Shown piece after piece: positions 1-64,000 of a stretch of 64,000 nucleotides of DNA. Source of the DNA: Promethearchaeota archaeon (GTDB lineage: Archaea; Asgardarchaeota; Lokiarchaeia; Sigyniarchaeales; SOKP01); assembly GCA_048939995.1 (NCBI GenBank), contig JBHLOY010000004.1, positions 32,001 through 96,000 of the forward strand, read 5' to 3'. The notes below the pieces were generated by a model. That model was not told the DNA's origin. It saw only the letters and a program-made list of their open reading frames with translations, and did no database searches. How positions within the stretch are numbered: the first letter of the stretch is position 1; each line of letters starts with the position of its first letter. Made by a program: the position numbers and the translations under genes.

Positions 1-52
1 CATCTATATGAATGATGAGAATTAAAATAGATAATAAATAATAAAAAGAGAT

Positions 53-1849
53 TTAGATTAATTTTTCTAATTGGTTTACAAATTCTTCATATTGCTTAAT
101 ACCAAGCTCCCAAAATTCTGCTTTTGTGATATCTAGCCCAACAATTTTTCCTAAATCTACAGAGGACAAGCTACCACCTGCACTTAATAACTTTTTAAAC
201 TTCGGAATAAAGGCTTTTCCTTCTGCTTTATATTTTTGATAGAGCGCATACACAAATAGTTGAGCGTAGACATACGGATAATTATAAAACCTGAGTCCTA
301 TTCTAAAATAGTGTGGTTTCATTGTCCATTCCCAAATAAGTTCATCGAAAAAATCAACAGCCTCTCCATATATCATATCTCGCCCGGCAACCCAGTGTTT
401 AGCTATAGTTTGGCCATCTAAATATTCATTTTTTTTGATTGCATCATATAGATTTTGTTCGAACCAATATCTTGCGCTTACTTGAAAGACTGCCATGCCT
501 GCCTCATCAAGTACGTTTGCCAAAATCGTTCGCTTAATGACATCCGATTCAGATTTTTCTAATAATAAATCTGTTAATAATAATTCACCAAAAATGGATG
601 CACACTCAGCAACAGTATATCCCGGATGAATATTGAAATAAGTTTGAGCTTTCATAGCTAGATAATCATGAATTGCATGGCCTAACTCATGAGCTAATGT
701 GAAAATTTCCCTTAATTGACCAGTATAGTTCATAAGAATAAATGCGGATTTCCCATTAAACCATGAAGTACAATATGCTCCGTTTCTCTTTCCATCTCGA
801 GTACTAGCATCAATATGGTTCATGTTAAACATATCCCTAACATAACCAGCAAACTCTTCATCAAACTTATTATAAGCTTCAATTACTAGATTTTTAGTTT
901 CTTGCCAGCTATATTTCTTTTCTGGTGCTTCTAGTAATGGTGCTAAAACATCAGCATAGTTTAGTTTTGGTAATTTAAGGAGTTTAGCCTTTAATTTCAT
1001 ATATCTTCTATATACATTTGCGTTCTTTTCAATAGTTTTCATTAAATTTTCTATTATTTCTTGGGATGTGTCGTTTGTAATAAGGCTATCGTGTAAAGCA
1101 TTATCGTACTTTCTTCTATTAACGATTTTCATCCAATCTCCACATATATTTCTCAAAGCTGTTGAAAATATATATTCATCCTTCCCTAGCTTGCTATAGA
1201 TTGATCTCTGAGCAGATATTCTCGTATCTCGGTCTGGATGGCTTAATAAACTATTTGCATCATTATATGATAATATTTTGGCTTCTCCCATTACCTTTAC
1301 TTTAAATTTTCTCGTATTCAACCATTTAGCTTGCAATTGACTCCATTGAATAATACCAAATTGATCCTTTTCTAAAATTAATTGTTCTTCTATTTCTGAT
1401 AATTGATGTGGTTGCTTTCTCCTAATTTTCTCCAAATAGTGTTTATAATTCTTTAATAGGTCATCATCAATTAAATCTTCATTCTGAAATACATATTTTC
1501 CTATATCTAGTTCAAGAAAAGCTAGTTTTTGAGCAAGTTCAGTACTGAATTGAACGACTTTATTTTTTAAAATTTCGGACTCTGGGATTTTCATGTTTGC
1601 ATCATATAAAATATATGAATATGTAGCTAATTCATCTAAATTTGCTTCAAACTCTTCTTGTCTTTTAAATAACGTTAGTAAATCTTTATTTGTAAATTCT
1701 GGTTTCTTTATTTTCCCTCTATAGTTTTGAACAAAACCCTCAGCTTCCTTATTTAGATTTTTTATAACGCTACCTATTTTGGTGTCATTATGACTTCTAA
1801 ATAAGCCCGTTAAATCCCATGCGATTTCTTCATTTGTCATATAAATCAA
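53..1849 (-). CDS. pepF: M3B family oligoendopeptidase F
   Basis: HELGH zinc motif (LAHELGHAIH), GKRNGAYC, AECASIFGE, PHYF...FYNYPY, N-terminal WDLTGLF. Confidence 0.93.
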   Translation of the reverse strand: MIYMTNEEIAWDLTGLFRSHNDTKIGSVIKNLNKEAEGFVQNYRGKIKKPEFTNKDLLTLFKRQEEFEANLDELATYSYILYDANMKIPESEILKNKVVQFSTELAQKLAFLELDIGKYVFQNEDLIDDDLLKNYKHYLEKIRRKQPHQLSEIEEQLILEKDQFGIIQWSQLQAKWLNTRKFKVKVMGEAKILSYNDANSLLSHPDRDTRISAQRSIYSKLGKDEYIFSTALRNICGDWMKIVNRRKYDNALHDSLITNDTSQEIIENLMKTIEKNANVYRRYMKLKAKLLKLPKLNYADVLAPLLEAPEKKYSWQETKNLVIEAYNKFDEEFAGYVRDMFNMNHIDASTRDGKRNGAYCTSWFNGKSAFILMNYTGQLREIFTLAHELGHAIHDYLAMKAQTYFNIHPGYTVAECASIFGELLLTDLLLEKSESDVIKRTILANVLDEAGMAVFQVSARYWFEQNLYDAIKKNEYLDGQTIAKHWVAGRDMIYGEAVDFFDELIWEWTMKPHYFRIGLRFYNYPYVYAQLFVYALYQKYKAEGKAFIPKFKKLLSAGGSLSSVDLGKIVGLDITKAEFWELGIKQYEEFVNQLEKLI

Positions 1850-1910
1850 ATTAATATTTTGTACTTAATCAAATTAAAAAAGAAATTAAAATCTGCTAGA
1901 AAAAATTAAA

Positions 1911-3485
1911 TTATTCATATTCAATTGTACTTGGGGGTTTGTTTGAAATATCATAAACAACCCTGTTAAAGCCTTTAACTTCATTGATAATTCGTGTGCC
2001 TATTTTTTCTAATAAATTCCAATCTAATTTCGCAAAGTTTGCGGTCATTGCATCAATAGATTCTACAGCTCTTATAGAACATATGTATTCATATGTTCGA
2101 TAATCCCCCATAATGCCAACTGTTTTAATTGGCAGTAATACACAAAAAACCTGCCAGAGTTTTTCATAGAGCGATGCTTTTTCGATTTCCTCCAATAGAA
2201 TCGCATCAGCTTCCTTTAACATTTCTAACTTTTCTTTATCTATCGGTCCAAGGCATCTAACTGCGAGTCCAGGTCCAGGAAATGGATGTCTATAGATCAA
2301 TTCTTTTGGTAATCCTAGTTCTAATCCAATTTTCCTAACCTCGTCCTTATATAAGTCCTTTAATGGTTCGATCAATTCTAATTTCATATTTTTAGGTAAT
2401 GTGACATTATGATGTGATTTAATTTTAGCAGCCGATTTACTAGTAGCAGCAGTCTCAACTCGATCGGGATAAATTGTCCCTTGAGCAAGATATTTTATAT
2501 TTGGAAAGTGCTTTTCTAATTCTAATGTTTTCTTTTCAAATACTTCTATAAATTTATGCCCTATAATTTGACGTTTTTCTTCAGGATCTTCAACATCCTT
2601 TAAATTTTCTAAAAAAATCTCTTCAGCATTTACAAAATGAAAATTTTTGAATTGTAATTGTCCTTGAAAAAGCTCTTGAACTTCTATTTCTTCATTTTTA
2701 CGTAAAAGACCATTATTTACAAAAATACAATGAAGTCTATCACCTATTGCTCTATGAATTAATGCAGCAGTAACAGACGAATCGACTCCTCCACTAAGCC
2801 CTAAAATTACCCTATATTCTTTACCTGCTTTTTTTTGAATATTTTTTATAGTTTTTGTTATCCAATCGCTTAATTCCCATTCTTTATTACATTCAGCGAC
2901 TCTAAATAAAAAATTTTCTAAAATTAATTGTCCATTAAGAGTGTGTTTCACTTCTGGATGAAATTGAAGTCCAAAAATCTTTTTTTCGTGGTTCGCATAA
3001 GCTGCGATGGGGCATGTATCTGTTTTAGCCAACACTTTAAAATTAACTGGTAACTTTATTACTTGATCTCCATGAGACATCCACACAATTTGGACATTTT
3101 TATCCAACTCACTAAAGATAAGATCATTTTCTAGAATTTCTAAGTTAGTTTTACCGTATTCTTTTTTTTCTTTAGCAATTATAGTTCCTCCTGAATTCAA
3201 TGCTATAAGATGAAATCCATAACATATACCTAATAATGGAATTTTTTTTCTTAGGATATATTGAAATACATCCTTTGAAAGCTGAGGGCTTCCTTTTTCA
3301 TAAACAGATTGAGGACCTCCAGATAAAATAATCGCATTAGGATTTATCTTTTTTATACTTTCTACATTAATATAAAAAGGATAGATCTCAGAATATACCC
3401 CCAATTCTCTTATCCTCCTAGCAATTAAATGGGTGTATTGACTTCCAAAATCTAATACGATTATCATTTTTGTAAATTCACACAA
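1911..3485 (-). CDS. guaA: GMP synthase (glutamine-hydrolysing), fused GATase + ATPPase
   Basis: LDFGSQY, GICYG, QFHPEV, LSGGVDS, IKSHHNV, HPFPGPGL, KPPSTIEYE. Confidence 0.97.
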   Translation of the reverse strand: MCEFTKMIIVLDFGSQYTHLIARRIRELGVYSEIYPFYINVESIKKINPNAIILSGGPQSVYEKGSPQLSKDVFQYILRKKIPLLGICYGFHLIALNSGGTIIAKEKKEYGKTNLEILENDLIFSELDKNVQIVWMSHGDQVIKLPVNFKVLAKTDTCPIAAYANHEKKIFGLQFHPEVKHTLNGQLILENFLFRVAECNKEWELSDWITKTIKNIQKKAGKEYRVILGLSGGVDSSVTAALIHRAIGDRLHCIFVNNGLLRKNEEIEVQELFQGQLQFKNFHFVNAEEIFLENLKDVEDPEEKRQIIGHKFIEVFEKKTLELEKHFPNIKYLAQGTIYPDRVETAATSKSAAKIKSHHNVTLPKNMKLELIEPLKDLYKDEVRKIGLELGLPKELIYRHPFPGPGLAVRCLGPIDKEKLEMLKEADAILLEEIEKASLYEKLWQVFCVLLPIKTVGIMGDYRTYEYICSIRAVESIDAMTANFAKLDWNLLEKIGTRIINEVKGFNRVVYDISNKPPSTIEYE

Positions 3486-3596
3486 TGTTGCAGTTAATTA
3501 TAAAAAGTAATTGCTTGAATTAAAATAAGTTTAGTCTATATAGATTATTATCTTCTGATAAAAAAGAGAAAATAAAAATAAAGTAAAATTAAAATA

Positions 3597-4856
3597 TCAA
3601 ATCCATCCTCGTAATTTCATGGCTTCGATAACCCTATCGATTGAAATCATATAGGCTCCCATTCGATTATGGGTGTTATATTGCTTAGCATGCTCTACAG
3701 TCGCTCTATAAGCATTTGTCATTATTCTATCTAAAGCAGCGAATACTTCTTTTTCGGTCCAAAAATACATATAATAACCTTGTACCATTTCGAAATATGA
3801 AACAGTTACCCCACCAGCATTACATAAAAAGTCAGGAATTAATAGTACGCCATTATTAAATAGAATTCTATCAGCATCGGGTGTGGTAGGGCCATTTGCT
3901 AATTCAGCTAAGATTTTAGCTTTAACATTCTTCGCATTCTTCTCAGTAATTTCGTTTTCAAGAGCTGCTGGAACTAAAATATCACATTCCAATTCAAGGA
4001 GTTCTTCATTAGTAATTTTTTTTGTTCCTTCTAGACCGACAACAGTTCTCGTCTTTTCTTTATGATTTGCAGCCATATAAGGATCGATCCCATTTTCATT
4101 ATATATTCCACCTTTGGAATCGGATACAGAAATGATTTTGCATCCAAAATCATCGTGTAGAATTTTAGCCGCCCAAGAACCTGCATTTCCATATCCCTGT
4201 ATAGCTACGCTTGCTCCATTTAACTCCAATCCAATGTCTTTAGCTGCTTCTCTAATAGTAAATACTCCTCCTTTAGCCGTTGCTATTGACCTTCCAGCAC
4301 TCCCCCCTAATGGTAAAGGTTTCCCTGTGATTACAGAAGGTGAATGTTTACGTATTATCTTTTCATACTCATCCATCATCCATGCCATAATTTGAGGATT
4401 TGTATAAACATCTGGAGCAGGTACATCAATATTAGGTCCAATAAAGTCTGCCAATTGCCTGATGTAGCTCCTAGCTAGAACTTCTAATTCCCTATTGCTC
4501 ATTCCTTTCGGATCACAAATGATGCCACCCTTAGCTCCACCAAGTGGAATATCTACACATGCTGTTTTCCACGTCATCCACGCGCTAAGAGCCTTAACCA
4601 AGGATGCACTCTCTTCAGGGTGCCATCGTATCCCTCCTTTCATTGGACCTCTTGCGGAATTATACTGACTTCGGAATCCCTTAAATGTTTTTATAGTCCC
4701 ATCGTCCATCTTAATGGTAATTTTTACTTGAACAAACCTTTCGGGTTCACTTAAAGTCTGATAGATATCGTTGCCAATCTCCTTTAATTCACATGCTTCC
4801 CTTAATTGCTTTTGAGATATAAGAAACGGGTCGAGTGTCTCACTCATTAATCTCAC
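3597..4856 (-). CDS. gdhA: Glu/Leu/Phe/Val dehydrogenase (glutamate dehydrogenase), copy 1
   Basis: [46 protein letters not shown]. Confidence 0.93.
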
Positions 4857-5198
4857 ATGTTTTTGAAATTTTATATTATGACGTATTTTTCAATAGTTCT
4901 ATATAATGGGGACAATTATTTAAACAATTTTCATTTAAAAGGGAAAAAGTTGGGATTTTTTTAATAATACAATTTTATCTAAAAAATAAGGAAAAGGTTT
5001 ATGATATGACTTTTATAGTGATAACAAACAGAATTAACCAAATGAGTTATAATACACTTTGTCGAGATCATCGTAATCTTTACGGCTGATTCCTTTTTCC
5101 TTTCGTTCTTTCTTCACGATTAATCTCATCTTTGGACAGAATACTTTCGAAATATGAATAACTCCACGCGTCGATAAGGAAGGTAATAACTTCAACTA

Positions 5199-5234
5199 GA
5201 AAAAAGAAAAAAAAAGATGTGACTTAGTCACATC
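5199..5234 (-). terminator. Intrinsic-type terminator of the 5233-6444 gene
   Basis: Perfect inverted repeat GATGTGACT-T-AGTCACATC (5216-5234) overlapping the stop codon, followed on the minus strand by a long T-tract. Confidence 0.7.
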
Positions 5235-6444
5235 AACGTGGTATGCCGCCATGAGGGCGTAAATAATATATTCTTGTATATGCCGCATCAAGATTCCAAA
5301 GTATTATTTCTGTTTCTAAGAAGCTAAAATCCCAATTCAAAAAATGAATCCTGTATACTTGTTCCAAAGCGACACACATTCTCACTTCCCAAATATCTCT
5401 TCTATAGGATGTTGAGGTAATAGCATATTTAGGGGAATAAAGGGTAAATCGAGTAATACTTGCAACTAGAAGATAATATATGATTCTTGAGTTTTCAGAA
5501 TATGGCCAGTCATAGATCATTAAGTAATCAACATGAGTGCCTCTATCATAACCATAATCAAAAATCCAGTTGCCAACTGTATTTTGGAAAAAGTCAATAA
5601 AATGATTTAGATTCACATAATACATATATAATTCAAAAAGAAAATTTAGAACAGCGCCAATGGGGGGATGTCCAAGTAGAATCTCCATTGCAGCATGTAT
5701 AGCAAGCCTTGCTGAAGATTCTAATAGAAATTCTTCATTATAATATTGATTTAGAAAGACATTGTAAATATCAATATATCCTTTACCGGGTTCATCATAA
5801 GATCCTATAGCAGCAAGAGTGAGAAATAGAGAATGTTGAGGATTAGTTAATAGTTTACTATTTTTCTCTATTAGCGTTAAAGAATCTTCAAAGAGCTTCT
5901 CTTCATTTAAATAAAGAGATAGTGTCAATAAAGTGAAATCTACTCCAATGCGATAATCTGCTTTACTAATGAACGGAGCAATAATATTGTCTAACGCTCG
6001 GACATCATGTTGGTAAATTGATAGACCTGAGCATGTAGGTAGAATTATTAACTTATCATTGTATTTTGATGTTACATCAACTAGGTTATTCCAAGAAATT
6101 GCTGCATTATGAATTAGAAGAGATTCTTCATTACTGTGTCCAAAGAGGATAATATAGTTATGTGGATTGCAATCCAAAAGTACATCAAGAGAATTTAAAT
6201 CATCAATGACCTTGGTTTCGACATCTGCGTAATCTTGTAGCTTATTCTCCAATAAATTAATGCCACTTTTAATGATATTATCATCATCCAGAGCATAGAT
6301 TGTTATTCCAGTATCTAATAGCTCTTCAGTGTTATTTTTGGGATTATATATTTGTACACTACAAAAAGTTACAAAGCTAAAAGAAGAACATAGAAAAACG
6401 ACAAAAAAGATCAAAATTTGCTTTTTATAATGATACATTTTCAT
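5233..6444 (-). CDS. Putative secreted protein with caspase/CHAT-like (clan CD) His-Cys domain
   Basis: Basic + hydrophobic N-terminal signal; YIILFGHS...LIILPTCSG strand-His/strand-Cys pattern; function inferred. Confidence 0.5.
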   Translation of the reverse strand: MKMYHYKKQILIFFVVFLCSSFSFVTFCSVQIYNPKNNTEELLDTGITIYALDDDNIIKSGINLLENKLQDYADVETKVIDDLNSLDVLLDCNPHNYIILFGHSNEESLLIHNAAISWNNLVDVTSKYNDKLIILPTCSGLSIYQHDVRALDNIIAPFISKADYRIGVDFTLLTLSLYLNEEKLFEDSLTLIEKNSKLLTNPQHSLFLTLAAIGSYDEPGKGYIDIYNVFLNQYYNEEFLLESSARLAIHAAMEILLGHPPIGAVLNFLFELYMYYVNLNHFIDFFQNTVGNWIFDYGYDRGTHVDYLMIYDWPYSENSRIIYYLLVASITRFTLYSPKYAITSTSYRRDIWEVRMCVALEQVYRIHFLNWDFSFLETEIILWNLDAAYTRIYYLRPHGGIPR

Positions 6445-6692
6445 TTTAATCAGATTTCTTTTTGTATTATATTAAGTGAATCACCCATTTATATGTAATC
6501 CCTATCAATAAATTTCGGGATTAGAGCCCATATGAAACAGAGTATCCACTGGTAATTTTACTTGCTCAATATTTTTATGAAATTTAGAATCCGTAACTTT
6601 TATATTCTATGCTTTTCTTAAATTTAAATTATACTTTCTTTAATTATTTTCAATAAAAATATATCACGTAATTTTTAAACAATTGGTTATTA

Positions 6693-7949
6693 ATGCCAGA
6701 TGAGATAAACCCTTTTGATGTAGCTAAAAAACAAATTGATATTGTTGCTAAGGAAATGGGATTACACCCGAATATTGCCGAATATCTTAAGAGAGTTGAG
6801 CGCTCTTTAATTGTTTCAATTCCAATCATAATGGATGATGGTTCATTGAAAATCTTTGAAGGTTACCGAGTACATCATTCTACTGTTCGAGGTCCTGGAA
6901 AAGGAGGAATTAGATATTCACCAAATGTTTATCTAGATGAAGTCAAAGCACTAGCTACCTGGATGACATTTAAAACTAGCCTATTAAATTTACCACTTGG
7001 AGGAGCTAAAGGAGGTGTTTGTGTAGATTCACGGAAGTTATCACCAATAGAATTAGAAAGGTTAACCCGAAGATATACTGCAGAAATAATAAACATGATA
7101 GGCCCTGATATGGATATCCCTGCTCCAGATATAGCGACAGATCGCAGAATAATGGCATGGATTATGGATACTTATTCAATGCAGAAAGGCAGATCAATAC
7201 CTGGTGTAGTAACAGGGAAACCGATCGAAATTGGAGGATCTGTGGGGAGGGAATCCGCAACCGGTATGGGTCTTTATTTTGTGTTGCATGGAATATGCGA
7301 AAAATTACACTATGATCACAAACAATTAAGCTATATTGTGCAAGGATTTGGAAACGTGGGGGGCACGATTGCAAAATTACTTTATGATGATGGGTGTAAA
7401 GTTTTAGCTGTATCAGATGTTTCAACTGGCTTATATTATGAAGAGGGGTTAGAAATCCCTAAACTTTTAGAATGGGTGAATCATGGTAACTATTTAGAGA
7501 ATTATAAAGATAGCAAATATAAATTCATTACAAATGAAGAACTTCTTACTAGTAAATGTGATGTGTTAATCCCTGCAGCTATTGAGAATCAAATAACTGA
7601 AATAAATGCTGATAAATTAAACTGTAAAATAATTTTGGAAGGGGCAAATGGTCCTACTACCCCAGAAGCTGATAAAATCCTATTCAAAAAAGGAATCCAT
7701 GTATTACCCGATATTTTAGCTAATAGCGGAGGCGTTTGTGTTTCATACTTTGAATATTTACAGGATATCCACTCCTACTTCTGGAAATTAGATCGCATTA
7801 ATAAGGAATTAAAGAGAATTATATTAGATGCTTTTGAGGAAACTTATAAAATTTCTCAAGAAAGGAAGATTCAACTTCGCACAGCAGCTTATATTATAGC
7901 TGTGGGTAGGCTTGCTAAAGCCATAGAGCTAAGAGGCTTCTTCCCATAA
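6693..7949 (+). CDS. gdhA: Glutamate dehydrogenase, copy 2
   Basis: GPGKGGIRY, GGAKGG, IPAPDI, GFGNVG, EGANGP, NSGGVCVSYFE. Confidence 0.93.
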   Translation: MPDEINPFDVAKKQIDIVAKEMGLHPNIAEYLKRVERSLIVSIPIIMDDGSLKIFEGYRVHHSTVRGPGKGGIRYSPNVYLDEVKALATWMTFKTSLLNLPLGGAKGGVCVDSRKLSPIELERLTRRYTAEIINMIGPDMDIPAPDIATDRRIMAWIMDTYSMQKGRSIPGVVTGKPIEIGGSVGRESATGMGLYFVLHGICEKLHYDHKQLSYIVQGFGNVGGTIAKLLYDDGCKVLAVSDVSTGLYYEEGLEIPKLLEWVNHGNYLENYKDSKYKFITNEELLTSKCDVLIPAAIENQITEINADKLNCKIILEGANGPTTPEADKILFKKGIHVLPDILANSGGVCVSYFEYLQDIHSYFWKLDRINKELKRIILDAFEETYKISQERKIQLRTAAYIIAVGRLAKAIELRGFFP

Positions 7950-7953
7950 CAAG

Positions 7954-9273
7954 TTATCCTGAAAAGGGAATCAGTATCACCAGATACAACATTGCGATTA
8001 TTAAATGGATTGTAGCAAAAATTGCCCCCATTTTTAGTAATCGTTTATAATTAAGATTTTCCACACCACTGTCTCTAGCTACCTTTAGAGTCATCATATC
8101 TGCTGCGGCTCCTTGTGGAATAAAATTTCCTCCAAGATTGATTGCAACAATTAATGAAAATATGAGAGGAATAAATGGGAAAGAAAAGTCGCTTATTAAG
8201 GTATTCACGATGGGAATAAAAATTAAGGCTGTAGGGGTATTAGCTACAAATCCCGAGATTAAGCTAATTCCAATAAGCAGTAAAAATGACAATAGTATTG
8301 GATTTACAACCGCAAAAGGAATTAATTGAAAAATTTCGCCAAATCCCGCTTCTATAAGAGAACCAACGATGATATATAAAGAAATGAAGAAAAAAATAAT
8401 TTCCCACTCGATATCTCTAAGTAGTTCTCCCATTGGTTTTTTTGTGAACTTTTTGTTTACAATCACAAGTATTAATGCCGCAGTTATAGCTGTTAAATAG
8501 AGGAGAGGTAAAATAGCAAATAAGGATATTGTTACAATTATTGCAATACTATTAAAATAAAAATATTTTTTATTTTTTATCATAATATCAGCATCTACTA
8601 ATTCTAATACAAATTGCTTCTGTTGTTCTTCGATTTTTGGCTCTTTAGATAGTAGAAACCGGTCAATTAGAAAGATGGTTAAAAATAATAATAAAAAAGA
8701 AAATATCCAATAATATTGAATAAAGTATAAAGTGTTCAATTCAGGCACTATTGAAGCCCAATCTCCATAGGTGGTTATAATGATATTTTCTCCACTTGAA
8801 AAGGGAGTAATCATCGAGCCAATATTTATGCATATAGTCATCCCCAATAAATAAGTTCCTGCTCTTATTTTTAGAAAATGACATAACCTGACTACAACTG
8901 GAGCTAAAATTAAAACTACAACCACATCAGTGATAATAGCTGCTAATAAAGTAGTTATAACACAAAGAAGATATAAGAATATTCTCTGGTTTCCTTTAGA
9001 AAGTTTAAATAATTTTACCGCTACAAATTCTAGAATATTTGAATCTTGAGCGACTTTAGTAATTAAACTCATACTGAGAATAATAATAATGGCTTCCCAT
9101 TCGATCATCTGAATAAATTCTGTAAATTGAATCTTTAGAGCTACAAAAGTAATTGTTGCACCAGTGAACATGCATAATAAAGAAATAGCAACAAAATCAG
9201 CATTTTTAATTGAGTAACTTAAGATGATTAAGATAAAAAGTACAAATAGAATAATTAGAACTGGAATATTCAT
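7954..9273 (-). CDS. ArsB/NhaD/SLC13 (ion transporter superfamily) permease
   Basis: About 11-12 hydrophobic segments; NIGSMITPFSSGENII, SGFVANTP, NLGGNFIPQGAAA. Confidence 0.8.
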   Translation of the reverse strand: MNIPVLIILFVLFILIILSYSIKNADFVAISLLCMFTGATITFVALKIQFTEFIQMIEWEAIIIILSMSLITKVAQDSNILEFVAVKLFKLSKGNQRIFLYLLCVITTLLAAIITDVVVVLILAPVVVRLCHFLKIRAGTYLLGMTICINIGSMITPFSSGENIIITTYGDWASIVPELNTLYFIQYYWIFSFLLLFLTIFLIDRFLLSKEPKIEEQQKQFVLELVDADIMIKNKKYFYFNSIAIIVTISLFAILPLLYLTAITAALILVIVNKKFTKKPMGELLRDIEWEIIFFFISLYIIVGSLIEAGFGEIFQLIPFAVVNPILLSFLLLIGISLISGFVANTPTALIFIPIVNTLISDFSFPFIPLIFSLIVAINLGGNFIPQGAAADMMTLKVARDSGVENLNYKRLLKMGAIFATIHLIIAMLYLVILIPFSG

Positions 9274-9348
9274 CTAAACAACTACAATAGAGATGAGATC
9301 ACTAATAATAATGTAAATAAATTGTTTTTAATAAATCTTGATAAATTC

Positions 9349-10197
9349 TTATTTATTTAATAAAAACAGTTGCAAAAGAAATTTAAACAGATTTAATTCG
9401 TTCAGTAATGATAAATTTGATACTAAATATTCAAAAATGTTTTCCTCTATAAAATAATTTAAGCATTTTTGGTAGCCTACCTCAGATTTAATCATATCTA
9501 TAATTCTTCTGATTAAATTCACAATCTGCTTCTCAACTATAATCATATCCACATTTTTTGGATCTATACTAATAATATTAATCCCCGTAGCTCTGTTAAA
9601 TGAAAATTTACTTAATTCTGGGTGCTGTTGTACATAATCATGACTTAAATAATTGTTGAACATACTTTCGATACGTTCATAAACCCTTTCTTTACTGTCA
9701 TGTTGAAAATGTCCTTCAATAACATTAATTAATAAATTTAAAATTTGTTGGAATACACCCAGTATATCAAAATACTCTGCCAAAGTGCTAATGTTTTCAG
9801 CTGTCAGCCATTGGGAGTAGTATTCATCAATTACATCTTTAAAAGGATTAAAAAGATCAGTATTTCCTTTCCATAACCCTTTCCATTCTTCTTTATTTTG
9901 TGCATATTGTTGTATAAAAGTCAACTTAATTATGTTCAATCTTGCTTTCAGAATGTCAGCATTGACATTTTTTTCAGCAGCAGCAATGAACAATAAGTTT
10001 AACTCTTTATCTTCTAAATATACCCATCTTAAACCAGACATATCAATGCTTTCAATATCTTGTTTTAATTCAAATACGGTAAATTGATTGATTGCTGTCA
10101 ATAAACCTGAAATCAAATCTTCGTTTAGAGCTAAATCTAAATAAGGTTTATATAACAAAGTTATTCCAGAATGCGAATCTAAAATCCAGATATTCAT
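9349..10197 (-). CDS. Longin-like domain protein (Asgard type)
   Basis: N-terminal IWILD..SGITLL...EDLISGLLTAINQF...IESIDM...LLFIAA pattern typical of longin/sensor-like folds. Confidence 0.6.
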   Translation of the reverse strand: MNIWILDSHSGITLLYKPYLDLALNEDLISGLLTAINQFTVFELKQDIESIDMSGLRWVYLEDKELNLLFIAAAEKNVNADILKARLNIIKLTFIQQYAQNKEEWKGLWKGNTDLFNPFKDVIDEYYSQWLTAENISTLAEYFDILGVFQQILNLLINVIEGHFQHDSKERVYERIESMFNNYLSHDYVQQHPELSKFSFNRATGINIISIDPKNVDMIIVEKQIVNLIRRIIDMIKSEVGYQKCLNYFIEENIFEYLVSNLSLLNELNLFKFLLQLFLLNK

Positions 10198-10287
10198 TTT
10201 GTTTTAACCCAAAATTATTAGATCATATTTCTAAGTAAAATATAAACGTTCTTTAATAAATTTCTTTGGTAAATGCAAATTTTCTCA

Positions 10288-10773
10288 TCATAATAGTTCT
10301 TCTAGATTTTTAGTTTTACAAAATTTCTCCAGATTTCTTAACATGTCTGTTAATTTCATCTGTAAAATAAGATCAGCAGCTCCACCAATTAAATTAAGGA
10401 AATCACTACTTAAAACGAAGTTTTCGATAAATACTCCCACTTTAGATTTATTAGAATTCAATTCTTTAATTCTTAATCTTCCTTCTAATTCTCTTACGTC
10501 TTTATTATTCCTTACGTTGAATTCAATTAATCTTCCTTTGTCTTTTTCCTCCCCTTTATCAACCAAAACTAATTCTCCTTCCATTTCTATTGGAACTTTA
10601 ATAATGTTAACTTCGTCATATACTTTAGTAAAAAGAACATTAGGAGCGATGAACTGGGCTTCTAACTTTTTGGTGGGTTTAATTTCTTCCCAAAATTTAG
10701 GTGAGTAAATTGCTTTTAATAAACTAGCTTTATTGCAATTGTCAATTTCTAAAATTTTCGAGATTTTAGTCAT
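10288..10773 (-). CDS. SRPBCC/START-like (CoxG-like) protein
   Basis: 161 aa, strand-helix-helix-multiple strands-long C-terminal helix (KLTDMLRNLEKFC). Confidence 0.5.
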   Translation of the reverse strand: MTKISKILEIDNCNKASLLKAIYSPKFWEEIKPTKKLEAQFIAPNVLFTKVYDEVNIIKVPIEMEGELVLVDKGEEKDKGRLIEFNVRNNKDVRELEGRLRIKELNSNKSKVGVFIENFVLSSDFLNLIGGAADLILQMKLTDMLRNLEKFCKTKNLEELL

Positions 10774-10866
10774 ATTGTCCTATCTCTCTATTTTATATAT
10801 TAAGTAAATAGTAATTTAGAAAGTTTATAATTATTTATCATTATATATCAAGAAAGACTCTAAAAA

Positions 10867-11067
10867 CTAAGAGTCTCGAAATAACCTTGTTTTCTCAATA
10901 GTTTGGCTTTCATGACAATGTGGGCAAATCCAAGTAGTTTCGCTTCTTTTAACTGATTTTATGCAGTCATTACATATGGTAATATCGCAAATACAATAAT
11001 AACACTCATTTAAGAGGTCTTCACAATTTTTTCCACAAATATAACAAAAAGGAGGATTTTTTGACAT
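10867..11067 (-). CDS. Stand-alone C4C4 RING-like zinc finger
   Basis: C-x2-C-x13-C-x-C-x4-C-x2-C-x12-C-x2-C. Confidence 0.65.
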   Translation of the reverse strand: MSKNPPFCYICGKNCEDLLNECYYCICDITICNDCIKSVKRSETTWICPHCHESQTIEKTRLFRDS

Positions 11068-11163
11068 TTTATCTTACAATTAACACATAATTTGATATTG
11101 TGTATTATACTTTTAATTTTAAAAATTATTTTATTTAATAAAGAATTAAGAATTTAGTTTATT

Positions 11164-11352
11164 ATGAGTAATCAACTACGATCTCGAATAACTCTATTGG
11201 GGCTTTTTAGTATTTTTTTTATCTATAAAGCCATTGAAGCAGTTATTAATCAATCTACTCCTGAATTTGCTTTGTGGTTTATGATAGCCATTGTTTATGT
11301 ACTCTCTCTTATAATTATGTACTTTGTGATAAAGAGGAAGCAAAAAGTTTAA
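11164..11352 (+). CDS. Small two-TM membrane protein
   Basis: Two hydrophobic helices, basic C-tail. Confidence 0.6.
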   Translation: MSNQLRSRITLLGLFSIFFIYKAIEAVINQSTPEFALWFMIAIVYVLSLIIMYFVIKRKQKV

Positions 11353-11368
11353 AAGTTTTATGCGCTCT

Positions 11369-11632
11369 CTATTTTCTTTTCAAAAAATCAGCTAATAATC
11401 CATCTATTCCAAGAGTTTTAAATATAGTATCTTTAATATCCATCTGAATTTTCATATCCCGCATAATCTTAAGAGATTCTTCTAGTGTTTTTGAAAAATT
11501 CTCACTCATCTGCTTAATTGTATCAGAAGTTAGTTTTAACGATTCTCTGATTGCTTTATTTGTCTCATGTAACTCCTCAGCCATTCTATCCATACTTTTT
11601 CTCAATTCAGAAAGTTCCTCTTTTATACCCAT
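11369..11632 (-). CDS. Small coiled-coil protein
   Basis: Heptad pattern over about 65 aa, amphipathic C-terminus. Confidence 0.65.
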   Translation of the reverse strand: MGIKEELSELRKSMDRMAEELHETNKAIRESLKLTSDTIKQMSENFSKTLEESLKIMRDMKIQMDIKDTIFKTLGIDGLLADFLKRK

Positions 11633-11781
11633 AACTGCGTCATACTTTTATTGTTTTTCTTCTATTATTTTTGAAAATATTTCAAATTTTTAGTATCTTT
11701 CTAAAATTATTAAATATAATAAATATTCTTTAATATTTTCTATTTTATATTCAATATAATAAATTAAAAATTAATGGGATT

Positions 11782-11937
11782 ATGTCTGAGTGGAAATATA
11801 GACTTGATGAATCAGAATCCGATGATCCTTTTTGTTCAGGATGAGGAATAATTGATGGTGTGATTGCCTGTTTCCGATCTCTCAAGAAAAGACGTATGCA
11901 AACAAAAATAAACTCAAAAAAGAATCTCACAGATTAA
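11782..11937 (+). CDS. Putative 51-aa selenoprotein (CxxU), absent from ORF track
   Basis: MSEWKYRLDESESDDPFCSG-U-GIIDGVIACFRSLKKRRMQTKINSKKNLTD; TGA at 11842-11844, frame open 30 more codons to TAA; SECIS-like hairpin follows. Confidence 0.55.
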
Positions 11938-11945
11938 ATCAAAAA

Positions 11946-11998
11946 TATTAGGATCTAATCTTCAAAGCGATGTGAAAGCTCGAGATTAACGATAAATA
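11946..11998 (+). promoter_or_regulatory. Candidate eukaryote-type SECIS element (AGGA/GA core)
   Basis: UAUU/AAUA helix I; GA 11952-53 opposite GA 11991-92; UAAUCUU/GAGAUUA helix II; unpaired AA; AGC/GCU mini-stem. Confidence 0.5.
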
Positions 11999-12003
11999 AG
12001 TTC

Positions 12004-13389
12004 TTAAAATGGGTTATTAACCCCTTCTCCAACTTTTCTATAAATAAATCCTTTACTCTCAACTATTTTCTTCTCAAAGATATTTCTACCATCAATAATA
12101 ATTGGAGTTCTTACTCGTTTCTTTAAATCATCCAAATCTATATTGTAGTATTCCTTATGATTAGTTGTAAAGATTAAAACATCTGAATCAGATACACATT
12201 CATTAAAATCGTTTGTAAAGCCAGTTAAATTATAATTTTTTGATTTTACATATGGATCATGAGCTACGTAGAAAATATTATGTGAGTGATATTTCATTGT
12301 TAAGGTTTTGATAATATGTTCTGAAGGGGTATTTCGAGTATCATCTGTATTCGCTTTGTAAGACACTCCTAAAAGGCAAACCTTTATATTGTCTACTGGT
12401 TTTTTACTTTCATTCAAAGCATCTTCCATCAATTCTACCATGTGCTTAGGCATGTAATCATTTAGATTTCTGGAATCTGGCATAATTTTTATCATTGCTT
12501 TATTTTTTTTCTGAGTATATTGATTATACCCATATAAAAGTAGCCATGGATCCTTCGATAAACAATGACCTCCAACCCCAGATCCAGGAAAATGCATCAT
12601 CCTATCATCTCTTTGGTTAATTAGCGCGATAATCTCAAAAATATTTCGTCCAAAATCTTCACATAATAATGCCATCTCATTTGCAAATGCGATGTTTATG
12701 TCCCTGTATGCGTTCTCTATACATTTGGTTAGTTCTGCTGTCAAAGTATCAGTGATTTGTAAATCCCTCTTAACTACCTTTCTATATAAGAACTTGGCTT
12801 TTTCATTTGCTTCTTTACAACCCCCTCCAATTACACGTGGAATATCAGTAATAAATTCTATTAATTTCCCAGGCATGCCTCGTTCAAATGAAAATACAAG
12901 ATAAAAACCCTCACTTCTCTTTAATCCACTAACTTCTTCTAATATGGGTTGAACTATATTATCTGTTGTTCCCGGGGCAACTGTGGACTCGATAATGATA
13001 GTGACTCCATTTTTCATATGTTTAGAGATTTTTTCAGAAACTTCTATAAGTGATTCATATCTTGGTATTTTATCTTCAATCTCAACTGGAGTTTGAACAT
13101 CAATTAGAATATAGTCTGCTTCTGAACAGACATCAAATTTATCAGTTACATAGAATTTTTTGTCTCTCACTACTCTACTAATTAAATCATTTAACCCCGG
13201 TTCCTCACCTTCAAAGGGGTTTTTTCCTTCATTAAGCCAATCAATTTTCCATCCTGATCTCATTGACCTTCGTTGAATTCCAACAACATAAAAATCCTCT
13301 ACATCAGCTAACATAACTGCCATAGGGATCCCAACATACCCCATTCCAATAACTACAATTTTAGTGGGCACTTTATGTTCTAACCTCAA
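12004..13389 (-). CDS. Nucleotide-sugar dehydrogenase (UDP-ManNAc/UDP-GlcNAc dehydrogenase, WecC-like)
   Basis: GMGYVG, ESTVAPGTT, ENAYRDINIAFANE, PGSGVGGHCL, YKANTDDTRNTP, IIDGRN. Confidence 0.9.
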   Translation of the reverse strand: MRLEHKVPTKIVVIGMGYVGIPMAVMLADVEDFYVVGIQRRSMRSGWKIDWLNEGKNPFEGEEPGLNDLISRVVRDKKFYVTDKFDVCSEADYILIDVQTPVEIEDKIPRYESLIEVSEKISKHMKNGVTIIIESTVAPGTTDNIVQPILEEVSGLKRSEGFYLVFSFERGMPGKLIEFITDIPRVIGGGCKEANEKAKFLYRKVVKRDLQITDTLTAELTKCIENAYRDINIAFANEMALLCEDFGRNIFEIIALINQRDDRMMHFPGSGVGGHCLSKDPWLLLYGYNQYTQKKNKAMIKIMPDSRNLNDYMPKHMVELMEDALNESKKPVDNIKVCLLGVSYKANTDDTRNTPSEHIIKTLTMKYHSHNIFYVAHDPYVKSKNYNLTGFTNDFNECVSDSDVLIFTTNHKEYYNIDLDDLKKRVRTPIIIDGRNIFEKKIVESKGFIYRKVGEGVNNPF

Positions 13390-13628
13390 TTAAATTTATA
13401 TCTAGCTATATTCTATAAAGCTCTATAATTGAAAAACATTTATTAAAAGAAGTAAGAAAAAAAGATTTATAGTTTCTTTTTCTTGTATGAAGTACCTTTT
13501 GATGGGCAATAATAGCTACAATGCTTAGTGATACAGAATGCAATTAAATCACCATTTTTTAAAATTTGATATATTTTATTATGTCATAAAACAATTTTAT
13601 TAATATTTAAAAATTTAAATGAATATAT

Positions 13629-14825
13629 ATGAAAATTGGTAGATTAAGTTTACATGATATTGCGAAAATTAGGCCAGATTCCTTAAAACGAAGAAGAATA
13701 TCAAGTTCTGATAAAACAGGAGGAAATATCGATTCAGTAACTATAAAACCTGGAGAAAAAAGAGTTATAGCTACTGATGAAGGAGCGGGATGCATTACCC
13801 ATATTTGGTGTACATTGGCTTGTAGGGCAAGATATTATTTACGTAATGTAATAATCAGAATGTACTGGGATGGTGAACCTGATGATAAACCAAGTGTGGA
13901 GGTCCCAATTGGAGATTTTTTCGGGATGGGACATGCAAAACATAAAAGTTTTGTCTCACTTCCATTACAGATGAATCCGAGGAATGGAAGAGGATTTAAT
14001 TGTTGGTGGCCTATGCCCTATTCTAAAGGATTTAAAATGACTATTGAAAATGATAGTACAAAGAAAGTTATAATATATTATTATATTGATTATGAGATTT
14101 ATGAAGAAGGTTTTGATAATGATAGCGATTATGGAAGATTTCATGCACAATGGCATCGAGAAAATCCACCGAATGTAAAGCAAGTAGATACCGAATCAGG
14201 AAAGAAGTTTAAAACTACAAAACCAATTAAATTTATGTTCTCTGGAAAGAATCAAGAGCCTTTAAAATACAATTATAAAATCCTTGAAGCAAGAGGAAAA
14301 GGGCATTATGTTGGGTGTCATTTGGATATTGATAATATAACTTTTATGCCTTGGTTTTTGAATTGGCCGGGTGAAGGTGATGACATGATATTTATTGATG
14401 AAGATATCGAGAAAAAAGTCCCTACATTATACGGAACAGGGACCGAGGATTATGTTAATCAAGCGTGGAGTCAGAGCACAAAGTATCATGCCCCATACCA
14501 TGGTACTATTCTACCTGGTGGATTTAACTGGTGGGGGAAAATTACTTATTATCGTTATCATATCGAAGATCCAATATATTTTAATAAAGAAATAATCGTT
14601 TCCATTGAACATGGTCATGATAATCATAGAAAAGATGATTGGTCTTCAACATCATATTGGTACCAAATTGAACCGCATGATCACAACTTGTATCCAAAAT
14701 TACTAAACCGAGAAGAGAGGAAACCAAGATCTCATGCAAATCACATGATTAGAAAACTACTGTGCATTATATCATCACTTTCGATTCTAATTTTGATTTT
14801 GGTATATTACTTCTGGTTAATATGA
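13629..14825 (+). CDS. DUF2961 / GH172 family protein with C-terminal TM anchor
   Basis: GCITHIW, RMYWDGE..PSVEVPIGDFF, GEGDDMIFID, GTGTEDY, IEHGHDN. Confidence 0.88.
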   Translation: MKIGRLSLHDIAKIRPDSLKRRRISSSDKTGGNIDSVTIKPGEKRVIATDEGAGCITHIWCTLACRARYYLRNVIIRMYWDGEPDDKPSVEVPIGDFFGMGHAKHKSFVSLPLQMNPRNGRGFNCWWPMPYSKGFKMTIENDSTKKVIIYYYIDYEIYEEGFDNDSDYGRFHAQWHRENPPNVKQVDTESGKKFKTTKPIKFMFSGKNQEPLKYNYKILEARGKGHYVGCHLDIDNITFMPWFLNWPGEGDDMIFIDEDIEKKVPTLYGTGTEDYVNQAWSQSTKYHAPYHGTILPGGFNWWGKITYYRYHIEDPIYFNKEIIVSIEHGHDNHRKDDWSSTSYWYQIEPHDHNLYPKLLNREERKPRSHANHMIRKLLCIISSLSILILILVYYFWLI

Positions 14826-14878
14826 AATACCATATTCCTCTTAAATAGAGAACAAGAAATAGATAAAAAATCTCAAGG

Positions 14879-15265
14879 TTATCCTTTTTCTTCTAAAAGG
14901 TTTTTAACATATTTTAATAGATCTTTGCCCGAAAAGGGTTTTGTAATATACCCATCTGCTCCTAATGCCTTACCTTTTTGAATGTCTTCGTTAAAACTTT
15001 TAACGGTAAAAATTACTACTAATATATCTTTATAAAGGTCGTTAGATTTTATGTTTCGTAACACATCATAGCCACTTACACCAGGCATCATTAGATCAAG
15101 TAAGATTAAAACGATTTCATTGAACTTTTCTTCCACAATCTTTAAAGCTTCTTTCCCATTACTGCAAGTTATAGTATGATATTCATCTAATTCTAAAAAT
15201 TTCTGGGTAAGGTTTACAATATCAGGTTCATCATCAACAACAAGAATAGTTTTCTTTTCAGCCAT
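14879..15265 (-). CDS. Single-domain response regulator (CheY-like)
   Basis: ILVVDDE, LLDLMMPGVSG, GADGYITKPF. Confidence 0.93.
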   Translation of the reverse strand: MAEKKTILVVDDEPDIVNLTQKFLELDEYHTITCSNGKEALKIVEEKFNEIVLILLDLMMPGVSGYDVLRNIKSNDLYKDILVVIFTVKSFNEDIQKGKALGADGYITKPFSGKDLLKYVKNLLEEKG

Positions 15266-15359
15266 TTTACTCTCTATTTGATTTTAATCTTGATTGTTGT
15301 ATATTTTTAACAAATATATATTCGTTTACCTATTTAAATAGTTTATCTGATTTTTATAT

Positions 15360-16034
15360 ATGTTATTCTGTATGACGCGAAAAAATAAGCTTCCAGAATT
15401 TCCGGACTCCTATGTAGGTGAAAAATCATCAGAGTATGATAATTCTAAATGGATGGAAAGGAATCAAAAACGAACAACTCTGAGTTGTATCCAATATTTA
15501 TTTGACAAAAAATTGGATTTAGTTGGAAAGAAGGATTTTCTGGATAAAAAACCCTACTTAATCCTTGATTTAGGTTGTGGAACTGGATTTTCTTCAGAAA
15601 TATTAATAGATTCAGGATTTAGAGTTATAGGAATAGATATTTTATTAGACATGATCTTTAAAGCGAAAACTAAAATTGATTATTTAGAAAAAGGTTTCAA
15701 CCTAAATCTTATTCTTGCGGATATTAGGCATTTACCTTTGAGAACAGAATCAATTGATCATGTAATTTCGATTTCGGCATACAATTTTATTTTACATGGT
15801 GCAAAATATCGTAAGGAAAAAAGTAGAATAGTAAATAATGCTGTAAAGTTGCTTAAAGATATATTAAAGAAAAATGGAAGATTAATTATAGAATTATATC
15901 CAAATAGTGAAGAAGATTTAATTCTTTTTCAATCATCATTTATTAATAATGGATTTAATGGATTTGTGATTAAAAAAAATCCAAAACAAACTAAGGGACA
16001 AACCTTTCTTTTGCTTAAAAAAGTGGTGATATAA
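15360..16034 (+). CDS. Class I SAM methyltransferase, Bud23/WBSCR22-like
   Basis: LDLGCGTG; ISISAYNF; IELYPNSEED; GFNGFVI..NP; N-terminal PE..Y...Y.....Q helix. Confidence 0.7.
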   Translation: MLFCMTRKNKLPEFPDSYVGEKSSEYDNSKWMERNQKRTTLSCIQYLFDKKLDLVGKKDFLDKKPYLILDLGCGTGFSSEILIDSGFRVIGIDILLDMIFKAKTKIDYLEKGFNLNLILADIRHLPLRTESIDHVISISAYNFILHGAKYRKEKSRIVNNAVKLLKDILKKNGRLIIELYPNSEEDLILFQSSFINNGFNGFVIKKNPKQTKGQTFLLLKKVVI

Positions 16035-16035
16035 A

Positions 16036-17178
16036 GTAGGTCATTGTGAATTCTGTGGAAAGAAAGATAAAATCATTTCAGAAGTTCTTTCTGTATGTCG
16101 TGATTGTATTTTAAATAAAGATTGGGAAATTATTAAGCCCCATATTCTTTCAATACATAGCCAAGTAAGAAATTTGGTTGATTTACCCCGAAAACCTCCT
16201 AAGACAGAAGATTTAGATATCCAATTAAAATGTAATTTTTGTATTAATGAATGTATCCTATCTACTGGAGATATCAGCTACTGCGGATTAAGAAATGAAT
16301 CAAAAAATAAAAATGGCACACAACCTTTTCCCTCAAGCTCTAAAGGCTATATTCATGGTTATCTTGATCCAAATCCTACTAATTGTTGCAATGTCTGGTT
16401 TTGCCCAGCAGGTACATCTTCAGGATATCCTATTTATTCTAATTATGAAGGTCCCGAATTTGGCACATATTCTTATGCTGCATTCCTATATGGATGCTCC
16501 TTTAATTGTCTTTTCTGTCAAAATTCTTCTCATAAATACATCTCAGAAAGATATTTGTATGATGTTGAATCTCTAGCAGATCAGATAGTTAAAAATAAAA
16601 AGATTACATGTCTATGTTATTTTGGAGGCACTCCAGAACCCCAATTACCCTTCACGATTAATTTAGCTAATAAGATTTTAGAGCAAATTAAGAAAGAAAA
16701 TTCAGAGAGGAAATTTAGAATATGTTGGGAATGGAATGGAAGTGGAAGACGAGACCTAACTGAGAAATGTATGCAAATTGCCTTAACTTCTGGAGGAAAC
16801 ATTAAGTTTGATTTAAAGGCTTTTAATGAGAAACTGAATCTATCCTTATGTGGTATTAGCAATAAACGAACATTAAAAAATTTTCAATATTTAGCAGAAA
16901 AATATTTCGGTACTAGAGGAGAAACTATGCCAGAAATAAGTGCTTGTACATTGATGGTACCTGGATATGTTAACTATGAAGAAGTGGAACAGATTGCAAA
17001 ATTCTTGAGTGAAATCAACAAAAAAATACCATACAGTCTATTAATATTTCACGGAGCTTATCAAATGAAAGATCTACCCATCACTCCAAAGGAACAGGCA
17101 TTAAAATGCTTGAAAGTGGCCAAGAAATATTTGGAAAATGTGAATTTAGGAAATAAATTTCTATTGGGATTTTCTTGA
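16036..17178 (+). CDS. Radical SAM protein (PflA/AmmeMemoRadiSam-like) with N-terminal Cys clusters; true start upstream of ORF-track 16174
   Basis: CSFNCLFC; YFGGTPEP; frame open from 16030 encoding GHCEFCG...VCRDCI. Confidence 0.8.
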   Translation, partial: VGHCEFCGKKDKIISEVLSVCRDCILNKDWEIIKPHILSIHSQVRNLVDLPRKPPKTEDLDIQLKCNFCINECILSTGDISYCGLRNESKNKNGTQPFPSSSKGYIHGYLDPNPTNCCNVWFCPAGTSSGYPIYSNYEGPEFGTYSYAAFLYGCSFNCLFCQNSSHKYISERYLYDVESLADQIVKNKKITCLCYFGGTPEPQLPFTINLANKILEQIKKENSERKFRICWEWNGSGRRDLTEKCMQIALTSGGNIKFDLKAFNEKLNLSLCGISNKRTLKNFQYLAEKYFGTRGETMPEISACTLMVPGYVNYEEVEQIAKFLSEINKKIPYSLLIFHGAYQMKDLPITPKEQALKCLKVAKKYLENVNLGNKFLLGFS

Positions 17179-17298
17179 GTTTTAATGGAGTGTTAATATG
17201 ATAAAATATTTATTTTACAAATTATTATCGTTCTTACTATTTACAAGGAAAAATTATTAAAATTTTTAATAATCATTATAAGCTAAAGGTACAGAAGT

Positions 17299-17604
17299 TT
17301 GCAGGCTGCAAGAATCCGTTTAAGCTCAACACAACTAGACTCTCTAAATTCCGTGTGCGAACAAATTGAGAGTGTATGTAAAAGTCAAGGAATAAAAAAG
17401 CATGGTCCCATCCCTTTACCTACTAAACACTTAAAAGTTCCAGTTTTAAAGAATGTATCTGGACAAGGAACTAACAATTGGGCTAAATATGAAATGAGAA
17501 TCCATAAGAGACTCTTTGAAATCATTGCAAATGAACGTAGCATGCATTTAATAATGAAAATACAGATTCCTGAATCGGTGCTTGTAGAAATAGAATTAAT
17601 GTAA
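17299..17604 (+). CDS. rpsJ: Ribosomal protein uS10 (archaeal type)
   Basis: ARIRLSS, GPIPLPTK, YEMRIHKRL, V.VEIEL. Confidence 0.92.
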   Translation: MQAARIRLSSTQLDSLNSVCEQIESVCKSQGIKKHGPIPLPTKHLKVPVLKNVSGQGTNNWAKYEMRIHKRLFEIIANERSMHLIMKIQIPESVLVEIELM

Positions 17605-17691
17605 ATAGCTGATTTTTAATCATAAACACATTTAAATCAGAGAATTAGTTTTATTAAATAGCAAACTTTTGCATTCATAATTCAAACTAGA

Positions 17692-18423
17692 TTGATTCAA
17701 ATGGCAGATTTTCATACTAAAACATTCTATGGACAAAAATCAAGTATGACTCTTACTAGTCCTACAAAAATGGTACCCTACATCTTTTTAAGTTGCATTA
17801 ATAGAAAAAGTGATGGAACATGGGAAAGTTCAAGCAAAGGAGAAGGAAAAACAGTCAAAATCTCCATTGAAGAAATTATATGTATATTAGAAGTGCTTAA
17901 TAGGAGAAGCGCAAACTGGAGAGGCTACCATGTCTTTAAGGATCGCCAAACTGAAATTTATGTTGGTTGGGAAGATGAGACTCGTCAAATATTGACAATT
18001 AAGGTTGGTCATTATACTAAAAAGTTACGATTTCCAAATTTAAATTTAATGACATTGCTTTTAGAGCATTTATTATCAGAAAAAATTGAATTTGCCACAA
18101 GTGGGACATTCGAATCCAAAGAAAAAGAAGAAAAAATTGATGCAGAATCTGAATATAGCTTATTTTCGGAACATATTACCGCGAGAGATGGCCTACAAGT
18201 TGTCGAAACAACAGAATACGGAGTTTCCGTTGAGACTGTAGAAGTTAACGCAAAATTGAAGGTAGAAAGTCCAAAAGCTCTTTTAATTACTTTTGAAACT
18301 GGAGAAGAATTTTGGATTCCTAAATCAACAATTCATTCTGATTATGATGTCGAAAGTAAAGAAAAGTATCAAACTTTCATTGTAGATAAATGGATTATTG
18401 AGAAAAACAAGATAATAAAATGA
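17692..18423 (+). CDS. Hypothetical protein, possible Whirly/PC4-like nucleic-acid-binding domain plus small beta-barrel
   Basis: Two strand-rich/helix units; C-terminal KALLI...EFWIPKS.I...W motif. Confidence 0.5.
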   Translation: MIQMADFHTKTFYGQKSSMTLTSPTKMVPYIFLSCINRKSDGTWESSSKGEGKTVKISIEEIICILEVLNRRSANWRGYHVFKDRQTEIYVGWEDETRQILTIKVGHYTKKLRFPNLNLMTLLLEHLLSEKIEFATSGTFESKEKEEKIDAESEYSLFSEHITARDGLQVVETTEYGVSVETVEVNAKLKVESPKALLITFETGEEFWIPKSTIHSDYDVESKEKYQTFIVDKWIIEKNKIIK

Positions 18424-18543
18424 TCTTAAAAGTGCAGAGAATTGTTTAATAATAATAGCTTATTAAATCTTATTTATCGTCTTAATGCGATTTATTGAGA
18501 AACTAACATATTCTAATTTTAAAATTTTAAGTTTTGTTATTAA

Positions 18544-19149
18544 ATGAGTGAATTGAAAAGACTAAGTAGGAATTTTTTTAACAGGCCTACAAAAGAAGTT
18601 GCTAAAGAATTAATAGGTAAATATATTGTGAGAAAGACAAAAAAAGGAACTATTGTAGGAAAGATTATTGAAGTGGAGGCTTATATCGGTCCTAGTGATA
18701 AAGCCTGTCATAGTTATAATTATAAAAGAACAGAAAGAACTGAAGTAATGTATATGAAACCAGGAACTTTATATGTTTACTTTATATATGGGATGTATTA
18801 TTGCTTAAATATAGTTACTGAACCAGAAGGTATACCTTGTGCTGTTTTGATAAGAAAACTATATCCAATTGAAGGGATTGAAATAATGAAAGAAAATAGA
18901 GGGATAAAGGTAAGCAAAAATTATCAAAATTTAGTTGATGGTCCAGGTAAGTTATGCATAGCTTTAAATATTACAAAAAAAAAATTCAACGGCTTGGATG
19001 CATGTTCGCCAAGATCTATCCTATTTTTTAACAATGGGGAGTTAGTTAATCCAAGAAATATTATTCTTGGGAAGAGAATTGGAATCGATTATGCTCAAGA
19101 GGATAAAGATAAGCTCTTAAGATATACCCTGAAAGAAGAGCTAAGATAA
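18544..19149 (+). CDS. mpg: DNA-3-methyladenine glycosylase (MPG/AAG family)
   Basis: IIEVEAY.G..DKACHS, YVYFIYGMYYCLN, AVLIR, GPGKLC, RIGI. Confidence 0.93.
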   Translation: MSELKRLSRNFFNRPTKEVAKELIGKYIVRKTKKGTIVGKIIEVEAYIGPSDKACHSYNYKRTERTEVMYMKPGTLYVYFIYGMYYCLNIVTEPEGIPCAVLIRKLYPIEGIEIMKENRGIKVSKNYQNLVDGPGKLCIALNITKKKFNGLDACSPRSILFFNNGELVNPRNIILGKRIGIDYAQEDKDKLLRYTLKEELR

Positions 19150-19305
19150 CTTTTTAATAAACTGACCTAGTTCATTTTAATTGAATTAGCTTCTTTCAAG
19201 CTTAATTATTTAAGAAAAACAAATAAATTTAAATAAGAATAATTTGACTTTTCATGTAAGTTTAAGGATAAGATTAACTTCTCAGAAATTAGCGGGATAT
19301 TAATT

Positions 19306-19752
19306 ATGGTAAAAGATGCGCTTAAATTTTTCCATGCATATATTAATGAAATGATCGATCTTGGTGGAGAAAATCTTCCTAGAGCTGTTTCTACCAAATT
19401 AGGTTCCAAACTAGCCGATATAATTAAAGCAAAAGGATATATAGGTTTAGAGCCAGCTTTGAAACAAATCTATAAAGTTTTAGGGGCAAAAACTTCAATA
19501 AAGAAGATTGATGACCATTCATATGATATAGTTCTTAGATATTCTAAGAGATTCTGCCCAATTGGTGGAAAAAGAAATCCAAAACAAGCAAAAATTATTC
19601 AAAATAATCTTTGTATTCCATACACTAGAAGTTTTTTGAGTTCACTTCTTCCAAATTTCCTTTTTGAAGCTCATATTAAAGAGTGCATTCTTGATGAACA
19701 TAGTAATAGACATTGTAACTATCTTTTAGAAACAAAATTAAAAAATGAATAG
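19306..19752 (+). CDS. Hypothetical protein, V4R/methanogen-output-domain-like
   Basis: FCP...LCIPY...ECI.....C cysteine pattern. Confidence 0.5.
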   Translation: MVKDALKFFHAYINEMIDLGGENLPRAVSTKLGSKLADIIKAKGYIGLEPALKQIYKVLGAKTSIKKIDDHSYDIVLRYSKRFCPIGGKRNPKQAKIIQNNLCIPYTRSFLSSLLPNFLFEAHIKECILDEHSNRHCNYLLETKLKNE

Positions 19753-19792
19753 AAATCATTAATCTTTTATTTCTTGCTTTTTTATTCTAAAT

Positions 19793-20095
19793 GGGCAACT
19801 GGGGCATGCCTGAAGTCTCATGCTAGACGGACCGCAAAACGCTCCTAGCGGACATTGCCCGATTTAAGGTTCCATGAGTTTTTATTAGCCTGTATTGTAT
19901 TCCGGAGAAACTCTCCCCATGATGGCGGGTAACTAGGTGGTATCTTTTGTAGGAAAGGTATAAGCCTGCAATAACAAACCCGGCCAGGCCAGGGATGGAG
20001 CAGCCGTAAGTTGAGTTGTTCGCGCTTTATGGTAAGGGAGCGGAGGGATATGATATTTATGGTCCTAATAATTTGATTGGAGAGCAAGAATCGGG
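19793..20095 (+). ncRNA. ffs: Signal recognition particle RNA (7S/7SL type)
   Basis: GC-rich island of about 300 nt; helix 8 CGGC-CAGG-CCA-GGGA-UGG-AGCA-GCCG (19981-20006); helix 6 UAUCUUUU-GUAG-GAAAGGUA (19941-19960); CCCGAUU/AAUCGGG closure; ends approximate. Confidence 0.92.
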
Positions 20096-20103
20096 TTTTA
20101 AAT

Positions 20104-20274
20104 TCAAATCTTTTCTGCTTTTATCAAATCTTTTGTTAATTTTCTTTTAAGTATAGCAATGAATTCACTAGTATCAGGAAACACATAAGTAATACTATCG
20201 TCATCATCATCGTCTATCGATACGTCTTTAAAAAATCTACCTTTTACTTTTACATTCATATCATTTACAATCAT
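20104..20274 (-). CDS. Small acidic hypothetical protein (56 aa, not in ORF track)
   Basis: MIVNDMNVKVKGRFFKDVSIDDDDDDSITYVFPDTSEFIAILKRKLTKDLIKAEKI, fills the intergenic gap. Confidence 0.55.
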   Translation of the reverse strand: MIVNDMNVKVKGRFFKDVSIDDDDDDSITYVFPDTSEFIAILKRKLTKDLIKAEKI

Positions 20275-20395
20275 AGATCATAAGAAAAGGACCTCACTAC
20301 AAAAAATTGCATGATATGCTTATAATATAATAATAAAATTGAAATGAAGAAGATTCTAGAATTTAGTATTAACTAAAAAATTTAAGTAATAAAAA

Positions 20396-21499
20396 ATGTC
20401 TGAGGAAATAGTATACCTTAATCCTGAAACTCTTGAAAATTTCATGAGAGATGTCTTTATTGGGCTTGGTGTGCCCAAAGAGGATGCTAAAATAATCGCA
20501 GAAGTATTAATTACTTCTGACTTGCGCGGGATTGAGTCTCATGGAATTCAAAGATGTAAAATGTATTATGATCGAATAAAACAAGGAATATATGAGGTAA
20601 ATACTAAAATAGATATAATCAAAGATGGTCCAACAACTGCTTTATGGGATGGAAATAATGGGATGGGTCATGTAATCGCTTATAAAGCAATGAAGACGGC
20701 AATTACAAAGGCGAAGGAATATGGTTTGGGTGCTGTTGCTGTTAAGAATTCTAGCCACTTTGGCATAGCAGGGTTCTATAGCTTAATGGCTATTAAAGAG
20801 GGAATGATTGGATTAGCTGTAACTAATGCAAGACCATCAATTCCTCCTACATTTGGAGTAGAACCGATGTTAGGCACCAACCCCTTAACAGTGGGAGCTC
20901 CAACTGATGAGAATTTTCCATTTTTAATTGACTGTGCTACTTCTATAATACAGCGTGGAAAAGTTGAAGTTTATGCTAGAATTAATAAACCACTCCCAGA
21001 AAACACTGTAATAAATGATGAAGGAGAAATTATGACAGACCCAAATGAAGTATTAGAAGGAATGCTTCATAAGAAAGCCGCTTTATTACCTTTAGGTGGA
21101 AAGGGTGAAGAAACTGCAGGATATAAGGGATATGGATATGCAACTTTAGTGGAGTTACTATCAGCTGCATTACAAGAAGGAATTTTTCTAAGAGATACTT
21201 TAGGTATCGAAGTTGAGGGACAAAAGAGATTAAAAGTTGGTCATTTTTTTTTAGCAATTAATATATATAATTTTGCAGGTTTAGATTCCTTTAAAAAGAC
21301 GGCAGGTAAGATTATGCGAGACTTAAGGAGTGCTAAAAAAGATCCGGAAGCTAAAAGGATTTATACAGCGGGGGAAAAGGAATATAACAAAGAAATAGAA
21401 AGGAGAAAGACTGGAATACCTTTAAATAAAAGTCTTCAAGACGATATCAAAATCATGCAACAAGAGCAAGCTTTATACCAATATAAGTTTCCATTCTAA
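20396..21499 (+). CDS. Ldh2 family (malate/L-lactate/sulfolactate type 2) oxidoreductase, copy 1
   Basis: DLRGIESHG, NSSHFG.AG, GTNPL, YKGYG, GHFFLAI. Confidence 0.92.
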   Translation: MSEEIVYLNPETLENFMRDVFIGLGVPKEDAKIIAEVLITSDLRGIESHGIQRCKMYYDRIKQGIYEVNTKIDIIKDGPTTALWDGNNGMGHVIAYKAMKTAITKAKEYGLGAVAVKNSSHFGIAGFYSLMAIKEGMIGLAVTNARPSIPPTFGVEPMLGTNPLTVGAPTDENFPFLIDCATSIIQRGKVEVYARINKPLPENTVINDEGEIMTDPNEVLEGMLHKKAALLPLGGKGEETAGYKGYGYATLVELLSAALQEGIFLRDTLGIEVEGQKRLKVGHFFLAINIYNFAGLDSFKKTAGKIMRDLRSAKKDPEAKRIYTAGEKEYNKEIERRKTGIPLNKSLQDDIKIMQQEQALYQYKFPF

Positions 21500-21514
21500 T
21501 TTCTTTTATTCCCT

Positions 21515-22615
21515 TTATTTTACTTTCTTTTTCTCCTGCCATATATTTTCAATTAAATCTTCAACATTTAGAGGGGGAATATTTTGTTGCTCCTTCTTAC
21601 GTAAAGTGATAGCATCTGAAAGACATTCTAAAGTGCAGTTACCACACCCTATACATCTTTTTAGTTCTATTGATGAAATATTATTGACAAGAGTTATCGC
21701 ATCCATTTGACATCGATTTATGCAATTTCCACATCCAGTACATAAATCTTCATCAATTTCAGCATAATAGTTGCTAGTAGCGAAATCTGCTGGATTAGGA
21801 AGTTTTTTAAGACCTGCTATACCCCCACAACAGCAATAACAACAACTGCATACAAAATCCATGCGTTGGGAATTACCAGGTTGAAATATCAACCCCTCTT
21901 GTTCATTTTTTATCAAGAATTCAAGTGCTTCATCTTTATTAATTTCTCTATCCCAACCTTGTTCAATATACATCCGAGCTAAATCACCAAATCCCATACA
22001 CACTTCTCTACGTTGGGTCATTTGACATGGTTCATTTAGAAGATCTTGTTTTTGACGACACACACAGTTGATTATAACAAAAGGACCCTGTTCTTTTTCG
22101 AATAAGTTTTTTATATCATCAAATTTTGCAATCTTCTTTCCGAGATTTACATCTACTCCTATTGGTATTATACGCATTTGAGGAGTTTCTATCTTACTAT
22201 TTTCTGGACCCCATGCTTCTTGCAAATATTGATTTAAATCTTCAATAAATCCTTTAGTTAATTTATTGACTTGAAATTCATAAATGCCTAAAATCAAAAG
22301 AGCATTAGCATAAGATTTCACACCATCTTTAGTAACACCCATGATAGCACCTTTTCTTGCCATATTATCTAATAATTTCTCTATATCTTCAATAGAATGT
22401 TTCACACGTTCATATATGCTGTCTAAAGATTCAAAATCTCTTGCTGAACCAAAATGCCCAAACTTTAGTAAAGAAGCAACTTCTGCCTCTTCAGGTGTAA
22501 ATAAGCGTTTTAATAAACGAATTTCCACGCTTGATTCAGTAGCTGGAAATCCTATTGGAAATTGATCAAAATGCTTCTGTAATCGTCTAAACACATCTTC
22601 AGTCATTTTTATCAC
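21515..22615 (-). CDS. 4Fe-4S dicluster domain protein
   Basis: CVCR...C...C, CSCCYCCC, CTGCGNCINRC and CIGCGNCTLEC. Confidence 0.88.
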   Translation of the reverse strand: MIKMTEDVFRRLQKHFDQFPIGFPATESSVEIRLLKRLFTPEEAEVASLLKFGHFGSARDFESLDSIYERVKHSIEDIEKLLDNMARKGAIMGVTKDGVKSYANALLILGIYEFQVNKLTKGFIEDLNQYLQEAWGPENSKIETPQMRIIPIGVDVNLGKKIAKFDDIKNLFEKEQGPFVIINCVCRQKQDLLNEPCQMTQRREVCMGFGDLARMYIEQGWDREINKDEALEFLIKNEQEGLIFQPGNSQRMDFVCSCCYCCCGGIAGLKKLPNPADFATSNYYAEIDEDLCTGCGNCINRCQMDAITLVNNISSIELKRCIGCGNCTLECLSDAITLRKKEQQNIPPLNVEDLIENIWQEKKKVK

Positions 22616-22749
22616 AATTTTATTATTTTTTTAAGATCAAAAAGTATTTTAAACTTGTCTAATCCTAATTCTCACCTTATCTTAAATAGGATTTTAATTA
22701 AATAGAAAGAATATAAAATAAATATCATCACCAAATTTTTGATGATCAG

Positions 22750-23892
22750 ATGTATACTACTGACGCCAGTGAAAACGATTCGAAAATTGACTTTGATGGT
22801 ACAGTCTATATAAATCACAAATTATTGAAACATTTCATCAGAGATGTATTTTTTAAGTTAGGAGCTCCTAAAAAACATGCTGAAATTGTATCTGATGTTT
22901 TAATCGCTTCTGATCTACGAGGTATTGAGTCTCATGGTATTCAGAGATTAAGGACTTATTATGAGAGGATTAAACAGGGCATTTATAAAACAAAAACCAA
23001 AATAAAATTAATTAAAAACACTCCAACCACAGCAGTTATTGATGGAGGATTTGGATTAGGACCAGTAATTGCATACAAATCAATGAAAATAGCAATAAAA
23101 AAAGCTAAAAAGTATGGTCTAGGGGCTGTTGCCGTACGTAACTCTAGTCACTTCGGGATTGCTGGATACTATTCCCTTATGGCAATAAAAGAAGGGATGA
23201 TTGGAATTACAACGACAAATACCAGACCAATGGTTCCTCCAACGTTTGGAGTCGAACCCTTATTAGGTACAAATCCTCTAACTATGGGTGCTCCAACTGA
23301 TGAAAAAATCCCTTTTGTGATTGATTGTGCTACTTCAATCATACAAAGAGGAAAGGTTGAGGTATATAATAGACTACATAAATCACTTCCAACTGGATTG
23401 ATAATTACTAAAAATGGGCGAATTGAGGATAATCCGGAAGAAGTTCTGCATGATTTAGATGAAGCTTCAGCAGCCTTATTACCATTGGGAGGAAAGGGAG
23501 AAAGTACTTCTGGACATAAAGGATACGGCTATGCCACATTTGTTGAAATTCTCTCATCTGCATTACAAGAGGGCAACTTTTTAAAAGAAAATGCTGGAAT
23601 TTATAAAGATAACCAAAAAAGATTGCCAGTAGGACACTTCTTTTTAGCAATTAATATTGAGAATTTTATGGGGTTAAACTCTTTTAATAAAACAACTGGT
23701 GATATTATGAGGACTTTAAGAAATTCCAAAAAAGAACCTGGAGCCGATAAAATTTATACTGCTGGTGAAAAAGAATATAATAATGAAGTTAGGATAACAA
23801 AGACTGGAATCTCACTGAATAAAAGCCTTCAGGAGGATGTTAAATATATAAAGAACGAATTAGGATTAGAAAAATATGAGTTTAATTTTTAA
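22750..23892 (+). CDS. Ldh2 family oxidoreductase, copy 2
   Basis: Same motifs as 20396-21499; close paralog. Confidence 0.92.
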   Translation: MYTTDASENDSKIDFDGTVYINHKLLKHFIRDVFFKLGAPKKHAEIVSDVLIASDLRGIESHGIQRLRTYYERIKQGIYKTKTKIKLIKNTPTTAVIDGGFGLGPVIAYKSMKIAIKKAKKYGLGAVAVRNSSHFGIAGYYSLMAIKEGMIGITTTNTRPMVPPTFGVEPLLGTNPLTMGAPTDEKIPFVIDCATSIIQRGKVEVYNRLHKSLPTGLIITKNGRIEDNPEEVLHDLDEASAALLPLGGKGESTSGHKGYGYATFVEILSSALQEGNFLKENAGIYKDNQKRLPVGHFFLAINIENFMGLNSFNKTTGDIMRTLRNSKKEPGADKIYTAGEKEYNNEVRITKTGISLNKSLQEDVKYIKNELGLEKYEFNF

Positions 23893-25328
23893 AATATAAT
23901 TCCGTCTTTACGACCTTTTAAAGGCTCTGAATGAAAAACAATTTCATTCAAATTTTTAATTTTAATGGTTTTAATAACCTTTTTCTCTAGTTTAGTAATA
24001 ATTTTATGAACCATAGAAATATTTAAATTTCCATCAAAAAAAATATGCAACTCGAGAATGCAAAAATCTGGGGTTGACCACAATTCAAATCCGTGATAAC
24101 CCTTAACTTCTGGTTGAGTCTTTAAAATTGCCTCAATTTTCTCTTGAATAACTTGTAATTCGTCTTGACTAAATCTTTTACATACCAATTGTTTGGTGGA
24201 TAAGCCAGCTAATTCCCTTGATTCAATATGCGTAATTACTCGAGAAATAAGAGGTTCTTCTCTTTTCAATTCCTTTTCAAAATTATTACAAATTTCATGG
24301 GCAGCATTAAGAGATAAATCCTGATTGATTACAATGGTTATTGAAAGGAAATATACGTCTTCGATGCTAAAAACGTTTAAATCTTTAAATTCGAGAATTT
24401 CATGAAATTCACTTTTCATTGAAGGAAGTAAATTAATAATCTTTTCACCCATTGATATTTCCCCTCCAAGTGGATTCATTTCTATAATACTTTCAACCTT
24501 ATAAGGAGGAAAATAGGACTTACACATTGAACTTATTGCTTTAGTAATTTCATTAGCATGGACTATCGAAATATGATCTTCAACAGAAAGCCGAACATCG
24601 ATAAAAAGCTGATTCCCACTAGCACGTACCTTTAAATCCTCAACAGCATTAACGTGTTCTAGCTTAAATATTTTCTCTCTTATTTCTTCTATAATGTGAG
24701 AGCTAACAGGGTTAACATCAGCAAGATCTATTATTCCCTTTCTTAAGAGTATGATTGCACTCAAAATAATCCATATTGATAGTACTATACTAAAAACAGG
24801 ATCTAGGAATGTAATATTCAAAAATAATACTAAGATAAAACTTATGATTACTATTATAGCTCTTAAGGAATCTTGAAATAAATTTAATCCTTGTACTTGC
24901 AGAGATAGGCTCTTTCTTTTCCTTCCTTGCCAGATTAAAATTCTAGAATAAACAATGTTAATTAAAAAGGAAATAACAAGAATTTGGAAACCAAAACCTG
25001 GATTGTTGACGCTATAAGATTGTTCTATAATTACTTGAATTGCATTAATTATTAAAAAAAAATATGTTGTTATGAGGAAGACCCCTTGGATCATTGCCCC
25101 AATTGAATCCAACTTAGAGTGTCCATACATGTGTTCATAATCTGGTGGACGTTGACTAAAATAAATAGAAAAAATCGTCAAAAAGACAAAAAAGATATCA
25201 GATAAGGTATCTACAGTTTCGGATAAAAAGCTCAAACTCCCAGTAATTATTACACCTAATATCTTCAAGCTAGATTGGAGTAAAATAATTAAGAAAGCAC
25301 TTATTCCAAATTTTAGTTTTATATCCAT
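23889..25328 (-). CDS. Cation diffusion facilitator with three C-terminal dimerisation-type domains
   Basis: TM core with PPDYEHMYGHSK; repeated S(I/L)..(A/V)H.I...HxE units. Confidence 0.88.
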   Translation of the reverse strand: MDIKLKFGISAFLIILLQSSLKILGVIITGSLSFLSETVDTLSDIFFVFLTIFSIYFSQRPPDYEHMYGHSKLDSIGAMIQGVFLITTYFFLIINAIQVIIEQSYSVNNPGFGFQILVISFLINIVYSRILIWQGRKRKSLSLQVQGLNLFQDSLRAIIVIISFILVLFLNITFLDPVFSIVLSIWIILSAIILLRKGIIDLADVNPVSSHIIEEIREKIFKLEHVNAVEDLKVRASGNQLFIDVRLSVEDHISIVHANEITKAISSMCKSYFPPYKVESIIEMNPLGGEISMGEKIINLLPSMKSEFHEILEFKDLNVFSIEDVYFLSITIVINQDLSLNAAHEICNNFEKELKREEPLISRVITHIESRELAGLSTKQLVCKRFSQDELQVIQEKIEAILKTQPEVKGYHGFELWSTPDFCILELHIFFDGNLNISMVHKIITKLEKKVIKTIKIKNLNEIVFHSEPLKGRKDGIIF

Positions 25329-25572
25329 TGTTGAAATGACTTTCTTTAGGTTGGAAGATTAAAACTATTGAATTAAGTATTTAAAATAAATTTTACTTAA
25401 TAAATGAAAAGATTAGGGTGGTCATAGATTAAATTTTACCTTTACAATTGCCTTGGCACTACTATTTTGAGGCCAGAGATTGGATAAGGAGAACAAGGAT
25501 GGAAAAATTTGAACTTTTTATCTGCATTTCGCCTCCAATCTGATACTGGAACAATATAGATATTCCCCTTGA

Positions 25573-25677
25573 TTAGGAGGGATCGACAGAAACCGCATTC
25601 TCCTGGACTAATAAACCTCCATTACCTGCCCCAATTATCACCACATCATAACTATCATCAATAATTTGCTTGTTCAT
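25573..25677 (-). pseudogene. N-terminal remnant of an FAD-dependent oxidoreductase
   Basis: MNKQIIDDSYDVVIIGAGNGGL then stop after 34 aa. Confidence 0.65.
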
Positions 25678-25755
25678 TCAGTCATCCCAATTCCTATTAA
25701 TTGATCTTAAAAGTAAAGCACATTATAATAAATTAATTCAAAACATAAAATAAGA

Positions 25756-26211
25756 TTGAAAATGGATACATTAGAAGAAATTGGGAGAAAATGGTTTGAA
25801 GTTGTATGGAGTAATCCTGATTTTGATTTAGCTGATGAAATTGTAGACTCAAAATATAATCCCAGTTGGATTCATATAGATAAAGTAGGGCCATCTCAAG
25901 TAAAGCATGAAATAAAATATTTTAGATCAATTTTTCCAGACTTAAATTATAAAATAGTTGAAATGGTTACTCAAAAAGATAAGGTTTGGGTTCGATATCA
26001 AGGTCATGGAACACACAAGGGAACTGGATGGGGCTTTAAACCTACTAATAAAAAAGTTCAATTTGAAGGGGCAACGATTTTATATGTAAACTCAGAAGGA
26101 AAAATATATGATCGATGGGGTGCATTTTGTTTTTACGATATTTTTGAAGAATTAGGTGTTATTCCCCCTTTTTATGAATTACATAAATACTTTGTAGATT
26201 ATAATCGATAA
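25756..26211 (+). CDS. SnoaL-like ester cyclase (NTF2 fold)
   Basis: FPDL...DKVWVRY..GTHKG...PTNKKV...GKI. Confidence 0.85.
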   Translation: MKMDTLEEIGRKWFEVVWSNPDFDLADEIVDSKYNPSWIHIDKVGPSQVKHEIKYFRSIFPDLNYKIVEMVTQKDKVWVRYQGHGTHKGTGWGFKPTNKKVQFEGATILYVNSEGKIYDRWGAFCFYDIFEELGVIPPFYELHKYFVDYNR

Positions 26212-26222
26212 AAATAACATCT

Positions 26223-27110
26223 TTATTTCTTAGCTGGCGAAGCATAGCAATAGTGGCAATTATGAATACAACGAAAAATTCCTGTATAACCGCCGATATC
26301 TTTTGATTTATAACATCCACAACTTTTCCTTTGGCCTGAATCCTTTATTTTTGGAGTGATCTCTCCTACAATTTTATCAATTTTATAAGCATCGATACAA
26401 TGTGCTTGTTCAATTCCGTTTATGTCAAGCAAATCTGGTTGACAGCATGCTAGCATTTTTACCTCATATTTATGACAGATATCTAATAATTCATGTAATA
26501 TTTGTATTTTCTTTTTAATTGGAGGATCGATTGGAATAAAACCTCTTGACATCATCCTATATTTTACTTTTGAATAGATTGTTGCAAAAGAAAAAATCAT
26601 TTCATCAAGCCCTATAGATGAAATACTTTTGATAATATATTCAAACTTATCTAGATTGTTTTTAAGAGGTTCTGACCCTTTTTTTTTATAAAATATTATT
26701 GGATCAAATCTAAAATTTACTGCTATCTTTCCAAAATTCTCTAACAGCCACTTTAATTGGTTAAATCTCTCTTCTAAAGAAATTTTAATATTACCTTCTA
26801 ATTCGGATGGTGAATTGATTGTAAATTGAAAAGAATGTCCTTTATATAACTTAAAAAGATGTAGGTATTTTTTGTATACTTTGATCCAACTATAGAAGTT
26901 TTTACTCCACCAAACCCAACACTTTACATGCTCTGGTTTCAAGGATACACGATATATTTGACTTCTATTGAAGGGATTTATAACATCAACATATCCAGCT
27001 TTTATTTTTCCAATGACCCAATCCATCAAAAATGCTGGAACATCTGTTCTTCTCGAGCAGGATATGATTGGTGACTTAACAATTTTGAGTTCATCTACTT
27101 GAGCCTTAAC
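26223..27110 (-). CDS. DUF1848 family protein; true start upstream of ORF-track 27029
   Basis: In-frame upstream IISCSRRTDVPAF; RFDPII, QRKSCGC.KS.DIG, C.HNC.YCYA; start uncertain. Confidence 0.85.
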   Translation of the reverse strand, partial: VKAQVDELKIVKSPIISCSRRTDVPAFLMDWVIGKIKAGYVDVINPFNRSQIYRVSLKPEHVKCWVWWSKNFYSWIKVYKKYLHLFKLYKGHSFQFTINSPSELEGNIKISLEERFNQLKWLLENFGKIAVNFRFDPIIFYKKKGSEPLKNNLDKFEYIIKSISSIGLDEMIFSFATIYSKVKYRMMSRGFIPIDPPIKKKIQILHELLDICHKYEVKMLACCQPDLLDINGIEQAHCIDAYKIDKIVGEITPKIKDSGQRKSCGCYKSKDIGGYTGIFRCIHNCHYCYASPAKK

Positions 27111-27156
27111 CTTCCGTCACTCTTTGCATAATTAATAATAATAATTCAAATGTTAT

Positions 27157-27489
27157 TTACCAACCTCCTAAACTAAAAAAAATAAATAATCCAATAATTG
27201 GTAAAAATGATACAAATAACAAGAAGAAGCCAAATCCAATTAGAATCTTAAAAATCGACTGCAATGCTTGAGGTTTTAATGTATGTCCTATTGATACCCC
27301 AATATAACTAAATATCATCCCAATAACAGCGAAAGGAGCAATATATAATAAGCCTTGGCCGTTAGGGGTATTATAATTAACAATAATAAACGTTATCCCG
27401 ATTACGTAAAGGCTAAATGCGATTATACACAAAATAAAGGTCCTTTTATATTGACTCAGTTTTGGGACTGAATCTTCTTTTTCAATCAT
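27157..27489 (-). CDS. Three-TM hypothetical membrane protein
   Basis: Three hydrophobic segments. Confidence 0.6.
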   Translation of the reverse strand: MIEKEDSVPKLSQYKRTFILCIIAFSLYVIGITFIIVNYNTPNGQGLLYIAPFAVIGMIFSYIGVSIGHTLKPQALQSIFKILIGFGFFLLFVSFLPIIGLFIFFSLGGW

Positions 27490-27615
27490 TAGCTATTAAA
27501 TAGGTCAAGGATATATTTAAAATTTTAATATTATAGTTTACTTTTGGATACTAATTATTAAATTTAGGTAGAAAATACATCTAAAGTTTAAAAGCAATTG
27601 AAATAGATGGCAAAT

Positions 27616-29499
27616 TTAGTATATATCTTTTAAAACAAATTCTAAATCTAAGCTTTTTAAAGTTTCTTTTAGAGGATAACCATTCTCGGGATTCCATCCT
27701 ATTACTTCACAAAAATTTTTATAATCTTCTCTGAAATCAACTGTTTTTCCTTTATGTGGTCCAGTTTCGAAAGGAGGGTCACCTACTGCTCGTCCCGGAA
27801 GGTTGTTATTTACCATAATTACACCCTCTCGGATTGTAAATGCTTGACGTAAGGAGTGGATACGATATCCAACTTCTAGGATTTCCTCAATTGAGAGATC
27901 CCAACCAACTACAGAACTTATTGCTTCCTTTAATGGATATTTTTGATAAAAATTTAAGAATTCACATAGTCCTAAGGCATTTGTAGCTTGTTTTAACCCA
28001 ACAGCCATTTTTTGAGCAACAGCCCTATCCTCACTACCAACTCGTTTCCATCTTTTAGGTAAACTTAAACCGTCAATCAATCCATTAGGTTTAATCAATG
28101 GTCCAATAGCCATTAGATCGATACTGGGAGAAGTATGCTTACCTGGAGTTGGGTCAAAAGCATAACTAATACCCATTGATTTAAAGAATTTTGGATCATG
28201 CATACCTAGTTCCTGACCCATGGAATGTATGGCGTATTTTTCACTTTCCTTGCCTAAACGTTTAGAAGCTCTGTAGCAACCATCAGCTAAAAGATCGCCA
28301 AATCCTTCTCTCTTTATTATTTTCTTACTTAATTCTATTATTGCTTTAGAATTTCCCCAATTCAATTCCAGACCGTCAGTTTGACTTTTGTTAATAATCC
28401 CATTTTCATAGCATTCAATTGCGAATGCAATAGTACCACCAATCGAGATAGTGTCTATTCCTGCTCTATTGCATAAATCATTAATTTGAAAAATCGATAA
28501 TTTATCATCATTAAGCAAAAGAACTCCCAATGAAGCACAAGTCTCATATTCAGGTATATGGCTTTCTTCAAGGTTAAGTTCTGGCACTTTAACAATACCT
28601 CCACATTGAACAGAACAGGAAAAACAACCATATTCTCTGATCTTATACTTATTTAATTCTATGCCCCCTATTTTTCTTACTCTCTCTATTTGAAAGTCAT
28701 CATTAGTATTTCCCCCCCAATTTTTAACTGGAGCGTCACCTGATTGAGTAGAAGCTTCAGTTAAACCACTTGTACCCAATGTTTTATAAACAGTTATAGT
28801 GCCAAGTCCAGAATTATTTATTCCCTCATTATATTTTTGAGTAATAGATATTAAAGGCTCTCTATTTGCAACTGGAACTTTATTATTCCCTTTAAGAACT
28901 ATAGCTTTCAAATTTTTAGCCCCCATAATAGCTCCTAATCCACATCTTGCTGCAATTCTTCCTTTATCAGTCACAATTCCTGAGATTAAGGATTGCTTTT
29001 CACCAGCTAACCCAATACATGATATTTGAACACTTCCATGTTTATCTTTTAGCTTTTTGTCAGTTTCCACTGTATCTAAACCCCAGATACCATTAGCATC
29101 TTGAATCTCTTTTTGATCATTTATGATTGAGATATACTTTGGTGTGTTAGAAGCACCTGTTATTAATATTCCATCGTACCCACACTTTTTTATCTCTGGA
29201 CCAAAGAACCCCCCTGAATTAGCATCTCCCCAGGTTCCTGTTAGTGGTGACTTACCTGCAGTCATATATCTCCCACTTAAAGGTGTTATCGTACCTGTAA
29301 GCAAGCCTGGAAAAAAGCCTAGAATTGATTTAGGAGATAGAGGATCTATTTTTGGAGGAAGATGGTCGTATATTAATTTGCATGCTAACCCATATCCACC
29401 AAAAAATTGTCTATATATATCCTCTCCAAGTTTTTCTTCATTAAAGGAATCATTATCCAGATCAATCCATAAAATCTTACCAAAGAATCCATTTGACAT
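27616..29499 (-). CDS. aor: Tungsten-type aldehyde:ferredoxin oxidoreductase
   Basis: KSPLTG, N.GG.FG, AARCGLGAIMGAKNLKAI, CFSCSVQC, PEYET, DTIS.G. Confidence 0.92.
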   Translation of the reverse strand: MSNGFFGKILWIDLDNDSFNEEKLGEDIYRQFFGGYGLACKLIYDHLPPKIDPLSPKSILGFFPGLLTGTITPLSGRYMTAGKSPLTGTWGDANSGGFFGPEIKKCGYDGILITGASNTPKYISIINDQKEIQDANGIWGLDTVETDKKLKDKHGSVQISCIGLAGEKQSLISGIVTDKGRIAARCGLGAIMGAKNLKAIVLKGNNKVPVANREPLISITQKYNEGINNSGLGTITVYKTLGTSGLTEASTQSGDAPVKNWGGNTNDDFQIERVRKIGGIELNKYKIREYGCFSCSVQCGGIVKVPELNLEESHIPEYETCASLGVLLLNDDKLSIFQINDLCNRAGIDTISIGGTIAFAIECYENGIINKSQTDGLELNWGNSKAIIELSKKIIKREGFGDLLADGCYRASKRLGKESEKYAIHSMGQELGMHDPKFFKSMGISYAFDPTPGKHTSPSIDLMAIGPLIKPNGLIDGLSLPKRWKRVGSEDRAVAQKMAVGLKQATNALGLCEFLNFYQKYPLKEAISSVVGWDLSIEEILEVGYRIHSLRQAFTIREGVIMVNNNLPGRAVGDPPFETGPHKGKTVDFREDYKNFCEVIGWNPENGYPLKETLKSLDLEFVLKDIY

Positions 29500-29616
29500 T
29501 TATGTAAACGCTCTTTAATTATAATTATATAAATAATAATTATTCTCTGATTTAATTTATAAATGTTTATGAGGCAAAACCAACGCTTCTAATCTAAGTG
29601 GAAAAAGTTGCTTTAA

Positions 29617-31206
29617 TCAGAACTTTGAAAGATAAAGATTCATAGCTTCCAGGAATAATTCTTTTTGCATATCTTTAGAATCAATTCCATATCTTTTTTG
29701 AAGTTCTTCATAAATTTTTAAATGCGGATTCTCAAAAGCGTGGTTAATTTCAATCTCTCCTCGTAAGAACTTTCGATATTCATTATCCAACCAAACCATA
29801 AATGGTCCCGGACTATGTTCTGCTTTATGTTTAACTTTATATTTTTCTCTAAGTGTCGTTATGACATGATAGACAGTTTCACACACTTTTTTCAAGTTAT
29901 CATTATTCTCCTTATAAAAATATTCAATGGGTACTGGCAAACGCATGTGTAGTAATATTCCTTGGCCTTGACGGAAATTAATATGACCATAGCCAAAAAT
30001 TATTTTATGAAATCCATGGTTTACAAAAATACTATTAATTATATTGATTATTTTGGGTAAATTTTTAGGCTCACTCAAGATATCTTCAAATCCAGGAAAA
30101 GCGATATAATCTGTAGATGAATCTGTAGTTTGTATCAAAAGGGCAAAGGCAGACCTTTCTTGAAGATAATCTTGAAACTCATCTTCTCCTAGAAAGGTGA
30201 ATTTAAGTTTTACGTTTTCTTTCATAACACTAATGAAGTTTTCGACCTCCTTTGAAGTCCCCTTTATTAATACAGCCCATTTGATATTTAATTCCTCTAC
30301 ATATTTCAAATCATCAAATTTACCAGGTAATTTTTCATTTGAAACCACAAATTCACTAATCAGAGGGAAAATTTTGCAATCGAGAACAGATTGAAGACCA
30401 TCAAATGCTAATTCAATATTGTTTCCATAAAGTATTGCTCGTTTTAATTCTAATGAGGGTTTATATAATTTGAATTTAGCCGATAAGATCACCCCAAAGC
30501 ATCCGTTACCTCCAACAATCCTTTTGAAAAGGGGATTATTTCTTTCTACCTTGATTATCGCGCCTTTAGGATTCATGATTCGCATACTTTTAATCCAATC
30601 CTCTGCCGAACCTAATTTTCCCGATGTAACTCCACTAGCGTTTGAAGAGATAATTCCTCCTACCCTTACAGGGAGCTTTAGAGCACTTGCAGGTTGAATC
30701 GGAAAAATAAATTTACCATTACTAAGAAATTGAACATATTTAATTAAATCAGATATGAGGGCACTCTGTTCTACTACTATTTCCTCCCTCTTAAAGTCTA
30801 TTTTAAAAGGATCTTCAAAGGAATGTAAATCTGCAAGGTCTACTGTTATACCATAATTTGAATAACCTCCCGATAATCCTGTTTTTCCACCAGCAAAAGT
30901 TATAGGGATTTTTAGCTCTTGCGAATGAGAAATAATCGCTTTTAATTGATCCTCAGTTCTAGGTCTAAAAATTACATATGGAGTTAAATTAAGATGTGAA
31001 GGGTCATTAAGACCTGCAGATTGAACTTTAGAGTTAACAATTAATGCCTTTCCCGATAAAAATGCTTCTTTATATACTTCTATATTAGTTAATTGAAAAA
31101 AATTAGGAGATCTTGTTTTTATAAAACCTTCCTCCTCCATGATTGATAAAAATTTATCCCATGGTAATTTTTTTTGAAGAGATTTAATGATATTATCTTT
31201 TTCCAT
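29617..31206 (-). CDS. FAD-binding oxidoreductase (GlcD/D-lactate dehydrogenase-like)
   Basis: GGKTGLSGG, GGIISSNASG, GCFGVI, C-terminal AEH. Confidence 0.8.
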   Translation of the reverse strand: MEKDNIIKSLQKKLPWDKFLSIMEEEGFIKTRSPNFFQLTNIEVYKEAFLSGKALIVNSKVQSAGLNDPSHLNLTPYVIFRPRTEDQLKAIISHSQELKIPITFAGGKTGLSGGYSNYGITVDLADLHSFEDPFKIDFKREEIVVEQSALISDLIKYVQFLSNGKFIFPIQPASALKLPVRVGGIISSNASGVTSGKLGSAEDWIKSMRIMNPKGAIIKVERNNPLFKRIVGGNGCFGVILSAKFKLYKPSLELKRAILYGNNIELAFDGLQSVLDCKIFPLISEFVVSNEKLPGKFDDLKYVEELNIKWAVLIKGTSKEVENFISVMKENVKLKFTFLGEDEFQDYLQERSAFALLIQTTDSSTDYIAFPGFEDILSEPKNLPKIINIINSIFVNHGFHKIIFGYGHINFRQGQGILLHMRLPVPIEYFYKENNDNLKKVCETVYHVITTLREKYKVKHKAEHSPGPFMVWLDNEYRKFLRGEIEINHAFENPHLKIYEELQKRYGIDSKDMQKELFLEAMNLYLSKF

Positions 31207-31241
31207 TGTTTATTATAAGAAATTCATTAAATAGTTAAATC

Positions 31242-32147
31242 TTATTCTTCTAATGAACTGATCTGTTTTATCTTATCTAACTCCGCTTGTCGTTTTGCTA
31301 ATATAAATGAACTCGCTATAATTAACATAATGGCTAGAATGAAAAATATTATAGATAATGTACTTGGTGGAAGTAAAAGAAATACTAAAAAATATATTAC
31401 TGATGGTGTAGTTTGAGTAGGAAGGTTTTGTATTGGAACTAATTTACTTGCATCGCCATATCTTAAAGCGGCAGCCATCTTTGTCACTCCTAATAAATTA
31501 ACTGCAACAAGAACTATTACTGAGACTATAAAAAGGACTAATTCTCCGATATTAAATATTCCACTAAATACTTTAGTGATTACACCCATTAAAATTCCAG
31601 TCCAAAAATTCGATAATGAAAACATGGAACCTGAAAGGAGCGCTAGCAAAATTCCTCTAAATTTTCCATATTTAGCTTGAATAAAGTGAAATATTAAAGC
31701 AATTATAGCTAAAGCTAATGTAAAAACAGTCATTCGAACTATAAATTCAAGTTGCAATAAATTATATTCAGATAATTCAATTGACAATTCGCTTAATCCA
31801 AGGAAAGAAATAGCTCCAACCATCATAAAAATTGCCAAAATTTCTGGCAATGTTAATTTCTCTCCGATTACCTTCACAGAGCCGATTGCTAATACTATAA
31901 GTCCAGATGCCATTAAACCTGGAATGATTGCGGGACCAATAAAGACTTGAGCCATCAAGAAAAAGATTGTGCCCAATCCAAAACGAAGAAATAATGCAAA
32001 TATCCATGAGGGAGATTTCACAAGGCTTCTCATTAATTTTGCGTCAGCACTTAATTGATTTATAATTATCTTTTCGATTAGCATTCCTAAGAAATGTGAA
32101 ATTCCTGACAAAACGGCTAGTAAGACTCCTAACCAATAAATTAACAT
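31242..32147 (-). CDS. DMT superfamily transporter, NIPA-like
   Basis: About nine TM; K.PSW, P....L....L, IGEKL pattern. Confidence 0.6.
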   Translation of the reverse strand: MLIYWLGVLLAVLSGISHFLGMLIEKIIINQLSADAKLMRSLVKSPSWIFALFLRFGLGTIFFLMAQVFIGPAIIPGLMASGLIVLAIGSVKVIGEKLTLPEILAIFMMVGAISFLGLSELSIELSEYNLLQLEFIVRMTVFTLALAIIALIFHFIQAKYGKFRGILLALLSGSMFSLSNFWTGILMGVITKVFSGIFNIGELVLFIVSVIVLVAVNLLGVTKMAAALRYGDASKLVPIQNLPTQTTPSVIYFLVFLLLPPSTLSIIFFILAIMLIIASSFILAKRQAELDKIKQISSLEE

Positions 32148-32220
32148 TTAGCTACACTATGGTATTGACATCCTTAATAATTTAATATTGATTCACATAA
32201 ATTTAAGTCTTAAATTATTG

Positions 32221-34713
32221 TTAGATTTTAACCTTAAATCCCAATTCTAGAAATTCATTTTTAATAACTCCAAAAGAGACTTCATTTAAGAATAATTCTA
32301 TTCCAGCATATGGAGTTCCTCGAGCTTTAATGGTTATTCGTTTTTTCTCGGGTAGCTTCTCAAAAACTATTTTTATTCTATTCTCATTAAAATCAAATGA
32401 TTTTATTAGAATGCTATCTATTCCAAATACAAATTTCTTCTTAAAATCTATGAATAAATCACCAAAATGATTTTTAGCATAAGCTGTGGCCATTGAAGCA
32501 GTACCTACCCCCCAATCGAAAGTTATCTGACCAGGTACTCTATAATCACTCCCTGTATGACCATAATTTTCATAAATTGCCCCTTTATCAACCGCAGCAA
32601 TTGTGTTTATACCCTTTATATTACCAGGGCATATCTCTTCGTATTGCTTAAGTAACTGTAAAGCCCAAGATGCTCGTAATGCTGCAAGAGCTCTTTCCAT
32701 ATATTCCTCTTTTTCAGTTAAAAGATAATAGTCCATATAAGTTCTAACAAATAAGGCTTGTCGAGCATCGCTTAATTCGACATCACCATTTTGGACTCCA
32801 AAACCCCCAAATGTATTATAACTAATATAAGGCATATTCCAAACTTGTTGAAACAAGGATAAGACAGCTAGAATGTGTTCTCCTATATGAAGGTAATCAA
32901 CGTTTTTAGTTATTTTATATAGTTCCTTAAACCCCTCTGCACACCAATAAATACATAATGTATTCATGACATGACTATTTGTATAATTGTCAAAAAAGTT
33001 GGATGGGAATTTAGTACAACTATAAAATAGTTCAAAATCGTGCCATTTATTTTCAACAATTATGTTTTCTTGGATATAATTTGCAATTGTCTGCATCAAG
33101 TCAATAATCTCTTGATTTTCATCCTTTTTATATAATTCTGTCAAAAACATCAATATTGCGCCTGAACTGGCTGAATCGGATAAAGTATCGTTGATTATAA
33201 TATCTTCTCCTGAAAAATTGATAAATACTGGAATATGAGATGTTTTTTGCCAAATATCAGAAATTAGTTTAAATAATTCTTTACTCTTTCCAATTATTTC
33301 CTCCTTTCTCTCAAGATCTTCGTAATAAATCAGAGCCCAATACATCGCAAGACAAGCATCTACTAGATTATACTCATCACTGTAAAGATAAGCCTTAGAC
33401 CCATTAATATATGAAATTATTGAAGATTCTGGAGCTGCTGGAAAGATTATACTTGGAAAAATTCCTTTAATTCTTGGTAGATTTAGCAGAGTGTCTAAGA
33501 TAAGATTTGATTTATCGATAAGCTCATTATTATTCCATTCTTTTCCGAAATAATTTAAGCTATATGCTGTTCTAATATTAAGAAACCAAGCATTGTTCCA
33601 AATTTCGGCAGTTCTTGGAACAAAGGCATGTTTAAAGATATAATTGTCGAACCATTTCACTTTTTCAATATCGTAAGTCATCTCATTTATCATTTTATGA
33701 ATTCCTTTAACGGAACTGGCCGTTTCAGTGGTATTTCTTTGTTTATGATTTTCAAGATCTTCAGGTCTTATAAATTCGATTGGCCTTTTTTTAGCACCTG
33801 CCCATGATCTCTGCCAAATTCCTCCGCATTCTACTCCATCAATTTTAAATATTCCCCAATAGTTATGTCTTTGAAATATAGCTTCAAAACCTTCTCTAAC
33901 ATTCGTTTCATAAGGCAATACTTGTGGATTGAAGCTTTCATAAAGATTTTTTCTAATATATTTCTGCCAGAAGAAACTGTTAATGGATTGTAATATCTCA
34001 GATACACTCTTCTTAATAAAAATAATGATATAATATCGAAAAGTTAAATCTGTGTCCTTTTCAACTTTCCATATTTTAGATGGGTCATGTTTGAAAAAAG
34101 TGTGAGCTATTGGGTGATAATTTCCAAAACCATAACTAATTTGAGGCTGATTAGTGGGATTTTCAAGATTTAAATTAAAATCCATAAATGATTGAAAAGG
34201 GTGGTTTATTCCTAGAGTTTTCAAATCCGGTATAAAAGCAAAAGCTATATCTAGTTTTTTATATACAATTACTGGAGAACGAAATATATGATCTCCCATA
34301 ACATACCCTTTTTCTGGACGAAGATGAGGTACCCATATAAAATCCGGTTTACCTTCAAGAAATATAGAATAGTTTACAATTAACTTACTTAACTCCAAGT
34401 CTCTTTTACTAGATATTTTATATCTTATATGAAGTATTTCACTTTCTTCAAGACAATAATCCAAATTAAGTAGAAAATCATCATCATCTATTTGATAATA
34501 CAATTTCTTCTTTTTATCTTTTAGAAAATTTAATTTTTTAGTATGCTTAATACTATTTTCCCAATAATTTAATGTACTAAAACCTGTATTACTTCCAAGA
34601 AGAGGTACCCAAAGATCATTACACTTAACCTCAATCATCTCTGAAGTAAATTCATTATGTTGCTCTATGGTGACTCTTAGTAAATCTCTTTCAAGGAGGT
34701 GTTTGTTATTCAT
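32221..34713 (-). CDS. Large hypothetical protein, probable (alpha/alpha)6 glycoside-hydrolase-like C-terminal domain
   Basis: Repeated helical LYK.T....YL / YYLLT..EEY.ERA motifs, aromatic-rich. Confidence 0.5.
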   Translation of the reverse strand: MNNKHLLERDLLRVTIEQHNEFTSEMIEVKCNDLWVPLLGSNTGFSTLNYWENSIKHTKKLNFLKDKKKKLYYQIDDDDFLLNLDYCLEESEILHIRYKISSKRDLELSKLIVNYSIFLEGKPDFIWVPHLRPEKGYVMGDHIFRSPVIVYKKLDIAFAFIPDLKTLGINHPFQSFMDFNLNLENPTNQPQISYGFGNYHPIAHTFFKHDPSKIWKVEKDTDLTFRYYIIIFIKKSVSEILQSINSFFWQKYIRKNLYESFNPQVLPYETNVREGFEAIFQRHNYWGIFKIDGVECGGIWQRSWAGAKKRPIEFIRPEDLENHKQRNTTETASSVKGIHKMINEMTYDIEKVKWFDNYIFKHAFVPRTAEIWNNAWFLNIRTAYSLNYFGKEWNNNELIDKSNLILDTLLNLPRIKGIFPSIIFPAAPESSIISYINGSKAYLYSDEYNLVDACLAMYWALIYYEDLERKEEIIGKSKELFKLISDIWQKTSHIPVFINFSGEDIIINDTLSDSASSGAILMFLTELYKKDENQEIIDLMQTIANYIQENIIVENKWHDFELFYSCTKFPSNFFDNYTNSHVMNTLCIYWCAEGFKELYKITKNVDYLHIGEHILAVLSLFQQVWNMPYISYNTFGGFGVQNGDVELSDARQALFVRTYMDYYLLTEKEEYMERALAALRASWALQLLKQYEEICPGNIKGINTIAAVDKGAIYENYGHTGSDYRVPGQITFDWGVGTASMATAYAKNHFGDLFIDFKKKFVFGIDSILIKSFDFNENRIKIVFEKLPEKKRITIKARGTPYAGIELFLNEVSFGVIKNEFLELGFKVKI

Positions 34714-34817
34714 AAAAAGATTATTTTTCTTCTTAATTTTAAATTATGATTTAGCTTAGTTTAATCTTTTTATGAATATTTGACTTACTAAAAAGATTAT
34801 TATAAAAAAAGAAAAAA

Positions 34818-35219
34818 TTAAAATCTATCCCATGCTGCATGGACAGCTTTACCAGTCAGTTCTATAACTGGTTTCATCTTGTCAGCGGTAGCTAAACCCA
34901 CTTCAGGAGCTATTTTCATTATTGAAGCATGGCTTACATAAACTTTCCCTTTTTCTTCATAGACAACAAAACTACATGGGAATAGCAAACCAACGTTTTT
35001 TGAAACATCTAATGCTCCTTTTGCAAACTCTGGACCACAAGCAAGTATAATAGTATATTTATCATAATCTATTCCTAACTTTTTCTTAAAAATTTCATCA
35101 ATCGATTTAGTTAGCATATGGCTAAAACCTTCTTCAATAATAATTTTCTCAATATGCTGTACTGCTTTATCAAAATCCATATTTAATTCTTTTTTCAATA
35201 TATCAACCATTTCTTTCAC
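34818..35219 (-). CDS. DUF302 domain protein
   Basis: YTIILAC.P..AKGAL...VGLLFPCSFVVYE. Confidence 0.85.
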   Translation of the reverse strand: MKEMVDILKKELNMDFDKAVQHIEKIIIEEGFSHMLTKSIDEIFKKKLGIDYDKYTIILACGPEFAKGALDVSKNVGLLFPCSFVVYEEKGKVYVSHASIMKIAPEVGLATADKMKPVIELTGKAVHAAWDRF

Positions 35220-35253
35220 TTTTTTGATTAATTAAATTTTAGATTAGAAAAAT

Positions 35254-35634
35254 CTATTTTTTAAAATCTTCTAAAGCTTTAAAGACATATTTAGTAAACA
35301 TTAGCGAAGGACCGCCTCCTAAGGTTCCAGCAACCATACTAGCTTCAATTATTTCCTCTTCCGTAGCTCCATGATCTAATGCATGTTTAACATGCCAAGC
35401 TACGCAAAATTTACATTGAGAAGCAATTGAAAGAGCAATCCCGATTAATTCTTTTGACTTAGCTGATAATGCCCCATCCGCTTTCGCAGCCCCGAAAAAT
35501 TGTTGAAATCCTTTCATAGCATCAGGATGCGCTTGTCTTAATCTCTGAAGACTATTTTGAGCTGCTTTAAAATATTCATTCATATCATCATCCATATTAG
35601 TTTCACCAAATTTTGTAATTATTAACTTAAACAC
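35254..35634 (-). CDS. Carboxymuconolactone decarboxylase/AhpD-like protein
   Basis: GALSAKSKELI, CKFCVAWH, GATEEEI.E, GGP. Confidence 0.9.
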   Translation of the reverse strand: MFKLIITKFGETNMDDDMNEYFKAAQNSLQRLRQAHPDAMKGFQQFFGAAKADGALSAKSKELIGIALSIASQCKFCVAWHVKHALDHGATEEEIIEASMVAGTLGGGPSLMFTKYVFKALEDFKK

Positions 35635-35745
35635 GATTTGAAATATAATAAAAATTCTCTTTATGAATTAAAAATCCCTGTTATTAATCCTTAAAATTTT
35701 TAAAAATAAAAATGCAGAAAATTATTACTTTAAAAATTCATATTA

Positions 35746-37116
35746 TTACTTTTTAATTGGATATTTTGCTTTCTTCCAGGCTTTCATACTCCCTAATACA
35801 TTGAAAACATTTTTAAATCCATTTCTCTTTAAAATACTGGTTGCCATACTAGCTCGAGCTCCATTCCTGCAGACTGTTACTATTGGGACATCTTTAGGTA
35901 AATCCCCCGCTCTTTTTTCAATTTCACCAACATAAATATTTTTCGCTCCTTCTATATAACCATCTTTTAATTCAGGAGCACCACGAACATCGATAAGATA
36001 GGTTTCTTCTCCTTGATCTAACCTTTCTTTTAATACATCAGCTGTCATCATGCCAGTTGTTTCCGTTGGTAAATGGTTGCTGTACCAAGCAATTATTCCA
36101 CCTACTAAATAACCCATAATATTATCATAACCCAATCTTAGAAGATATTTATAAGCTTTATTTAAGTCTTCGAAATTTTCTACAACAAGTAGGATTGGTT
36201 TATCATAAGGGAGAACCCAACCCACATAGGATGGTAATCCTTTTAGCCATATATTGTATGATTCTTTAATATGTACTGAACCAAAAGATGCTGGATTTCT
36301 AGTATCAACGACAATTCCCCCCTCTTCTATTTTAGGTTTAAATTCTTCAGGAAGTAATGGTTTGAATCGCGGTAAATCTTTTAATAGGGGTGGCCCTTGT
36401 AAATTATATATTTCCATTTGTTTAAAATAAGGTGCAAAATAATGCTTCTCATTTAATTTGAATTCTACAAACTTTTCTTTATCTTTCAATTGTAATGCTG
36501 GATTTTGCAAGCGTTCTAAACCAATAGTGCTTAATTCCCTTTCATTTATGGCAGCACCACAGACAGAACCTGCTCCATGAGCTGGCATTATAACAGCCTG
36601 ATCCCCGAAAGGTAAAATTTTATTAAATAAACTATTATAGAGATTTTCAGCATTCTTTTTTGATAGATCAGGACCATACATATCAATCCGTCCAGTATCA
36701 CCAACAAATAGAGCATCTCCCGTAAATATCATAATTGCTTCATCTCCTGTAGTTGTATCAAATATAGCATAACAAGTACTTTCATCAGTATGACCCGGAG
36801 TATGGATAGCTCTAATCCTTAAAACACCGAGTGTGAATTCTTGTCCATCTTTAAGGGTATTTCCATACTTCCAATCCAAACCAGGACCGTGGTAAATCTC
36901 AACATCAACAACATCAGCAATTTCTTTAGATCCAATTACATAATCTTCATTACGATGTGTTTCAAATACAAACTTTATATTCGCTTCAGCATCCCAAGCT
37001 AATTTAAGAAAAACTTTAGCATCCCTTCTTGGATCTATAATACATGCCTCATTTCCAGAAGCTAAAAAATATGATAAAGATGCTATTCCTTCACTTTTTA
37101 CTTTATGAAGAATCAT
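35746..37116 (-). CDS. MBL-fold hydrolase fused to two rhodanese domains
   Basis: IIDPRRD, ETHRNED, TPGHT, FTGD.LF, PAHGAGSVCG; C-terminal VCRNGAR. Confidence 0.88.
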   Translation of the reverse strand: MILHKVKSEGIASLSYFLASGNEACIIDPRRDAKVFLKLAWDAEANIKFVFETHRNEDYVIGSKEIADVVDVEIYHGPGLDWKYGNTLKDGQEFTLGVLRIRAIHTPGHTDESTCYAIFDTTTGDEAIMIFTGDALFVGDTGRIDMYGPDLSKKNAENLYNSLFNKILPFGDQAVIMPAHGAGSVCGAAINERELSTIGLERLQNPALQLKDKEKFVEFKLNEKHYFAPYFKQMEIYNLQGPPLLKDLPRFKPLLPEEFKPKIEEGGIVVDTRNPASFGSVHIKESYNIWLKGLPSYVGWVLPYDKPILLVVENFEDLNKAYKYLLRLGYDNIMGYLVGGIIAWYSNHLPTETTGMMTADVLKERLDQGEETYLIDVRGAPELKDGYIEGAKNIYVGEIEKRAGDLPKDVPIVTVCRNGARASMATSILKRNGFKNVFNVLGSMKAWKKAKYPIKK

Positions 37117-37268
37117 TTTTTCCTTCTGATCAAAATTTCTTAAAACTTAATTTTATAATTCCCTCATCCTATAATAATCTATTTTCTATAGTCTAAAAGT
37201 ATACATTATTATTTAGATGGTATTCAACATTTCTGAGCTCAATTATTCAAAAGTTTTAATTAAAATTT

Positions 37269-38315
37269 GTGCCTTTTATAATTATGATCCCTTCAATTGA
37301 ATGGATAAATAACAAAGTTAAAATGATTGATCAAACTCAACTTCCTTACACTTTACAATTTCTCGAGTTTGACAATTTTAGAGATGTAGCAAATGCAATT
37401 AAGATAATGAATATTAGAGGTGCTCCTGCGATAGGAGTTGCAGCAGCTATGGGTGTAGCATTAGCAACGATTGAATATAAAGAATTACCAAAAGAAAGGT
37501 TTTCAGAAAAAATAGCTGAAGCTGCGACTATAATAAGAAAAACTAGACCTACAGCCTCTAATTTATTCTGGGCGGTAGACAGAGTCATGAAAATTGTTCA
37601 AACATATCCAGATAATCCCACTAATATATCTAATTTAGTTGTGGAAGAAGTAAAAATCATGGCGCAAGAAGACATTAATGTAAATAAAAGAATCGGGAAA
37701 AATGGAGCTAAATTATTAGAAGATGGGGACGTTATTTTGACTCACTGTAATGCTGGATCTCTGGCTACTGTTCAATATGGAACTGCTTTAGCTCCTGTTA
37801 GGACTGCTATTGAGGAGGGGAAAAAAATTAGTGTAATCGCTGATGAAACACGCCCAAGATTACAAGGGGCTAGACTAACAGCTTTTGAGTTGCAATATGA
37901 TAAAATTCCTGTAAAGGTAATTTCTGATACTTCGTCAGGATTATTGATGCGTTTAGGAAAAGTTAAGAAAGTGATAGTGGGAACAGATCGTGTAACATCA
38001 GAAGCAGTTTTTAATAAAATAGGTACATATTTGGTAGCTTTGGCTGCAAATGATAATAGCATACCTTTTTATGTAGCAGCACCAAGTTCAACATTATCAC
38101 TTCAAGAAACCATAGAGGATGTGACAATTGAGCAAAGGGATAGTAGTGAAGTAAGTCAAATCTTAGGTAAACTTCAAATCGTACCTGATGGTGTAGACTG
38201 TTTGAATTATGCGTTTGATATAACGCCTTTTCGACTCGTAACGGCGATAATAACTGAAGACGGAGTTTTTAGTCCAGAAGAATTACTAAAAAAATATAAG
38301 ATTTCAAGTATTTAA
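37269..38315 (+). CDS. mtnA: S-methyl-5-thioribose-1-phosphate isomerase (eIF2B-related); likely start ATG 37284
   Basis: DQTQLP, IRGAPAIG, TRPTA.NL, THCNAGSLAT, ETRP.LQGARLT, NKIGTY, FDITP. Confidence 0.9.
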   Translation: MPFIIMIPSIEWINNKVKMIDQTQLPYTLQFLEFDNFRDVANAIKIMNIRGAPAIGVAAAMGVALATIEYKELPKERFSEKIAEAATIIRKTRPTASNLFWAVDRVMKIVQTYPDNPTNISNLVVEEVKIMAQEDINVNKRIGKNGAKLLEDGDVILTHCNAGSLATVQYGTALAPVRTAIEEGKKISVIADETRPRLQGARLTAFELQYDKIPVKVISDTSSGLLMRLGKVKKVIVGTDRVTSEAVFNKIGTYLVALAANDNSIPFYVAAPSSTLSLQETIEDVTIEQRDSSEVSQILGKLQIVPDGVDCLNYAFDITPFRLVTAIITEDGVFSPEELLKKYKISSI

Positions 38316-38343
38316 AATATCATTCATTAACATACTGACGATT

Positions 38344-38589
38344 ATGAAGCTAGCAAAAAAAGAATCTGTTCGTTTTAGAATATTTATATTCATTATTATT
38401 GAATTTCTATGTTTAATTTATTATTATGTAATTTCAGGAATAACCGGAAACTATTCTTGGACAATAATAGAACTAACAACGACTATAGAGGGATTTCTAA
38501 TCCAAATTATAAATTTGATAGCTATAATTATTGGCTTGATTCTTGCAGTTCATATAATGATGTATATTGCTATACTTTATAGAGGATAA
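38344..38589 (+). CDS. Small two-TM membrane protein
   Basis: Two hydrophobic segments. Confidence 0.55.
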   Translation: MKLAKKESVRFRIFIFIIIEFLCLIYYYVISGITGNYSWTIIELTTTIEGFLIQIINLIAIIIGLILAVHIMMYIAILYRG

Positions 38590-38591
38590 TA

Positions 38592-39593
38592 CTAATTCAT
38601 AGAATTTTCAAAATAAAGCTGTAATGCGTGCTTCAAATTTGTTAAATCTTTTGTTTTGGAAAGTCTCTGTCTAATTATATTAGAATCTCTAATATTTTTT
38701 GTTAACCAAATAGCGTTTCGCTTTAATTCCTTAAACTTGTATTTTTCCCTTGAATCAGGGATTAAATAGCTTTCATCAATAAATTCATCTAAACATTTTT
38801 CATAAATTTCGATAAGTCTTCTCATTCTCTCTTTGTCATTTTGAAAGGGATAAATTTTTCCATATTTTAGAAAGACATTAATTTGGTTAAAGATTTCTGG
38901 ATTTCCTATAGAACCTCTCCCAATCATAATTGCATCTACATTTGTATAATCTAAAAAACTTTTTGCAATTAAAGGATTATCTATATTTCCGTTCCCTACA
39001 ACTGGTATATTAACTCGGGCTTTAATCTGTTTAATAGTCTCAATATCTAATTTGGAATCATCATATCTATCATTAGCAGTCCTCCCATGAATAGTTAGAA
39101 ATTCAATGTTAGAATTATTGATTAATGCTGAAAATTCTGTGATATTAATTTTATCCGATATCCCCGTTCTCATCTTTAAGGATATAGGCCTGGAGGAAAA
39201 CTTAGAAGCGATATTTACAAGTTTTTTTAAAAGATCTAGATCCTGCAATAAATATGCTCCCTCTTGAGAATTATTTGCTCGTTTAGAAGGACATCCAACA
39301 TTGAGATCAATAATATTAAATTTATAACTCTCAAGGAATAGTATAGTTTCTTTTAATGCCTTTAAATCGGAGCCTATCAGTTGAATACTTATTGGAATCT
39401 CTTCTTCTATCCTATACAAATCAGGAATGATGGTTTTTGGATTTTTTATAACTCTTTTAGTGTATATCATCGGGACGGAAACTAAACCAATCTTTTGAAA
39501 CATTCTACAAAATCTCCTATATGGAGCAGTAGTTACTGCTTGCATAGGAGCTAATAACAAATTATTGTCTAGATGAAGAGTTCCTAGTTTCAT
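38592..39593 (-). CDS. dus: tRNA-dihydrouridine synthase
   Basis: LAPM, IQLIG, DLNVGCP, K.R.G, IHGRT, GNG.I, MIGRG..GNP. Confidence 0.9.
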   Translation of the reverse strand: MKLGTLHLDNNLLLAPMQAVTTAPYRRFCRMFQKIGLVSVPMIYTKRVIKNPKTIIPDLYRIEEEIPISIQLIGSDLKALKETILFLESYKFNIIDLNVGCPSKRANNSQEGAYLLQDLDLLKKLVNIASKFSSRPISLKMRTGISDKINITEFSALINNSNIEFLTIHGRTANDRYDDSKLDIETIKQIKARVNIPVVGNGNIDNPLIAKSFLDYTNVDAIMIGRGSIGNPEIFNQINVFLKYGKIYPFQNDKERMRRLIEIYEKCLDEFIDESYLIPDSREKYKFKELKRNAIWLTKNIRDSNIIRQRLSKTKDLTNLKHALQLYFENSMN

Positions 39594-39701
39594 ATTACGA
39601 TTTCAAAATTTTCTAAATTTTTTCAAAATATAATCATGAAATTTTTATAAAAAATGATTTTTATCATTACTATATTTGTTCTTAATTAGAATAATATAAA
39701 A

Positions 39702-40226
39702 ATGAAAAAATTTACTATGTATCAATATCGCCAAAAATTTGAATTCAAAAGACCTCCAAGAAATATTTCATATCCAGATGGTAATCCTTTAATTTTAAGT
39801 AATGAATTCAGCTTTTTTCATAATAAAAATAAATTTAGAAAAGAATTGAATCGATTGCAATTTCTGTTTAAAGATTATACTGATAACCCTTTAACTGCTG
39901 CAGGAATAAGAGATTCTTATTTAAAAGAAGAGTTCAGTGAAGAATTTTTTATAATTCTTTTTACCACAAATGAGATCGTTAGGAAGACTAATCAAATTGT
40001 TGAGAAATTTATTAAAACTGAATATGTACCTGGTTGTTTTTACTTGGAATCAACTTCTGATTACATTTTATTAATTACAAAAGATATGGATGGACTAATT
40101 TATGGAATTGATATCTTAGAGGAAATTTTTACTCAAACCTTTGAAGATTACTTAAAACAAGAAGCTTTTGAGGATTATGTTAAAGTAAGACCATTTTTAA
40201 TTCACAATTGTGGAATAGTTGATTAA
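39702..40226 (+). CDS. Hypothetical protein resembling a stand-alone GH20 N-terminal (domain 2) module
   Basis: FYLE....ILLI.....GLIYGIDIL pattern. Confidence 0.5.
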   Translation: MKKFTMYQYRQKFEFKRPPRNISYPDGNPLILSNEFSFFHNKNKFRKELNRLQFLFKDYTDNPLTAAGIRDSYLKEEFSEEFFIILFTTNEIVRKTNQIVEKFIKTEYVPGCFYLESTSDYILLITKDMDGLIYGIDILEEIFTQTFEDYLKQEAFEDYVKVRPFLIHNCGIVD

Positions 40227-41944
40227 TCAAAATATTTCCAAGGTCTTTGCTTTTTCAATTTATAAGCTCTTTCAGCATACTCTTCAATCATACGATGAGT
40301 ATTGAAATATGCAGCAAGAGAAATAGCATTCTTACATTTAAATAACCATTCATCATGATTCAAATAGGTTGGTATAATCTTATTTTCTAAAATATTATAA
40401 ATTTCCTTAGAATCGACATCCCAGCTATTTGATAAGCCTGGATCTTTTGGATTTTTATCGTTAGGTCCGATAGCCCATCCTGATAAATTATTCCTTTTAT
40501 ATCCTTCTAGCCACCATCCATCTTGAATACTGAAATTTAATACTCCATTTAATGCTGCCTTCATTCCACTGGTGCCACTTGCTTCACGATATCTTTCGGG
40601 AGTATTAAGCCAAATATCACAACCCGACACTAGCATATGTGCTAAATCCATATTATAATTTTCCATTAAAGCTACTTTAACTCCATAATTCTCATATAAA
40701 TAATTTCCTGATTCATAGACTTTCTTGATATAATCTTTCCCCATTTGATCTTTAGGATGTGCCTTTCCTGCAAATATAAATTGAACATTTCCTTTACAAA
40801 TTTTTCCTAATCTATCTATATCATGAAATATTAAGGTAGCTCTTTTATAGCTGGCAAATCTTTTTGCAAAACCAATTGTAATAAGTTCTTCATCCAACAA
40901 ATTCCATGAATGCCCTTTTTGATAGCTTATTAGACTAAATTTATTTTCTATGTGAGCATCAAATAAATCTAAATCATCCAACTCGATTGCATTCTGTAAC
41001 AAAGAAGGATTTGCTTTCCAATTAGGAAATTTCCTATCAAATATTTTTCTAAATGGTTGTGATATCCAAAAAGGTAAATGAATACCGTTGGTAATAGAAT
41101 CAATTTCATATTTAGGAAACATTTGTCTAGTTATTTCAGCGTGTTTTTTTGAAACTCCATTCCTATATCTTGAAAGATTCATCCCTAAATATGTCATATT
41201 AAATTGTCCATTATCTTCTCCAAGTTTCCGAATTTGATCGGGAATTCTGTTCTCGAAGACTTTATTTACCAGACTCTGATCAAAGCGATCATGTCCCGCT
41301 GGAACCGGCGTGTGAGTGGTGAAAACTACTTTAGATCTGACCTTATCAATATCTCCCTTTAGCATTTTAAATAATTCTACTGTGGCAAAACTTCCATGTC
41401 CCTCATTTAGATGGTAAGTCTTAATATTATTATATCCTAATGAATTTAAAAGTCGTACTCCCCCAACTCCCAAAATTATTTCCTGCACAATCCGGTTCCA
41501 TTTTGAAGTTGAATCATACAATGATCCTGTCATTTTTTTCATCCATAATTCATTCCCCTCAACGTCAGTAGTAAGAAGATAAACTGGTAAGACATGCCCA
41601 GACTGACCAATAACTTTATACAACCATGCAGAAACTTTGACTTCTCTATTTTCAATTTTGATGCAAATGGGTTTTTCTACTTTATCAAACTCATAAAAGA
41701 AATTCCATTCTACTTCTTTCTCTTTTTGTTCACCTGTTTCGTTGAATAGTTGAAAAAAGTATCCTGAGCTATAGCATAGGCATACAGCAACCATTGGAAT
41801 CTCTAAATCTGCTGCTGATCTCACCGTATCTCCTGATAATACTCCTAAACCTCCACTATAAGTGGGAATATTAGAATCTAAACCTATTTCCATGGATATA
41901 TAAGCAACATAGGTATTATTTTTTAGATTATCATCAATTTCCAA
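40223..41944 (-). CDS. glgP: Alpha-glucan (glycogen) phosphorylase
   Basis: YSGGLGVL.GD, HLNEGH, FTTHTPVPAGHD, AGKAHP, EASGTSGMK. Confidence 0.95.
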   Translation of the reverse strand: MEIDDNLKNNTYVAYISMEIGLDSNIPTYSGGLGVLSGDTVRSAADLEIPMVAVCLCYSSGYFFQLFNETGEQKEKEVEWNFFYEFDKVEKPICIKIENREVKVSAWLYKVIGQSGHVLPVYLLTTDVEGNELWMKKMTGSLYDSTSKWNRIVQEIILGVGGVRLLNSLGYNNIKTYHLNEGHGSFATVELFKMLKGDIDKVRSKVVFTTHTPVPAGHDRFDQSLVNKVFENRIPDQIRKLGEDNGQFNMTYLGMNLSRYRNGVSKKHAEITRQMFPKYEIDSITNGIHLPFWISQPFRKIFDRKFPNWKANPSLLQNAIELDDLDLFDAHIENKFSLISYQKGHSWNLLDEELITIGFAKRFASYKRATLIFHDIDRLGKICKGNVQFIFAGKAHPKDQMGKDYIKKVYESGNYLYENYGVKVALMENYNMDLAHMLVSGCDIWLNTPERYREASGTSGMKAALNGVLNFSIQDGWWLEGYKRNNLSGWAIGPNDKNPKDPGLSNSWDVDSKEIYNILENKIIPTYLNHDEWLFKCKNAISLAAYFNTHRMIEEYAERAYKLKKQRPWKYFD

Positions 41945-42156
41945 GTTGAATCCTTTTATCTATTGTTTACTTTTTTATGAATCTTTGATTATTTAATACT
42001 ATGTATTATATTTAAAGTAATTTAGATTTCAGGTAAATAACAGTTTAAGTACAAAAAGGGATTTGCACTAAATTTATATATATTAGAAACTCTAAATTAA
42101 ATTACAAATCAAAATTTATTGTTAAACAAATAAAATATTAAATCTAGGCCAAATAT

Positions 42157-43107
42157 ATGACAGAAATTATTTTCGAAGTAATATTTCCATTAATTTTAAT
42201 AGGGCTTCTTATAATTATTTTAATCAGTGGAATTCCTAATAGAAAACCAAATCAACAATTTATGACATCTGATGATTTTATCAAAGACTGGCTAAAAGAT
42301 CATGGTCAAGCTCACAAGCTAGAAGCGCAGTTTAATCAAATGAAAAAGGACCCTGCTGGACGGATTTATATGCCAATAACATATAAGGGGGCAAAAATCT
42401 TTGTAAAGTGGGGGTTAAGCCCAAATAAAGTGTCATTTATGAATTTAATTCTATCCTTCCTAATCTTTTATTGTGTTGTTATGCTTGGTAAAGGGACTTT
42501 ACCTAGTGTTGATTTATTTTCTGAACAACCTTTTTACGGTGTATGGTTTCTTCCTTTAGCAATATTAGTGCTCTTTACAGGTATTATTGATGGAATAGAT
42601 GGAGCAATAGCTCGTTTACTAAATATAAAATCAAAAAGAGGTGCTTGGTTAGATAATGTAATCGATCGAATAAGTGATACTTTAATGTTTGTATGCTTAA
42701 TACCCGCGAATTTCATGGTCATAACAGCTTATGGACTTAATTTTAGATGGATAGTTTGGACAAATATCTTTCTAATTTTTATTTATGAATATATGAGGGC
42801 TCGTCATGAAGGTTTAGGAATGCATGAAACAAAACCCTTTGTCGGTGAAAGAATTACACGATTTTTAGTAACAGCTACATTTTTTGCAATGTATGGAATT
42901 TCTAGCCTTGGAGTGTTGATTACATATGTGATCAATCCCTCTGGTACAACTTTATGGGCATCAACACATCCTTGGGTAATTACATGGACAATGTTCATTT
43001 TTCAAATTAGTTTGTTAATTATTATGGTCTTATCAGTTATACTTTTTGGGCGATACATTTATAAAGGATTAAAAGAAATGGATAAAAAAGATGGAGTATT
43101 AAAATAA
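42157..43107 (+). CDS. CDP-alcohol phosphatidyltransferase
   Basis: SPNKVS; DGIDGAIAR...GAWLDNVIDR. Confidence 0.9.
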   Translation: MTEIIFEVIFPLILIGLLIIILISGIPNRKPNQQFMTSDDFIKDWLKDHGQAHKLEAQFNQMKKDPAGRIYMPITYKGAKIFVKWGLSPNKVSFMNLILSFLIFYCVVMLGKGTLPSVDLFSEQPFYGVWFLPLAILVLFTGIIDGIDGAIARLLNIKSKRGAWLDNVIDRISDTLMFVCLIPANFMVITAYGLNFRWIVWTNIFLIFIYEYMRARHEGLGMHETKPFVGERITRFLVTATFFAMYGISSLGVLITYVINPSGTTLWASTHPWVITWTMFIFQISLLIIMVLSVILFGRYIYKGLKEMDKKDGVLK

Positions 43108-43129
43108 AAAACAAGAGAGTGATTCTCAT

Positions 43130-44482
43130 ATGAAATTATCAAAAATTATATTATATGGATTTTTCTTAGTAGTTTTATATGTTCTCTTTCACATTTACTT
43201 TCCATCTTTCTGGACATCTGGAGTAAGGGATTCAATTAATGCTTTCTTTACTGATCCTCTCACCTATTGGTGGTTTATATTTCCATTAGTAGGCCTTATT
43301 ATGTTATGGGGGTTGCTTATTTACTATGGAATTCACTTTTTAGCTTCATTCGGAAGTGGTTATAAAACTAAAACACCTTATTACCCTAATATAAGTATTA
43401 TGATTGCCTCTAAAAGCGAGAGAGTCTTATTGGAGAGAACATTAAATTCTATTGTTAATTCAAATTATCCAAAAGAGAATATTCAAATTGTAATAATTAC
43501 AAGCGGTTCCACAGATGACACTACAGAATTTTGTCAAAAATTTGCCCTGAAATACAATACAATAGATATTAAGGTTTTATCGGAGCATATAGCCAAAAAA
43601 GGGAAACCTCCAGCTTTGAATTATGGTTTAAAATATGTGAAACATGATATTGTCCTTCTTTATGATTCAGGTTGTATTTTAGAAGCGAATACCTTAAAAG
43701 ATTTAATATCTCCATTTCAAGATGATAAAACTAATGCAGTTATCGGACCAGTATTAGTCAAAAATTGGAAAGAAAATAAGTTGACTCGAGGAATTCTTCT
43801 TGATTATGCTATGGTATCAGGTGGAGGCTTGCTTTTTGAAATAAAAAATAGGTTAGGGTCTTCAGCTTATTCATTTGGACGAAATTTTGCAGTTAGAACA
43901 AAATTTCTACGAAATTATGGAGGATTTAACGAAGATTCTATGACAGAAGATCTTTATTTATGCGTTCTATTAAATTTAGATGGAGTAAAAATACTTTTTT
44001 CTCCCAAGGCTAAAATCTATGAATATGTGCCAAGTACATGGGAAATTTTAACCCAACAACGCACAAGATGGCTTGCTGGTTTCATTTTTGATATGCCTCA
44101 GTTAATGGCAATGAAAAGTGAACATAAAAATGGGAAATCTTTAATTATTGCCCGAAATATGACAATGATGCTTATAGGGAATATAGATACATGGATTCCT
44201 ATAGTTATTGGATTTATGGTACTTTTCTTCCTAATAGGAGAATTTTATTTCCTTATATGGAGCAGTTCTTGTTTACTTTTCATGTTTGGGTATCTTGTCA
44301 ATGCGATACGAAAATATGGGGATAAACACTATAGTGTTTTGCTCCTCTTTTTAGTCAGTGGGTATATTCATTTATATATGTTCTTACGTCAGTTTAAACT
44401 TCCAAAAGAATTAAGTTGGGAAAAAACTCCTATGCTATTTGAAAAACAAGAAGCTGAAATAATAGCATTATCTACAAAATAA
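43130..44482 (+). CDS. Membrane GT2 glycosyltransferase (cellulose-synthase-like)
   Basis: GKPPALN, TED, QQRTRW; N- and C-terminal TMs; DxD degenerate (YDSG). Confidence 0.85.
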   Translation: MKLSKIILYGFFLVVLYVLFHIYFPSFWTSGVRDSINAFFTDPLTYWWFIFPLVGLIMLWGLLIYYGIHFLASFGSGYKTKTPYYPNISIMIASKSERVLLERTLNSIVNSNYPKENIQIVIITSGSTDDTTEFCQKFALKYNTIDIKVLSEHIAKKGKPPALNYGLKYVKHDIVLLYDSGCILEANTLKDLISPFQDDKTNAVIGPVLVKNWKENKLTRGILLDYAMVSGGGLLFEIKNRLGSSAYSFGRNFAVRTKFLRNYGGFNEDSMTEDLYLCVLLNLDGVKILFSPKAKIYEYVPSTWEILTQQRTRWLAGFIFDMPQLMAMKSEHKNGKSLIIARNMTMMLIGNIDTWIPIVIGFMVLFFLIGEFYFLIWSSSCLLFMFGYLVNAIRKYGDKHYSVLLLFLVSGYIHLYMFLRQFKLPKELSWEKTPMLFEKQEAEIIALSTK

Positions 44483-44577
44483 ATTTTTTTTCCTTTTTAC
44501 TTAAATTTAAAGTGAATATATATAAAAATAGAAAAATAAATTTATTATAATCAATTCAAAACAATTTTAAATCCTAG

Positions 44578-45888
44578 TTGATTTTCTTGAAATACAAAGT
44601 ACATGACTATTTACCCGAAGAATTAAAAACAAAATATTTTGATTCTGAACCTCGTCATTATTCGGATAAACAATTTTGCGATGCCTTATTAGAACAAATA
44701 AAATTATCCAATAATAATTGTAGATACTATAGGGAAGATCTTTGTAACAGATTTAAATTTTCGATTCCTGATGAAATTGATATTAATACACTAGATACAA
44801 TTCCCTATATTCCATCTGATCTTTACAAAAAAAGTGGAAATCGAGTTCTAAACCTTTTAAAAGTGCCTCTTGATCAAATTATCCTTTTTTCATGTTCATC
44901 TTCTACATCGGGGGATCCATCTATAGTTCCTCGCACTTTAGACGATTTCGATCAAATCCAATATAATTCAATTAAGGTATTTACTGAATTTTTTAGATGG
45001 AAAGAATTAAGAACAGAAAATAGTCGTAGTATCATATTTAACTTTGCACCAGGTCGATTTTTGATGTCAATGATGGCAAAAAAAAATGCTACTGGTTTCG
45101 AGCATGTTAAAAAGACACGATATTTTACGGCATGTATGAATAAACCCTGGGAATATTATGGCTATGAGGAATATATGGTGAAAGGAAAATTTTTCAAAAC
45201 TATTTGGGCAATCCTATCAACTTTTTCAATTAAAGGTGGCTTTGTTTTGGATGTAAGTAGAATGTTAAAAATGATTAAAAAGATCGTAGCTACAGGACAT
45301 TGGAAAAACATAAAAGTTTGTAAAATCTTATTCGGGGGAAGTCCTCTCTTAATGAATAATATGTTTAAGAATCGACTACTCAAGGAGAATGTATTTTATG
45401 ATTTAGATGGAATTTCCTTTGTTGGATGTGGTGGAGGAGGGTGGGATGGAACTAAAGGTGAGGCAAAATTAGATGCTGTTGATAAACTTACATTTATTCA
45501 GAATTATGAGAAAGTTTTTAATATTAAACCAAAAGATATCGCTGATATTTATGCTTTTACTGAAGGTCCAACACTTTTTGGGGGGCATTGGTCCGAAAAA
45601 TACCAAGACTTTTTATTACATTGCCCTAATACTTCAAGGATTATCGTTCGGGATACAGAAAATCTTAATCCTGTAAGTGATGGAATGGAAGGACTTTTAG
45701 AAGTAATCACTCCTTATGGTGTAAATGGTAGTGTAAATCAAGCAGTTCTAGTTGACGATATTGTAGAACTTATTTCAAACAAGAATTGTCCAGAATGTGG
45801 GTATGAGGGTGCCACTTTTAGGATTATCGGGCGACTAAAAAATCTACAAGGAAAAAGTTGTTCTTCTATTATTGATTGGCTACATTAA
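44578..45888 (+). CDS. LuxE-like acyl-protein synthetase
   Basis: SSSTSG.PS, GGGW, DIYAFTE, IIGRL....KSCS. Confidence 0.75.
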   Translation: MIFLKYKVHDYLPEELKTKYFDSEPRHYSDKQFCDALLEQIKLSNNNCRYYREDLCNRFKFSIPDEIDINTLDTIPYIPSDLYKKSGNRVLNLLKVPLDQIILFSCSSSTSGDPSIVPRTLDDFDQIQYNSIKVFTEFFRWKELRTENSRSIIFNFAPGRFLMSMMAKKNATGFEHVKKTRYFTACMNKPWEYYGYEEYMVKGKFFKTIWAILSTFSIKGGFVLDVSRMLKMIKKIVATGHWKNIKVCKILFGGSPLLMNNMFKNRLLKENVFYDLDGISFVGCGGGGWDGTKGEAKLDAVDKLTFIQNYEKVFNIKPKDIADIYAFTEGPTLFGGHWSEKYQDFLLHCPNTSRIIVRDTENLNPVSDGMEGLLEVITPYGVNGSVNQAVLVDDIVELISNKNCPECGYEGATFRIIGRLKNLQGKSCSSIIDWLH

Positions 45889-46858
45889 TCCGTCTATTTA
45901 ATTTTCCTCTTTTTAAAATGTAAATAATAGTATAAAAGATTATACTAAAAGTTATGCTAAACTTGTATAATTTGTAAATTACATCAATTTTTATTACAAA
46001 CCGAAACAAAAGATATATGAAAAGAAAAGAGAGACCATTTAAAATCGAAAATCCAAAAATTTTATTAAATAGGAAAAAACTGCCAATAAAAAATGTTAAA
46101 AATAAAACGTTAGAATAGATTATTAATGGTAGATATGCTCTAACTGATTTAGAATTAAAAATTGGTTCTGATTTGAATATAAATTCCATATCATGGATAG
46201 AGACAATTTCAGAATAAGCTTTCCCGTATTGAAAGTATTTTTTAATATTTTGGAATGGATTTCTTTTTCCATAATGAATTACTAGACCCTTTGGAACATA
46301 AATTAATTTATAACCTTTTTTTAAAGATCTCCAAGAAAATTCTAAATCTTCAATTCTATAATTTAAGAAACCACCCGATAAATTCCATACTTCTTTTTTA
46401 AACAACATATTAGATGTATTGAGAAAATTTATGTTTGATTCTCGGTTAATAATAACCTTATTTTTGTAATTAAAAGGATTTAATTTACCTTCTGATTTGT
46501 CACGGAATACCACTTTTCCTCCCACTATATCATATTCATTTAAAAATGGAACTAAATTTATTAGCCAATTTCTTGAGACAAAACAATCTGAATCAGTAAG
46601 AGCTATAATTTTATATTTTGCCTGTTTAATCCCAATATTTCTCGCGTTTGCTGATCCAACTGACTTGGATAAAATTATTGATTTGATTTGGAATTTCTTT
46701 AAAATTTCCTTTGTATTATCAACTGAACCATCGTCAACAATAATAATCTCATATTGCGGATAATTCAAATTTGAGAGATTTTTTATCAAACTGGGTAGTA
46801 CATTACCTCTATTTTTAGTTGGAATAACTATTGAGATAGGTTCCAAAACTTGAGTCAT
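45869..46858 (-). CDS. GT2 glycosyltransferase with C-terminal TMs
   Basis: SIVIPT.N, VDDGS.D, ARN.G, TDSDC, EDLE. Confidence 0.9.
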   Translation of the reverse strand: MTQVLEPISIVIPTKNRGNVLPSLIKNLSNLNYPQYEIIIVDDGSVDNTKEILKKFQIKSIILSKSVGSANARNIGIKQAKYKIIALTDSDCFVSRNWLINLVPFLNEYDIVGGKVVFRDKSEGKLNPFNYKNKVIINRESNINFLNTSNMLFKKEVWNLSGGFLNYRIEDLEFSWRSLKKGYKLIYVPKGLVIHYGKRNPFQNIKKYFQYGKAYSEIVSIHDMEFIFKSEPIFNSKSVRAYLPLIIYSNVLFLTFFIGSFFLFNKIFGFSILNGLSFLFIYLLFRFVIKIDVIYKLYKFSITFSIIFYTIIYILKRGKLNRRINVANQ

Positions 46859-46920
46859 TAATATTTTTTAGTAGTCTTACTTATTTTAATCTATTCTGAT
46901 TAAGAGAATTTAATTTAATA

Positions 46921-47949
46921 ATGAATAAAAAAAATAAAATCTTAAGAAAACTGGGAATAAGTTACATAAAAAGAATTTTAAGGGTAATAGATGGACCAGT
47001 GTTTGTCAGCATATTTTTTACTCGTAAATGTAATCTCAATTGTTATTATTGCGTTGCTTCGAAAAAAAGCTATAAGGCAGATATATCGGTAAGTAAATGG
47101 AAATCTATTATAAATGAAATCTATAACCAAGGATGTAGGTTTATTACAATATATGGAGGAGAACCAACACTTCGACCAGATTTAGGAGAGCTTTTAGAAT
47201 ACTGCATAGATTTAAATATTTTTACGCATGTAGTAACCAACGGATGTTTATTAGACGCAGATTTACTTGAAAGATTTGCTTCGTATGGATACTTTCTTTT
47301 GGGTATAAGTATTGATGGATTAAAAGAAACTGATATAAGTCCTAAAAAGTATCGTCCAGAATTGGTTCAAATACTTTATGAAGTCAAAAAGAAGTATCCG
47401 GAAAATATTGATTATAGTATTCACATTGTGCCTACTAAAGATAATATCCAAGAATTAATTCCTTTGATAAAAATCATAAATTCAAAACTTGACTGCCGCT
47501 TCTCAATAGATCCAGTCCACTCATCAATGAATCCAAATGAACAATATCAATATAGAAACTATTGCCCTGATTTATTGTTAAAGAAAGAACAAATAAACCA
47601 ATTGAGAAACACAATCCAAAATCTTAAAAGAAAAGGGATTCAATTCTTTTCTCCTAATACTTATTATTATTTTATGAATAAATGGTATCAAAAACTATAT
47701 GATTGGAACTGTGATGCTGGAGATTTATATTATGCCATTAATAACGATGGTTCTATAATGCTTTGTGAAGATGTTAATACTAATATTCAATTTAATGATT
47801 TTATTATGTTATCGCATAAGAAAAGAGTCAAAAAAATTAGGCAATTTAAATTTGAATACTGTAATTGTTTTAAACCTTGTTATTGGAATCCCTCAAATTT
47901 TGTTAAACACCCAATTAGAAATTTCATATATCAAAATATCTTAAAATAA
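46921..47949 (+). CDS. Radical SAM enzyme with twitch/SPASM-like C-terminus
   Basis: CNLNCYYC, GGEP, TNG, ISIDG, CDAG...DG....C. Confidence 0.88.
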   Translation: MNKKNKILRKLGISYIKRILRVIDGPVFVSIFFTRKCNLNCYYCVASKKSYKADISVSKWKSIINEIYNQGCRFITIYGGEPTLRPDLGELLEYCIDLNIFTHVVTNGCLLDADLLERFASYGYFLLGISIDGLKETDISPKKYRPELVQILYEVKKKYPENIDYSIHIVPTKDNIQELIPLIKIINSKLDCRFSIDPVHSSMNPNEQYQYRNYCPDLLLKKEQINQLRNTIQNLKRKGIQFFSPNTYYYFMNKWYQKLYDWNCDAGDLYYAINNDGSIMLCEDVNTNIQFNDFIMLSHKKRVKKIRQFKFEYCNCFKPCYWNPSNFVKHPIRNFIYQNILK

Positions 47950-47965
47950 TTTTGTAGATAATTAA

Positions 47966-48748
47966 ATGCCGTTTATTAAAGTTAGTCAATCAAGGTTTTT
48001 TTATGCTGAGAATAAGTTACAAACCATTCCAGTTTTATTCATTCATGGTTGGCTAGGAAGTTCTAATGAATGGACTCATCAAATTTGTTACTTTAATTCC
48101 AAACAACATATCATTATATTAGATTTACCCGGTTTTGGAAAGTCTAGTAAACCAAACATGAAATATTCAATTGATTTCTTTTCATCACAAATATTAGAAT
48201 TTCTTAAGATCCTTGGATACAATGAAGTGAATCTAGTAGGTCATTCTTTGGGGGGGATGATTGCATTAAATATTGCCATGAAAAATATAAACTTGGTAAA
48301 AAAGATAGTTCTAATTAGCACTAGCGCTTCATTCTCCTCTTCATATAAGGATAAATTTATGTTATTTTGGGTTAACTTAATTTTTAAGTTCTCTTATAGA
48401 AGGTTTCTTAAATCTATCATTAGAAGAATTGTCTCTAATACAACTGAAAATAAAGTATTTAAGAAATTGTATTTATCTGCTATGAAAATTCCTAAATCAG
48501 TTGTATTAAGCACATTTAAAAATATGACACAAAAATTCCACCTGGGCAAAAAAGATCTATTGATTTCTCAACCAGTGCTCATAATCTATGGCAGTGAAGA
48601 TAAAATTATTACCAAACCCATGTTTAATAATTTAAGTAAACTAATTCCAAATTCAGAAGCTATCATTATTGAAAACAGTCCTCATAGAGTAATGGTTCAG
48701 AAACATATGAAAGTGAATGAACTTATTGAAAACTTCCTCAAATCGTAA
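47966..48748 (+). CDS. Alpha/beta hydrolase
   Basis: FIHG, DLPGFG.S, GHSLGG, G..D, SPH. Confidence 0.92.
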   Translation: MPFIKVSQSRFFYAENKLQTIPVLFIHGWLGSSNEWTHQICYFNSKQHIIILDLPGFGKSSKPNMKYSIDFFSSQILEFLKILGYNEVNLVGHSLGGMIALNIAMKNINLVKKIVLISTSASFSSSYKDKFMLFWVNLIFKFSYRRFLKSIIRRIVSNTTENKVFKKLYLSAMKIPKSVVLSTFKNMTQKFHLGKKDLLISQPVLIIYGSEDKIITKPMFNNLSKLIPNSEAIIIENSPHRVMVQKHMKVNELIENFLKS

Positions 48749-48749
48749 T

Positions 48750-49901
48750 TCAATAAGTCTTATTTACTTCCTCTTTCTCAGGATCCGTTAGTTCCCTAAC
48801 AACCTTCGCCGGAGATCCTAGTGCAATGCAGTATGGGGGAATGTCTTCTGCCACTACTGAGTGTGCTCCAATAATTGATCCTTTTCCAATTGTAACTCCA
48901 GGTAGGATAATCGAATATGCCCCTATTCTAGCATTTTCACAGACTTTAATGGGTCCAAAACTGAAGCTGCCATGCTTTATATTCATTGCATTATGAGTTA
49001 ACAACTTTACACCAATCCCGCACCCACTACCATCTTCGAACTCAATTAGATCGGGTAATAAAGGATCTGGTATAGCTTTTTGTGAAATATGACAATTCTT
49101 CCCTATTTTCATCCCTAAAAAGCGAAATAACATATTCCTAGCAGTTGGCCACCCTATTAAGTATGATATAATAAGTGAAAATAAATGATTAAAAGCACCC
49201 TTTACAAACCAAGCAATTGAATATCGCTTTTGTTGAAGATGTTTAGCTATAATTAACATAGGTACTGGTGTAAAAATAAATTCATCAGTTTCGATATTAA
49301 TATAAGTCATTTTCCCTTTCTCTTTTATATCAAACTTTGGTCTATTATGCTTCCACACTTTTCTAGATTTAATCAAATCTTTAAGAAAAAGGTAGAAATC
49401 GATGTTTACCAAAAAAAGAATTAAGGTTATTGCAAAATTTACTGGTAGAAAAAGAAGAAATAACATTAACCTAGTATTAATAGTCAGATCTTGATTGAAT
49501 AATATACTAAAATAAGTATATATAGATGCTAATAAAATAATTATTACGTATCCCAATAAACTGAAAATGTATATAATTGAACCCGTTAATTGATTAGATT
49601 TTGCTATATTATATCCTAACACAAATAAGGGAAGCAGAGCTACAAAACAGAGTATAATTCCACCATAGACATATATGTTATACTGATAAAAAATTAAGGC
49701 TAACCAAGGTCTTATAAAATCATATATTATATTAATCCAAGGAATTGAAAAAAATACTCGTGATAATATGATTAAAATAAGAACTGTTGCACTAGCGATA
49801 AGAAAAATAAAGGGTATTATAAACGCTTTTTTCATTTTTGTCACTATTAGATTATTAAATTTAAATCTGTTCTTAAATATTAAGAAACCATATATTCTCA
49901 A
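48750..49901 (-). CDS. Membrane-anchored hexapeptide-repeat O-acetyltransferase (YvoF-like)
   Basis: Four N-terminal TMs; RNMLFRFLGMKIG, PDPLLPDLI, ILPGVTIG, GSPAKVVR. Confidence 0.78.
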   Translation of the reverse strand: MRIYGFLIFKNRFKFNNLIVTKMKKAFIIPFIFLIASATVLILIILSRVFFSIPWINIIYDFIRPWLALIFYQYNIYVYGGIILCFVALLPLFVLGYNIAKSNQLTGSIIYIFSLLGYVIIILLASIYTYFSILFNQDLTINTRLMLFLLFLPVNFAITLILFLVNIDFYLFLKDLIKSRKVWKHNRPKFDIKEKGKMTYINIETDEFIFTPVPMLIIAKHLQQKRYSIAWFVKGAFNHLFSLIISYLIGWPTARNMLFRFLGMKIGKNCHISQKAIPDPLLPDLIEFEDGSGCGIGVKLLTHNAMNIKHGSFSFGPIKVCENARIGAYSIILPGVTIGKGSIIGAHSVVAEDIPPYCIALGSPAKVVRELTDPEKEEVNKTY

Positions 49902-49955
49902 ATGAATGAATTAAAGTATAATAATCATTCTAGTTAATATAATATAGAAAATTAA

Positions 49956-50723
49956 ATGAAGGCAAATAACCAGATGTTCAAGCCAAAAATATCAGTAGTG
50001 ATTCCCGCTTATAACGAGGAGAATTTAATAAAAGAAACCTTAATAGCTGTTAAGAAGCAAATTTGTACCTTTCCTTATGAAATAATTGTAAGTGATGGAC
50101 AAAGTACAGATGAAACAGTATCAATTGCTAAAAATTTTGCGACAGTCTATATATCACCTAAAAAAGGTAAGGCTTATCAGCTAAATTACGCTGCTCAGAA
50201 AACATCAGGAGATATATTGTTATTTTTAGATGCTGATACCCTAATAGATCCATTCTTTTTACAAAAAGCCTTAAAAATATTTAATAAAAATGAAAATCTT
50301 TTTGCGTGCAGTGCCAGAATCAAATATTATGATGGAATTGCTTTTTCATTTAATATTGGGACTCCTAAATATACCATCACAAAATACTTTTTTCAAAATC
50401 TAGGCAGCCATTTATATTATTTTTGTAAAAGCTTAGTTGGATATCCTGAACTCTCAGGAACTAATATGATTGTTAGAAGAGACATCTTCTTTAAATCGGG
50501 GGGATTTAAACAACCACCAAATTCTTTAGGAATTGACAAGGTTTTCTCTGATTCTTTAATATATTTAAGTCGAAAATTAAAAAAAGGGAAGATTAAAACT
50601 CTAACTTTCATTTCAGTATTAACAAGTGGAAGGCATTTAACTGTTAAACGAAGCCTTAAACGTGTCCGTCAATATTATTCCAAGAAAGATATGTATCTTG
50701 ATTTAGCAAAAAAAATTAAATAG
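49956..50723 (+). CDS. GT2 glycosyltransferase
   Basis: SVVIPAYNEE, DGQSTD.T, LFLDAD, TSGR. Confidence 0.9.
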   Translation: MKANNQMFKPKISVVIPAYNEENLIKETLIAVKKQICTFPYEIIVSDGQSTDETVSIAKNFATVYISPKKGKAYQLNYAAQKTSGDILLFLDADTLIDPFFLQKALKIFNKNENLFACSARIKYYDGIAFSFNIGTPKYTITKYFFQNLGSHLYYFCKSLVGYPELSGTNMIVRRDIFFKSGGFKQPPNSLGIDKVFSDSLIYLSRKLKKGKIKTLTFISVLTSGRHLTVKRSLKRVRQYYSKKDMYLDLAKKIK

Positions 50724-50776
50724 TTTATAAATAAAATGTTTTAGCCACACATACCTTAGAGATTGAAACTAGTATA

Positions 50777-51526
50777 ATGAAAATCGCTCTAACTTTTGAT
50801 GTTGAACGAGACATTCCCAATGTTTTGAATACCTACTTTGGAACCAGATTCGGACTTATAAAAATATTAAAGATTTTAGATGATTTTAACATTAAAGGGA
50901 CTTTTTTCTGCACTGGAAACGTTGCAAATCATTTACCACAGTATATAAAATTAATTAATCATAAAGGACATGAGATTGGATGTCATGGATTAGCTCATGA
51001 GAGATTGAGTCAGTTGAATTATAAAGACTGTGAGAAAATAATAGAACAAAATAAGCAGATTCTAGAAAAAATATGCCAAGATGAAGAAATTGTAGGTTTT
51101 AGAGCTCCATATTTAAAAACTCCAAATTATTTATTTACAATTTTAAAGAGTTTAGGATTTAAATATGATTCTTCAATTAAGACACACAAATTGAAAGCAC
51201 AAAAACCGAAAACGAATAAAGAAATTCAAGAATTCCATCCGAATTTCAATATAATTTTTAGATTACCGCTTTTATACCCCTCTTTACGTAATTGGATCTT
51301 TAAAAGAGAATTATTAGTGTTATATTTACACCCTTGGGAAGCAATAAAGATGAAAACTATATTATTTAGTCATACAAATACATTAGATTTATTGAACAAT
51401 GCTCTTTTTAGACCAGATAGGTGGATTAGTACAGGAGATATGTTCCTATCTCGATTTAAAAACTTTTTAAGAGAATCACTAACTAATAAAGCTGAATTTG
51501 TTATGTTAAAGCAGTTATTACAATAA
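50777..51526 (+). CDS. Polysaccharide deacetylase (CE4-like)
   Basis: TFDVE, GTFF, HEIGCHG..H, GFRAP, YDSS, YLHPWE. Confidence 0.9.
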   Translation: MKIALTFDVERDIPNVLNTYFGTRFGLIKILKILDDFNIKGTFFCTGNVANHLPQYIKLINHKGHEIGCHGLAHERLSQLNYKDCEKIIEQNKQILEKICQDEEIVGFRAPYLKTPNYLFTILKSLGFKYDSSIKTHKLKAQKPKTNKEIQEFHPNFNIIFRLPLLYPSLRNWIFKRELLVLYLHPWEAIKMKTILFSHTNTLDLLNNALFRPDRWISTGDMFLSRFKNFLRESLTNKAEFVMLKQLLQ

Positions 51527-51580
51527 CCTAAATTAGAAATAAAAAAAAGTTATGTTGGATTAAATGAAATTGAATTTACT

Positions 51581-51934
51581 TTAATCTTCTAATTGCTTTT
51601 TTAATTTTATTATCAGAGGAATCATTTTTGTAGCATCCATAGCCGGTGTAGTTTTCATAACCTTAATATAACCTGGTTTAGCAAGTCTCCACATATTTGA
51701 CCCTTTTGCCATTTGTTCTTCATTATCAGCTTCTTCAATTGTAATACCCCAATAATCAGATGTACTAATATAAAATCCGATTTGTTTAACTCCCTCGACG
51801 GGATATAGTTTCTTACTCATTAGCTTCTGGGCGATTTCAGCTAATTCTGATGGATCAAAATCTTGATTTAATTCCCAATACGTTATAAATAACATTAAAT
51901 TTATCACCTTCTTAATAATATATTTTGGATTCAC
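51581..51934 (-). CDS. DUF3303-like small protein (likely start at internal MLFITYW)
   Basis: MLF..YW...P.EGVK.IG.Y...G..I.EADN...TP pattern; GGTGA upstream of internal ATG. Confidence 0.6.
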   Translation of the reverse strand: MNPKYIIKKVINLMLFITYWELNQDFDPSELAEIAQKLMSKKLYPVEGVKQIGFYISTSDYWGITIEEADNEEQMAKGSNMWRLAKPGYIKVMKTTPAMDATKMIPLIIKLKKQLED

Positions 51935-52076
51935 AAGATATAGATTTCAATTTATATCGTATTACTCAATATTCATCTAAATATATATAAGAATTATTGT
52001 TTTAGATGATCTTTTAACTTATTGATCTAAATGTAACTAAAAAAGTGTTTAAAAAACTAGTTAAAACATTAATTTT

Positions 52077-52829
52077 CTAAGCCTTGGTTTTACTTTTTGT
52101 AATTTCATTGTAAATGGAGTTCCATATTTTATGGACTTTCAATCCATGGGTTGGACAATCTACTGTTATTAAAGCCCAAGGTCCTGAGTATTTTGCATGA
52201 AACAATTTGGCTTCTTGCCCACATTTAGGGCAACGAAATATAGCGTCTAGGAAATGGGAAATAGAACCATCCTTTAATCTTATTGGAAGTTCAAAATGTC
52301 TCCCTCCATGGAAAGGACATTTTTGTTTCACTAAAAATTTATCTTGAACAAGTTTTACAAAATAAATCGCACCAATAGTTCCACATTTGGGACAGTTGAA
52401 CATATTAACTAAATCTAATTGAGTCATTGAATCCAATTTCTTCCTCTTCTTTGAATTTCTTGCGAAATTTAATGGAGAACCTACAATCAAAAGTGTTCCC
52501 CCTATTATACAGACATAGGGAAAAATGAATGCTATTGAATATTGGGGGTTAAAAATTGGTAAATGCATTGCATAAAGTAATAGATATATTCCATAATAGA
52601 TCATCAACCCTCCAAGAACACATCCAATAATAACCCAAAAAATTCTGGTAGAGCGCTTACTAGGTAATATCATAGAAATTCCAAAGATAGTACAAATAGG
52701 TCCAAGAAATACACCAGTGAAAAATAACTCTATGCCCAAAATTGTATAATTATTATAAAATAATATTATAAATACATCAAAAACAATTCCTATTGACAGT
52801 AAAAGTATCCCGAATATTAAACCAACCAC
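52077..52829 (-). CDS. Four-TM protein with two tandem CxxC...CPxHG zinc ribbons
   Basis: FNCPKCG...CPFHG and FRCPKCG...CPTHG. Confidence 0.7.
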   Translation of the reverse strand: MVGLIFGILLLSIGIVFDVFIILFYNNYTILGIELFFTGVFLGPICTIFGISMILPSKRSTRIFWVIIGCVLGGLMIYYGIYLLLYAMHLPIFNPQYSIAFIFPYVCIIGGTLLIVGSPLNFARNSKKRKKLDSMTQLDLVNMFNCPKCGTIGAIYFVKLVQDKFLVKQKCPFHGGRHFELPIRLKDGSISHFLDAIFRCPKCGQEAKLFHAKYSGPWALITVDCPTHGLKVHKIWNSIYNEITKSKTKA

Positions 52830-52945
52830 TTTTTTCGTTTCTATATTAAATCACCAAATAAGAAATGAATGGTTTATATTATGATCATATTTTATTTAAC
52901 GTTTTTGTATGAGGGTAAAAAAAGAGAGAAGTAAAAAAATTGAAT

Positions 52946-53593
52946 TTATATTCTTAAAGATTTATTCTCTAAGATCTCGACTCTAATATTTGGATCTTTC
53001 TTTTTCATTATTTCCTTATACTTATTTAGGTCAGCTCCCCAGGAGTGCATCGGGACAACAACTTGTGGCTTAATATCAATAGCCGCATCAGTAGATTCTT
53101 CAAAATCCATGGTATATGTGCCTCCACATGGTAATAATGCCACTGTTATATTTCTTTTGGCCAAGACTTTCATTTCAGGAATTCTTTCTGTATCTCCAGC
53201 GTGATAAACACTTTTTGTACCCGATTCAATAATTGTACCAGACCATTGATTATTCTTTGGATGAGTAGGTTTTTTTATTGTATATGATGGAAATAATTCT
53301 ATACGTAGATCTTTATAGTCAAAACTATCTCCTATCCTCAGAGGTTTCCCGTTAAAAGCCTTTAGACTGCTTGCAATACTCTCAGGTCCAATTAAAATTG
53401 TATTATCTTGCCATACTTTTTCTATATCTGCTTTGGAAAAATGATCACCATGCGTATGGGAGGTCACCACTATATCTGCTTTTTCTTTTGCTTCTTTAAT
53501 ATTGTATGGGTCTAAATAAATAATACTTCCACTAAACATCTTAATTTTAAAGGCAGCATGACCTAGCCAAAAAATCTCCATTTGATAATCCAA
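52946..53593 (-). CDS. MBL-fold metallo-hydrolase (UPF0173-like)
   Basis: WLGHA, DPY, SHTHGDH, YHAGDT, VPMH. Confidence 0.9.
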   Translation of the reverse strand: MDYQMEIFWLGHAAFKIKMFSGSIIYLDPYNIKEAKEKADIVVTSHTHGDHFSKADIEKVWQDNTILIGPESIASSLKAFNGKPLRIGDSFDYKDLRIELFPSYTIKKPTHPKNNQWSGTIIESGTKSVYHAGDTERIPEMKVLAKRNITVALLPCGGTYTMDFEESTDAAIDIKPQVVVPMHSWGADLNKYKEIMKKKDPNIRVEILENKSLRI

Positions 53594-53713
53594 AATATAT
53601 CACCTTTCATTAATTTAAATTGGATATTAATTATTAATTGCAGTGATAATTTAAATAAGTGTGTTGAAAATTATCACCTAACTTAATTAAATGCAACTAA
53701 GTATAGGTCGAAA

Positions 53714-54070
53714 TTAATCTTTATCTTTAAGATTTAACTCTTTTTCTGATAAGGGAATTTTCTCTGAAATTCCAAACTTATCAAAATTGGCAATATTGAT
53801 ATCTTTGAGTTTTTCAATTAGAATTTTGTTTTCAAAATTAGGTATTTGACCTATCACCTTAGGAATTGGAACAGTATGAGTAAAATTAGGTCTTAGGCCC
53901 TCAATTTTACTTTTATTGTTAAAATGTTGTTTAAAGGCGGGATTTATTGGTTTAAGTAAATTTGCATTAACAAGATTTGATCCTAAATCATTTGATGGTC
54001 TTGTATTAGTAGAAATTCGACAGATGGGACAACTAATTATATCAAAACCATGTTTACAAATCATAAACAT
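53714..54070 (-). CDS. Hypothetical protein with N-terminal CxHG...CxxC
   Basis: ICKHGFDIISCPIC. Confidence 0.55.
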   Translation of the reverse strand: MFMICKHGFDIISCPICRISTNTRPSNDLGSNLVNANLLKPINPAFKQHFNNKSKIEGLRPNFTHTVPIPKVIGQIPNFENKILIEKLKDINIANFDKFGISEKIPLSEKELNLKDKD

Positions 54071-54127
54071 TTAACTCTTATAGATATTCTAACTTGAATT
54101 CTTTAAATTAATTTTATTTTATATTTT

Positions 54128-55255
54128 TTGTTATTATTATTTATGAATAATTTTTTAGCAGAGATAAAATCGCAACCACAAGCGTTAAGAGATACTTTGA
54201 ATTATATTTTGAATGAAGGAAAATCTCAATTCTTAATTGTAAAAGATTTCATAAAAAAAGGAGGTATCAATAAGCTAATATTCACAGGCGCAGGCTCGAG
54301 TTTTATCTCAACTTATTTACCCTATTACATTTTGAACCAATATGGAATAACAACAGAAATCCGGGATTCGGGAGAATTTTTATTTAACTTATTTCCTGAA
54401 AAAAGGCAAGATATCTTTAAGAACACGGGAATAGTTATCATCTCTCAATCTGGTGAGTCGAGTGAGATCAGAGAGTTACTAAGGAAAATTAATTCAATTG
54501 AGGATACACCTCTTACCATAGGCATTACAAATAATCCCAATAGCTACCTTGCTTCAATGACTGAATTACAGATTTTAATGAATTTTGATAAGGAAACGTC
54601 TGTAACTTCAAAAAGCTACGTCTGCACTCTATTATTACTATATGTTTTGGCAAAGGCAATAATCGGTGAATTTTTCATAACTGACAAAGAACATGAAATT
54701 GTGGAAATGTTAATTAAAGAGATCGATACATTGATAACTAAAGAGGAAAAAATAAATAAAGTTTGGACGGATCTAGTGGATTTTATTGGAACTGACCTAG
54801 ATTTTATTGAAATTTTATCCCGGGGATCTTCAATGGTTACTGCATATCAAGCAGCACTAAGTTGTAAGGAAATTCTTAAAACATACTCAGAGGCTTGTTC
54901 AATATCATCATTTCGTCATGGAGGGATTGAATGTCTCAACGATGATAGTAATATAATTCTAATTACTGCAGATAATAAAAACTTAGATCTTAGTTGTAAA
55001 TTTCTAGATCAGCTTATAAATAAATGGAAATGTAAAAAGATTTTGCATATAACTAATCAAAATTTTGACCAAAAACTTGAGGAGATCCATAATAATGCTA
55101 AAGTTTTGGTCTATAAACACGATGTTATTGAGAATCACTTAGCCCCAATTATGGAAATTATAATTTTACAACTACTCTTTTATAAGATTGCTGAAAAAAG
55201 GGGAATTGACCCCGGTGTATTCTACTTTAGTAAGAAAGTGATAAATGACCTTTAA
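54128..55255 (+). CDS. Double SIS-domain sugar-phosphate isomerase/deaminase (GlmS-isomerase-like)
   Basis: EIKSQP, G.GSS, ISQSGES, TSKSY, FRHG; no glutaminase domain. Confidence 0.85.
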   Translation: MLLLFMNNFLAEIKSQPQALRDTLNYILNEGKSQFLIVKDFIKKGGINKLIFTGAGSSFISTYLPYYILNQYGITTEIRDSGEFLFNLFPEKRQDIFKNTGIVIISQSGESSEIRELLRKINSIEDTPLTIGITNNPNSYLASMTELQILMNFDKETSVTSKSYVCTLLLLYVLAKAIIGEFFITDKEHEIVEMLIKEIDTLITKEEKINKVWTDLVDFIGTDLDFIEILSRGSSMVTAYQAALSCKEILKTYSEACSISSFRHGGIECLNDDSNIILITADNKNLDLSCKFLDQLINKWKCKKILHITNQNFDQKLEEIHNNAKVLVYKHDVIENHLAPIMEIIILQLLFYKIAEKRGIDPGVFYFSKKVINDL

Positions 55256-55369
55256 AACCATTTAAAACCCATCTTTTAAGATTTTTAATAAACGTATAAA
55301 CTTTTTATATTAAAGTCTATTAATTATTGTTTATACCGTCTAAAAATGATATAAAAAGGTCTAATTTCT

Positions 55370-57142
55370 ATGAAGAAATTTTATGTTAATGAAGATAAAA
55401 GTTGGTTTCATCATTGGTGGCCTCAAGGAATCCCTTTTAATACTGAATTCGAAAATATAAGCCTTGGAGAATTTTTTGAAAGACAAAAAAAAAAGTATTC
55501 TGATTATAACCTTATGTGGTTTTTAGATACTTGGATGACGTATAATGAAGCAGGAAAATATATTGATTCTTTCGCAACAGCACTTCATAATCTAGGTGTA
55601 AGTAAAAATGACGTAGTTGCATTATTATTACCAAATTGTTTTCAATATGTGATTGCCTTCTATGCATGTGCAAAATTGGGAGCAATATCTACTGGTATAA
55701 ATCCCACGTATAAGCCTTTAGAAGTACGACATCATTTAGAATTAACAAAAGCTAAAGTACTAATTGTATTTGATTCGCTGTATAAAGATTTGGTAGCACC
55801 TATCATTGATAAGACAAATATAGAATTAGTAATATATACAAATATTATTGATTTAGCCAAAGGAATTAAAGGTGTTAAAAAAATCTTAGGAAAAATTCTG
55901 GGAAAATTGCCTTCCGGAAAAGTTGATTTTTCACCTTCTTACAAATTTTTGGAGCTTTTAAATACACCTTCAAATATTCCACAAGTTAGTTTTGATCCTA
56001 TAAATCACACAGCCACATATATAATGACAGGAGGAACTACAGGAGTCCCTAAGGCGACAGTTTTAACGCATTTTAATCTAGTTTCAAACGTAAAGCAGGT
56101 GGTAGAAATTTTTGGTGGTGAGCAGCCAGGTATTGGTGATGTAGGTGTTTTACCCTTATTCCACTCATTCGCTATGACTGCTGTAATGAATGTGGCTATT
56201 GGTCTCGGAGGATGGATGATGCTTTTTGTTAGGCCTCCTTCTACAGAAGATTTACTTAAAACAATCGATAAATTACCTGCTCCCCAAGGTCTTGCTTATG
56301 CAGGAGCAGAAATATTATTCAAGAGGATAACGGACTATCCACACTTAAAGAAATTCCCTCAATTGATGGGAAAAATGAAATTAAACGTGTCTGGAGCTGG
56401 TCCGCTCCATTCTCCTATAAGAGACGCATTTGAAAAAAGAACAGGAGGTAGAATTGTAGAGGGATATGGATTATCAGAAGCAAGCCCTATTGTAAGTGCT
56501 GGTAACCTTTTTGGAGAAAGTCCAATAGGTACAATTGGTATGCCTTTGCCAGGGACAGATTGGGGTATTTTTGATGCTGGAGCTCCATCTCTAGAAAATG
56601 GACCAATTGCTGATGGATTACCCGGCTCGAAATATGGGGAAAAAAATGTAGGAGAAGTATGTATTTTTGGTCCACAAGTAATGAAAGAATATTTAGATCA
56701 ACCAGAAGAAACTAAAGAGACTTTACAACAATGGGATGGTAGAATTTGGTTAAGAACTGGTGATATCGGATATATGCGAGAAGATGGAACTATTACATTA
56801 ATGGATAGAAAAAAGCAATTGATTAAAGTTGCTGGTCACTCGGTATTCCCTACAGAAATCGAAACAATGCTCATGAAACATGATGCTGTGTCTGAAGCTG
56901 CTGTTGCCGGGTTACCAGATCCAGAAGGAAAAGTCGGAGAAATAGCCAAAGCATGGGTTGCATTAAAATCCGATTATGTTGGAAAGGTTTCTGAACAAAT
57001 TATCCTAAATTGGGCAGAAGAAAATATGACACACTGGAAAATACCAAAATATATAGAATTTATTGATGAAATTCCTAAAAGTATAATGGGAAAAGTTCAA
57101 AGAAGGCTACTTCAAGAAGCAGATCGACTTTTTAAAAAGTAA
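55370..57142 (+). CDS. Long-chain fatty acid-CoA ligase
   Basis: TGGTTGVPK, EGYGLSE, RTGD, DRKKQLI, PKS..GK. Confidence 0.9.
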   Translation: MKKFYVNEDKSWFHHWWPQGIPFNTEFENISLGEFFERQKKKYSDYNLMWFLDTWMTYNEAGKYIDSFATALHNLGVSKNDVVALLLPNCFQYVIAFYACAKLGAISTGINPTYKPLEVRHHLELTKAKVLIVFDSLYKDLVAPIIDKTNIELVIYTNIIDLAKGIKGVKKILGKILGKLPSGKVDFSPSYKFLELLNTPSNIPQVSFDPINHTATYIMTGGTTGVPKATVLTHFNLVSNVKQVVEIFGGEQPGIGDVGVLPLFHSFAMTAVMNVAIGLGGWMMLFVRPPSTEDLLKTIDKLPAPQGLAYAGAEILFKRITDYPHLKKFPQLMGKMKLNVSGAGPLHSPIRDAFEKRTGGRIVEGYGLSEASPIVSAGNLFGESPIGTIGMPLPGTDWGIFDAGAPSLENGPIADGLPGSKYGEKNVGEVCIFGPQVMKEYLDQPEETKETLQQWDGRIWLRTGDIGYMREDGTITLMDRKKQLIKVAGHSVFPTEIETMLMKHDAVSEAAVAGLPDPEGKVGEIAKAWVALKSDYVGKVSEQIILNWAEENMTHWKIPKYIEFIDEIPKSIMGKVQRRLLQEADRLFKK

Positions 57143-57231
57143 AGTTTCTTCAAATTAACTTCAAGCTCAAAAACTACAAATATAAATCTTTATTTCTTAC
57201 TATATTAGAATTATACTTTATCAAAATTGAT

Positions 57232-58494
57232 ATGAATACCATAGCAACGAGTGGCACTTTTAAGAGTTACCTCTTTTTTTGGGGCGGTCAATTATTTTCA
57301 TTACTTGGCTCATCCATAGTACATTTTGTCATTATCTGGTGGATTAATGTAGTCACTCCTGATCGAGATCTAGCAGCTTTTTTACTCGGTTTAGCAAATT
57401 TCTTAGGGATGCTCCCGTTAATAGTTCTGAGCCCTATTGCTGGGGTTTTTATTGATAAATGGAATAGAAAACATATTATAATGATTGCGGATTCTTTACA
57501 AGCTTTTATCACATTCTTGTTAATACTGATCTTTTTTTTTAGAATAGAAGAAGTTATGATTGTAATCGTGATCAATAGCCTTAGGGGAATTTGTCAAGCG
57601 TTTCATTTTCCAACAATAAAAGCGATAATTCCATTAATGATTCCTAAAGATAAGTTAAGTAGAATGAATGCAATAGATTATGGAGTAAATGGATTAGTTC
57701 AAATAGCTGGACCTGCTGTTGGAGCGCTTCTTTATAGTTTCTTTCCAATCGCTACAGTTTTATGGGTTGATGTTATTACCTTTTTTATTGCACTATTACC
57801 CCTAATCTTAGTTAAGATTCCGAAAATTAAGCAGAATGGGATTAAAAAAGACCAGTTTTCCTTTTTTAAGGATTTTAGGCAAGGTATTCGAGGAGTAAAA
57901 CAAGTTCCCGGGCTTATAATTTTGTTAGTACTTATTTCAGTAGTAAACTTCTTAGGCGTACCTTTTGGTACATTATTACCTTTATTTGTGACAGATATAC
58001 ATAATGGAGATCCAAATGGGGTTGCCTATGCTTTCATTATTGCATTAATGCAAATAGGAATGGTTATCGGAGCTATAATAGCCACAATTAAGAAGGATTA
58101 TAAAAATAGAGTGTTAGTAATTACCGGCTGTATTCTTATTTCGGCTGTTGGTTACTTTATGTCAGCACTTTCTCCTATTGGTTTATTCATAATGATAGGC
58201 ATTGGTGGGATGATACGTGCCGCAATGACTCCTTTGATTAATACAAACTTTCTAACAATTATCCAGTTACATGTCCCACCAGAAAAACAAGGAAAAGTAA
58301 TGTCAATCGTTGTTTCTCTTGCGTGGCTTGTAATACCTCCGGCAAGTTTAATAGCTGGTACTTTTGCAGTGTTAATCGGGATTATACCTCTTTATTTAAC
58401 TTTTGCCTCTTTGATCATAATATCAGTTATTATAACATTATTATTTACAAATATACGTTCTGTTAAATATAAACATGTTTATGACAAAGAATAA
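57232..58494 (+). CDS. MFS transporter (DHA3/macrolide-efflux-like)
   Basis: GQLFSLLGS, GVFIDKWNRK.I.I..D, 12 TM. Confidence 0.88.
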   Translation: MNTIATSGTFKSYLFFWGGQLFSLLGSSIVHFVIIWWINVVTPDRDLAAFLLGLANFLGMLPLIVLSPIAGVFIDKWNRKHIIMIADSLQAFITFLLILIFFFRIEEVMIVIVINSLRGICQAFHFPTIKAIIPLMIPKDKLSRMNAIDYGVNGLVQIAGPAVGALLYSFFPIATVLWVDVITFFIALLPLILVKIPKIKQNGIKKDQFSFFKDFRQGIRGVKQVPGLIILLVLISVVNFLGVPFGTLLPLFVTDIHNGDPNGVAYAFIIALMQIGMVIGAIIATIKKDYKNRVLVITGCILISAVGYFMSALSPIGLFIMIGIGGMIRAAMTPLINTNFLTIIQLHVPPEKQGKVMSIVVSLAWLVIPPASLIAGTFAVLIGIIPLYLTFASLIIISVIITLLFTNIRSVKYKHVYDKE

Positions 58495-58589
58495 GTAAAA
58501 AAATGAATTAAGATAATTATCGTTATAAATCTAAATTTTTTTTAAAAAATATTAATTACTTACAAATACTCAAATAAAGGACTTATGAA

Positions 58590-59726
58590 ATGACTAAAGG
58601 GATAATTTTATCTGGAGGTTGGGGAACACGGCTTAGACCCCTAACATGTACTATTCCTAAATCTCTGATACCTGTTGTTAATAAACCTGTTATAGAACGA
58701 CAGATATTGCTCTTGAAGTCCGCTGGAATTAAAGAAATAATTCTTGCTGTAAGTGTAATGTCTGAGGTTGTACAAAGCTATTTCAAAGATGGCAACAGAT
58801 TGGGAGTAAAAATTCACTATACAAACGAAAAACATCCTATGGGAACTGCCGGAGCAATCAAATTAGCCGAGTCCTATTTAAAAGATGAAAATTTTTTCAT
58901 GTTAAATGGAGATGTAATTGTAAACTTTGATTTTAAAGATATGCTTCATTTTCATGAAAGATCTAAAGCAAAGGGCACAATTGCTAGCAAAATAGTTCAG
59001 GATCCTTCACCCTATGGAGTCCTCATAGTGAATCCAGAGACTTACCAACTCCAAAAATTTCTTGAAAAAGAGGAATATCTACCACCAAAAGGGAAGCATA
59101 TTCCAATGCCTATAAATGCAGGTGTATATATCTTAGAGCCTGAAATTTTTAGATATATTAAACCAAACAAAAAGATATCAATGGAAAGAGATATTTTTCA
59201 TAAATTAGCTGCTGAAAATTCATTGTATCACTTTCCAATTACCGGCATATGGAAAGATATTGGAAAGCCTTATGATTTACTAAAAGGAAGTATCTTATTA
59301 ATGAATGATATTTTAGATAATTTAAATGAAAAAAGGCAGTCTTTAATTGATGCTTCAGCTGATATTGATCCGACTACTAAAGTTATCCATCCTTGTGTAA
59401 TAGGAGGAAAAGTTATTATCAGAGGAGATAGCACTATAGGTCCTAATGTCATTATTGGTGATAATGTCTACATAGACAAAGGAACGCAAATCAAAGAAAC
59501 TTTGATATATAATGAATCATATATTTCCAAGAATGTAGATATTGAAAAATCAATAATTTCTGATAATTGTCTTCTTGAGGAAAACGTTCAATTAAAAGGT
59601 CAAAACGAGGATTTAGTCATATTAGCTTCTTATGTTAAAGTTTTAAAAAATATTAAACTCATTACTAAAAATAATCAATCAATTAACTTCTGTCACCATG
59701 AAGTGGTAAACAAAAGCTTAATCTAA
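58590..59726 (+). CDS. NDP-sugar pyrophosphorylase (mannose-1-phosphate guanylyltransferase-like)
   Basis: GGWGTRLRPLT...PK, GTAG, NGD, INAG.Y, WKDIG.P; C-terminal beta-helix. Confidence 0.88.
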   Translation: MTKGIILSGGWGTRLRPLTCTIPKSLIPVVNKPVIERQILLLKSAGIKEIILAVSVMSEVVQSYFKDGNRLGVKIHYTNEKHPMGTAGAIKLAESYLKDENFFMLNGDVIVNFDFKDMLHFHERSKAKGTIASKIVQDPSPYGVLIVNPETYQLQKFLEKEEYLPPKGKHIPMPINAGVYILEPEIFRYIKPNKKISMERDIFHKLAAENSLYHFPITGIWKDIGKPYDLLKGSILLMNDILDNLNEKRQSLIDASADIDPTTKVIHPCVIGGKVIIRGDSTIGPNVIIGDNVYIDKGTQIKETLIYNESYISKNVDIEKSIISDNCLLEENVQLKGQNEDLVILASYVKVLKNIKLITKNNQSINFCHHEVVNKSLI

Positions 59727-59751
59727 TTAAAAATTATACAAGCTATTAAAG

Positions 59752-61092
59752 ATGGATAAAAATCTTAATCCAAATAAAATTTATGAAGATTTTAAAAAGA
59801 ATAAAATTAATAAATTTGAGACTTTAAAGATTCTTGAATCGCTTATAAATGAAAGTGATAATGAAGACATAAGAGCTCAAGCCATTAACTTAATTGGGAA
59901 ATTATCGCTATTTAATGAGAGAATTTCACGAATCATTGAAAAAAGTATCATCACTGATGAATCCACTTTAGTCAAGATAAATGCTGCTAAAATATCTCTT
60001 AGAAATAATCTTGATCAGACAGAGAAGGCATTGGATTGGCTTATTGAGAATGAGAAGTCAATTCTATTCTTTAAGAAAATGTTGGATTTCACTGAGCAAT
60101 CACAAAATCCAAAATTAAAAATTTTTCATGAAAAGCTTCTAAAAAAGTTAGAAAAGATTTATAATTTAAATAAACAAGAAGCTAGATTCATATTAGAATT
60201 AGATTACCTCGATTATGAGAAATTTATAGAAACTTTTAGAGAATTTTCATCTAAATTCGAAATTAAGGAAACAGAAAAAAAAAAGTTATTTAAGGAGAAT
60301 ACAGAGATAGGATTTAAAGGATTAGGGAGGATTAAATCGATAAGAGAAAGATGCATTACGGGTTTGGTACTAGATGGCTTTGATAGATTACCAAAATCGC
60401 TCCAATGTCTCTCAAAGTTAGAAAATTTAGTAATTAAACGAAGTAAAATTGGAAATTTACCAGATAAGTATGGTTATCTCTCCAATCTTAAAAATTTTGT
60501 ATTACAAAATAATCAAATTGAAACAATTCCAAAATGGGTATTAACTATAGCTTCAAAAGATTATTACATTAAAAAATACATTAAAAGTGGAGTAAATGCA
60601 AAGGAGGTTTCATTATTAGGATTATTAGAAATTCTGACTGGTCAAGCTTTTATTCGATTAGATCTAGATGTTTTTCCTTCTCATTCATTATTATTTTATT
60701 ACAAAACTAATAAGGTGGGCAATATAACGACTCTTTATTTATCCTCTGAGCTTTCACGTATAGGTATCTTTCCGAAAGAACTATGCAAATTAAAATTCTT
60801 AGAGGAAATTTGTATGGTAAATCAAAATATTAGATTTATACCTGAATGTATAGGAGATTTAAGAAACTTAAAGATTTTAAATTTAAACTATAATGAAATT
60901 AGTGAACTACCTGCTTCTATTGGCAACTTAGAAAAATTAGAATATCTTTGTCTTAGAAAAGATGGAGGAAAGCTTAGTATTATTCCGAAGAATTTGGTTA
61001 ATTTAAAAAATCTTAAGGTTTTAGATCTTACTGGAAATACGGTAGAAAATATGCCAGAATCAATTAAATCATTGGATTCACTGAAAATTTGA
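59752..61092 (+). CDS. HEAT-repeat + leucine-rich repeat protein
   Basis: N-terminal IRAQAI..IG / D....VK..AA; LRRs such as IGDLRNLKILNLNYNEISELP. Confidence 0.85.
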   Translation: MDKNLNPNKIYEDFKKNKINKFETLKILESLINESDNEDIRAQAINLIGKLSLFNERISRIIEKSIITDESTLVKINAAKISLRNNLDQTEKALDWLIENEKSILFFKKMLDFTEQSQNPKLKIFHEKLLKKLEKIYNLNKQEARFILELDYLDYEKFIETFREFSSKFEIKETEKKKLFKENTEIGFKGLGRIKSIRERCITGLVLDGFDRLPKSLQCLSKLENLVIKRSKIGNLPDKYGYLSNLKNFVLQNNQIETIPKWVLTIASKDYYIKKYIKSGVNAKEVSLLGLLEILTGQAFIRLDLDVFPSHSLLFYYKTNKVGNITTLYLSSELSRIGIFPKELCKLKFLEEICMVNQNIRFIPECIGDLRNLKILNLNYNEISELPASIGNLEKLEYLCLRKDGGKLSIIPKNLVNLKNLKVLDLTGNTVENMPESIKSLDSLKI

Positions 61093-61094
61093 GT

Positions 61095-63461
61095 TCAATA
61101 AATATATAAGGACAATTTCTTATTCTGAACTCTTCGAATAATAAAATATAGAATTATGAATACAATACAAAAAACCAAAGAAAATAGCATGCTCCAAAGT
61201 GATATCAACCAAATTAGACAGATTCCTGTAAAGATTAAAATAATGTAACATAAAAAGAATGATTTTTTAGGGCGATTTTTTTCCCAGATAAATAACCAAC
61301 CTCCAAATATCACTCCGAGATCATAACCTATACTTAAAAAAGGTTTTAAATTACTATAATTCATTACTGCCAATGAAAAGGCTCCAAATAAACCCACAAT
61401 TAGAAATATCCAGACATTCTTTCGTTCTTTCTCTTCAAAAGCTGTTTTTTTAATATATTTAAACCCATTTCGATAAAGTGCCCAAAATACAAGAGCAGTA
61501 CTAAAAATTTTTAAGTAAAAGTGACCAAAAAATAGATCCAGATTCTCTAAAAAAGTAAGATCAAGATTATATCCAAAATTTACTAATAAATTCAGAAAAG
61601 ATTTAGGAATTGAAAATTCAAATATAAAATTAATTGAAGGAATTAGCTCAATTGATAAAAGGATCTTTACAGCTGCCCTTATAGACCATATTAGATATAA
61701 TATAACGAAGATGTCAAAATATTTATAAATTCGCCATCTAAAAACTATAACGGAAATTTTGAGATATCGAGATAATGTTGCAATAATACAAGCCCCAATT
61801 AGGAGATTAATTATTAAAGAACCAAGGAAAAAAAGCCATACTAAAAAATTTGAGGTTAGACTTACGATATTAACATTTATAAAGGTTATTGTTCCTATTA
61901 ACGCGATTAAACTAGCGTAGACTAAAGATTTAATGAATCCTATTCTCTTTCTTACTAATCTACGTTTCACACCTTTAATGAAATCTTCTTCCAATTTACA
62001 AGTTTCACTGAGCGACATCAAACGCTCATACTTTTCACCAGTTGCTTTTAAAGCTAAAGCTTTAAACTTTTCTGAGCCCTTCTTTCGTAGGGGGTTATTT
62101 TTTAAATTGATACTTTTAAGATTTAAAAGCTGGTTAAGAGAATCAGGTAAAGATATTAACTTATTATTTTCTAAATTTAGATTTTCAAGTAATTTTAAAT
62201 TTCCAATGGATTCTGGTATAGTTGTTAATTTATTATCATAGAGATCTAAAATTCTTAGTCCTTCTAAATTCCCAAAAGAGTTTGGTAAATATGTGAGGTT
62301 ACAAGAACTTAAATCCAATTTCCGTAAGGCTTTTAGTTTTCCAAAATTATCTGGTAATTCTTTTAAGTCTCCCTTAAAAAAGAAAGCTGGAGCTTCTAAA
62401 TTTAGATCTCGTAGATTAGCTAAATTACTAATAGAGGTTGGCAAACTTGAAATGGGATTATTTGCTAAGTTAAGAAATTTTAATAATTGAAGATTTCCAA
62501 TTGAATCAGGGATTAATACTAATTTATTATTTTCTAGATGTAACTGTACTAATTTATTCAGCTTTCCAAAATCTTCTGGTACAAATGATAAATCAGTCAG
62601 AGCTAAATCTAAGAACTCAATATTACGTAAGTTTAAGAGTACACTTGGAACTTTATTTAATGGATTACACCTCAAAGTTATTCTTTTTAGAAATTTGAAG
62701 TTTTCTAAAAAATCTGGAAGTGTTTTTAAATTACAATTGAATAATCCTATTCCAGTTATATTTCCATTTTTAACAGTAATACCAAAAGAATTATTATCAA
62801 TTCCAAATAATAAAGGAAAACCCTCTTTCTCAAGTTTGCTCAAGTTATAGATAACATATGGAATATAATTTTCGACTAAAAATTCTTCAATTCTTTCTAT
62901 ATTCTCAATTTCTTTAGACTCTAAATTATATTTTCTATATTTACTTTCAATACTATAATCAATCTTCTGATAATGACTCTTAATAATTTTTATCATCGAT
63001 AAGAAGGATTCACTCAGATTATTACCTGTTTTAGCTGATACAGAGAATTCAGGAAGACTATTGAATTGAGTTTTTATTGTATCCTTTTGTCTTATTAGGT
63101 CAGATTTAGTTGAAATTATGAAAATCGGAATATCAAATTCATAATTTGTCTTAACATATTCATACCATCTGGTTGCTGCTAATATAAAATCATTAATCGT
63201 TGATTGGATTACAATTATAACAGCATCAACAGATTTAAAGATTTTTTCTTTTATTTGATCTTTCTGAATTGTTAAACCTCCAGTATCCCAGAAAACAATA
63301 TTAATCTCTTTATCATTATTAAGCTGAACAACCTTTTTTATAATATTAAAACCTATTGTAGGATAATGGAATTCTGAAAATTCATTAAAGACAAATCTAT
63401 TTATTAGCGATGTTTTTCCAACTTGATAGTCTCCCAAAACAATAATTTTAAAGTTTCTCAA
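61095..63461 (-). CDS. Rab-like small GTPase + LRR + 7-8 TM fusion protein
   Basis: GDYQVGKT, PTIG, WDTGGL, TKSD, SAK; about 10 LRRs of about 23 aa; hydrophobic C-terminal third. Confidence 0.88.
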   Translation of the reverse strand: MRNFKIIVLGDYQVGKTSLINRFVFNEFSEFHYPTIGFNIIKKVVQLNNDKEINIVFWDTGGLTIQKDQIKEKIFKSVDAVIIVIQSTINDFILAATRWYEYVKTNYEFDIPIFIISTKSDLIRQKDTIKTQFNSLPEFSVSAKTGNNLSESFLSMIKIIKSHYQKIDYSIESKYRKYNLESKEIENIERIEEFLVENYIPYVIYNLSKLEKEGFPLLFGIDNNSFGITVKNGNITGIGLFNCNLKTLPDFLENFKFLKRITLRCNPLNKVPSVLLNLRNIEFLDLALTDLSFVPEDFGKLNKLVQLHLENNKLVLIPDSIGNLQLLKFLNLANNPISSLPTSISNLANLRDLNLEAPAFFFKGDLKELPDNFGKLKALRKLDLSSCNLTYLPNSFGNLEGLRILDLYDNKLTTIPESIGNLKLLENLNLENNKLISLPDSLNQLLNLKSINLKNNPLRKKGSEKFKALALKATGEKYERLMSLSETCKLEEDFIKGVKRRLVRKRIGFIKSLVYASLIALIGTITFINVNIVSLTSNFLVWLFFLGSLIINLLIGACIIATLSRYLKISVIVFRWRIYKYFDIFVILYLIWSIRAAVKILLSIELIPSINFIFEFSIPKSFLNLLVNFGYNLDLTFLENLDLFFGHFYLKIFSTALVFWALYRNGFKYIKKTAFEEKERKNVWIFLIVGLFGAFSLAVMNYSNLKPFLSIGYDLGVIFGGWLFIWEKNRPKKSFFLCYIILIFTGICLIWLISLWSMLFSLVFCIVFIILYFIIRRVQNKKLSLYIY

Positions 63462-63576
63462 ATAATTCCCTTTAAAGAATTTATAAGTGTTAGTAGATTT
63501 TCAGGAAAAATTATTCCATCAAATATCCTATATATTAGAACTTTATAAATTTAAAGAAATAGTGTGTTAGATTTTC

Positions 63577-63873
63577 TCAAGTCTCCTTTTTTAATAAATC
63601 TGTATATTCTCCATCCATTATTCTAGCAATATAACGTCTCCCTTTTATAATCCACATAATCTTATGACCTTCACGTGCCTTTTTGCCCCATTCTGATTTC
63701 TTCTTCCAATTTTGTTGAATATAACGATAACCAAAAAGATCTAAATATTTAATACCACTTGAGAATTTTTCAATAGGATATTCTATCTCATCAATAATAA
63801 CTTTTTTTTTCCCTTCGAATATAGCTTCATATATTATTAAAGCATTTTTCTTTATATCTTCCATTAATATCAC
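63577..63873 (-). CDS. Hypothetical basic protein
   Basis: Open frame with genome-typical composition; no family recognised. Confidence 0.6.
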   Translation of the reverse strand: MILMEDIKKNALIIYEAIFEGKKKVIIDEIEYPIEKFSSGIKYLDLFGYRYIQQNWKKKSEWGKKAREGHKIMWIIKGRRYIARIMDGEYTDLLKKET

Positions 63874-64000
63874 ATATTTGAATTTTAATGTAATAGAGAA
63901 AAGATAAAATTTAATGCTTACTATTGTCGCTTATTAGAATTTTATTAGGTATTAACTTTGAAAGATAACATAATTAACGACAAATGGATTTTAGAGAGAA

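Follow-up and report, generated by a model that had tools for sequence, protein, structure and literature searches.

A putative micro-selenoprotein family of Lokiarchaeia, overlooked by gene callers and followed by a candidate SECIS variant without a kink-turn

The window analyzed here, a stretch of 64,000 nucleotides from a Promethearchaeota (Lokiarchaeia) genome, contains, between a divergent coiled-coil gene and a convergent gene for a UDP-sugar dehydrogenase, a short reading frame that we denote gene A (Table 1). The frame includes a single in-frame TGA and, exactly as claimed in the preliminary description of this locus, stays open for 30 sense codons beyond it. Gene A is present in one copy in the source genome and is overlooked by gene callers within one large family of Asgard archaea. 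Its neighborhood is conserved by descent, and synteny across 142 loci revealed neither a redox enzyme or maturase as a conserved neighbor nor any linked peptidase, transporter, or dedicated maturase; in the source genome, there is no co-oriented downstream gene that gene A could regulate. A scan for sigma-70 promoters and terminators performed no better than chance. Adjoining gene A, the window holds a run of conserved small Asgard genes (9349-11352) encoding proteins of 282 aa (longin-like, by impression), 161 aa, 66 aa (RING-like), and 62 aa (a two-helix membrane protein), for which Pfam gave nothing above cut-off. The product of the divergent coiled-coil gene ends with G-I-D-G-L-L-A-D-F-L-K-R-K, a pattern that resembles the helix of the gene A product and may do so by chance.

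Table 1. Features at the gene A locus, in coordinates of the window
Feature	Position	Strand	Details
Gene A, predicted micro-selenoprotein	11782..11937	+	51 codons plus TAA; ATG 11782, TAA 11935-37; one in-frame TGA, predicted to be read as Sec21
MSEWK N-terminal motif	11782..11796	+	in 83 of 98 unique homologs; short helix 3-10 predicted with low confidence
C-[ST]-G-U motif	11833..11844	+	Cys18 (TGT) 11833-35; Sec21 (TGA) 11842-44
Predicted amphipathic helix running into a Lys/Arg-rich tail	11845..11934	+	AlphaFold helix 20-49; hydrophobic moment 0.5
Three-helix element, candidate SECIS variant	11923..11987	+	P1 11923-28/11982-87; P2 11931-40/11952-61 (overlaps TAA); P3 11966-68/11978-80
Apical loop of the element, 11 nt, A-rich	11941..11951	+	AAAAAUAUUAG
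Divergent gene, 87-aa coiled-coil protein (context)	11369..11632	-	upstream neighbor kept in most loci
Convergent gene, UDP-sugar dehydrogenase (context)	12004..13389	-	

The read-through product matches 33 of the 36 genomes of the same genus (E<=8e-4), with one in-frame TGA in each, and the gene A profile matches 105 of the 134 genomes of its Lokiarchaeia (Promethearchaeota) family, all with the TGA. No copy turned up among 265 other Asgard genomes, where the profile gave 7 partial, TGA-free matches (E>=6e-4), or in viral contigs. One genus lacks it (0/6 genomes), with the flanks still present in genome G073. The public records that carry the gene A motif are MAGs of Promethearchaeota (Lokiarchaeia) or of archaea; a few are titled otherwise, and in these, the gene order is identical.

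The in-frame TGA is invariant in all 30 aligned loci, and a metagenome search with a pattern that left the Sec codon free (NNN) returned 69 matches, every one in frame and with TGA, none with TAA or TAG; with TGC, TGT, or TGG at this codon, the pattern gave zero matches. Across the 30 loci, dN/dS is 0.27 ahead of the TGA and, past it, 0.28 in a first stretch of 12 codons and 0.23 in a second of 8 (descriptive values, the pairs being related). Third codon positions vary the most, and each of the other frames, sense or antisense, is broken in 22-30 loci. An overlapping antisense ORF (11751-11930) was rejected on this latter count. In the source genome, TGA accounts for only 16% of the stops of long ORFs, with TAA and TAG making up the remaining 84%, so that a true stop at codon 21 would be expected to drift. 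By these comparative measures, purifying selection acts on the frame of gene A both up to an invariant UGA and past it, and the genomes concerned encode the full Sec pathway. The original proposal of a selenoprotein is thus borne out by the retention of the TGA and by the coding constraint on both sides of it: the apparent UGA stop is almost certainly read as selenocysteine, and Sec insertion at this codon appears highly probable.

A Cys homolog of gene A at the Sec position, which was also looked for following the preliminary description, was found in neither the protein nor the metagenome searches; Cys versions do exist in a sister gene, gene B (see below), the relation of which to gene A is weak. 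Among 1.84 billion representative proteins, 13 match gene A, 12 with Trp and 1 with Leu at the Sec site; the Trp was taken as an artefact of gene callers that read TGA as W (checked for P0009). In one metagenome contig (L111:3001-3144), Leu (TTA) replaces Sec, whereas the ORF, the RNA element described below, and a Sec-containing gene B are all kept. In two homologs (L016:1636-1638 and L025:1488-1490, minus strand), ATA occupies the position of the start codon and the rest of the gene is intact, which suggests a non-AUG start.

The source genome encodes SepSecS, SelD (with a TGA of its own), PSTK, EFSec, and tRNA-Sec, that is, all the Sec machinery that was to be confirmed; PSTK and EFSec are clear best matches with scores below the curated cut-offs. 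The tRNA-Sec gene, located through the sequences of relatives, lies just upstream of SepSecS (C23:113475-113627, plus strand), has the anticodon TCA, and carries two introns, in the D arm and the T loop, because of which Rfam model RF01852 and ARAGORN failed on it; a relaxed ARAGORN search yielded only noise. The spliced RNA folds as an 89-nt cloverleaf with a long variable arm, and the gene is intron-free in the close relatives G029 and G019. The source genome also encodes TGA-containing genes of known families, namely, four HdrA/VhuD pairs, VhuU (C17:421695), and PrxL. The co-occurrence of gene A with the Sec machinery is uninformative because SepSecS is present in 152 of the 161 genomes of the class.

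At the end of gene A, all 30 aligned loci fold into one three-helix shape. In the alignment, 94.9% of the cells are paired and two-sided changes occur in 14 of the 21 pairs, in a structure derived from the same sequences on which the pairing was scored; when pair partners were slid by 1-3 columns as a control, pairing dropped to 25-51%. The window copy, taken alone, folds no better than shuffled sequences (z -0.9) and is thus unexceptional by energy, so that the case for the element comes from covariation. A covariance model built on it has 1 match in the source genome and matches 107 of the 134 family genomes; one full-length locus (L269) shows no element by the search pattern. The apical loop, AAAAAUAUUAG, in which AAA is invariant, recurs without change in a canonical AUGA-GA SECIS on contig C16 of the source genome and differs by one base from that of an HdrA/VhuD SECIS on contig C26. 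The AUGA-GA kink-turn quartet itself is absent, with RTGA in register in 0 of 89 elements. The anticipated use of a 3' SECIS is thus matched by a SECIS-like element, though one without a kink-turn, a feature that the preliminary description did not notice. T-rich runs lie 3' of the element in many loci, and Rfam gave no match at the gene A locus. The euryarchaeal GAA/A bulge with a GC-rich upper stem is absent from the conserved alignment columns. An alternative SECIS with an AGGA core at 11951-54 and a GA near 11991 was considered and discarded: only 3 of 70 homologs carry the 3' GA at the required position, and the core bases pair within the covarying P2 stem. Counted from the UGA, the element lies 87±5 nt away in gene A and 82-93 nt away in gene B, and the stop of gene A lies 91±13 nt away; the element keeps the tighter distance, which argues that the Lys-rich tail doubles as a spacer.

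Gene B, a second micro-gene, lies 20-220 nt downstream of gene A in 64 genomes of the family (for example, L011:1860-2009) and is absent from the window and from the source genome as a whole. Its product has an acidic-aromatic N-terminus, the motif D-D-C-Y-x-T-S/T-U (Cx4U), a W-Y helix, and a basic tail. The alignment of A with B on the Cys, the Sec, and the helix is weak (hhalign 45%, E 2e-4), and the two may be old paralogs. A few copies of B start at ATA or ATT-region codons. The number of elements follows the number of TGA genes, typically one where A stands alone and two where A is followed by B; where about 20 nt separate the two genes, a single element after B serves both. In genomes G127, G122, and G101, where B has TGT (Cys) in place of TGA, the element is missing, probably by one event, and at two other loci with a Cys version of B (G148 and L289), it is kept. 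Genome G107 carries three copies of B and five elements (C1:190007-191483 and 2131808-2132405), that is, a local expansion.

The same architecture recurs next to an enzyme gene. The PrxL gene of the source genome (C17:244111-244596, plus strand; L202:512-997) is followed, within the next 80 nt, by a three-helix element, and in the 29 PrxL loci examined, the three-helix architecture is found with P1 and P3 sequences that differ from those of gene A, about 21 of the loci folding so by minimum energy; the canonical SECIS pattern occurs after PrxL in none of the 29. For the original Loki assembly, PrxL genes with canonical elements have been published, so both element types occur among PrxL proteins. 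The PrxL redox box in this clade is U-P-Y-A, not UxxC.

The natural point of comparison for the gene A element is the lokiSECIS, or Asgard eSECIS-like type I (PMC4989117; PMC11227280), the 11-nt apical loop of which is A-rich (PMC4989117). Like the lokiSECIS, the gene A element sits at or over the stop codon, at a minimal distance from the UGA, presents an 11-nt apical loop with 5' adenines, and can serve two tandem genes with one copy, as happens with HdrA-VhuD among the lokiSECIS. It differs in that, in place of the AUGA-GA quartet, the 11-bp stem continues with Watson-Crick pairs, and in the addition of a third hairpin and a closing helix that make up a three-way junction. All described Asgard SECIS models require the GA core. 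We strongly infer from these comparisons that the element works like a SECIS yet fails the lokiSECIS type on the kink-turn. Four independent lines mark it as a probable SECIS: it is copied with or shared by gene B, is lost where one lineage of B has turned to Cys, keeps a fixed distance to the UGA, and is used by PrxL. It seems very likely that the 3' three-helix RNA directs the decoding of the gene A UGA.

More broadly, we lean toward a scenario in which the Lokiarchaeia of this family run two classes of SECIS, one with a kink-turn (HdrA/VhuD, VhuU, and SelD) and one kink-turn-free, with a three-way junction (A, B, and PrxL), that have only the A-rich loop in common; the Asgard machinery, in the absence of SBP2, would in that case recognize the loop and not the G-A core, and A and B would be fold-less redox micro-selenoproteins. 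SECIS recognition by archaea without SBP2 still awaits an explanation (PMC4989117; PMC11227280), and it is through the AUGA-GA kink-turn that the SECIS elements of Asgard archaea have been tied to those of eukaryotes. The occurrence in nature of an element with the loop but no kink-turn, in PrxL and two tiny genes, makes the SECIS determinant directly testable by swaps of parts. The three-helix type may also explain part of the 15% of Asgard selenoprotein genes for which no eSECIS-like structure was reported.

The homologs of A are 41-60 aa long and lack a globular fold. The AlphaFold model of A consists of two helices and no strands, with pLDDT of about 91 for residues 21-40 and low values elsewhere, in line with the initial expectation that the protein is too short for a thioredoxin fold. 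The most consistent features cluster around the Sec. A Cys precedes it by 2-7 residues in all 97 homologs, with a spacing of 2 in 87, 3 in 1, 4 in 4, and 7 in 5; CxxU, given in the preliminary description as the motif, is accordingly the majority form and is not fixed, with Cx3U, Cx4U, and Cx7U also in use. In the Cx7U clade, which represents a single event, the Cys is lost at -3 and present at -8, a position where none of the other 87 homologs has one. The Gly before Sec is found in 95 of 97 homologs and the Gly after it in only 60, so that only the first of the two flanking glycines originally pointed out is general. An Asp at Sec+4 (Asp25, 11854-56) is present in all 97; the second Cys noted in the helix (Cys30), in contrast, is not conserved (44/97). 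At the N-terminus, S2, E3, W4, and K5 are invariant in the 30 loci of the genus, with synonymous variation, and MSEWK is presumably a docking motif. The linker between this motif and the Sec varies in length and sequence, which places the Sec at residues 19-27 across homologs, and some genera have lost MSEWK with the C-T-G-U and the helix retained. The helix with a basic tail is indeed predicted (tail charge +7), in an amphipathic form and not as the short hydrophobic helix suggested at first, nor as a membrane span.

Neither Pfam nor NCBIfam gave anything above cut-off for A, as anticipated from the failure to recognize a family. Like the published Asgard selenoproteins, A has an in-frame UGA, a 3' SECIS-like element, and the same Sec machinery, and HdrA/VhuD also contain Cys-x-x-Sec; A is, however, homologous to none of the published Asgard or archaeal families. 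SELENOK and SELENOS of eukaryotes (PMC5981252) are likewise small, with one helix and a Sec beside a Gly in an unfolded stretch, and in SELENOS such an unfolded region supports reductase activity (PMC5981252). In these proteins, however, a true membrane span comes first and the Sec follows close to the C-terminus, whereas the Sec of A precedes an amphipathic, basic helix, so that the likeness, which had been drawn at the outset and extends to size and the Gly beside Sec, is an analogy; there is no Pfam or NCBIfam sequence match between them and A. VhuU, too, is an archaeal selenopeptide gene of about 50 codons overlooked by gene callers, but it has UxxCxxH, linkage to hydrogenase genes, and a canonical SECIS, none of which A shares. 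In thioredoxin-fold CxxU proteins (SELENOW/Rdx, GrdA, DUF1858; CxxC in DUF3088), Cys-x-x-Sec stands at the N-terminal end of a helix, as it does in A; in contrast to these, A has 51 aa, no beta-sheet, and variable Cys-Sec spacing, and the match to the CxxC-plus-helix stretch of DUF3088 is weak and sub-threshold (10 of 30 members, best E 0.006).

What, then, might such a peptide do? The reading that we prefer, at a probability of about 0.5, is that A is a minimal thiol/selenol redox device. The 3' RNA would present the A-rich 11-nt Lokiarchaeal loop on an 11-bp stem some 87 nt behind the UGA, with the three-way junction standing in for the G-A kink-turn. The Sec would occupy the N-cap position of the amphipathic, polybasic helix and bond reversibly, Se to S, with the Cys close by on a flexible loop. 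The helix and the basic tail would rest on a partner protein or on the surface of an anionic membrane, and MSEWK would dock a client or a reductant. In this capacity, A could act as a small shuttle for peroxide or disulfide exchange or as a redox switch, often beside the tandem peptide B. The proposal draws on established Sec chemistry and is supported by the upstream Cys in 97 of 97 homologs, the shift of this Cys to -8, and the Sec-to-Cys exchange in B.

Alternatively, A could be not a catalyst but a switch that reports selenium status, or else a cheap sink for Se or soft metals. As a switch, it would be made as a 20-aa MSEWK peptide, by termination at the UGA, when Se is low, and with Se, the docking motif would gain a helix that binds membranes or polyanions; as a sink, it would park one Se atom per 50 residues. 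Such roles would fit a conserved N-terminal motif joined to the Sec by a variable linker, the location of all the potential anchoring parts after the UGA, and the retention of the TGA without Cys substitution, together with the Leu variant that keeps the ORF; a non-canonical SECIS could, conceivably, also assign the gene another rank in the Se hierarchy. We nevertheless consider these roles unlikely: the Cys is always near the Sec, even when moved to -8, B tolerates the exchange of Sec for Cys, MSEWK is the part that some genera dispense with, and PrxL, an enzyme, uses the same type of RNA.

Also quite unlikely is a detached subunit, in which A, as VhuU does for the [NiFe] hydrogenase, would complement a larger metalloprotein or thioredoxin-fold protein in trans, by contributing either a ligand (the Sec) or a helix of the active site. 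The split VhuU in the same genome is a precedent, the invariant W4, G20, U21, and D25 suggest a fixed partner, and the faint likeness to DUF3088 points the same way; but a Cys-Sec spacing of 2-7 residues is ill-suited to a rigid metal site, the UxxCxxH is missing, the genome has its own VhuU and, as far as our search went, no DUF3088 gene, and no enzyme gene is linked to A. The earlier suggestion of a Sec-bearing peptide precursor (RiPP) did not hold up and is very improbable: the small size, the leader-like N-terminus of B, and methyltransferase and radical-SAM genes some 3.5-4.5 kb away could be cited for it, but these genes are not adjacent, with oppositely oriented genes in between, conservation peaks in the middle of the peptide and in the C-terminal helix with no leader/core pattern, and the peptidase, transporter, and maturase are wanting. 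Least credible of all is a true stop, whereby a 20-aa peptide would be followed by a conserved structured 3' RNA, a terminator or stability element, as the T-rich runs, the missing kink-turn, and an A-rich tail of possibly compositional origin might suggest, given that the expected drift to TAA or TAG is never seen, amino-acid constraint continues past the UGA, the distance of the element to the UGA (sd 5 nt) is tighter than that of the stop (sd 13 nt), and the element has a SECIS loop and also follows PrxL.

Literature searches, which covered few subscription journals, found nothing on gene A or on the three-helix RNA shape, and those for SECIS combined with a three-way junction returned nothing relevant. 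Judging from the comparisons above, gene A almost certainly represents an unpublished family of micro-selenoproteins with a new SECIS variant. The Asgard selenoproteome was described as seven families identified by homology (SelD, FrhA/VhuU, HdrA, VhuD, PrxL, an AhpF-N homolog, and a DsbA-like protein; PMC11227280), and a 2026 review lists 11 archaeal families in all (PMC13188914), a short list to which gene A would add one. The published surveys used homology or the canonical SECIS and, therefore, could not have found it.

The source genome offers further material of this kind. A well-formed canonical SECIS-like hairpin (AUGA, 8-bp stem, 11-nt loop, GA) on contig C17 (about 215785-215820, plus strand), with no obvious TGA gene upstream, may be an orphan or may belong to a further micro-selenoprotein that has been missed. 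Asgard selenoproteins do escape surveys based on homology, and another case in the same genome is a protein of about 153 aa with two adjacent in-frame TGA codons (H-A-D-U-U-A-D; C16:9345-9806, plus strand; L203:1046-1507), which has a canonical AUGA-GA SECIS and is absent from the seven published Asgard families. It has no Pfam match, and its fold is, by impression, possibly ubiquitin/MoaD-like. A paralog with the motif V-G-C-U-U lies on contig C11 (about 426337-426780, minus strand; L204), and homologs occur in 133 of the 161 genomes of the class, with both TGAs present in the family matches listed.

Follow-up and report, generated by a model that had tools for sequence, protein, structure and literature searches.

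A three-way junction RNA without the AUGA/GA core as a candidate lokiSECIS variant at the end of a UGA-containing micro-ORF in a Loki-type Asgard archaeon

The RNA at positions 11923-11987 on the plus strand of the window, a 64,000-nt stretch of an Asgard archaeal genome, is probably a core-less variant of the lokiSECIS that would, judging from comparative sequence analysis, act as the selenocysteine (Sec)-insertion signal of a micro-ORF at 11782-11937. The micro-ORF and its in-frame UGA are conserved among relatives, the RNA at its end forms a three-way junction whose pairs covary, the apical loop of this junction matches that of the canonical elements of the same genome, the GA/GA core is absent, and the design recurs after other UGA genes. 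The lokiSECIS scaffold is thus kept, i.e., helix P1, helix P2 with its 11-12-nt loop NNAAANNNUAG and hairpin P3, and the sheared pairs of AUGA/GA are swapped for Watson-Crick or wobble pairs. The UGA would accordingly be read as Sec, with the junction RNA having SECIS activity and directing Sec insertion through a recognised part that presumably lies in the P2 loop. The initial annotation of this region had proposed a non-AUGA SECIS that lends support to the Sec ORF, and a conserved SECIS-like RNA without AUGA does lie at the end of the UGA gene; its structural model, a eukaryote-type hairpin with an AGGA core, did not hold.

The window (C13:32001-96000) belongs to a 3.75-Mb archaeal assembly with 30% G+C and 98% completeness. 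This genome encodes SepSecS, a PSTK-like protein and a SelD whose reading frame contains a TGA, and in-frame TGA codons also occur in several VhuD/FlpD and peroxiredoxin (Prx)-like genes. In addition, about ten elements in the genome fit the lokiSECIS, with AUGA, a stem of 9 positions, an 11-13-nt A-rich loop ending in G, and then GA/AA. A search of the assembly with the Rfam model RF01852 did not detect a tRNA-Sec and gave only a tRNA-Arg as its best match, thus the Sec trait rests on SelD(U), SepSecS, the PSTK-like gene and the canonical SECISes. On this gene content, the source is taken to be a Sec-using Loki-type Asgard archaeon. SepSecS is present in 130 of the 135 genomes of the family, so that a phylogenetic profile against it is uninformative.

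The micro-ORF comprises 51 codons on the plus strand, with an in-frame UGA at 11842-11844 that places Sec at residue 21 in a Cys-x-x-Sec motif (translation MSEWKYRLDESESDDPFCSGUGIIDGVIACFRSLKKRRMQTKINSKKNLTD). A six-frame search found it in 99 of the 135 genomes of the taxonomic family, with one match in each and exactly one TGA inside every match. The alignments of relatives carry a coding-type signal, i.e., synonymous-type or wobble changes both before and after the TGA together with in-frame indels, and their conserved core reads C-[ST]-G-U-[GA]-[IM]-[IV]-D-G. The micro-protein gave no Pfam family over the cut-off, the best being DUF3088 (E 0.2), and the protein database contained no homologue of it, either annotated or Cys-containing; both absences would follow from gene prediction programs ending the ORF at the TGA. 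On this conservation, the micro-ORF is a genuine gene.

The conserved fold at the end of the micro-ORF is a three-armed junction and not the hairpin that had been annotated there. Its outer helix, P1, is formed by the 5′ strand AAUCUC at 11923-11928, which lies in Asn-Leu codons, and the 3′ strand GAGAUU at 11982-11987. Helix P2 is formed by AGAUUAAAUC at 11931-11940, which includes the stop codon UAA at 11935-11937, and GAUCUAAUCU at 11952-11961, with one A·C mismatch in this genome (11937/11955). P1 and P2 therefore incorporate the final codons of the micro-ORF and its stop, and the junction overlaps the coding sequence. The apical loop of P2 at 11941-11951 is the 11-nt AAAAAUAUUAG, in which, across 48 orthologs, A is invariant at positions 3-5, U at position 9 and G at position 11, and A occupies position 10 in at least 90% of the sequences. 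A junction strand, UCAA at 11962-11965 (UAU, UAA or UUA in relatives), leads from P2 to P3, a hairpin at 11966-11980 in which AGC (11966-68) pairs with GCU (11978-80) around the loop GAUGUGAAA (11969-77), and which in relatives takes forms such as GUUC-CGCAA-GAAC or GAAUUC-...-GAAUUC.

This architecture is predicted de novo by RNAalifold from an alignment (A1) of 48 orthologous 3′ regions drawn from several genera, whereas the annotated hairpin is not. In A1, 94.6% of the cells of the junction are paired, 136 cells are compensatory and 15 of the 20 pairs show changes on both sides, values that none of 500 shuffles reached, although these statistics overstate independence because the orthologs are related; controls slid along the alignment were 27-58% paired. 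In P2, which spans 9-11 bp, compensatory changes occur in eight of the nine counted pairs and 96.3% of the cells are paired, and in P3 they occur in all six pairs. P1 is only weakly tested by covariation since its UCUC/GAGA is almost invariant (45-47 of the 48 sequences), its outer pair (19-85 in the alignment) covarying in eight sequences. The junction is also the minimum free energy structure of 11915-11995, at −10.3 kcal/mol versus −7.3 and −8.5 kcal/mol for the annotated fold, and a covariance model built from A1 (R1) scores 69.2 bits on 11908-11999.

The initial annotation had read the stretch 11946-11998 as a eukaryote-type form-2 SECIS hairpin, with an AGGA/GA core, a 7-bp helix II, an AA bulge and an apical mini-stem. 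The letters on which it relied are all in place, from UAUU (11946-49), AG (11950-51), GA (11952-53), UC (11954-55) and UAAUCUU (11956-62), through AGC, the P3 loop and GCU, to GAGAUUA (11982-88), AC (11989-90) and GA (11991-92). Moreover, the helix can form, at −7.3 kcal/mol, since the base of P2 repeats the sequence of P1 almost exactly in the opposite orientation, one relative (G010) shows an apparent compensatory change from A-U to G-C between the 3′ strand of P2 and the 3′ strand of P1, and GGGA-core SECIS variants occur in apicomplexans. As a feature of the sequence, nevertheless, the hairpin is not notable. RNAfold of 11936-12010 gives −8.4 kcal/mol (z = −0.45) on the plus strand, and the layout, scored as GA, 2 nt, a perfect 7-bp helix around a 15-25-nt loop with AA near its start, the second helix strand, 2 nt and GA, occurs 180 times on both strands of the genome, where a first-order Markov simulation predicts 180.6, with six matches on the plus strand of the window alone. 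In an AT-rich genome, matching a loose pattern of the eukaryotic SECIS type is no evidence by itself.

The orthologs argue further against this hairpin. When it is scored over the 48 sequences as helix II (11956-62 with 11982-88), the mini-stem and the small hairpin left over between the 5′ strands of P1 and P2, the fold is 73% paired, its covariation is reached by 343 of 500 shuffles, and at three of the seven helix II pairs 14-23 sequences lack complementary bases. The presumed AGGA core at 11950-53 is the end of the apical loop followed by the start of the P2 helix, and relatives read AGAA, AGAU, AGGU, AGGG or GGGA there. The preceding UAUU-AG corresponds to loop positions 6-11. The 5′ GA (11952-53), with which the 3′ strand of P2 begins, is Watson-Crick paired with C11940 and U11939 and becomes AA, AU, GU or UU in some relatives, and the 3′ GA at 11991-11992 lies outside the conserved element and is replaced by AA, AG, AT or unrelated sequence in orthologs. 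The 3′ strand of P2 overlaps the 5′ strand of helix II, while the 3′ strand of helix II is that of P1. Thus, the comparison of orthologous loci that the annotation had proposed as a check reveals neither covariation above that of shuffles nor conservation of GA/GA, the finding by which its own reading was to be judged wrong, and the form-2 layout, with no RUGA core, no opposed GA/GA and no covariation in helix II, is not a conserved structure. The AGC/GCU mini-stem is P3, a separate arm of the junction and not the apex of helix II. Helix II and P2 exclude each other, and with 30 upstream nt included the junction helices reach pair probabilities of 0.88-0.89, as against 0.10 for helix II. In Rfam searches, the whole window at the gathering score contained no SECIS or other credible family, and the interval 11780-12060 contained no SECIS family even at E ≤ 10, nor any other credible one. 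A form-2 SECIS at this locus is therefore considered highly improbable.

The two folds might also both be used, as the states of a switch in which a terminating ribosome, by occupying the 5′ strands of P1 and P2 and the loop, would free the 3′ strand of P2 to pair with the 3′ strand of P1. Both pairings are possible since the 5′ strand of P1 resembles the 3′ strand of P2 and the 5′ strand of P2 resembles the 3′ strand of P1; the G010 change in the 3′ strand of P2 is matched in both of its potential partners, and in most relatives the alternative helix still has its UCU/AGA core. However, the alternative helix shows no covariation beyond chance, three of its pairs are frequently broken, the junction has the lower energy in 45 of the 48 orthologs, and no functional need for a switch is evident, which makes such a mechanism very unlikely.

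The annotation had itself cautioned that the same stem folds on the minus strand, downstream of a convergent neighbour on that strand (12004-13389), an entry in the list of ORFs that lies outside the element and is termed WecC-like solely after the label of that first reading. The hairpin could then be the 3′ end or terminator of the WecC-like mRNA, as its minus-strand fold (−9.8 kcal/mol, z = −0.81 for 11936-12010), a U-run downstream on that strand (11942-46) and the distance of 16 nt from the WecC-like stop to the element in this genome might suggest. Nevertheless, 77 of the 959 paired cells of the junction, summed over its pairs (about 8%), are G·U and would become A·C on the minus strand. 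Moreover, the element tracks the stop of the micro-ORF, whereas the WecC-like homologue, found downstream in 25 of the 27 loci with enough flank, lies anywhere from 69 to 610 nt from that stop and was not found within the locus in the other 2 of 27, in which the element is still at the micro-ORF stop; copies of the element also follow other micro-ORFs that have no WecC-like neighbour. A minus-strand terminator is, on these grounds, scarcely credible, and the caveat does not weigh on the plus-strand junction.

The reading of the junction as a lokiSECIS variant is founded on its relation to the canonical elements of the same genome. In an ungapped alignment of nine of these (A3), the AUGA and the A of the 3′ GA do not vary, and neither do two features of the loop, AAA at 3-5 and G at 11, which are common to these elements and to the candidate in its 48 orthologs. 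The main stem of the candidate (P2, 9-11 bp) is of the length expected of a lokiSECIS (about 9 bp, or 7-15 bp in a loose definition); its loop of 11-12 nt with invariant A at 3-5 agrees with the 11-nt loop with adenines among its first five positions; the G that ends the loop is invariant and follows A in at least 90% of the sequences; and the element overlaps the stop of a UGA gene in a Sec-using Asgard genome. Likewise, at least seven of ten canonical elements of this genome can be drawn as P1-AUGA-P2-GA-P3-P1′, and they carry a hairpin equivalent to P3, with loops such as UGCAA, AGCAA, CGCAA and UGUGA. The shape of P2 is in itself uninformative, because a descriptor of P2-shaped hairpins has 815 matches in this AT-rich genome against about 700 expected.

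What is missing is the core. In the place of AUGA before the main stem, the window has CACA and relatives have CAAG, CAAA, CGAG or similar, and the GA/AA after the stem is replaced by pyrimidines (UU, CU or CC). The first pyrimidine after the P2 stem pairs with a 5′ purine, this pair (27-59) being AU in 16, GU in 16 and GC in 13 of the A1 sequences, and the adjoining pair 28-58 is GC in 28 and AU in 14. Hence, when the loops are lined up with each other, covarying purine-pyrimidine pairs of Watson-Crick or wobble type stand where the two sheared G·A pairs would be. No conserved opposed GA/GA that could build a kink-turn was found anywhere in the junction, and the base of P2 is Watson-Crick paired. 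Kink-turns elsewhere in the junction, from the GAGA of the P1 3′ strand or from an AUGA before P3 in one genus, were rejected by eye, as the registers do not fit and the AUGA is not conserved.

A covariance model (R2) was trained on the nine canonical elements, the kind of check that the annotation had recommended. A held-out canonical element scored 38.2 bits with R2 as a control; in the window, with filters off, the model aligned not the annotated hairpin but P2, at 11932-11960, as a local stem-loop-stem without the AUGA and GA columns, with 14.4 bits and E 0.59, which is within background. With no Rfam SECIS match and only this local match from R2, the element escapes searches built on AUGA/GA, as the annotation had expected of AUGA-only ones. 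Across the whole window with filters off, R2 found no canonical SECIS elsewhere near the micro-ORF.

The design recurs after other UGA genes. The next-best match of R1 (25.7 bits) lies in the 3′ UTR of a Sec-containing Prx-like gene of this genome (C17:244144-244596), whose TGA is kept in the loci of thirteen relatives as well as in the genome's own copy. The 3′ regions of these Prx-like genes fold as the same junction, in which a "GA" at the P2 base forms covarying Watson-Crick pairs with UC. A second UGA micro-ORF (CYxTSU; ...CYYTSU...) comes after the first in four loci of another genus, with a single junction behind the second; these junctions score 66-78 bits with R1, from whose training set the four loci were absent. 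In many other relatives the CYxTSU ORF has a second junction copy of its own, about 370 nt downstream. A tblastn search of the present genome did not find the CYxTSU family. Altogether, the GA-less junction follows three UGA gene families, namely the micro-ORF, the Prx-like and the CYxTSU genes. R1 finds the element in 59 of the 71 genomes searched in this family and in 0 of 19 genomes from three other families of the order. Weak matches of R1 in this genome at C8:5157, C6:43840, C19:73177 and C17:446677 (20-25 bits) had no convincing UGA ORF upstream and were set aside.

These recurrences bear on another explanation, according to which the junction would be a cis-regulatory or stabilising RNA unrelated to Sec, such as a 3′-end stabiliser, a regulator of termination or read-through, or a protein-binding or localisation element, with the recoding of the UGA directed otherwise or independent of any SECIS. 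The absence of the defining GA/GA core and the weak score with the canonical model are consistent with this, as is the overlap of the element with the stop codon in this genome; moreover, T-runs come after the element in many relatives, which would place it at the 3′ end of the transcript. However, the junction has the loop signature and scaffold of the canonical lokiSECIS, and it stands behind three different families of UGA genes. In the loci with a shared element (g21-type), the junction does not overlap the stop of the first micro-ORF and one element is common to two UGA ORFs, and no other SECIS candidate was found nearby. A function unrelated to Sec is therefore rather unlikely, and a Sec-insertion signal remains the preferred reading of the junction.

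Compared with the SECIS elements of other groups, the candidate resembles the eukaryotic form 2 in its position 3′ of the UGA, in the A-rich motif of its apical loop and in its extra small stem, but it lacks the RUGA/GA quartet and its small stem is a separate arm of the junction. The euryarchaeal SECIS of Methanococcales and Methanopyrus has a GAA/A asymmetric bulge between a GC-rich lower stem of 10 bp and an upper stem of 3 G-C bp; the candidate is likewise archaeal, with two stems near the end of the gene, but it is a junction instead of a bulged hairpin, and it has neither the GAA/A bulge nor the G-C run in the upper stem, its junction strands being AA or AC (5′) and UAU, UCA or UAA (3′) and its stems AU-rich. 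In the bacterial SECIS, SelB binds a small apical loop. Like that element, the candidate lies partly inside the reading frame, so that the translating ribosome must melt it after use, yet it differs in shape and is situated about 80-145 nt downstream of the UGA instead of directly behind it.

The closest likeness is to the lokiSECIS (Mariotti et al. 2016, PMC4989117), or "eSECIS-like type I" element (Huang, Xiao and Zhang 2024, PMC11227280). As in these, the candidate comes directly after a UGA gene in a Lokiarchaeia-type archaeon, with a main stem of about 9-11 bp, an 11-12-nt apical loop with adenines at 3-5 and an invariant terminal G after A, and, as in the canonical elements of its own genome, a three-helix scaffold of P1, P2 and the side hairpin P3. 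It differs in that AUGA does not precede the stem and neither GA nor AA follows it, the base pairs at these sites leaving no room for a kink-turn core, and in starting inside the coding sequence and including the stop codon. Three papers describe Asgard SECISes as hairpins of type I or II with a 5′-GA_[G/A]A-3′ core, a criterion that the candidate fails, and the micro-protein is not among the seven Asgard selenoprotein families that they list (PMC4989117; PMC11227280; PMC13188914). A full-text literature search for SECIS together with three-way junctions returned no paper whose title or abstract deals with Asgard SECIS. In a k-junction (Wang et al. 2014, cited in PMC11227280), a kink-turn is extended to a three-way junction. 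This is the topology of the canonical SECISes of the present genome, whose side hairpin is inserted in the non-bulged strand, after the GA and before the closing helix; the candidate keeps the three helices, but the defining tandem G·A pairs are missing.

In the mechanism that we envisage, a ribosome would pause at the UGA (11842-44) while the element downstream is still folded, and the P2 loop, held on the junction, would recruit an Asgard SECIS-reading factor or a Sec-specific elongation factor with Sec-tRNA(Sec). After insertion of Sec, the ribosome would translate 30 more codons and, since the element takes in the final codons and the stop codon, unwind P1 and P2. It seems somewhat more plausible than the opposite, although less firmly so than the assignment of this single element, that Loki-type Asgard archaea can recode UGA by means of a kink-turn-free SECIS whose determinant is the NNAAANNNUAG loop on a junction, AUGA/GA being dispensable and swappable for Watson-Crick pairs. 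The Asgard SECIS has been cited as a bridge to the eukaryotic SECIS precisely for its AUGA/GA kink-turn core, and Asgard archaea have no known SBP2 (PMC4989117, PMC11227280). If the core is indeed dispensable, the Asgard SECIS reader does not need it, and the search would narrow to a binder of the loop or junction and not one like L7Ae or SBP2. Furthermore, counts of Asgard selenoproteins made with published models, which demand GA_[G/A]A, would be too low. Roughly 15% of the selenoprotein genes of Asgard archaea have been left without an eSECIS-like structure, and a part of these would be explained; at least two unannotated families of micro-selenoproteins would be added. For experiments, the series of elements provides natural "core-swap" mutants. 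Between the UGA and the end of the P2 loop there are 101-121 nt, a narrow range, and between the stop codon and the loop 16-47 nt.

A Sec-containing peroxiredoxin-like gene of the window's genome, G000 (contig C17:244144-244680, plus strand, with its 3' junction; positions 688-781 of the extracted locus L101), carries the motif ..FRSKNUPYAKAH.. and has no AUGA..GA element. Instead, it is accompanied by a three-way junction that is conserved; here, the main stem has a GA at its base that is paired with UC, and the loop of P3 is an invariant UAGCCA. Several canonical lokiSECIS elements of the same genome can also be drawn as three-way junctions, namely those at C8:7867, C26:44894, C17:73830 (minus strand), C17:97629, C17:215786, C17:421779, and C21:23937. 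In this drawing, a closing helix would enclose both the AUGA-stem-loop-GA and a small side hairpin that is rich in GC and has UGCAA, AGCAA, or UGUGA, among others, as its loop; in the case of SelD, CCACC-CGCAA-GGUGG follows 3' of the SECIS element. No description of such a three-armed scaffold was found in the accessible literature on Asgard SECIS elements.

In many relatives, a second micro-ORF family is placed between micro-ORF1, the UGA-containing ORF that ends at the window's junction, and the WecC-like gene (L021:1706-1858, L022:515-667, and L023:1736-1882; L033:1647-1811 and L038:1667-1810). These ORFs are unannotated, contain UGA, and follow the pattern M..EE..F[DG]FDD.CY.TSU SLI..WY.RA.... 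They are followed either by an additional three-way junction that belongs to them or by a single one shared with micro-ORF1, and tblastn found no match to the family (CY.TSU) in G000. In genus g12, R1, the covariance model built from 48 orthologous junctions, detects the element in 4 of 4 genomes (e.g., G043:C51:214461-214550 and G045:C2:59253-59342) and the micro-protein query has no match (0/5); the junction RNA may be better conserved there than the peptide, or may serve a different ORF. Within G000, R1 also gives a weak match of 23 bits at C6:43840-43937 (minus strand), which has UUAGAUC...AAUUUUAGGAUUUGA in common with the window's junction. A hydrophobic frame of 25 codons that contains a single UGA (MLPLIIMMVIYLIULIFITITKIFV) has its stop codon at the corresponding place; by itself, this locus is not convincing.

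Regarding the decoding machinery, Rfam RF01852 yields no tRNA-Sec above its cut-off across the whole of G000, which is 98% complete and clearly Sec-using, the top match being a tRNA-Arg (33.5 bits). Since ARAGORN recovers no more than about 10 tRNAs across this genome, many of the genes for tRNAs may be interrupted, unusual in form, or missing from the assembly.

R2, the covariance model built from nine canonical SECISes of G000, has its top match within the window at 35065-35101 (minus strand; 17.5 bits, E 0.09), an AUGA-stem-GA with a loop of merely 7 nt that is probably due to chance. Further canonical-looking AUGA..GA SECIS candidates occur in G000 at C16:9821, C17:215786, and C36:9833 (plus strand) and at C11:426328 (minus strand). 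The ORF upstream of the latter ends 8 nt before the element and contains two adjacent in-frame TGA codons, reading ..QPDVGCUUEKVKE...
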